From assembly GCF_964213995.1 (NCBI RefSeq), contig NW_027590850.1, forward strand, positions 1-64,000: 64,000 nt of DNA. The letters are read 5' to 3'. The DNA is from Mustelus asterias. Lineage: Eukaryota. Of this stretch, positions 1 through 64,000 are shown piece by piece. Position numbers and translations under genes: made by a program. Positions within the stretch are counted from its first letter, which is position 1, and every line of letters begins with the position of its first letter. Under the pieces are notes generated by a model, which saw only the letters and a list, made by a program, of their open reading frames with translations, made no database searches and was not told where the DNA came from.

Positions 1-25480: not shown

Positions 25481-27289
25481 GTCTCTCTCTCCAGTATTTT
25501 TCCCCTATCTTCAGCTTTCTCTCCCTTCCTGTTTCTTTCCATTCATCTCTCCCTCTCGAGCATTCTTCCATATCTGTCCATCACTCACCAGAATGTCTCT
25601 CTCTCCCTCTCGAGCATTCTTCCATATCTGTCCATCACTCTCCAGAATGTCTCTCTCTCTCTCTCTCGAGCATTCTTCCATATCTGTCCATCACTCTCCA
25701 GAATGTCTCTCTCTCCCTCTCGAGCATTCTTCCATCTGTGGGATCTTGCTGGGGATTTTGTTTTAAAAAGGGTGTTTTCTCAGAGGCAGTTTAAACCTTT
25801 CAGGGGACTGTGGGGAAGTCTCCAGACTTGGGACAACACACACACAGGGTTGGGGGCTGGGGGTGGCGGGCGGGGAGGTGGGCAGTCAGGTATACTGGTA
25901 TTCTGGGAGACTGATATTCCCAACAAGGGCCAGAGGTCTCAGTGCTGAAACATATTAAACTGTTCAAACAGAGGCAGGCAGAAAGCCATGAGGCTTCAGC
26001 TCCCTGTAGATGCAAAGGTAACTCTGTCAAAAAGTAGCCACATGTGAAGTGGAAACACCTTCCCTCAGCTTGTTACACACTGACCTTTCCACAACCCCAA
26101 CATGTTTACAAACACTCGCTGCAGTTTCTGCAAACTTTGTATCAAACTGCCTCCCACTCTGCTCAATACTGACCCCCTCTCAACCTGGCACTGAACTAGT
26201 GTCTGAATTGAGACAGAGACACACAGACAGAGGTTTTAAAATTGAAAGTTTTAAAGTTTGATTATTAGTGTCACAAGTAAGGCTTACATTAACACTGCAA
26301 TGAAGTTACTGAGAGAGACAGAGACACACAGAGACAGAGACATAGATAAAGAGACAGAAAGAGACAGAGAGGATATTTAAAGTTTTAAAGTTTGTTTATT
26401 CGTGTCACAAGTAAGGCTTACATTAACGCTGCAGTTACTGAGAGAGACAGAAAGAGAGAGTTTTTAAAGTTGAAAGATTTAAAGTTTATTTCTTAGTGTC
26501 ACAAGGCTTACATTAACACTGCAATGAAGTTAGTGAGAAAGACAGAGATAGAGGGAGCATCCAGAGTGGGTTCAGTAATACATTTATTGATCAGATATCT
26601 CTCTCTGTGACTCTTTAGCGATGAGATATTCAGCCAGGATGGTTTCACTGACCCTCTTCAGCAGGCAGATATTCCCAAATCCAGCCCAGGTCTCAGACAC
26701 ACACACCACTCACACATTCCCTCTGCTCTGTCCAAGGGAATATTTTAATCCAGGAATTTCTATTTTATATTTACAGGGTGACGGGGGGAGAAACTCAACT
26801 CAAAAATCCTGCAGTCTCTCCAAGCTGCTTTTAAATTTCAATTCAAACCCTGGGCCACATGGGAAGCTGCAGAGATTGGGAAACTTACCAAACCCAGTTT
26901 GTGTGTGTGAGTGTCTGCAGCTTTTGTGTCTTTGAACTTGCGAGGGTGCCAGGGGGAGAATGTCACTGTCTTCACCTCTCTCTCTGCCTCTCTGTATAAA
27001 AAAAATCACCAAATTAAACCACACTCAATCATGCGACCATACACAATTAATTATCAAATATCTGTCTCTCTCGCTTTATCTCTGTCTCTCCCCGTCTCTC
27101 TCTCTCCCCGTCTCTCTCTCTCCCTGTCTCTTCTCGAGCAGAAACAGATGGAGACAGAGAGGCAGGGAGAGAGAGGAAGAGGGAGGGATGGAAACAGCTG
27201 GAGTTGTGGATTAGATGCAGGGGGAGAGACACAGGCTGTTAGAGGGAGGGGGGGTTTCAGTGAGGGACAGGGTCTCCAGTTTAATTCTG

Positions 27290-30200
27290 AGGGTCCTGAG
27301 AGAGGGATTTCACTGTCTCAGCCCCTCTCTGGCTCCCTCACTCTGTATAAACAATTCCCAAATTTAAAAAATGCTCAACACAGCTGACTGCACTTTGGGG
27401 GATCTTGCTGTGCACCACAGGGATTTTAGTTTTAAAAAGGGTTACTTTTAAGAGGGAGTTCCGGCCTTTCCGGAGATTTGGGATGATGCAGACACACACA
27501 CACAGACACACACAGGGTAGTGAGTGAGGAAGGGGGCTCACAGCAGGCAAGAGAGTGGGGGAGGGGTGGGGGGAGGACTGTGTCCCATCTGATTCAGGTT
27601 CACATTGCTGCTGCTACTGTGGGATCTTGCTGTGCACACACTGGGCCTGTGGCCTTTGCCTGCACAGCAACAGCGCCCACACTTTTTATTTTCAAACAAA
27701 ATCTGGCTCAGGGACCGCAAAGTGGGTTCAAGGAAAAAGCTTGAAAAGGGGTCGGGTAAATTCAAGCACTTTAATACCGAGGCATCGTAGGCTCTGGAGC
27801 AAGTGCTGGGGAATGGGAGGAGGATAGATTGGGATTTGATGGCCAGCATGGAGCTGGTGGGCCGAAGGGCCTGTTTCTGTGCTGTGTGACTCCAGATTCT
27901 TTTCTCTCTCTCTTTTCCCAGGAATTTCTATTTGGATGGGGGTGGGGTATAGAATTTCTCTGTCTCTCCAGTGTTCTTACCAATCCCAGCACCCCTCCCC
28001 TCCCCTCTCTCCCCAGACATTCCTGTCTATATTTCATCTTTCAATAAAATGTTTAAGAAAACACCTATGTGAATTGTTGTCAATTTAATTTGGGAAGAGA
28101 GAGAGAGAGAGAGAGGAGTGGATCCCATTTCCCACACACTCTCCTGCAGTCCTCACCCACAACATTTATTTAATCTGGCCCTCACCAGGTTGTGTGTGTG
28201 GGATCTTGCTGTGCACACAGGTGGGTCTGGCTCCCTATTCCTCGCACTGTGACCGTGAGCAGAACTTTAAACAGGAAAGATTGAGGGGAAGGAGAAGGGT
28301 TGGGGAGGCGGAGGAGGCAGAGAGAGAGAGATAGAGAAATGGAGGGAGAGCTAAACAGAGACGGGGTGGGGGAGGTGTGAGAGGGTCTCAGGAGGGGCAG
28401 GGGGAAAGAGACACAGAGTCTGGTGGTGTCCTCCTCCATCGTGGGATTGGCAGTGGGATCTTGCTGTGCAGAATTACCTTCATTGTCATTTGAATCATTC
28501 ATTCATTGACTAAGGGAGGGTGGGTGTGTGATTGTGGGATTATAAATATTGTTACCACTCTGAGGTGATGTTTCCCTCTGCGCTATTTTGTAACCCCCTA
28601 AAGGGATACACCTCGCCTCGTAATCTTAAATAAGTGTGTGTGAGACAGGAGGAAGCGACTGGTTTTAGACATTCAATCCCTACAGTGCAGAAGGAGGTCA
28701 TTCGGCCCATCTAGTCTGTACCGACCACAATCCCACCCAGGCCCTATTCCCGTAACCCCACACTTTTAACCTGCTAATCCCCCTGACACTGGGGTCAATT
28801 TAACACGGCCAATCCACCCAACCCGCACAGCTTTGTGCTGTGGGAGAAATTGGTAAATTAAAGCAAGATCTGACACTCTCTCCATCAGGAACAACCAAAC
28901 AGGTCTTTAATTTAGACTGGGTGACAACCTTATTAAAACAATGAACAAACTGAATAAACTCCCCAGTACAATGCTGTTCCAAGGACAAGACTCACTCAGG
29001 AATAATGAAATAAATCATTACAGAATAGAGTCACCCTCGAATAACCAGGCGTCTGTTGGAAGTGTGAACTTCCTTCTGCTGCTTGGGTCTGGAATACTTT
29101 CTGAGTTGGTTTCTGCTTCTATTTAGATGGTGATGTGATGAAGCTGTATATATTACTGCAGGATTCAGTATCAGACTCTCCCCCCTTCAATCTAAAGAGG
29201 CAGCAAGGTCGCTCCCTCCCCGTTATTTCCCCCTGTCCCGGGTTTAAATACCCAGAATTTCCTCACAGTATTCCTGCAATTTGAGTGGCTTGAGGCTGTC
29301 ACCAACGCTCCAATTTGAATGCAATTGGTTGTGTGTGTTTGAGAGCTTGTTTTAAAATCATTGGTCCAGTTCAAAGCCTGTTTTGCTCTGCTGGGACTCT
29401 GGCTGCTGCTTTGGACACAAATGTTGTAAAGTTGTGTTCTGCAGCCTGCTTTCTGCAGTTTAAAATCCCCAGCACAGAGACACAGGCTTTCTAAAGACAC
29501 AACGCTGGATGGTTCGTTTTGGTTTTCTCAGCATTTCTTTTCAATATTTACATTTGTCAAACACCACATTTTTAACCTGATATACGCAACTTCATAACAA
29601 TATTAGACAGGGAGAGAGAGATCGGGAGAGACAGAGAGAAAGTCACACAAAGAGAGAGAGAGACAGGGAGACAGAGAGAGAGAGAGAGTCACATGGAGTA
29701 ATGAGGATGGGGCCTGGATGGGAATGTGGTTGGTGTAGACCTGATGGGCCGAATGGCCTCCTTCTGTACTGTAGGATTCTGTGATTCTGTAATGGGGGTT
29801 GCGTGCGGTGTGAGGGGAGGGTGGAAGGGGACAGGGGGTGGGGGAAGCACTGGTTCCCTTTTCCCCCCTCCCTCCTCCCAGGCCCTGTCCGGGAGGTTTC
29901 GGGGCTGGAGGGGATTGTTCTGGTGAACTGGCCGGGGCCTGGGGAACCTGTTCTTTGTCCAGGATGTATAATGCAGCCTCTGTGACCAGGCCTCAATCCC
30001 AGGCCTAACCTCAGGAAGGCTTTTGCATTTTGCTCCTTTTCCAAACGGTGCCTGTGTTTAAATCGATGGGACTCGACGGTCGAATAAAACCTGCAGCAGA
30101 CACTTTAATACAAAGAACAGCACAGCACAGGAACAGGTCCTTTGGCCCTCCAAGCCTGCGCCGATCATGTTTACCTATCGAGACCAATGGCCTGTATCCC

Positions 30201-33200
30201 TCTCTACCCCGTTTGTTCATGTGTCTATCCAGATAAGTCTGAAATGTCACTAATGTATCTGCCCCAACCACCTCACTTGGCAGCGCATTCCAGGCCCCCA
30301 CCACCCTCTGTGTAAAAACCTTCCCCGCACATCTCCACTCAACCTTTCCCCCCTTATCTTGAACTTGTTCCCCTTGTAATTATCATTTCTGTCCTGGGAA
30401 AAAGCTCCCAACTGTTTATCCTCGCCACACCCCTCATAATTTTATAAACTTCCAGCTGGTCGTCCCTCAGCCTCCGTCTTTCCAGGGAGAACAATCCCAG
30501 TTTATTCAATCAATCCTCACAGCCAATACCCTCCATACCAGGCAACATCCTGGTCAACCCTTTCATTGGATTTGGGATGTGATTGTGGGTTTTCCTGCTA
30601 TATCTCTTTCTCTTCAATCTTTCTCCCGTGATTGTGAGTTATCAGGGAGGGAGAGAGAGAGAGAGAGAGAAAGGGATGGTAACAGAGAGAGGGAGAGAGA
30701 GAGGGCAAAGGCAGAGGGGCAGGGAGAGGAGAGAGATTGGAGGGGAGTGGGTTAGAGGGGGGGGGGGGGAGCCTCCGCTGTGCACTCACAGCCCACCCAG
30801 CTCCCCAGTCTCTGGTTCGGTGCATTAACCCACTCTGGTGCATTAACAGGCGCCAGAGTGTGGCGACTAGGAGAATTTCACAGTAACTTCATTGCAGTGT
30901 TAATGTAAGCCTTACTTGTGACTAAGAAATAAACTTTACTTTATACTTTACTCTGAGATAAAGACCCTCACTCACAGCCTCCCAGAAGGTGGGATTTAGA
31001 AACAGCGACTGTGTAACTGAGGCTGAATCTGTGCTGTTGTGTTTGAAAATATATTTTCCTCATATTTGATGTGTTGTAAAGATATTGGAATCTGGCTGCT
31101 GCCACATTGCAGTGAGAGAGAGATCTGGCTTTGCAGGAGGAGCTTCCCTCCCCATTTCCCCATGGAAATCACTGAGAAATAGCAAACGTGGCCCACAACA
31201 CGTCATTATTTGAAACGGTCAGACAGAAACTGATCAGAGAGAGCATTTTAATCCCCATTCATCCCCAGACGGAGAAACAGAGCAGAGATCAGGACAGATT
31301 ATCCAGAGTAGGAGAGACCGGGGCAGAGATGGGGTTTGGATATATATAGATCTGGGGGGAAAGCAAAAGAGACACAGAGGGGGCTGGACAGGTTCAGAGA
31401 TAGAGGGAGAGAGAAACAGCGAGAGAAAGAGGGAATCAGAGAGAGGTGGGACTCTGCTCGAAGTGGAAGGTTCCCTGTTCAGATCGAATGTACTAACAGC
31501 ACCAATGCTGGAGTGACTTATTATTTTCATTTGGGGTGGGGGAGAGATGGAGGGGAGAGAGAGGGAGACGTGTGGTTCCCTCATTTCCCACTCACTTCAC
31601 CCCAATCCTCACTTCAAAATCACTTTGTATCTGGCCCTGTTCAAGCTGTGTGTGGGATCTTGCTGTGCACTCATGCTCTGTCCCCCCTGCCCCATATTCC
31701 TCACACTATGACAGAGCCCCATGCTTTAAACATGAAAAGATGGAGGGGAAGGCGGGTGGGGTAGAGAGAGAGGAACAGAGAATGGGTGGGGAGTGTGGGG
31801 GGGCTCAGTGGAGGGGGGTAGGGGGATAGAGACAGAGGCTCTGGGGGTGGGGGGTGTCCTCCTGCAGTGTGGGACTCCCTGTGGGATCCTGATTGCAGCA
31901 TTCCCAGTCTCTCTCCCTCTCACTGTGAAGCACTCGGGAGGGAGAGGGAGCTGAAATTCAAATTCCTGAGCCTGGGGGAAAGGCTTGTTCTCAATCCCAG
32001 AGTCCTGCTTGTGTTTTTAGACAGGGCGCTGGGATCTGTGGGTGTGGCTTTCTAAAGACACAACGCTGGATGGTTCGTTTTGGTTTTCTCAGCATTTCTT
32101 TTCAATATTTACATTTCTCAAACACCACATCTTTAACCTTATATATGCAGCTTCATAACCATATTACAGAGAGACAGAGACAGAGAGGGGGGGAGAGAGA
32201 GAAAGGGAGAGAGAGACAGAGAGGGGAGAGTGAGGGAGAGCAGGAAAGGGCAGCAAGAGGTGAGGTTTGTGGGGGGTGCAGTGAGGGGGTGGGGGAAGAG
32301 ACACAGGATCTGGGGGTCTCTCGTGTGGAGGGAGAGAGAGGGAGACGTGTGGTTCCCTCATTTCCCACTCACTTTACCCCAATCCTCATTTAAAAATCAC
32401 TTTGTATCTGGCCCTGCTCAGACTGTGTGTGTGGGATCTTGCTGTGCCCTCATGCTCTGTCCCCCCTCCTCCCCTCCTCATATTTCCCGCACCGTGACGG
32501 CGCCCCACATTTTAAACATGAAAAGATGGAGGGGAAGGAGGGTGGGGTAGAGAGAGGAACAGAGAAGGGGTGGGGAGTGTGGGGGGGCTCAGTGGAGGGG
32601 GGTAGGGGGACAGAGACAGAGGCTCTGGGGGTGGGGGGGTGTCCTCCTGCAGTGTGGGACTCCCTGTGGGATCCTGATTGCAGCATTCCCAGTCTCTGAG
32701 AGAGAAAGAGAAAGACAGGGAGGGAGGGAGAAAGAGAGAGAGAGGGAAAGACAGAGAGAGAGAGAGAGAGAAAGAGGGGGAAAGACAGTGAGAGAGAGAG
32801 AGACAGGCAGGGATAAAGAGAGAGAGAAACAGTGTGAGGGAGAGAGAGAGAAAGATGGAGGGAGTGGGAGAGAGAGAAAGATGGACGGAGAGAGAGAGAG
32901 AAAGGCAGACAGGGAGTGAGAGAGAAAGATGGAGGGAGTGGGAGAGAGAGAGGGGGAAAACTGGAAAAGAAAGCAAGAGGTGAGGTTTGTGGGGGTGCAG
33001 TGGGTGAGGTGCAGTGAGGGGGTGGGGGAAGAGACACAGGATCACAGTGACCCGAGCCGGGAATTGAACCCGGGTCCCTGGAGCTGTGAGGCAGCAGCGC
33101 CAACCACTGTGCCCCCGTGTGGCCCTACACGTTATGATTCAATTCTGAGGGTCCCGGGGCGAGGGGGGGGGGTGGATTTCACTGCCTCAGCCCCTCTCTG

Positions 33201-35480
33201 CCTCACTCTCCCTCTGTATAAACATTTCCCAAATTAAAACACACAACACAGCGAACTGCACCTTCTGGGATCTTCCAGAGCACCACAGAGATTGTGTTTT
33301 AAAAAGGGTTTGGCTTCGTTTTAAGAGGGAGTTCAACTCTTTCTGAAAATTTGGGATGAGACACACACAAACACACAGACAGATACACACACAGACACAC
33401 ACACACACAGGGTAGTGAGTGGGGAAGGGGGCTCACAGCAGGCGAGAGTGTTGGGGGTGTGTTGGGGAGGACTGTGTCCCATCTGATTCAGGTTCACATT
33501 GTTGCTGCTGCTGTTGTGGGATCTTGCTGTGCACACACTGGGCCTGTGGCCTTTGCTCGCACTGCAACAGCGACCACACTTTATTAAACAAAATCTCGCT
33601 CACGGACCGCAAAGTGGGTTCAAAGGAAAGAAAGTGGAAACGGGGGTCGGGTAAATTAAAGCACTTAAATTAGCGAGGCATCGTAGGCTGTGCAGCAAGT
33701 GCTGGGGAATGGGGGGAGTATAGATTGGGATTTGACGGCCAGCATAGACCTGGTGGGCCGAAGGGCCTGTTTCTGTGCTGTGTGACTCCAGATTCTCCTC
33801 TCTCTTTTCCCAGGAATTTCTATTTGGATGGAGGGTTCATAATTTCCCTGTCTCTGTCTCTCCAGCGTTCTTCCCAATCTCTGCACCCCTCCCCTCTCTC
33901 TCTCTCCCCAGACATTCCTGTCTATATTTCACCTTTCAATCAAATGTGAAGGAAAACACCAATGTTAATTTTTTTGATTTAATTTCAGGGAGGGAAAGAC
34001 AGAGAGAGAGAAAGAGAGAGACAGGGAGGGAGGGAAAGACAGACAGAGACAGAGAAAGACAGGGAGGGGGGGAAGGAGAGAAAGACAGAGAGAGAGAGAG
34101 AGAAAGGCAGCCGAATAAAACCAGCAGCAGCCGCTTTAATCCATCGGATTGGGGATGTGATTGTGGGTTTTCCTGCTGTATCTCTCTCTCCCATCTTTCT
34201 CCTTTGATTGTGAGTTATCAGGGAGGGAGAGAGAAAGGGAGGGTAACAGAGGGAGATCAAAGGCAGAGGGGCAGGGAGAGGAGACACACTGGAGGGGGGC
34301 TGGGTTAGGGGGGGGGGGGTCCTCTGCTCTGCACTCACAGCCCAGCTCCCCAGTCTCTGGGGGAAAAGACCCTCACTCACACCCTCCCAGAAGGTGGGAT
34401 TTGTAACCAGCGGCTGTGTGACTGAGGCTGAATCTGTGCTGTTGTGTTTGAAAAGATTTTTTCCCAATATAAAGATATTGGAATCTGGCTGCTGCCACAT
34501 TGCAGTGAGAGAGAGATCTGGCTTTGCAGGAGGAGCTTCCCTCCCCATTTCCCCATGGAAATCACTGAGAAATAGCAAACGTGGCCCACAACACGTCATT
34601 ATTTGAAACGGTCAGACAGAAACTTATCAGAGAGAGCATTTTAATCCCCATTCATCCCCAGACGGGGAAACAGAGCAGAGATCAGGACAGATTATCCAGA
34701 GTAGGAGAGACCGGGGCAGAGATGGGGTTTGGATATATATAGATCTGGGGGGAAAGCAAAAGAGACACAGAGGGGGCTGGACAGGTTCAGAGATAGAGGC
34801 AGAGAAACAGGCAGAGAGAAAGAAACAGCGAGAGACAGAGGGAATGGGAGAGAGAGGTGTGACTGTGCTCGAAGTGGAAGGTTCCCTGTTCATATTGAAT
34901 GTACAAACAGCCCCAATCCTGGAGTGACTTGTCATTATTTTTATTTGGGGTGGGGGAAGAGATGGAGGGGGGGAGCGAGGGAGAGAGAGGGAGAAGTGTG
35001 GTTCCCTCATTGCCCACTCACTTTAGCCCAATCCTCACTTAAAAATCACTTTGTATCTAGCCCTGCTCAGACTGTGTGTGGGATCTTGCTGTGCCCTCCT
35101 CCCCGCCCCATATTCCCTGCACTGTGACAGCGCCCCACACTTTAAACATGAAAAGATGGAGAGGAAGGAGGGTGGGGTAGAGAGAGAGGAACAGAGAATG
35201 GGTGGGGAGTGTGGGGGGGCTCAGTGGAGGGGGGGTAGGGGGATAGAGACAGAGGCTCTGGGGGTGGGGGGGGTGTCCTCCTGCAGTGTGGGACTCCCTG
35301 TGGGATCCTGATTGCAGCATTCCCAGTCTCTCTCTCTCTCACTGTGAAGCACTCGGGAGGGAGAGGGAGCTGAAATTCAAATTCCTGAGCCTGGGGGAAA
35401 GGCTTGTTCTCAATCCCAGAGTCCTGCTTGTGTTTTTAGACAGGGCGCTGGGATTTGTGGGTGTGGATGGAGAAGATTGT
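27290..35480. repeat. Local segmental duplications (about 27.3-28.1k plus 30.6-32.0k versus 33.1-35.5k; extra partial copy at 32.3-32.7k)
   Basis: Long near-identical stretches, e.g. 30960-31430 vs 34365-34800 and 31540-32040 vs 34980-35460. Confidence 0.8.
30112..30562 (-). mobile_element. CR1-type LINE 3' end
   Basis: Minus ORF VGAWNALPSEVVGADTLVTFQTYLDRHM followed by 3' UTR. Confidence 0.85.
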
Positions 35481-37994
35481 TCTGTTTAACTGGGGGGTGG
35501 GAGAGAGGGGGGTTTGTTCTTTCTACCGGAGGAATAATGCAGCCTCTGTGACTAGGCCTCACTTCACGGCCTAAATCTCAGCAGCACTTTTGCATTCGCT
35601 TAATTCCCCAACAGGGTTTAAGTGGCTGAATTCAATGGTTCAATAAAATGTGAAGCAGCCGCTTCAGGGTGGGATTGTGGATTTTCCAGCTCCCGCCCCC
35701 TTCTCATTTCCCTTTTGATTGTGAGTTTTATTTTAAACGGTCAGACAGAAACTTAGAGAGAGCATTTCAATCCAGATTCGCCTCGAGATAGAGAAACAGA
35801 GCAGAGATCAGGACAGGTTATCCAGAGACAGGAGCAGAGACGGGGTATTGGACAGATAGAGATCTGGGGGGAAGTGTGTAAGAGACGGAGAGGGAGAAAC
35901 AGAGTGAGGGGAGAGAGGTGACTGATAGAAGTGGGAACTTCATTGGGGCCTCCTGTGTTTTTTCACTGGCCTGTCTCTGGAGTAAAGCCCCCAGAATGCT
36001 TTGATGTGTTTAATAAATTCAATATCGGGACAGTCAGGAGGCAGTTGGAAGTTCATTGCATTTGAAACGTGTTCCCATTTTGTCAGGGTTTAATAATGAG
36101 GAGGTGAAAATGAATGTTTCCCCCACCTCCCCCAGTGAAATTGTGAATTTCAGCAAGTCCTGGGATCTTGCTGTGCCTTTTATTGTTTATAATCAGCTTT
36201 TGTTTTGTGTTTAATCAAATTTCACTTTATTTTCTCTTTCTCTCTTCCAAGGAGAATTCCTTTGGAAACTTTGGCGATGCAGAGAGCGAATAGTTTTGCC
36301 GTGAGGAATCCTCGGACAAGAGCTATAACCAGAGAGAAAAATATTAATAAAAGTCCCCGTGTCTTGGTCGTTCATTTTTATTCACAGATAGACTGGTGGG
36401 GCTTTTACACGGAGGGTTAGTGGTCTGTGTGTCAGGGGGAGGGGGTATTCCCAGTGATCCCTGCTCCAATGTAATCCCAGATTTCAATCCCTCTCCCTGA
36501 AGCTCTGTCTGTGCAACTCCCCCATCCTCAGAACTGTTTCTCCACATCTTTCCAATCCCTGTCTCTCCCCATCCTTTATACCTCAGCCTCTCAAAATGGC
36601 AGCATCTTTCTCCCTTTTCTCTCATTCTCTCTATCTTTCACTCTCTCTCTGAAACTTTGTCACTGTCTTGCCAAAGCCCCACTTTCTATTTATCTCGACA
36701 TCTCACTTTGTATCTCAGCCTCTCTGCACATCTCTCTCTCCCTCTCTGTGGATCATTTTATCTCAATCACAGCAGCCTCCTCTCCATCTCTCTCTCGCTC
36801 TATCTATCTCTGCTCCCTCTCTGACTCATTCTGTCTGAAGTACAGCAGCATTCTCTCTATCTCCATCTTTTCACAGTAACTTCATTGCAGTGTTAATGTA
36901 AGCCTACTTGTGACGAATAAAATTTGAACTTTAACTCTGCTTCTCTGTCTTATCTCTCTAGCTATCTGCTTGACTCTCTCTATCTCTCTCTGCTTCCCCC
37001 TCTCTCTATCTCTGCCTCCCCCTGACTCAGTCTGTTTGAATTAAAGTAGCATCCTCTGCCTCTATATCTCTATCTGTTCTCTGCTTCCCTCTCTCTGTGA
37101 ATCATTGTCTGAATCACAGCAGATTCCTCACTAACTCCATCTCTATATCTCTGTCTCTTATCTCTGCTCCCTCCCTTCTCTGTGAATCAATGTCTGAATT
37201 ACAGTCGCATCCTATCTCCATCTCTATATCTCTCTGCCTCTTATCTCTCTCTGTATCTGATCTCTGCTTCCCTCTCTCTGTGAATCATTCTGTCTGAATT
37301 ACAGTAGCATTCTCTCTAACTCCATCTCTATATCTCTCTGCTTCTCTGCCTCTTATCTCCCTCTCTGCTCTCTCGTGGGGGACGGGCCAGATCACGGGTT
37401 TGCTGTTCACAAGCAGCAAAGGCCCAGGAACGCAGAGGGAGGGAATCGGGGGCAATTCAGAGGGATTCAGCACTGCTGAAAGGGGGGAGTGTGTAATACA
37501 GGGGCTTGTTCAGAGCCAGGGGCTATTAGACAGAGAGGGAAGGGGCTGGTGGAGGAGGCTGTTGTACAAGAGGGGGGAATATTATAACACAGGCTGACCA
37601 GAGTCAGGGGTTATCAGAGAAAGGGGGCAATTGAGGGGGGGGGGGGAATCAGACAGGGGGTCTGTTGTACAGGATGGGGGTGCGGGATGTTATAACACAG
37701 GCTGCTCAGTGTCAGGGGAATTAGTCGTTTGAACGTTAATGTTTAAAATGGGCAGAGTTTCCACATCCAACTCCACCAGGAGCTGTTTACAGGGGGGTGG
37801 TGGACGGGGATAGATGTGTGGTGGGGGGGGGGGGGGGGGGGGGTTACTAATTAGAAGGGGGGGGATCTGTCAGTCCAGAGGCTGTTCACAGGGAGGGAGT
37901 GGGAATTTGCCAGGTTGAGAGGGGTGGGGGGAAAGAGGGGAACTTAGAGGGATATTCAGCCGGGGGGCTTTGAAGATGGTTTGGGCAGTGGGGG

Positions 37995-39545
37995 ACCATA
38001 CCAAGGTGTGATACAACCAGAAAGAATGCTTTCTATGGTGCATCTGTAAAAGTTGGTGAGCGTCGTAGCTGACGTGCCAAATTTCCTTAGTCTTCTGAGG
38101 AAGTAGAGGTGTTGGTGGGCTTTCTTAATTACAGTGTCGGTATGGGGGGACCAGGACAGGTGGTTGGTGACCTGGACACCTAATGACTTGAAGCTCTCGA
38201 CCCTTTCTACTTTGTCCCTGTTGATGTAGACAGGGGCATGTTCGCCTTTACGTTTCCTGACGTCGATGACAATCTACTTCATTTTGTTGACATTGAGGGA
38301 GAGATTATTGTTGCCGCACCCGATTCTCTATCTCATTCCTGTACTCTACCTCATCATTGTTTGAGATCTGACCCACTACCGTGGTGTTGTCAGCAAACTT
38401 GAAAATCGAATTGGAGGGGAATTTGGCCACACTGTCATGGGTATATAATGAATGGTATATAATGAAGATGGCTGGACTTGTGGATAGCGATGAGCATTTT
38501 CGGGCAATACAGCAGGATATAGATCGGCTGGAAAATTGGGCGAAGAGGTGTCAGATGGAATTTAATCCAGATAAATGCGAAGTGATGCATTTTGGATGAA
38601 ATAATGTAGGGAGGAGTTACACAATAAATGGCAGAGCCATCAAGAGTATAGAAACACAGAGGGACCTAGGTGTGCAAGTCCACAAATCCTTGAAGGTGGC
38701 AACACAGGTGGAGAAGGTGGTGAAGAAGGCATATGTTATGCTTGCCTTTATAGGACGGGGTATAGAGTATAAAAGCTGGAGTCTGATGATGCAGCTGTAT
38801 AGAACGCTGGTTAGGCCACATTTGGAGTACTGCGTCCAGTTCTGGTCGCCGCACTACCAGAAGGACGTGGAGGCGTTAGAGAGAGTGCAGAGAAGGTTTA
38901 CCAGGATGTTGCCTGGTATGGAGGGTCTTAGCTATGAGGAGAGATTGGGTAAACTGGGGTTGTTCTCCCTGGAAAGACGGAGAATGAGGGGAGATCTAAC
39001 AGAGGTGTACAAGATTAAGAAGGGGATAGATAGGGTGAACAGTGGGAAGCTTTTTCCCAGGTCGGAGGTGACAATCACGAGGGGTCATGGGCTCAAGGTG
39101 AGAGGGGCGAAGTATAACTCAGATATCAGAGGGACGTTTTTTACACAGAGGGTGGTGGGGGCCTGGAATGTGCTGCCAAGTAGGGTGGTGGAGGCAGGCA
39201 CGCTGACATCGTTTAAGACTTACCTGGATAGTCACATGAGCAGCGTGGGAATGGAGGGATACAAACGATTGGTCTAGTTGGACCAAGGAGCGGCACAGGC
39301 TTGGAGGGCCGAAGGGCCTGTTTCCTGTGCTGTACTGTTCTTTGTTCTTTGTTATTTTCCATCTGTCAGATCCTCGCCCACTCGCTCAGCCTATCCAAAT
39401 CTCTTTGCAGACTTTCCGCGTCCTCCACGCAATTCGCTTTCCCACTCATCTTCGTGTCATCAGCAAACTTTGATACCCTACGCTCAGTCCCCTGCTCCAG
39501 ATCATCTATGTAAATGGTAAACAGTTGAGGCTCCAGCACCGATCA
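37995..39545. mobile_element. CR1-type LINE fragments: plus-strand copy ~38460-39350, flanked by minus-strand RT fragments
   Basis: ORF 38672-39277 (LYRTLVRPHLEYCVQFWSPH...FFTQRVVGAWNVLP); minus-strand KFAD(D/N)T motifs near 38390 and 39460. Confidence 0.85.
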
Positions 39546-39765
39546 GCAGTGAACATTGTGAAGCGTGAGAAATATTTAATCTGGGCGGGTCTGAAGTGTG
39601 TTCGGAGCTGCTGTCAGTGTGAAGCGCTCAATGTGGATGGTTAAAGGAAAACCCGCCTACTGTTGCCAGTTCAACAGAAACACGGCACGGAACTGAACCC
39701 GAGCCTCCCTGTTAATTTTGAGCTCCTGGTTCGAAACTGATCTCTGTGTTGCGCGTTAACTGAGA

Positions 39766-41859
39766 ATGTTCAGGGTTTGCATCGACTTTCTGCTGCTTTT
39801 CACTCTGATCTTTACGGAGGTGACCGGAGAAGCTGAGGTGATGCAGTTCCCTCCGCGGATAGTTATCAGGTGAAGTGCGAAACATATCTATGAACTGCAC
39901 CATCTCCTTTGTTTCTAACGTCCTGCGTTGGTACAGACAGCTCCCGAATCAATCACCCCAGCATCTGGTGATGGCCACTGGCGGGAGCTGGAGGCCAAAG
40001 TCTCCGCCCGCCTGGGTCGCTGGACAGGACTGCTCCGAGTGCTGTCCTACGGGGCGCGAGCTCGCGTCATAAACCAGCTGGTCGCCTCCATGCTGTGGTA
40101 CCGGCTGGTCCCTTTGACCCCTCCCCCTGGCTTTGTCACCGATATCCAGAGAACCCTCGTGCGGTTCTTCTGGGGCAATCGACTGCACTGGGTCCCTGCT
40201 GCGGTCCTGTATCTCCCGCTTGAGGAGGGCGGACAAGGTCTGGTGTGCCTCCGCACTCAGATAGCGACCTTCCGCCTCCAGGCTCTGCAGAGGTACCTTT
40301 ACGTTGAGCCCCCTCCACAGTGGTGTGCCATGGCGACGTATTTCTTCCGCCAGTGGCACGGCCTCAATTATGACGTGCAGCTCCTGCATATCGAACTGGG
40401 GCGTGCTTCGACCGCCCTGCAGGAGTTGCCCGTCTTTTACCAGGACCTCCTCACTGTCTGGAACAAGGTCGCCTCGCGACGCAGCTCTCCCCCGTCAGGA
40501 GTAGCGGCTCTCGTGCGAGAGCCGCTGCTCAGGAATCCGCTCCTCCAGCCGTATAACTTCAGGTGGCTGGCGGAGAGGGGGGCTGTGGACGCCGGGGTGA
40601 CCAGAATCGGGGACGTGCTCGATGGCGGAGGAGCGGGCTGGATGAGTCCCCGCGTGCTAGCTGAGCGCGCGGGGACGTCCGTCCGGCGCGCGGCCAAAGC
40701 CATCCTAGACCTTAGGACGGTCGTGCTCGGCCCCGAAACTGCACGCAAACTTGAGACGGCGCAGGCGTGCGGTGGGATCCCGCCCGAGCGTTCCCCTGTT
40801 CGGGCGGAATTCCGCATTGGCCCAAAGCCTCAGCCCCCTCCCCTGGGTGAGGTGCCCCACAGCCTGAGCCGCCTCGCGGAAATGCCCTCCGTGCCTTTTT
40901 CTACCGCGCGGAGGCGTTTCCTGTGCGGGCTGCTGCTGCACACCTTCCACTACCGCCTCCTCGCCTGTCGCCCGGATACACCTTGGCGGGCCTTGTTGCC
41001 GCCGGGCGGCGGAGGTCCCCGCTGGAGGTCCCTCTACGGAGGGATCTCCCCCAATTACGTCGGGGACCTGGGGTGGAGGGTGATGCATGCAGCAGTTCCG
41101 CACAACCGTAGGGTTCACTGGTTCACGGGCTCCGAAGACTGCCCTTTCTGCGGCCTTGTGGAGTCCGTGGACCATGTCTATGTTGTGTGTCTTAGGCTGC
41201 ACTCCCTTTATGTTTTCCTGAAGAACCTTTTATTGATGTTTTGTTTGCACTTCAGTCCCACGCTCCTGATCTACGGACACCCGGTGCGGAGAGGGGAGGG
41301 TCGGGATGGCGACCTCCTCGTGAACCTGCTCCTGGGCCTGGCGAAACACGCCATTTACCGGTCCAGGCAGCGGGCGATCGAGGGGGCCGTCCATCCTGAC
41401 TGTCTGCCCCTCTACCGCGGCTACGTTCGCGGCCAGGTGTCCCTGGAGAGGGAGCATGCGGTGTCCACGGGCGAGGTTGACACTTTCCGCGCCCGCTGGG
41501 CACCGCAGGGGTTGGGGTGCATTATTGACCCTAATAATCACATTTTAATTTGATGTTTTTAAGTTTCCTTTGTATTTTGATTTCTGTTCGGGCTGTTCCC
41601 CCTCCTTTTTGGGGAGCTGCCCCTTTTACTTTGTCCTGATTTAATCTGAGTTTGTTTACTTGGTTTGGTTTGACCTATAAAGAGGTCTCTCTGAATGATG
41701 GTTTGGTTTGCCCTAAAAAGAGGTCTGGTGATGGCCACAAGAGGAGCCGATCAACACGGGAGGATCGCTGCCTCAATGGGTGAAGGCAACAAACTCAGCA
41801 TCCTGACTGTGAGAGACGCACAGGTTTCAGACACCGCCAGCTATCTCTGCGCCGTGAGC
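39766..41859 (+). pseudogene. TCR V-alpha/delta pseudogene with intronless leader, +1 frameshift near 39870, split by a Tx1-type LINE
   Basis: ATG 39766 MFRVCIDFLLLFTLIFTEVTG-EAEVMQ, stop at 39871; shifted frame gives SMNC...WYRQLPNQSPQHLVMAT [insert] RGADQHGRI...DTASYLCAVS; RSS CACAGTG 41860-41866 / 23 bp / GCCAAAACC 41890-41898. Confidence 0.9.
39979..41723 (+). mobile_element. 5'-truncated Tx1/L1-clade non-LTR retrotransposon (ORF2 C-terminal part)
   Basis: ORF uninterrupted to 41553 with LYLPLEEGGQGL and a C-terminal CPFC...H....C zinc knuckle; T-rich 3' UTR; 15-bp TSD tctggtgatggccac at 39964-39978 and 41724-41738. Confidence 0.9.
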
Positions 41860-42560
41860 CACAGTGTAATAAACACAGGGAGGTGCCGTGCCAAAACCTG
41901 CACCGTTTTAAAAACCCGCTCCGCGGGAATGTCAGCGTTTCAAGAAGCGCAGTATTAAATTCCAAGGATAGAGGGAATGACAGCAAAACATTTCTTGAGT
42001 CAGAAAATTGTAATGAGTTTAAAACGAAGAGAGTTGGGAATGTATCCGAAGGAATTGGAAGAGGTTAGATGCAAATCAGAATAAGTGAAGGACAAAGAGA
42101 AAAAAATGCAATTAGAATACTAAAGAGCACAGAAAATCCGGAAACAATGCAGAGAAGAGGAAGAAAGTCAAAAACGTGATGTGATGTATTTTGGCAGGAG
42201 GAAGCACAAAGAAACGTATTGAGTAAATGGTGAGAGGTTTCAAAGGTCTTAGGTTCAGAGGCACCTGCGTGTCCGACTGCATGAATCGCAAATGCTCGTC
42301 TACATGTAGAGCAAGTCCTGAGAATATTGTTGTTCAGCTCAGTTGCTGGAGATCTGGTTTGTGTTGCAACGCAGCACTGACGGCACAGTTTCAATACCTG
42401 TACCCGCTGAGGTTATTGATGAAGTTGCCGCCATCAAAAACCTTGACCCCTCCCCCCCCCCCCCCCTCCTGAGATGTGGTCTGATCTTCAGTTTTAATCG
42501 CCTGCAGCCTCTGCGGCTCTGTCGACTTTAACTTTATTGTTTCTGTCTAACGGCGTGAGA

Positions 42561-42573
42561 GCGCCCTCTGCTG
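42561..42573 (-). promoter_or_regulatory. CTCF-binding motif 26 bp beyond a V RSS
   Basis: Minus strand CAGCAGAGGGCGC matches the CTCF core consensus. Confidence 0.75.
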
Positions 42574-42637
42574 AGCGCTAACTGGAACTCTTACGGTGGG
42601 ATTTTTGTATCGGACCGGCTATATCTGTAGCAGTGTG

Positions 42638-43265
42638 GGGTCCAAGGCACAGAAATATACGGCACTGTCGGTCATCAGCGTGTTGCCGATCGTTAGCTCG
42701 GTAATCTTGGTAGTTTTATTTAATGCAGCTGAAAAGCGGTCGCTGATGTCGGTGTGTCTGTACAGTTTACCTCCCAGAATACGAAGCATGTACTGTGGAG
42801 GCTGCCCGGGACTCTGACTGTACCAGTAGACATTAGGATTGGGCTCGCTTGTCTTCAGGTTGCAGGTTATTGTGACATTACTTTCCCCTTCAACTGTTAT
42901 TTCAGCAGCTGACTGCTCCACTGTGTCTTGGTGACTCCGTTCTGACATAAAATAGTATTAAAAATAAAAACAATCATATCAGTCGTTTATTTCGAAACAA
43001 CATCGTCATTTAAACGATCAGTATTATTTGTCAGCAATAATATCTGGCTTTACAGGAAAGGAAATACATAAACACATAGAAGATCGGAGCAGGAGTAGGC
43101 CATTCGGCCCTTTGACCCTGCCCCGCCATTCATTGCGATCATGGCTGAACATACAACTCAATAACCTGATCCCGCTTCCCCCATATCCTTTCATCCCCTT
43201 CGCCCCAAGAGCTACTTACTGAGAAGTGAGAGAATGATGAGGATCGGAGTGAGATAGTTCATCAT
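42638..43265 (-). CDS. TCR V-alpha/delta segment (leader exon 43265-43220, V exon 42941-42638)
   Basis: Leader MMNYLTPILIILSLL then gtaagt; V QDTVEQ...TITC...WYSQSPG...DSAVYFCALD; RSS CACACTG 42631-42637 / 22 bp / ACAAAAATC 42600-42608; a retroposon 3'-end fragment lies in the intron. Confidence 0.92.
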
Positions 43266-44469
43266 GATCCTTCCTGAGTCTGTAACTCTGCAGTGAGAGA
43301 AATACTGTGTCAGAGACAGAAATACAGATGCCCGTCCCACTGCACTGCTGGTCCAACCAATGAGAGGAATGGAGTAGCGGCAGCAATCTGTCCAATCACA
43401 CAATCGGGTCAGAGTGAGAGTCGCAGACGGAAGCTGTGGGCGGGCACACGGCCGACTCAATATTGAATCAAGTGTGCGGTGACTCTCAGTTGCACTGGGA
43501 GCTGGTGGAGCGGAAATAGCGACGGTTGAATCTACAAAGGCCTCTGACCATCCTGCACCTGCTCACTATTCAGGTGTCTAACAATAATTAGAGCGGCTGG
43601 GACACGAAGCAATGAGAATCATAGAATCTTGGAGCGCCGAATGAGTCCATTCGTCCTATCTGTGCCTCTTTGGAAGATTTCTCCAAATCATCCCCTTATT
43701 TTTCACACAGACAGGATTCTTTGTTGGAGATACATACACTTTCCTTCTGAACATTTCTGTTTAATATTCTGCCACCATTTCAGGCAGTGTGTTTCCAACT
43801 TTGAACAACTGGCAGTGCCGCAAGGAATAAGATCATTCTATGCTTTTCCTTCTCTTAAACTGGCGTACTTGGATTATCGAATGATCTATTGATTGAAACA
43901 ATTTTGCGTGATCTATTGCATCATTTTTTAAAATTCTGAGCAGTGAAATTAAGAAACTAATTTCATTATTTGATAAAAGAAGAGCAATTTCAGTTTCACA
44001 AGCCATCTGATCATTGATTGCCGTCATCCGTGGAACTATTCCAGTTTACTTTCTCCAATATCTGGATAGTCTCACTAAATGGTGATTTCATGGTTTCTAA
44101 ATAGTGATAAACTATCACAATGTAATTCAGTCTGACCAATTTCAATTTATACCTCTCTGAAAAAGATACTTGATACTCGTGTTTTGGTATATAAATTAAC
44201 AAACCCGAAAACCTCTCAGTGACCCCCATTCTAAAAAGGATTGAGCAGAATCCGCCAGGAGGGGGCTCCAAATCCAAACATGCTAATCGGAAAGTCGCCT
44301 GGGTCCAACGGCAAAGCTAATAGGCATGGTTTCCTGAGTGAGGTCACAATGGCCCTGCCCCCTGCAGTGTGTGGGCGGAACAATGAGCTGAACAGAGCCC
44401 GGGTTCCCTCTCTACTTCTCCATCTCTGACTCATTCCATTCCCATTCACTGAGAGAGATTCAGTCAGAC

Positions 44470-45425
44470 ATGTTTCTGATCATATTGGTGGTGCTGTGGG
44501 ACAGTAAGTGATGAATTATGTTCGTTCAAACAGTTTAGCAGATTGGTAAAATAGTGTACTATGATTTTTGGAGACTAAATTGGTTAGGATTATATTCACC
44601 AGAGTTTAGAAGAGTGAGGGGATCTCATAGAATCTTATAAAATTCTAACAGGGTTAGACAGGATAGACTGAGAAAGAATGCTCCCAATGGTGGGGAGTCC
44701 CGACTAGGGGTCATGGTTTGAGGATAAGGGGTAAACCTCTTAGAACTGAGGTGAGGAGAAATTTCTTCACCCAGAGGATGGTGAATGTGTGGCATTCACC
44801 ACCACAGAATGTAGTTGAGGCCAAAACATTGCCTGATTTCAGGGAGAAATTAGATTTCGCTCTTGGGGCTCAAGGGATCAAGGGATATGGGGGGAAGGGG
44901 AACTCAGAATATTGAATTTGACGATCAACCATGATGAAAATGAACGGCGGAGCACGCTCGATGCGCCGAATGGCCTACTCCTGCTTCTAATTTCTATGTT
45001 CCTATGTTTCTATTTAATATAGTTAACGATCAGATATATACTAACAGGGACAGTTTGGAAAATGAAAATTCGTGCACACTCGCACAGATAGATCGATCCT
45101 CTTTAATCTTGTTCTTTTTTATTTATCTACTTTTGCAGGCGGACTATGTGCAGTAAGTCAGTCTGCAGTGTCGGTAACTCTGTCAGAAGGGAGTTCGGCG
45201 CAGTTAGATTGCAAATATACAGACAAGCTTATAAACACTATGCAGTGGTATCGACAGAAACCGGCAGAGCCTCCAAGATGGATAATTAGCAATATATTAG
45301 CACTGAAGAAAGATAAGATCTCAGGGCGATATCTGGCGGCTGCTGACGAGTCTACAAAGTCTGGTTACCTCAACATAAGCGGCCTCAGTGCGGAGGACGG
45401 GGCGGTCTATTACTGTGCTGTGGGG
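44470..45425 (+). CDS. TCR V-alpha/delta segment (leader exon 44470-44503, V exon 45139-45425)
   Basis: MFLIILVVLWD then gtaagt; acceptor ttttgcag; AVSQSAV...LDC...WYRQKP...DGAVYYCAVG; RSS CACAGCG 45426-45432 / 23 bp / ACAAAAACT 45456-45464. Confidence 0.9.
44590..45012 (+). mobile_element. CR1-type LINE 3' fragment in the V leader intron
   Basis: RNFFTQRMVNVWHSP motif and (ctatgtt)n tail. Confidence 0.8.
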
Positions 45426-46142
45426 CACAGCGTTAGATTACAGCTAAAACCCTGTACAAAAACTCCAGCGCGCTCGGTCCTGCATCTTTGATGTCTTTAC
45501 CTGAGTTCGTTTCAAGGCTTACAGAGACAGGTTTTTATTCCAAAAAATTGCATTGCTGTCCTTACCGTTGTTGAAATCAACACAGAGCCAGTCTGGGAAA
45601 TCATCATCCTTATCACCATACCGCGAGTTCGTAAATGTCTCGGAAATTACCCGAATTCTTATGTGGGGCTGACCGACGTGGCGATAGCCAAGGGTTATGC
45701 AATAAGTTTAGCAGATCATTATGGGATGTTCTTCCAGACTCGAAGGGATCCAGGGTCAGTGAGTTTGCCTCACTGGATTGTGTGACAAAGTACAGAATGT
45801 CTAAAAGACTGGGATTGAATTTAACACATGAAGTGAGCAATTAACGTTTCAAAAGCACCGAATAACACAGCCATTGTCCCAAAGGTCCTTGGACAGCACA
45901 CGGTGTCTGGTGTGGATTTTGACAAGCAATAACTCACATCTGAAAGTACTTCTTCCTTTTCGACTGATATTCACAAGAAACCCAGATCAGCAATACATTT
46001 CAGTTACTGGGAGATTGGGGAAAGTTTTCCAGGGACAGCTTTATAAGATGTATATCTCTCCGATGAAGTACAGGCTACAAACAGTCAGGACTGCTCCTCT
46101 GTAGGTTTTTGTACGACTCCTATCGATTTTCACAACATTGTG

Positions 46143-46661
46143 CCTCCATTGCACAGAAATAGGTGGCGGTGTCTGTCACCCGAGTGTCGCTAACGTTCAG
46201 AACGCTGCGTTTCTCTGCAGCAATGTTCCGAGCCCTGATCCTGCCCTGGTCGCTGGTACCGCTCACCAGGTGCTGCATAGTTCGGTCCGGGAATTGTCTG
46301 TACCATTGTAGGACCCGTCCAGCTGCTGTTGTGGAACAGTTCAACGATGCCAGGTACCCCTGGGTAACCACCACGGACTCCAGAGACTGTAATACCTCTT
46401 CGCCGCCAGTGACATCTGGGAAGGATATGTAGATGTGCAACAATATGATAAAATTAATATATCATATCGCAATACAGTGTAGCACAATAAAGAACAATTG
46501 AATACACAATACAAGATAATGCAACAAAACAGAGTACTATTTAACAGAGCATGGCATTACTCATGCATGAAATATTCCTGTCAGAAATAACGATCACACT
46601 CACACTGAGGGAAGAGTAAGAAACCCAGGGAGATGATCACTAACACGAAGCTGGGCTTCAT
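46143..46661 (-). CDS. TCR V-alpha/delta segment (leader exon 46661-46604, V exon 46415-46143)
   Basis: MKPSFVLVIISLGFLLFPQ then gtgagt; acceptor ttcccag; VTGGEEVLQ...LNC...WYRQFP...DTATYFCAME; RSS CACAATG 46136-46142 / 23 bp / ACAAAAACC 46104-46112. Confidence 0.92.
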
Positions 46662-46832
46662 GTCGAATCCTACCGGAACTTGTAAATCACTTGTCGACAG
46701 ATCTCAGGCCAAGAGAAGCTCTTGGGAAAGCAAAGCTATTGGATATGAAACTGAGCCCAAGACCAGTTATATTCTCGCGGCCAGAGCTGGGTCTCTGGGA
46801 CTTGTGATCACAAAGTGAAGCAGTGAGGAGAG

Positions 46833-46958
46833 TGCGCATGCGTCAGACCAGTCGGCATTGTGACGTCAGAACAACCGGCATTGTGACATGAGAGTATCCG
46901 GCACTGTGACGTCAGAATGCGGGCATGTGCGGCGTCACCATGTAGTCCTGTGACGTCA
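46833..46958. promoter_or_regulatory. V promoter with tandem CRE (TGACGTCA) sites and an NRF1-like TGCGCATGCG
   Basis: Perfect CREs at 46861, 46907 and 46951, 200-300 bp upstream of ATG 46661. Confidence 0.65.
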
Positions 46959-47240
46959 GTGGGTCTGGTCTGAGGGTCAGAAACATGTCCCCCGGAGCTG
47001 AAAGGAATATCCAGCCCTGTGTTTGTGGGAAGTTACAACTGATCAGAAACTGAACAGCACCCGGTTTTACTTGTAGACTGTGTTGATGACTGGTCTGCCG
47101 GACTGATCGAATTCTGCAGTTAATTTTCTCGGTCATTGCTGGAATAATTTGGGTGCCAGTTTGATCCGATGTTAATGTGATATCCTCTCGGTGTGTGTTT
47201 GAGCGTCTGAGACCTGCCCATAGTGGTTGTATCTATCCAG

Positions 47241-47412
47241 ATTCTGCCTTTTGGCTAAGATCAAGTGCGGTGCCTTTTCCTGTCAGCGTGGATCTTGTAT
47301 ATATATCTTGCGAGGACCATGAATTAGATTCAATTTGAATTTGAATTCGTTTTTGGAGCAATTAGGAGATGGATTCTGGCTTCGCCTGTCCGCTCGGCGC
47401 AATGGTTTTGCA
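47241..47412 (+). pseudogene. Degenerate, near full-length U2 snRNA-derived sequence
   Basis: Colinear U2 landmarks: gccttttggctaagatcaagtg, cgaggac, Sm-site region tttttggagca, ggagatgga, tggttttgca. Confidence 0.7.
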
Positions 47413-48489
47413 ACGTTAAGCAATCATTAATTTATAATCCAGCAGATAGGAGCTCCCGAACAAAATGCAAAGTGCGAAGGTAGGACTGATTTCCATCATA
47501 AACTCCGTACCTGAGCCCTTATTCTGATCAACTCTTCAGAGTCCAATTTCTCCACCTGGAGATGGAGAGGGGTTTGGCTGCCTGAACGTCGCTGTTGCCG
47601 TTGTTTGTCTCCCGATTGTCTGCAGGCATGTGTAAGACTTCCTGTGAGTGCAGCTCATCGGGAATAGTGAGCGCCAGGATAAAACAAAATCACTCCATGT
47701 AATATCATAGTTGAAACTTGAAGAAAAAAAACTACTTCTCTTTCTGTCTTATCATTTGAGGACAATAAGTAAGTGACATAATTTCCATGACTCATCTGAA
47801 ATACACGTTCAAACGTGAATCAATCATATTGGAGTGTGTTTAAACTTTAGGTTGAAATCACGATTGGGAAATGAGATTAAATCTGTTTATTCCACAATTG
47901 CCTCTCTGAAATTGCCCCTCCCCACTCCCAGAACACCCAGCTGCTGCCTTCCCACATTGTCACTGTCCGCTCTGTAAAAGGGAAGTTGAAGCAAGAAAAA
48001 TCTCGTTCTACTCCGCACTCTCATTAATCTGCTATAATGTCATAGCATCACCTCATTTACGTGTGTTCCCAGTGTGTTTTAGTCCTGTATGTGGAAAGCA
48101 GGCTTTCAGTGAGCAGAAACATCCCAAACTGGGATATAATCCGTGCCTTTATTAGGAAAATCGTTATATTCTTAGGGAGAGGGGTGAGGATGAAGTCGCT
48201 GGTCTGGTTATTGTGAGGCGGAGGCGCTGGGTTGCGAATTGTGTCAGAAAAGATTTCACAGACATTCAAAATCAGATTGAACATTGATGGTACATTTTCT
48301 CAGGGATTGTTTCAAATAACTCAATGACAACCTTGTGAAATGTATATGTTATATAACCTGTCCCTTAACCAGCAAAGCACTCTGGCCAAATAGATACGTT
48401 GATCTGAGCGACCTCGAAACGGAGTGAAGATGGGAAAAGGGTTGCAAAGGAAATATCGTCAAAGGACTAAGCGTGAGTTAACGAACCAT

Positions 48490-48826
48490 TCTCGGCCTTT
48501 TGGCTAAGATCAACTGTAGTATGGTCGGCAGCCCATGGTCGGCCGCACTTGGTTGAGGTCATTAGGTTACACTGAAGCTTCATATGTTTCATATGAAGCA
48601 ATTTTTAAAAGCGGCATCTCGGCCTTTTGGCTAAGTTGCAAATGAGCTCAAGTCTTGGAGGAGGAACCTCCCCCTTCTCCAATCAGCTTGGCTCATGTAG
48701 ATCAGGCCCAGGACAGGGTGATTTGGTCGCTCGCCCTGTCTTGTCAGCCTGGATCTGAAATGTCTCAACTTGTTGAGACTCTGAATTGGATTTGATTTGA
48801 TTGAATTGGAAAAGTATTTTTAAAAA
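48490..48826 (+). mobile_element. U2 snRNA-headed SINE-like insertion with two U2 heads
   Basis: Head tctcggccttttggctaagatcaactgtagtat; second head 48617-48635; A-ending tail; 17-bp TSD gtgagttaacgaaccat (48473-48489, 48827-48843); paralogous site near 58520 is empty. Confidence 0.85.
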
Positions 48827-48992
48827 GTGAGTTAACGAACCATAAATGTATCTTTAGTATGGTTGCACGTTAAAAACCAACTGCGGGTCTGCTGTTCTTG
48901 TTGAGTGTTGTGTTTTGATTTGAAATTTTATGCATGATCCGGTGACTCTCTCTGTGAAGACTGAATTGTTGAGTCTGTTTATCAGTGTGAGT

Positions 48993-49005
48993 GCGCCCTC
49001 TGCTG
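48993..49005 (-). promoter_or_regulatory. CTCF-binding motif 26 bp beyond a V RSS
   Basis: CAGCAGAGGGCGC on the minus strand. Confidence 0.72.
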
Positions 49006-49073
49006 ATCATTATCCGGAACTCCCAGTCAGGGGTTTTTATGCGGGGGGTTCGCCATATCTCTGCACCTGTGTG

Positions 49074-49603
49074 TGCTCCGTGGCACAGAAATACACGGCG
49101 CTGTCAGGAAGAAGAGTTCAAGCGATATTTAAAGCAGTGTTGCTTCCTTTGTGTAAATTAGCCGAGAATCTATCTGGGAAATATGGAGACTTATCGGTAT
49201 TGCCCGAGCTATATATCTCCATCAAATATCTCGGAGCTTGCCGGGGATACTGGATGTACCAGAACATCTTCGAAGAACAGCTGGCGAGTATTTACAGTCC
49301 AATGTTATGTTCTGTTCTTCCAGAACCGCTATTTCAGATCGATCTTGAAACATTGAATCTTCAGCATTTGCCCCTGTAACAAAATACAGAAGTTATTCAA
49401 TGTCTGGGAGCGAAGAGAGCCGATGGAACAGACACTGATCATTTAAACATTGACTCAAAAAGAGAAGATGCTGGAATATTTCGGCCGGTCTGACAACACC
49501 TGTGAGCGGGAGAACAGAGATAATGTTTCGAATCGGGATGATCCTTTTCTCAGAATTTGTTGACTCACGGGACAACAAGGCTGTTATTACCAGGAACCAA
49601 CGT
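49074..49603 (-). pseudogene. TCR V pseudogene, paralog of the V at 58722-59263
   Basis: Start codon changed to ACG with a shortened leader, 1-nt deletion just before WYIQYP, degenerate RSS (nonamer ATAAAAACC 49032-49040, spacer 24-26 bp). Confidence 0.85.
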
Positions 49604-50643
49604 GGTGTCTGGTTTAGGGTTCGACAGAAATGAGGCAATAATTAAAATGTGTGACATTGCTGTTCTGATATTAAGTTAGAAATTCATATCAGCGGAAACT
49701 TCACTCACTCAGAAACTGAGGGGCGTTTTCCAGCGACAAGATTGGCTGATCTGTTAGAACTGATGACAGTTGGGCACCAATCAGTGTTAGTTCTGGACTC
49801 CTGAGTTCTGAGTTTCTCTTGTTCCCTGTCCTACTCGGGTTCTCCGGATGTCTCTTCGTTTGAGACCTGTCTGTCTCGCTCTGTCATTCCGCCTCGGTGT
49901 GTCTATCACCACTTGCTCTGTTTCTGACCCTCTCTCTCTCTACACTTGTTCTACCTCCTCCTCTTTCTCCGGTTTTCCCTAAAGTTCAGGGTTCAGACAA
50001 TCCGATTTCTCACAGTCTCGCATTTCAACGGGTCCAGCAAATTACTTATTATATTGGAGCAGCAATAATAGATAAAGTATAATAACCGGAACGCAAGGGG
50101 GACACTATGATGGAAAGAACTTAATGGAAATCACTAAATATCGGGAACAAATGTGAATCCACGGTCACATCTACATCTTGTGTTGATATTTCAAAGCAGA
50201 CATCTTATTGGGACATTGATGTTTGTTTAAAACGATCGCCTTTAACCAGTATGGTTGGGATATTAATTAATTGGGGAATATAAACATAGAATCCCTACAG
50301 TGCAGAACGAGACCAGTCGGCCGATTGAGCCTGCACTCACAACAATCCTACTCAGGCCCTATCCCCGTAACCCCACGTATTCACCCTGTTAATTCCCCTG
50401 ACACAAAGGGGTAATTTAGCATGACCAAAGAACATGACTCACACATCTTTAAACGAAACAAAAGGCATCGCCAGGATTTAAAATAAAGTTGGGATTATCT
50501 CTCATATATACATTCAACTGCATTAAATGACATTGTAATCATAAATGTACTAACAAGAATAATCCGACATAATTATCAGTAATGTCCTTCCGTAATTTGA
50601 GAATTCGATGATTTTTCAGGAAATGGCCATTTACTTCACATCG

Positions 50644-50657
50644 CCGCCAGATGGCGG
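50644..50657 (+). promoter_or_regulatory. Intergenic CTCF motif
   Basis: CCGCCAGATGGCGG matches the CTCF core. Confidence 0.55.
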
Positions 50658-51969
50658 TGCCTCACCATGTGTGTGTGCGATTAGTGCAGCGGGTATGGGA
50701 AGGACCACAATGTGATTGTGCCACTGGTCTGGATTTTCAGGGCCTCAAGAGGCTCTCGGAAATCACCCTGTCAGTATCACGTTCTGAGTTATATCAAGTT
50801 ATTTTTCTTTCCCTTCCTGGAATTTCTGATTGCATTTGGGCCATCGTTTTTCTCATTGTACCCCTTTCTTTCTCTCACTGCTTTCTCACTGTTTCTCTTC
50901 TTCTTTGTTCGTTTGACTGTGTTTGTGTCTCTGTCTGTATTGTCTCAATGTAACTGTAACTGTTCCCTCCATGGTTCCTTCACCATGTCTCCATCTATTT
51001 CCCTTCCTGCCACCGTCTCTCCCCCATTTATCTCACTGTCTGCTCCACTGTTTAACTCCCTGCCGCTCCCACATTTTTCTCAGTCCCTTTCATCATGTTT
51101 ATATCGGTGAAACTCCATCTTTACTTCTATCACGGTCTCGGCCTCTGATTCACCCATTGTCTTTCCATCCCTTTATCTTTATTTCTTAGCCTGAAGATTC
51201 CTGTGTTGCAGCGTTTGCTTCCCTCACGGGATCTCCATCCAAATCCTCAGTAATGTTCAATCCGTGTACAGTTCTATTTACAATCGCAACCCGAGGAAAT
51301 CTACCTGTCAGAACGAAAAGTTCCGCGTAAACAGGTCAAGCGCGTGGTAATAAGATTAAGGTTCTTGAGAAGTCGTCACAAACTGGTATAAAAATAAATA
51401 ACATTTAACATGAGCGAGTTAATCCGATCAAATAAAACCACAGACATCTGAGGCCTCTGGGTTTGTACTTAGAAACGTTAATAAGATTAAATATACTCTT
51501 TCACCATTATCGTTAATTTACTCTGACTAAAATGATTGAATTCTGACACACGCACCGATAGATATCGTAATTAATACTATCCTGATGGCAACGGAAACAT
51601 GGTCTATTGCAATATGAAGACAGGCTCTGGTGTCATATAAAGAGCTGATCTCCGGTTGGAAGGAAAGAGTTAAACCGAGAAAGAGACAGAATGACTGAGA
51701 ATGTGACAGAGAGCAAGAGGGTGAGAAAGACGCACTCAGCCTGGGCTACAATTTGATTGGAGAAAGCCAGCCGCACTTCGTCGTCAACTAACAGTAATTG
51801 GTCCAAAGCTAACATCATCTCAGGCAGACTAACCAATCGCAGCACTGAGAAACGCCCCCCAGTTTCCCAATAATTGCAGTTGCCTCTGATCTGAGTTGAC
51901 TCTGTGATATAAACTAGAAGCAGCAACATCGTTTAAACAGTGTGGCTGTTTACTGTCCAATCAGGAACC

Positions 51970-52405
51970 ATGTGTTCCCTGTGTGCTTTACTGATAATAA
52001 TGGTCATGCTGCCCGGTGAGTCTGAGCTCAAATCCTCAGTGTGTGTTTCATGGGTTATATTCACTCAGATTTCTCACACATTCTATATGTTGTTACAGGA
52101 ACCAATGGCCAAGATTCAGTTTTCCAGGACCTGCCCGAATTCACGGTCCAGGAAGGGCAGACGGTAATATTGAACTGCAACTACACAGCACAATACACTG
52201 GCGAGACTCTCTTCTGGTACATTCAACATCCCGGGGACGCTCCGAGATATTTACTGAAGAAATACGGCAAGGGACAGGGGGAAAAGTCTCCAGATTTCCC
52301 TGACCGGTTTTCGGCTGAATTGGACAAAGACAAGAGAACAGTTCCTTTAACAATCACCGGGGTCCATGTCTCTGACTCTGCCGTGTATCACTGTGCGCTG
52401 AGCCC
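51970..52405 (+). CDS. TCR V-alpha/delta segment (leader exon 51970-52015, V exon 52099-52405)
   Basis: MCSLCALLIIMVMLP then gtgagt; GTNGQDSVFQ...LNC...WYIQHPG...DSAVYHCALS; RSS CACACTG 52406-52412 / 23 bp / ACAAAAACC 52436-52444. Confidence 0.93.
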
Positions 52406-52991
52406 CACACTGTTACAGAGACACAGTCAGCCCGTACAAAAACCGGCAAAGGCACTCTCACCTCCTCTCACTGAATCAGATCTGTGAGCTGGATTGTGGA
52501 TTTGTAATTGAACCCAAATCATATAAAGACCAGCTTGGCTGGTCTTTAAGTCCCCTTGAAACACAAGGGGAATCAATTATATTTGCAAAAGTAAATCGAG
52601 AAACAATATTTGCAACATATTATTGATCACGCATTTATCATACATAACTTTAAAATGAGGGCAAACCTCATTTTAAAATCATGCCTTTATTGGTGAAGTT
52701 AAACTTTAACCACTTTTATAAATGACAGTTACTGCAGTAAAGCAGTGTCCTGTTTTTTGGACAATTGATTTGTTCACACGTGACCCGAAAGAGAAGCAGC
52801 TTCGGATCAACAACCCACATCCTGATACCGGAAGCACGGAGTCTGATTCCAGCCAATCAGTTTGCAGAAAACCCAAGTGTCTGAAACTTTATCTGGTGCA
52901 GATGTTGAAGACGTTGATTCAATGCATGCTCTTCTGCTGTGAGCTGTGCTCCGTATTCTTACTGACATTGTTATTATATCACACGGTGCAA

Positions 52992-53401
52992 ATGAAACTG
53001 TTCCTTATCATTCTGGTGGTGTTAACTTGTAAGCGCAGGATATTTATTTGTGGAGCTATTTGTTTATAATAATTTTGCTCCAGTGTCTCACTGTATGAAT
53101 GTTTTTTTATAGATCGGTGTCGCTCGGACCAAGTTTCACAAACTCCCACAGCGAGAACAGTCCAGAGCGGGGATTCGGTGCTGATAAACTGCAGTTATGA
53201 GATGTCCAGCATTGATGGAATGTATTGGTACAGACAAAAACCCGGTCAGAGACTCGAGTGGATAATAAGAAGATCATCGAGTGGCAAAGAGAGAAAGGAC
53301 CGGTTCGAATTGGAACTTTCCACTGCGGGCAAACGGGGCCAGTTGGTTATTGAAAACACGGAGAGCGCGGATGCCGCTCTGTATTACTGTGCGATACAGC
53401 C
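52992..53401 (+). CDS. TCR V-alpha/delta segment (leader exon 52992-53028, V exon 53113-53401)
   Basis: MKLFLIILVVLT then gtaagc; DQVSQTP...INC...WYRQKPG...DAALYYCAIQ; RSS CACACTG 53402-53408 / 23 bp / ACAAAAACC 53432-53440. Confidence 0.93.
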
Positions 53402-55089
53402 CACACTGAGAGGAAAGACGCTCGTCACTGTACAAAAACCTCACGCCTGTTTTCAGTTGCTGCAGCAATCCTACAAAGAGCAGACTGCAGGCAATAGCTG
53501 CCAGAACTAGAGCAGGAAATGGAGCAGGTGAGCGGGGTTGCCCGGGGCTTTGCAATTCCTGACAGCGACTTTGCTTTTCTCAGACATATTGAGAGTCAGG
53601 ATGTAACTAATCCGATTGAAGAAACAGTCGCTCAGTGAGTGTGGGCTTTATGGTGAGGAAATCATCCGCATTCTTTAATTTAAACATGATACTACACTGT
53701 CTGGAATCAGACATTTGGTCTCTGCACAAATACAGAAAGACCTGGACAATATTCAGGTTTGGACTGATAAGTGGAAGCAACGTTCAGGTCACACAGGTTC
53801 CAGGCAATGACCGTCTCCAAAAGAAGAGGATGTGACGAACTTTCCTTGATATTCAATGGCATTACCATCGCTGAATCCTCCCCCCTGCTCCCCCCCTTCC
53901 TCTCCCCCACCCCCAACAACATCCTGGGAGTTGACCGAAAGCTGAACTGGACCGAAGAATATGAATACCGTGGCTACTAGAGCAGATCAAAGGTTAGGAA
54001 TCCTGTGGCGAGTAACTCGCCTCGTGACTCCCCAAAGCCTGTCCACCATCTCCAAGGTACAAGTCAGGGGTGTGAATTGAATTCTCCAGACTTACCCACT
54101 TGTCTGCCTCCCTTGGCCCTGGTGTGACCACCTGATGATAGCTCCTGTCTGTCACCTCCTCATTTTCCCTAACCAGACGATGATCCCGGAGCTGCAGTTC
54201 CAGTTCTCTAACACGGTCCCTTAGGAACCGCAGCTCGACACACCCATCACAGGTTCACAGGTTGTGAAACTTTCAATGTGCGGATAATGAGCAAAGTGCA
54301 AATTTGTCGATAGGGCAGTTTCCAGTGCCCGGATTTTAGGAGGTGTTTCAGGAAATTCAGCTGTTTAAATATCTCGTAAATATGAGCGTTTATTTGAGTC
54401 ATTTGTGAGACTTAGGCGTCACGGGCTCTCGTTGGAGGGCAGTTGAGAGTCAACCACATTGCGGTGGCTCTGGAGTCACATGTCGGCCAGACAAGGTAAG
54501 GGCGGCAGATTTCCTTCCCTAAAGTACATCAGTGAACCAGATGGGTGTTTCCGACAATCTACAATGGTTTCATGGTTTCAGTAGATTCTAAATTGTTATT
54601 GAATTCAAGTTTCACCACCTGCCGTGCAGGAATTCGGACCGGGGTCCCCAGAATATTAACTGAGTTTCTGGGTTAATAATCTCACGATGATGCCACTAGG
54701 CCATCCCCTCTTTATTCATGATATTACCTGATTTTTAAACTGTCTATCACACTTTCCAATCTCTTCCATTTCTATTTCAACAGTTTATTCATTTTCTGAC
54801 CACTTCTCCTATGATAACTGAACTTTCCTATGTTCTGTTTTCCTCTCACTCAGTCGAGTTTACATGTTGCCTCGTTCCTCTTCTCCATCTGTTTTCAACT
54901 ATCTTCATTTTAACGGGATTTCAATAACTAGATTGTATGTTTTATTTTGTGTTGCGCTCATTTCCTTTCTTTACGGATTTTAAAAAATAATCCCATCACT
55001 CTCTCTGCCGCTCCTGCAGACACAGCAGAGTGGCTCTCACTGTCGATGCAGGTTTTTGCATGGGCTCTCCCTGTGTTTGTCACACTGTG

Positions 55090-55422
55090 GCTCACGGCGC
55101 AGAGATAGGTGGCGGTGTCTGTAACTCCGGCGTCTCTCACAGTCAGGGCGCTGAATTTGTAGCCTCCGCCGATTGAGGCTGTGATCCCCTCGTGTAGATC
55201 GGTTTCTCTTGTGGCCATCACCAGGTACTGGGGTGGCTGATTCGGGGACTGTCTGTACCAATGTAGGTTGCTAAATGTAGTGATCGTGGTGCAGTTCATG
55301 GATACGGTTCCCCCTTCACTAACAACCTTCCGCCGAGGAAGCTGCATCACCTCATCTGCTCCAGTCACCCCAGTGCAGGTCAGAGTGAAACACAGCAAAG
55401 AGAGTCTGTAAATTCGGAGCAT
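55090..55422 (-). CDS. TCR V-alpha/delta segment with single-exon (intronless) leader plus V
   Basis: Continuous ORF MLRIYRLSLLCFTLTCTGVTG-ADEVMQ...MNC...WYRQSP...DTATYLCAVS; RSS CACAGTG 55083-55089 / 23 bp / GCAAAAACC 55051-55059. Confidence 0.9.
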
Positions 55423-58400
55423 TTTTCAGATCATATGAAATTTCTGCTGAAGTAATTGTCCGGGGAGTTCAGATCAGAACCAGGACCTGGGTTTAATATT
55501 CGGAAGAATTTACAAGGAGTCAAACGCCTGCTTCGTGTCCAACTGGGGCGTCTCTCTGTCGAACTGATGAAAGAAGCTGAGACTCGGGTTTTATCCGCCC
55601 ACATTCACTGGCATCGATTCTACTGGAATCGGAGATGAAGAATTGAAGCCGGAATAAATAAACCCCATCAGTGACCCCATGTTTCCGGTTACAAATCTCG
55701 TCCCACGTGTCTAACTGGGGAACCATTCGCCCCATCAGAACACTGAGTGAACCCAGCTCGGGGTGAATCCATTCACTGGCAGACAGTTCACCAGCTGCCA
55801 ACCCCACAGCACCCCCGCGGATACAGGGAAATGCAGTGAGAGCATCCCGAGACACGGCAGCAAAATATACAGGGTGAAGTTTGGAAAGGGTGTCTTCAAA
55901 TATCCAACTCCCCTTTTACAGAGCAGACAACAACGATGCTGCTACTCAGCATCTGGATTGTGCGGGGAACCTTCCTGACAGGTAATTATGGACCAAACGG
56001 ATTTCATATTCACTTTAATTTTACAAACTTGTTTTTGAACTGAATTTTACGGATTCAGTCGGTCTGATCTGTTTCCGTTCGAACATGTTTTTCCGATCTG
56101 GGTCATGGAGATTCTGTTACCGAAAGCTTATGGTATTTGCTACCAAATAAACCTGTTGGACTTTAACCTGGTGTTGTGAGACTTCTTACTGTGCTTACCC
56201 CAGTCCAACGCCGGCATCTCCACATCACTGCTTCAGTTATACAGGGCGTTGCTGAGACTGCATCTTGAACACTGGCTGCAGCTTTGTCTCTTATTTAAGA
56301 AATGATACAAATGCATTGAAAGTGGTTCAGAGGAGGTTTAATAGATTGCTTCCCAATTTTTTCCGATTTTCCTTGCCTTCACCTCTGACAAAGAGTAATC
56401 CTGACTCAAAATGTTGCCTCCATTCTCTCTCTACAGATGCTGTCAGACTTGCTGAGATTGTCCAGCATTTTCTGTTTTTGTTTCAGATTCCAACAACAGC
56501 AGAATTTTGCCTTTATACCAATTCTTGTTGGATAAGGGAATCAAAAATATCGGGTGTAGAACGGGAATGTGGAAATCTACACAAATAGATCAGCCATGAT
56601 GTAAATAAACGGGGGAGCAGACTCAAAGGGCCAAATGGCCGACTTCTGCTCCGATGTCGAATGTTGGTCACAAATTCCTGAGAATTGTGAACCAAGGCTG
56701 GAAGATTCGCCTTGCTTGTGTTAGTGGGAAAATGTCCAGGAGAACCATCACTGTGAAGGACAGTTCTGGGATTAAAGGTTGCCAGACTGGAAAAGGAAAA
56801 CAATGGAAATAAACCCTTGGGGAGGAAAGAATCACTTTGGGCTGGTTTTTGGAGAAGGAGTGTCAACATTCCAAGGCAAAATAAAATGTATCCATTGAGT
56901 GGATATTTAATGGTGTTAAGAGTAAAAGGGCAAAGTTTAATTTTACAGTTTCAGGGCTATGTTCCCTATAAAAAAGTGTTTAATCATTGTTGCCTCCAGT
57001 TTGTTGGAATAAACATCAGAAAACTTGAAGTTTTGTCATGTGATTCTTTAATTTGTTTACTGGGTTCAGAATTCATTTTTAAAAATTGTTGATCGTCAGA
57101 GATGCTAACAGTTCATTTAAAGCCACACGTTTCGACTTCCCATTTGAGCCTGTGGCACCTTTCTGTCTCTCTATTGCTCGTGTTAATGACAGCCAGGCGA
57201 CGGAGCTGAGGGCTGAATTTAGCTGAGAATAATGGGGCCTGCGCCCCAGTTGGGAAACTGCCATGGGCGACGCACTAATAGAGAGACAGGAAGGTGCTGG
57301 AGGACTGACTGGGAAATGGGCCTCCAACCAATTATATCGGTCACTCAGAACTAAAGAGAAACCTGTCTCTTTAAATACAGATACAGGGAAGAGGCTGCAA
57401 TGAAATCTGTCCCTTTTAACCTGCACAAAAGCAGGAGGCTGAGATTGCCATTCAGCCCATCATGTTCTGCTATCTCTTTGAAAGGACTCTCTGATTCATC
57501 CAACTGCTCTGTTCTTTCCCCACAGCCCTGCAAATTCTTTCCTTTCAAGTCTTTACCCTTTGGAACGATTCTATTGAATCTGCTTTCAGGCAGATCAGAA
57601 CAACTCACTGCGTCAAAAAATAAAATAAAATCTCATCTCCCCCTCTGGCTCCTTTGTCAATTACCTTAGAGGGACTCACTTTCTGTTAAAGAGCCTGCCA
57701 ACCCCTCTCACCCACTTTCCCGAAAGTGCATCAATCTCATCAGGAAAAGTCCAGAAAAATCAAATATTTTTCCTGATAAAAGTTTATTAATGAAACAGAA
57801 CATGATTAAAACAAACAGAAAAAGACTTGAGGATCAAAGACAACCAGAGTAAAAGGATGTTCACAATGTTCTGGACACAAATGGTTTCTCTCTATCTGTT
57901 CCCTGACCTCTTTGTGGTAAAGGCAGAATTCTCTGGACAGTAAATTTAAAAAGAAGTTTGTCGAATGAAAAAGGTTTACTGAACACAGTGGCACAGTGGT
58001 TCCTGCTGCCTTACAGTGCCATTTTGCAATGTTTTATTGGAGAGTTTTTTTTTGTGAATAAAGTATATTTTTGAAAGAAAAAAAAACGTGTCGCAGTGGT
58101 GTTTTTAGCCCTATAGCTGGAGACCTGGGTTTCAGTGAGCAGAAATATCCCAAGCTGAGATATAATCAGTTTGCTCATTCGGAAAATCGCTATATTGTTG
58201 GGGGCCAGGGGTGGGAATGAAGTCGCTGGTCTGATTATTGTAACAGAGAAACAATGGGTTGTGATTTGTGTCAGAAAACATTTGACAGACATTCAAAATG
58301 AGAATGAACATTGATGGCAACTTGTTCTCAGTGATTGTTTTAAATAGCACAATGACAACCTTGCGAAATGTATATGCCAATATAAACTGTCCCTTAGGCA

Positions 58401-58644
58401 GCAAAATACTCTGATCAAACAGACCCGTTGATCAAAGAGACCTTGAAAAGGAGAGTGAAGATGGGGAAAGTGCTGCACAATAATTCACACAGGCAAGAAA
58501 ATGTCATCAAAGGTTGAAGCGTGAGTTAAGGAACTGTGAATGTATTTTTAGTATTGTTGCAAGTTAAAAATTCAACTGTGGCTCAGCCGTTCGTGTTGAG
58601 TGTTGTGTTTTGTTTTGATATTTTGTTTGTGATCCTGTGCGGGA

Positions 58645-58657
58645 GCGCCCTCTGCTG
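58645..58657 (-). promoter_or_regulatory. CTCF-binding motif 26 bp beyond a V RSS
   Basis: CAGCAGAGGGCGC on the minus strand. Confidence 0.75.
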
Positions 58658-58721
58658 ATCACTAACCGGAACTCCCAGTCTGGGGTTTTTGTGCGGTGTT
58701 CGCTTCATCTGTCCCAGTGTG

Positions 58722-59263
58722 GGCTCCATGGCACAGAAATACACGGCGCTGTCGGACAGAACAGCTCTGGCGATATTTAAAGGAACAGTATTGTTTCCTT
58801 TGTGCAAAGCAGCCGAGAATCTATCTGAGAAATCCGGAGACTTATCGGTATTGCCCGAGCTATATATCTTCATCAAATATCTCAGAGCTTGCCCGGGATA
58901 CTGGATGTACCAGAACACAGCTTGAAAAGCAGCTGTCGAGTATTTACAGTCCAGTGTTATGTTCTGTCCTTCCAGAACCGATAATTCAGATCGATCTTGA
59001 AACACTGAATCTTCAGCATTTGCCCCTGTAACAAAACACAGAAGTTATTCAGTATCTGGGAGGGAAGAGAGCCCATGGGACAGACACTGATCATTTAAAC
59101 ATTGACTCAAAAAAGAAAATGCTCGAAATTTTCAGTAGATCTGACAACATCTGTGAGAGGCGAACAGAGATAATGTTTCAAGTCAGGATGACACTTTGTC
59201 AGAGTTTATTGACTCACCGGGCAGCAAGACCATTATTATCAGCAAACAAAGTAAGGAGCACAT
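58722..59263 (-). CDS. TCR V-alpha/delta segment (leader exon 59263-59218, V exon 59025-58722)
   Basis: MCSLLCLLIIMVLLP then gtgagt; GANAEDSVFQ...LDC...WYIQYPG...DSAVYFCAME; RSS CACACTG 58715-58721 / 22 bp / ACAAAAACC 58684-58692. Confidence 0.93.
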
Positions 59264-60284
59264 GGTGTCTGGTTTCGGGTTCGGCAGAAATGAAGCAGTA
59301 TTTGAAATGTGTTGACATTTCTGTTCTGATATTCAAGCGGAAATTCACATCAGCGGGAACGTAATTTACTCTGAAATTATGGGGCGTTTCCCAGCGACAG
59401 GATTGGCCGCTTTCTCAGGATTGATGATCGTCGGGCATCAATCAGCGTTCGCTCGACTAATAAGTTCTGAGTTTCTCTTTCTCCCTGTCTTTCGAGGGTT
59501 CTCTGGCTCTCTCTGCGTTTGTGGCCTGTCGATCTCGCTCTGTTATTCCGCCTCTGTTTGTCTCGCCCCCATTGCTCTGTTTCTGACCGTCTCTGTCCCA
59601 ATAAGTCCATCGGTATATCAGATATGTGTGAGCTGGAATCAAATTTACATCCTGTCTATGTGTGGAGATAACCTCATTAAGAGTTCGAATTGTATCAGTG
59701 TTGCTGTGGTTTCAAATTATGTAACACGAGCATGGTTTTACAGAAAGGCCTGGGATATTAAAAACAAATAAAAGAAATGACAAGGATTCAAGGGTGGCAT
59801 GGACAAGTTGGGCCGAAGGGTCTGTTTCCATGCTGTAAACCTCTATGACTCTATGACTACCTCGATATCCGTTATTTCCCTGAATATCCACAAATCTATC
59901 AACTGCCTTCAAGAAATCAAACGACTGTACAATCATCGCTCTCTTTGACACATAGAGTGCATTAAAGCGAATGTATAATTTTTGACTGAGATGATTTTTG
60001 AGATATGACTCTGATGAGTTTTATTTCATGTTGCAATAACAGCACCAGTGTCTCCCATTCAGATTTGCTCGTAAACCAGAGAAACTACTATAAAGAGGGA
60101 TTTTACATACACTGACAGACATTCAGCACAAAAAACGTGATCATTCGGTTTAACTGGTTTTAATGATATGATTTTGTTTATATTAACAGTTCACAATCCA
60201 GCTCAGAGATCGGATTCAGTGAGAGGAGGTGAGAATGCCTTTGCTGGTTTTTGTACGGACTAACTGCGTCTCTGTAACTGCGGT

Positions 60285-60722
60285 TCAGCGCACACTGTTA
60301 CAGATACACGGCAGAGTCAGAGACACGGACCCCGGTCATATTTAATGAAGCTGTTATCTTGTCTCTGTCCAAATTAGCAGAAAGCTGGTCCGAAAAATCG
60401 GGAGACTTATCCCCCTTCCCCTTGCCGTAACCTTTCAATAAATATCTCGGAGCTTCTCCGGGATACAGGATGTACCAGAATAGAGTTTGGTCAGCGTATT
60501 TTGCTTTGTAACTGCAGTTCAAAATTACCGTCTCTCCTTCCTGAACCGTTAATTCAGGCGGCTCCTTGGAAACTGAACTTTGGCCATTGGTTCCTGTAAC
60601 AACATATCGAATGTGTGAGAAATCTGAGTGAATATAACCCATGAAACACACACTGAGGATCTGAGCTCAGACTCACCGGGCAGCATGACCATTATTATCA
60701 GTAGAACACGCAGGGAACACAT
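60285..60722 (-). pseudogene. TCR V pseudogene, inverted paralog of the V at 51970-52405
   Basis: Intact leader (60722-60677) and V exon from 60593, but ends DSAVYL-stop; nonamer ACAAAAACC 60246-60254 intact while the heptamer position reads ACCGCAG. Confidence 0.88.
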
Positions 60723-61387
60723 GGATCCTGATTGGACAGTAAACAGCGACACAGTTTAAAATATGTTGTTGCTTCTAGTCTGATATCACGGAGTCAACTC
60801 AGATCAGAGGCAGCTTCAACAATAGGCAAATTGGGGGCTTTTCTCAGTGTTGCAATTGGCTGACGTCAGCTGTGGACCAAACACTGCTAGTGGAGGACTA
60901 AACACAGCTGGCTCCCTCCAAACACATTCCACCCCGGGCTGTGTGTGTTTTTCTCACTCTCTTTCTCTCTCCATGAAAGGTGAATAATATTATCAGTTAT
61001 ACTGTCGCTTTCTCGGTTAACCCTCTTTCGTTCGAACTCAATGTCCCCCTTTTTTAGATAGATCTTTCTCTCTAAATAAAGTTAAAAGTGAAATAAATAA
61101 TTTACACTCATTTACTCTGCGGGTATTAATGAGTGCATCCACTGCATGAACATAATAGTAGTTACTGCTTTATTTATACCGGGGATAAGTCATCACCCAA
61201 GTCCACATTGACTTGCGTTTCCACTGGGATCACTCTTATACTGGGAAAGTACTGATTCAATCAGTCATTATTTCTGTCCAGAAACTTCAAAATGTGACAA
61301 CTCTCAGTGTGCCTTTGATATTAGATCACATTTAACAGGTGTCCCCTGACAGATAGGCATCTGATACAGAAAGATTAAAAGTACTGA

Positions 61388-63150
61388 TTTATTAAATTAT
61401 TCACTCCGAAACTCGATATTAAAGCCATGTTATCTTTGCTCTGACCTCGGCCTCAAAATCTTTCAGCAAAATCAGAAATCTTGTATTTTTATGATGCAAT
61501 GAGGGGAAATAGATTTTCCTGTTTTGACACCGTGGACATATCATCAACTCGTTCAGTCCACAACAGAATTTAATGGCTTTGTTGATGCAGACTAACAAAG
61601 TTAATCACCATCTGAATCATGTCTAATAGGATTGTGTGCTTAAAAAGGCAGACACAAGTGAAACTGTAACTGAACTGGAGGAAATGACGCACATTGCGCT
61701 GAACCATTATTTAAACATCGTTCTTCAGAGTAAAGAAATCGGGAAAACCACTCAGACAGTTGAGGAAATCGAGAATCAGTGCGGATCTACTGGACTTTCC
61801 TACAGCTGAACGGGATTTAGACGCCTGAGTGTTTCACACACAGAATGAAGAGGGATCTAGTATATCTAACAAATCATTCTTAAATCTATTGCCTTTAAAG
61901 ATATTTGATTTTGTTGAAAAGCTGATTGTGGTCAATCTCAATGAAGCACCGTGACATGGGTATTACCCAGTGACTCGATTCCTTTTGTTGGTCAGTCATG
62001 TTTGCAATTCAATGTTGCCTATTTCGGAGATATTTCATTCAGAATGAGGAGATAGGTAATTAATAAAAATATATTAATATTAAACATTGAACAGCGAACA
62101 AATATTGGGTAGAACTGGTTGAAATCATTCAAAGGAAGATGAGAATGATGCATTAATAATTGAGCAGAAATCATTGCTCCCTTAGATATTTGCCGGACGG
62201 CCGCTTATAAATGTTGAAGTTCAAGATGAGTTGAGAAATCAGGTTGAAAGAAACGGTTTTTGTCTTGTATTAAGTGACATGGGCTCTCAGTCTAACCATT
62301 AGAGCCTGCAGCAACACAGTGGAGTTGAACATTGTGGTCAGGCCAATTGGCGGTGCTGTACTGTCAGTTGTTTCTGTAGTGTAGTGGTTATCACGTTCGC
62401 CTCACACGCGAAAGGTCCCCGGTTCGAAACCGGGCAGAAGCATTTATTGAAATTATTCATTTCGTATGCGGGAAGTTTTGCATGGTTTCAGTTGCTGAAC
62501 ATTATCCGAATCTCGATGTTGCAGCCATGTTATCTTTGCTCTGAACTCGGCCACAAATGCTCTCAGCAAAATCAGAAATGCTGTATTTTAAGACGCAATG
62601 AGGAAATAAATGTTTGTACTTTGACACCGTGCGCATATTAGCAACTTGTTCAGTTCATAACAGAATATAATGGATTTATAAATGCAGACTAACATAGTTA
62701 ATCACCATCTGAAACATGTGTAATAGTAGTGTGTGCTCATAAAGACAGACACAAGTGAAACTAACTGAACTGGAGGAAATGGCGCACATTTCCCGGAAGC
62801 ATATTTTTAAAATTGTTCTTCATAATAAAGAAATGGGAAAAAATCACTCAGGGAGATGAGTAAATCGAAACTCAGTGTAGATCTGCTGGACTTTTCGATA
62901 GATGAACGGGATTTAGGCGCCAGAATGTTTCACATGCAGAATAAAGAGGGATCAAGTATAACTAGCAGATCATTATTAAATCTTTTCCCTTTAAAGATGT
63001 TTGATATTGTTTAAAAGCTGACTGTCTCAAATAAGCACCATGGGATGTGATTCACCCAGTGACTCGATTTCTTTTATTGGTCAGTCATGTTTGCAATGCA
63101 ATGTTGCATATTCCCGAGATATTCAACTCAGAATGAAGATGTATGTATTA
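61388..63150. repeat. Two diverged tandem copies of the tRNA 3' flank (~61388-62110 and ~62443-63150)
   Basis: Shared blocks such as gccatgttatctttgctctga, gacacaagtgaaact and acccagtgactcgatt. Confidence 0.8.
62370..62442 (+). tRNA. tRNA-Val (anticodon CAC)
   Basis: GTTTCTGTAGTGTAGTGGTTATCACGTTCGCCTCACACGCGAAAGGTCCCCGGTTCGAAACCGGGCAGAAGCA, the canonical vertebrate Val-CAC body with a paired acceptor stem. Confidence 0.93.
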
Positions 63151-63659
63151 AATACATGTATTCATATTTAATATCGAATAACAAAACAAATATTGAGTAA
63201 CTAGCCAACGATTCAAGTCTGGATGACCCTTCGTCAGAGCTACGAGCAAAGAAAAGCAGAAAATATTTAAATTATGAGAGTGGAAGGGGAGTGCTGTAAT
63301 TGGACAAAGGGAATGCAAATAACGATAAAGATGGCTGAGAGAGATACTAAAAATGTCCATTAAGCGATCAGAATAGCAGAGCAGAGGTAAAGGTGGTTAA
63401 GGCAGTTGCCCTGAAGGAGAAGTGTGGGGGGGGGGGAGTGGGGGGGGAGTGGGGAGGGAAGGGGGAGTGGGGGGGAAGGGGGAGTGGTGGGGGAGTGGGG
63501 GGGAGGGGGAGTGGGGGGGAGGGGGGTGGAGTGGGGGGGAGGAGGGGTGGGGGGAGGGGGGGAGTGGCGGGGGAGGGGTGGAGTGGGGGGGAGGGTGGGG
63601 GGAGCGGGGGGGGGAGGGTGGGGGGAGTGGGGGGGAGGGGGTCGTGTCCGCTCCGCCAT

Positions 63660-63978
63660 TCAGTCGTGCTGCAAAATTTCTCAACTCCATTCTTCTCCCC
63701 TTTTCCCAGTAACCTTTGATCCCCTTACCAATCAAGAACGTATCCATCTCTGTCTTAAATACACCCAATGACCCGGCCTCCACAGCCTTCTGTGGCAATG
63801 AATTCCACACATTCACCACCCTCTGGCTGAAGAAATTGCTCTCATCTCGATTCTAAAGGGCCGTCCCTTTATTCCGAGGTTGTGCGCTCGGATCTGAGAT
63901 TCTCCTACTAACGGAAACATCTTCCCCACGGCCACCCTATCGAGGTCTTTCAATATTCTGTAAGTTTCTATAAGATCC
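63660..63978 (-). mobile_element. CR1-type LINE 3' fragment next to a G-rich tract (63420-63640)
   Basis: Minus ORF VVNVWNSLPQKAVEAGSLGVFKTEMDTFLIGKGIKGY. Confidence 0.8.
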
Positions 63979-64000
63979 CCGCTCCCCGCCCCTCCCCGCA

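Follow-up and report, generated by a model that had tools for sequence, protein, structure and literature searches.

The window, that is, the whole stretch of 64,000 nucleotides that was analyzed, carries at 48490-48826 a 337-bp insert between perfect 17-bp direct repeats (48473-48489 and 48827-48843), as the sequence-only reading had described it. The insert, its parts and the related features of the window are listed below.

47243-47435, plus strand: decayed copy of an older U2-derived family of monomers, to which the right monomer of the insert is related
48473-48489, plus strand: left target-site duplication (TSD), 17 bp, exact repeat, present as a single copy at seven empty paralogous sites
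48490-48522, plus strand: head, U2 snRNA nt 7-39 with one private change (the family starts at U2 +1)
48523-48568, plus strand: young-subfamily loop, followed at 48545-48568 by a fold-back arm for which pairing with the U2 head is predicted
48577-48599, plus strand: perfect hairpin, longer in younger subfamilies
48600-48610, plus strand: T/A linker, not an Sm site
48611-48645, plus strand: second U2 head (48617-48635, 19/19)
48646-48697, plus strand: middle hairpin with a variable loop, source not found
48699-48756, plus strand: long stem whose 3' arm is diverged U2 nt 38-60
48762-48779, plus strand: hairpin homologous to the U2 stem nt 69-85, aligned through the monomeric family
48780-48826, plus strand: spacer, AAAGTA motif that also occurs at the LINE terminus, T5 in alignment with the Sm tract of U2, short A tail
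48827-48843, plus strand: right TSD, exact repeat of the left one
58021-58081, plus strand: 3' end fragment of a Keno-like LINE, 98% over 61 nt
58521-58537, plus strand: empty paralogous site with a single diverged copy of the target

The site had been claimed to be unfilled in a duplicated flank near 58520, and a single diverged copy of the target was indeed present at 58521-58537, in a duplicated segment with 77-79% identity on either side. Among 20 loci fetched with the neighbouring element at 47.2 kb, both flanks were recovered in eight, two of them filled (the window copy and its near-identical duplicate on C315) and six empty. Together with 58521 this makes seven empty paralogous sites, so that the insertion at 48490-48826 postdates most of the segmental duplication. 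The regions 47200-50000 and 58100-59600 of the window belong to a segment duplicated on many unplaced contigs.

The expectation that the insert starts with the 5' end of U2 held in part: a U2 head is present but the window copy is without U2 nt 1-5, and it has private changes in both heads, while other copies begin at U2 +1. The Rfam U2 score of the insert (36.8 bits) fell below the gathering score of 46 bits because U2 was matched only in fragments. The second head at 48617-48635 was confirmed, both perfect hairpins lie where they had been placed, and the long stem announced near 48700-48755 was mapped to 48699-48756. The Sm-like motif aattttt reported after the first hairpin was not upheld; an internal Sm site was ruled out by the missing closing G and by the lack of any Sm-type motif in the near-consensus copy L006, searched with what we take to be the Sm consensus. 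The T/A linker at this place is likely a remnant tail of the left monomer, and the U2 Sm site has its aligned counterpart in the terminal T5 (48817-48821). At 48636-48643 the family reads ATGCAAAT in 24 of 28 aligned copies, a perfect octamer, about 190 nt from the 3' end; the window copy is altered there. No known source of the middle hairpin was found.

The insert is highly structured (folding z-score -7.57; 0/100 shuffles as stable), and across copies the stems are kept and the loops vary. In the predicted consensus fold the fold-back arm pairs with the head; read on the reverse strand, the arm resembles the insertion site at U2 nt 38. An origin of the arm by inverted duplication was examined by comparison with the reversed head, and the similarity was significant in two of the six copies tested. 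The folding covariation that had been proposed as a check was thin, since both sides changed in only 2/83 pairs and shared stem changes preserved pairing in 48-61% of cases versus 59% for random transitions; strong covariation was not found. Several older copies are without AAAGTA before the tail and the younger ones have it in common with the LINE end, from which we infer that the motif was gained later, in younger subfamilies.

The insert was found to be far from single-copy. All 40 scored candidates (of 1,852) matched the element at 98-100% over nearly its full length. An exact 33-mer near the 3' end occurred at least 3,808 times genome-wide and the exact 23-mer spanning the head/body junction of the young subfamily at least 590 times, both exact-motif counts being floors and the controls giving 0. 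TSD candidates were noted in 49 of 75 copies, a few of them being doubtful, and in 16 of 29 young copies. The 103 near-full copies, a sample enriched for the cluster of the window copy, fell into 25 clusters with a common dimer structure, and the cluster of the window copy held 51 members at 1.1% divergence. Sequencing runs labelled as two other organisms contain 55-66% of the sampled words, and no RNA run was listed among those containing them. The host is a shark, its RAG1 showing 93, 91 and 90% identity to the genes of three sharks, 84-85% to those of rays and no more than 82% to others. The number of copies (at least 3,808, with 590 young ones), their shared ends and their distinct TSDs agree with the proposal of a multicopy U2-derived, SINE-like family outside crocodilians, here in a shark host, and it is virtually certain that this is a real retroposon family.

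The element is a short, non-coding, A-tailed, multicopy unit with a shared structure. No Pol III promoter was found in it: there is no B box, there are four T4+ runs, and the partial A-box-like 8-mer falls within U2 sequence, the box consensus being used in the form that we assume to be current. The T4+ runs and the lack of a B box make Pol III transcription unlikely. A classical Pol III SINE was rejected, as no internal promoter from tRNA, 7SL or 5S is present. The element is not a functional U2 variant gene, because it ends at the Sm tract and is bounded by TSDs, and it is not a SIDE-type non-autonomous LINE, since it is not made from the 5' and 3' ends of the partner LINE; no ribozyme family appeared among its Rfam matches.

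The 3' part of the insert, approximately 90 nt, corresponds to diverged U2 38-105, a relation that was established via the older monomeric family. When the SINE 3' part was compared with U2 36-191 directly, the similarity was weak (10/2000 shuffles as good). The comparisons of the monomer L193 with U2 and of the SINE with L193 each gave 0/2000. Seven monomer copies, including 47243-47435 of the window, align U2, the monomer and the right half of the SINE, and this alignment puts the hairpin at 48762 on the U2 stem nt 69-85 (stem IIb, we assume) and the terminal T5 on the Sm tract. The hairpin 48762-48779 is therefore not new sequence. Judged from these alignments, both ends of the element derive from U2. 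The suggested birth from a U2/Tx1 junction did not survive: the LINE 5' UTR matched the body no better than shuffled sequence (1207/2000 as good), so that a Tx1-derived body was rejected, and the 3' part traces to U2. The advised comparison of the tail with Tx1/Keno 3' UTRs gave a similarity that was short and no more than weak (matched by 40 and 185 of 2000 shuffles). A U4 module was also rejected, one of six copies having reached 7/500 shuffles and the others not. None of the five U4 genes read was interrupted by an insertion; around the U4 genes on C3 and C1418 (L233, L249-L252) LINE and SINE copies lie within a few kb. At L177 (C1:112.24 Mb) an old left monomer, true U2 4-94 and the 3' part of another LINE are joined, the arrangement being present twice; it is either a chimera or an ancestral form.

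The exact U2 38-66 motif occurs 85 times in the genome, and U2 arrays were found with units of 1,833 bp and 8,035 bp on C24 and, for a U2 variant, of 450 bp on C21. The end of the 1,833-bp array (C24:43.06 Mb) reads in order U2 upstream region, U2 1-39, SINE, a repeat of U2 38-54, a truncated LINE, the repeat, a second SINE and U2 38-191, the first SINE being fused to U2 1-39 behind upstream DNA identical in kind to that of the intact genes. At C21:28.06 Mb a second type of upstream region is followed by U2 1-39, a SINE and U2 38-185, amid intact U2 genes of 170-175 bits. Among eight C21 gene starts read, four were intact, three ran into a LINE and one into a SINE. U2 38-52 follows directly on SINE tails at six places. 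There are private changes in both promoter-fused array copies, their closest counterparts in the sample being 97.4% and 83-84% identical, so neither is a current master, and the array copy at 99.3% sits behind the LINE. With 40 candidates scored per DNA search, no promoter-fused copy of the young subfamily of the window copy was detected, and ten more U2-like loci from the 85-match census proved to be retrocopies or chimeras, none with a promoter-fused SINE. Several U2 units of the 1,833-bp array (L058-L060) represent a variant that is longer by about 16 bases, its alignment spanning 207 columns at 88%. The 8,035-bp unit (C24 44.81-44.94 Mb) consists of an intact U2, an interrupted LINE and a U2 3' half; it recurs about 16 times, and the LINE copies in these repeats are near-identical.

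The LINE that shares these sites is a two-ORF Tx1-clade element with APE, RT and zinc domains and a U2 head of its own, and in the U2 arrays it ends exactly at U2 nt 38, which we take to be the published Keno insertion site. The search with its 5' end gave 115 candidates, and 17 of the 40 scored lie in the C24 arrays. The dispersed sample comprised 17 copies that matched the anchor among 20 fetched regions and, with L051 added, 18 copies. All 18 had the U2 head; ORF2 was clearly complete in none of them, the best one coding for 456 + 1036 aa. The element has several traits of Keno, namely an APE endonuclease and RT, two ORFs, and U2-gene insertion with a precise 3' junction; no named Keno sequence was present among its RT hits. 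SINE and LINE have in common their sites, the exact 3' junctions at U2 nt 38, the head, the terminal motif and the TSD size, and a SINE adjoins the LINE in 4 of 13 independent insertions, one of which lies upstream of a young-subfamily copy. We consider it very likely that the Keno-like LINE is the partner of the SINE. As to the idea of mobilization by a Tx1 or L1 element, this Tx1-clade partner with shared sites and ends is the likely mobilizer.

In three dispersed copies (L118, L132 and L134), each with a TSD of its own (~16, ~16 and 9 bp), U2 1-37/39 is preceded by C21-type upstream DNA, and the inserted segment stops at the SINE tail. In a fourth (L064), U2 sequence lies on both sides within its own 13-bp TSD; L125 and L117 are of this kind too, with no clear TSD. 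These TSD-bounded flanks of U2 loci indicate that array-resident copies were transcribed and retroposed at least a few times. The transductions, four among thousands of copies, started upstream of their own unit, i.e., by read-through from arrays and not by initiation at +1. Dispersed C21-type upstream DNA is also fused to the U2 head and the LINE at L133/L195 (C7:56.56 Mb) and L136, which suggests that the LINE is transcribed from the U2 array as well. Nine U2-linked copies were scattered in a 62-row tree, made from 10 of the 51 members of the young cluster and every one of the 52 other copies, where supported branches forced at least six origins. Among young copies (29 of 30 loci analyzed), 9/29 start at U2 +1 and 25/29 within nt 1-11, as counted with an anchor that leaves out copies cut beyond nt 33, and under an extension rule that tolerated mismatches none of the 29 extends into array upstream DNA.

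Outside U2 genes strict sequence specificity was not found, the dispersed targets matching the U2 site loosely. GY stood at -2/-1 in 21 of 46 dispersed SINE targets versus 6.6 expected, and the matches to the U2 site at -6..-1 and +2..+6 were reached in 0/5000; these values come from a logo re-anchored after a first one, anchored on the first non-A base, had given little signal, and they include two sites in older SINEs. In position-ordered samples of the sequence after SINE tails (n = 67), a same-strand head followed in 10 cases, an older body in two and a reversed head in four. The four reversed-head insertions sit at the place in the fold-back arm that resembles the U2 target, a position that suggests nicking guided by sequence.

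Altogether, these results favor a reading to which we give a probability of about 0.65: the window insert is a recent copy of a dimeric, multicopy U2-derived retroposon, relatives of which enter U2 genes at nt 38, and which is likely transcribed from U2 promoters and pasted by a Keno-like Tx1 element. A copy inserted at U2 nt 38 would join seamlessly with the gene's own nt 1-39 and would come to lie behind the Pol II U2 promoter, its predicted driver, and RNA of such promoter-fused copies would begin at U2 +1. The LINE ORF2 protein would reverse-transcribe the SINE RNA from the A tail and would nick U2 nt 38 or, in far more cases, sites elsewhere that loosely resemble it. Sources at U2 promoters would probably be the main RNA supply, and dispersed copies such as the one in the window would be mostly dead ends. 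The fold-back arm may mask the splicing-active 5' end of U2. A more ambitious version, tentative and in our judgement slightly short of an even chance, is that of a SINE with its target as promoter: a descendant of U2 would have re-entered U2 genes at the Keno site repeatedly, each time obtaining a Pol II promoter and a fresh head, with a hairpin masking the active 5' end of U2, a LINE-like terminus gained in younger subfamilies, and its own target rebuilt on the other strand, which lets copies accumulate.

RNA might instead come from host Pol II transcripts that run through dispersed copies, with +1 ends restored when reverse transcription switches to U2 snRNA or another U2-headed RNA via the shared head, the U2-gene insertions being a by-product of LINE targeting. 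Such switching has a precedent, since recurrent 5' snRNA addition and upstream transcription are set out for SINEU-2 in the available part of Kojima 2015 (PMC4494074), and it would accord with the U2/LINE chimera at L177 and with the failure to find a pristine promoter-fused young copy. The 29 young copies, however, have no host-gene 5' extension in common, the sole repeated extensions seen derive from the U2 array, and discrete subfamilies at ~1-3% divergence imply few sources, so this route seems unlikely as an account of the family. It is less probable still that the LINE which moves the element belongs to some other Tx1 or L1 family and that the Keno-like one only has its sites in common with the SINE. 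Further Tx1-like families (~77-80% to the Keno-like element) do lie near U2 loci and no intact Keno-like copy was seen among the 18 examined, but the exact junctions at U2 nt 38, the head, the terminal motif, the TSD size and the tandem sites are all common to the SINE and the Keno-like LINE. It is very improbable that tandem copies promote each other, the octamer of the second head serving the following copy, whose +1 lies ~200 nt downstream, in the manner of an snRNA distal element. The octamer in 24/28 copies and the same-strand head after 10/67 tails would suit such a scheme; the conservation of the octamer may reflect common descent, though, the host U2 upstream regions examined have no perfect octamer, no proximal element was identified, and in the tandems viewed by eye the younger copy usually lay upstream, where it would not be driven. 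U2 retrocopies do occur in the genome, but neither a single chimeric retrocopy nor an accumulation of separate U2 template-switch chimeras can account for a head/body junction motif that is exact in 590 copies and a dimer structure common to 103.

Among known elements, the SINEU families of crocodilians come closest. SINEU is described from crocodilians only in the consulted portion of Kojima 2015 (PMC4494074), where the targets are Mariner elements, the partners are U2-headed Tx1 elements and transcription is an open question; in the excerpt at hand PMC5786205 still lists SINEU as a recent proposal. As far as that description goes, the crocodilian SINEU-1, -2 and -3 and the shark element are alike in the U2-derived head, a length below 500 bp, the A tail and internal oligo-T, as well as in tandem insertions around the TSD and a Tx1 partner with the same head. 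The shark element is a dimer like SINEU-1D and is built from U2 only, like SINEU-3. It differs in its host, in targeting U2 genes instead of Mariner-N4_AMi, in having copies behind U2 upstream regions, and in its long fold-back stems. Set against the published description of SINEU, in so far as it was accessible, the shark element appears to have originated independently. It works like SINEU and fits its structural definition; the target differs and there is a concrete candidate promoter. The literature searched, with subscription journals and Repbase Reports outside its coverage, contained no shark SINEU, and PMC5499810 on shark SINEs makes no mention of snRNA, SINEU or Tx1.

Keno is presented in the pertinent section of PMC4640811 as an APE-type U2-targeting family. 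Judging by that section, the shark element resembles the U2-targeting LINEs Keno and Utopia in lying within U2 genes with a precise 3' junction, and its partner LINE has the APE-type endonuclease of Keno. Unlike them, the shark element has no coding function and did not arise from the LINE by deletion, and most shark SINE and LINE copies are outside U2 genes. The R2 and R2/R1 SIDEs of Drosophila are short non-autonomous elements in the partner's target RNA gene (PMC3414825, abstract). SIDEs reside in that gene and rely on its transcription; the shark element likewise has copies in such a gene and probably depends on its transcription. SIDEs, which carry a 5' ribozyme, arose from LINEs by deletion and are confined to rDNA, whereas the shark element is made from the target RNA and is found genome-wide.

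If the target does serve as the promoter, the mode of transcription of SINEU-type elements would be explained and a class of Pol II, snRNA-gene-resident retroposons defined. With a young family of which individual loci behind U2 upstream regions can be named, SINEU transcription becomes a directly testable question. The family would represent a second origin of U2-headed retroposons, with steps traceable from the U2 gene through the monomer to the dimer, and a non-coding cargo for a U2-targeting LINE; its hundreds of young insertions are usable as shark markers.

Several other features were observed in the window. Several 69-bp tandem-repeat arrays occupy 2230-16900, and 51655-52524 and 60166-61037 form an inverted duplication (81%). 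A 544-codon open frame on the plus strand (39919-41553) resembles the 3' part of another LINE ORF2, with similar sequence in L177, and a tRNA gene with the anticodon CAC (63 bits) lies at 62370-62442 on the plus strand.

Follow-up and report, generated by a model that had tools for sequence, protein, structure and literature searches.

V gene segments in the window

The window, that is the whole stretch of DNA analysed, comprises 64,000 nucleotides of contig NW_027590850.1 of Mustelus asterias. The V gene that starts at 55422, termed V55, has the following features.

55423..55720 (-): 5' flank of V55, alignable among subfamilies A, B, D and E (see below), with many indels
55422-55420 (-): start codon, ATG
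55360..55422 (-): leader, ATG and 21-codon predicted signal peptide, MLRIYRLSLLCFTLTCTGVTG, colinear with the V
55370..55371 (-): place homologous to the usual leader-intron junction, actg/gg, without AG
55090..55359 (-): V domain of TCR alpha/delta type in an open frame, with the two Cys and the Trp in place (Pfam V-set, E 4.6e-9)
55051..55089 (-): unrearranged 23-RSS, CACAGTG-23-GCAAAAACC, one nonamer mismatch

The frame opened by the ATG comprises 111 codons, leader and then V, and is free of stops to 55090; an in-frame TGA (55428-55426) lies two codons 5' of the ATG. The leader consists of a basic n-region, a hydrophobic core (best 8-residue hydropathy 2.38) and small residues ahead of the predicted cleavage site, a composition suggesting that it acts as a signal peptide. 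No leader-exon candidate was detected within approximately 700 nt upstream, and the same scan was positive for seven of eight other Vs of the window. Thus, the original prediction of a 21-codon hydrophobic leader running directly into a V that lacks the acceptor AG and keeps an unrearranged RSS (55089-55051) was borne out.

The first Cys, the conserved Trp and the second Cys of V55 lie in an open V-set frame. The best solved-structure matches of this domain include TCR alpha V domains, and the nearest named proteins are those of Chiloscyllium punctatum. Taking these V-set, structural and protein matches together, V55 appears to originate from the TCR alpha/delta region of a shark. The possibility that V55 is a germline-joined retro-V (a pre-joined retrogene of the TRMVj type) was rejected, as the RSS is intact and no genomic J is attached.

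A pseudogene paralog of the same layout had been placed at 39766. It was found there with the junction acgg/ag, on the plus strand, which the prediction had left unstated.

39766..39978 (+): paralog (subfamily D), 5' half with colinear leader and beginning of the V; +1 frameshift near 39869
39979..41738 (+): insertion of 1760 nt (1.76 kb) with a 524-codon open frame
41739..41898 (+): 3' half of the V and 23-RSS, heptamer at 41860

The frameshift is a one-base insertion. The large insertion is flanked by an exact 15-nt target-site duplication (39964-39978 = 41724-41738), and with the duplicated target site the 3' half and the 23-RSS span 41725-41898. The 524-codon frame had no match in Pfam. 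The insertion resembles what we take to be the 3' end of a non-LTR retroelement, and it is probably a recent, 5'-truncated element of this type. Broken by the frameshift and the insertion, the paralog is a pseudogene.

V46, a member of the nearest split-leader family, was used as the comparison gene.

46104..46661 (-): V46
46661-46604 (-): leader exon, 58 nt
46603-46416 (-): phase-1 intron, 188 nt, GTGAGT donor, CCCAG acceptor just ahead of VTG
from 46415 (-): V exon
from 46142 (-): RSS

V46 had been described as a relative of V55 with a phase-1 intron right before VTG. The intron is as described, but the relationship is not close: with only about 40% identity V46 belongs to a neighbouring family. 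Between 42600 and 60750 the window contains nine other V segments or halves, which represent at least five families and lie in both orientations. The other Vs of the window are the following.

42.7k (-): V
45.1k (+): V
46.4k (-): V
49.3k (-): V, broken
52.1k (+): V
53.1k (+): V
58.9k (-): V
60.5k (-): V, broken
paralog (+): described above

The single-exon family in the genome

A genome search with V55 yielded 77 family rows with 55-100% identity among the best 150 of 152 matches (hand count). At least 66 copies were colinear over the whole leader and V (from residue 6 or earlier to residue 109 or later), and 59 of these 66 were free of stops (hand count); the family count is a lower bound, as 150 of 1280 candidates were scored, and haplotype duplicates among the contigs may inflate it. 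For a locus census 42 loci were taken from the 77 rows (the 30 best matches and 12 hand-picked divergent ones), of which 39 could be parsed. The ATG was at the same codon in 36 loci and two codons earlier in the other three, and the leader was stop-free in all but one. None of the 39 loci had AG at the canonical acceptor position, and the AG was present in all 21 split V genes checked. A near-consensus 23-RSS was found in 30 of the 39.

The leaders of eight aligned family copies contained no indels, in contrast to their 5' flanks, which contained many. In the same eight copies dN/dS was 0.61-0.65 for the leader and 0.75-0.81 for the V, a weak signal derived from pairs that are not independent. 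The hydropathy over the best eight residues of the leader was 2.3-3.3 in eight family representatives. We consider it very likely that the single-exon arrangement of leader and V is functional.

A quick tree was computed from 108 V domains (19 own and 89 of 222 database domains after redundancy filtering). The family formed one clade (SH-aLRT 100) together with three bamboo-shark models and one JGI protein, which at the protein level carry the same kind of leader. The postulated intronless leader and V subfamily was thus recovered as one clade, and the layout is likely to have arisen once in the shark family. The nearest split-leader group in the genome was the V46 family, with a support of only 87; searches for a closer split-leader sister family did not find one. 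With the copies in the Mustelus asterias genome the JGI protein shares no more than 76% identity. Since IMG gene calls do not model introns, it is probably a colinear copy from another shark. Only four family proteins surfaced in protein searches: a single-sequence search gave no match, a search for longer proteins found no full-length chain of the single-exon family, and a scan of metagenome contigs found no family locus.

At least 12 single-exon Vs form a tandem array with a period of about 2.45 kb on the minus strand (G000:C71:19363814-19397245). A J cluster on the plus strand lies at 18.40 Mb of the same contig, C71, approximately 1 Mb before the array; if the assembly is right, the Vs of the array would join by inversion. 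Vs of the TCR alpha/delta type extend over about 13 Mb of this contig (G000:C71:6.5-19.4 Mb) and are found on dozens of smaller contigs, and a second J array is on C546. The spread of the Vs and the second J array reflect either a very large locus or uncollapsed duplicates.

Two subfamilies have features of their own. In subfamily B, five copies (L026-L030) have in common an in-frame TAG in FR2 and a damaged RSS; they represent an amplified pseudogene. In subfamily C (L037, also L039, L045 and L048) the single-exon cassette directly follows the 5' half of an unrelated V gene.

L037:860-1200 = G000:C436:199880-200220: example of the subfamily C fusion

The upstream piece consists of TGACGTCA and a CCAAT-type promoter, a leader exon whose ATG has been lost, an intron of approximately 157 nt and the beginning of an FR1, which runs into a stop. 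Homology switches from the unrelated V family to the cassette at L037:1176/1178, around 20 nt ahead of the ATG. The structure is likely to be a deletion-fusion with promoter capture.

Rearrangement and use

RNA-like data came from four runs of a relative, all from one study; their RNA status is guessed, and X1/X4 and X2/X3 look like duplicates. One contig, present in X1 and X4, departs from the V at 55090 and continues into an in-frame KLVFGSG J motif, leaving no room for a D (hand translation). This contig and the contigs that span the leader (see below) are separate records. The RSS, the 3' flank and 55546-55783 were left uncovered by the relative's contigs, which was not counted as evidence. 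The KLVFGSG motif was located at 13 places in the two J arrays of the genome, and a 12-RSS-like signal and a donor site accompany it at all six places that were read.

Of the 19 rows with the label aV9.1 among the nurse-shark TCR-alpha cDNAs (PMC5931798, supplement 3), seven were identified by eye as family members, with junctions. In the accessible parts of that source these cDNAs resemble the shark family in being rearranged and expressed, but the aV9.1 label covers several unrelated Vs, and the rows begin at the mature V and have no leaders. In the main text of PMC5931798 the terms 'intron' and 'single exon' do not occur, and gene structure is not described there. A search of the genome for C-alpha with Pfam PF09291 was negative; the data set behind the nurse-shark rows is one of TcR-alpha. 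V-to-J (FGXG) joining was thus seen at the level of the family, in relatives, in the contig end at 55090 and in the nurse-shark cDNA rows, and these observations support the use of the single-exon family in rearranged chains at that level.

Such a gene could be used in a simple way. RAG would join the 23-RSS of the V to the 12-RSS of a J in an alpha-type J array, the mature message would be formed without the need for a leader splice, and the 21-residue N-terminus would be cleaved after VTG or VTGA to yield an ordinary TCR-alpha chain. With good confidence, V55 can be assigned to a large TCR alpha/delta V family of sharks with the following traits: leader and V share one frame, the 23-RSS is intact, members of the family are joined to J and the leader intron was probably lost. 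This grade is the one for a functional single-exon layout, tempered by the less certain origin of that layout.

Origin of the layout

To account for the missing intron, the leader was compared with leader exons and with intron ends. In local protein alignments it scored z 0.6-1.5 against the leader exons of the V46 family, z -0.6 to 0.7 against the intron ends and z -0.6 to 0.2 against the leader exons of other families. In the V46 family the nucleotide identity anchored at the junction was 0.38-0.46 for leader exons and 0.34-0.45 for intron ends. Flank alignments to the V46 family gave z values (-0.1 to 1.5) like those of unrelated families (0.6 to 1.5), and a leader profile tested with joint shuffles matched neither the leader exons (p 0.48) nor the intron ends (p 0.68) of the V46 family. 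Aligning the leaders to leader exons and to intron ends of the V46 family, a check of the kind proposed originally, thus detected homology to neither; the protein scores lean slightly towards the leader exon, but the four tests (protein local, anchored nucleotide, flank and profile) yielded no significant signal in either direction.

Loss of the intron, whether through cDNA-templated replacement from a germline V transcript or through genomic deletion, is with both routes taken together somewhat better than an even bet. The leader intron would have gone from one ancestral V, with the RSS and both flanks kept, and this intronless ancestor would then have multiplied through DNA duplication rather than repeated retroposition, since the copies share flanks and at least 12 of them stand in the 2.45-kb tandem array. 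Intron loss is favoured over exonisation because it takes one step and no relic exon was seen.

Exonisation assumes that the leader intron acquired an ATG in its pyrimidine-rich 3' end and lost the AG there, this end becoming the signal peptide, and that the old leader exon decayed. The intron ends of the nearest split family are indeed open for 13-25 codons and include a Met in three of five cases, and the junction-anchored identities for intron ends and leader exons (see above) are similar. The original prediction had seen a hint in this direction in the intron end of V46. It does read in frame, as IILLHIYISFP, but the argument drawn from it does not hold, because in 11 of 21 ordinary split Vs the intron end can likewise be read through as an open hydrophobic stretch, a tendency of any pyrimidine tract. 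Taking into account that this property is generic, that no homology to intron ends was detected (see the z and p values above), that a relic leader exon was not found upstream of V55 and that exonisation would require several steps instead of one, we regard this origin as doubtful.

It could also be argued that the transcripts are spliced after all, either from a distant or non-coding upstream exon to one of the cryptic AGs at codons 22 and 23, or with the V serving as a leaderless supporting V, as known from NAR-TCR, and that the 'leader' is a conserved intron end. Phase-1 AGs, potential cryptic acceptors, are present at codon 22 and/or 23 in 36 of the 39 copies and are preceded, 20-45 nt away, by a pyrimidine-rich stretch, and subfamily C has a real upstream exon-intron relic. 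On the other hand, the bases just 5' of the cryptic AGs are purine-rich, three subfamily C copies have no such AGs, and the ATG and an indel-free frame are maintained across subfamilies. Moreover, contigs from the four RNA-like runs of the relative, approximately 85-91% alike and extending from 55233 or 55242 to 55409-55422, span the leader/V junction by more than 31 letters in either direction and cross both cryptic AGs without joints, and none has a loose end at the junction; the RNA status of these runs is guessed, and if they are DNA, this colinearity says nothing on splicing. Hidden splicing is in our judgement improbable.

A common descent of avian TRAV1 and the shark family from an ancient V lineage that was already single-exon was rejected as very improbable: a duck model with a TRAV1-type QVQQ start was the best non-shark match to the family profile (E 9e-12), but it is a fusion of two Vs, and its TRAV1-type fragment, the one truncated duck fragment on which the avian comparison rests, scored 95-135 against four domains that we take to be TRAV4/26-like and 46-84 against the shark family, the former domains forming a separate clade (SH-aLRT 98). 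Since the duck fragment fits this clade better, the shark layout is likely to be convergent with that of chicken TRAV1 and of separate origin.

Although a split leader is often regarded as a universal trait of antigen-receptor V genes (accessible parts of PMC12227049), exceptions are known: chicken TRAV1 and TRGV1, and marsupial TRMVj. According to the accessible parts of PMC10972964, chicken TRAV1 (V-alpha1) has 48 genes, all but three of which have leader and V in a single exon, unrearranged and normally rearranging with a 23-RSS; most chicken TRGV1 genes also have the leader in one exon with the V, and their signal peptides have low SignalP 6.0 scores. The single-exon leader and V of V-gamma1 and V-alpha1 in chicken is also reported in the accessible text of PMC8456604. 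For opossum TRMVj, which is pre-joined and has no leader intron, retrotransposition or intron deletion was proposed (PMC2275272, accessible parts). The rarity implied by the original prediction, which had compared only the marsupial TCR-mu joined V, therefore does not stand, as the two chicken families are unrearranged and single-exon too (PMC10972964 and PMC8456604, in their accessible parts).

As far as these sources go, the shark family is like chicken TRAV1 an unrearranged, large and expanded TRA V family whose genes have a single exon for leader and V and carry a 23-RSS, and it is thus a further family of a design that was already known. The two are apparently separate V lineages, and the shark copies, at least 66 of them full-length, are spread over many contigs in either orientation. 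Chicken TRGV1, judged from the same text, is likewise an unrearranged V family without an intron between leader and V, but it belongs to the gamma locus and has low SignalP 6.0 scores, while a hydrophobic core is clearly present in the shark leader (judged by hydropathy). TRMVj shares the missing leader intron with the shark family; as far as described in the accessible text, it is germline-joined to D and J, whereas the shark genes keep the RSS and rearrange somatically. The accessible parts of PMC5278385, PMC6170632, PMC2193156, PMC12698447, PMC12227049, PMC10322711 and PMC2192082 contain no shark case of a single-exon leader and V. Outside the main shark TCR-locus papers, our literature search found no description of the layout in sharks, and one may already exist in print.

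A large expressed shark TRAV family of this layout would represent a further, apparently independent loss of the intron, in the oldest jawed lineage. Such a family would show that TCR-alpha can be expressed without a leader intron, and V-finders that demand an acceptor AG would miss single-exon Vs; no new immune mechanism is involved.

In more specific terms, we tentatively propose, as a possibility rather than an expectation, that a precise loss of the intron from an old shark TRAV came about as a sterile germline V transcript was reverse-transcribed and the product recombined back in germ cells, that more than 60 copies followed, independently of chicken, and that one subfamily took the promoter and the now non-coding first exon of an unrelated V. 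A sterile germline transcript is invoked as the template because only such an RNA would still hold the RSS. If true, the family would be a fossil record of unrearranged TCR V genes having been transcribed in the germ line.

A further observation concerns the upstream regions. Within 500 nt upstream, TGACGTCA-type motifs were found at none of the 39 single-exon loci, compared with three for V46, where the motifs lie between 46800 and 46970 of the window together with related half-sites.
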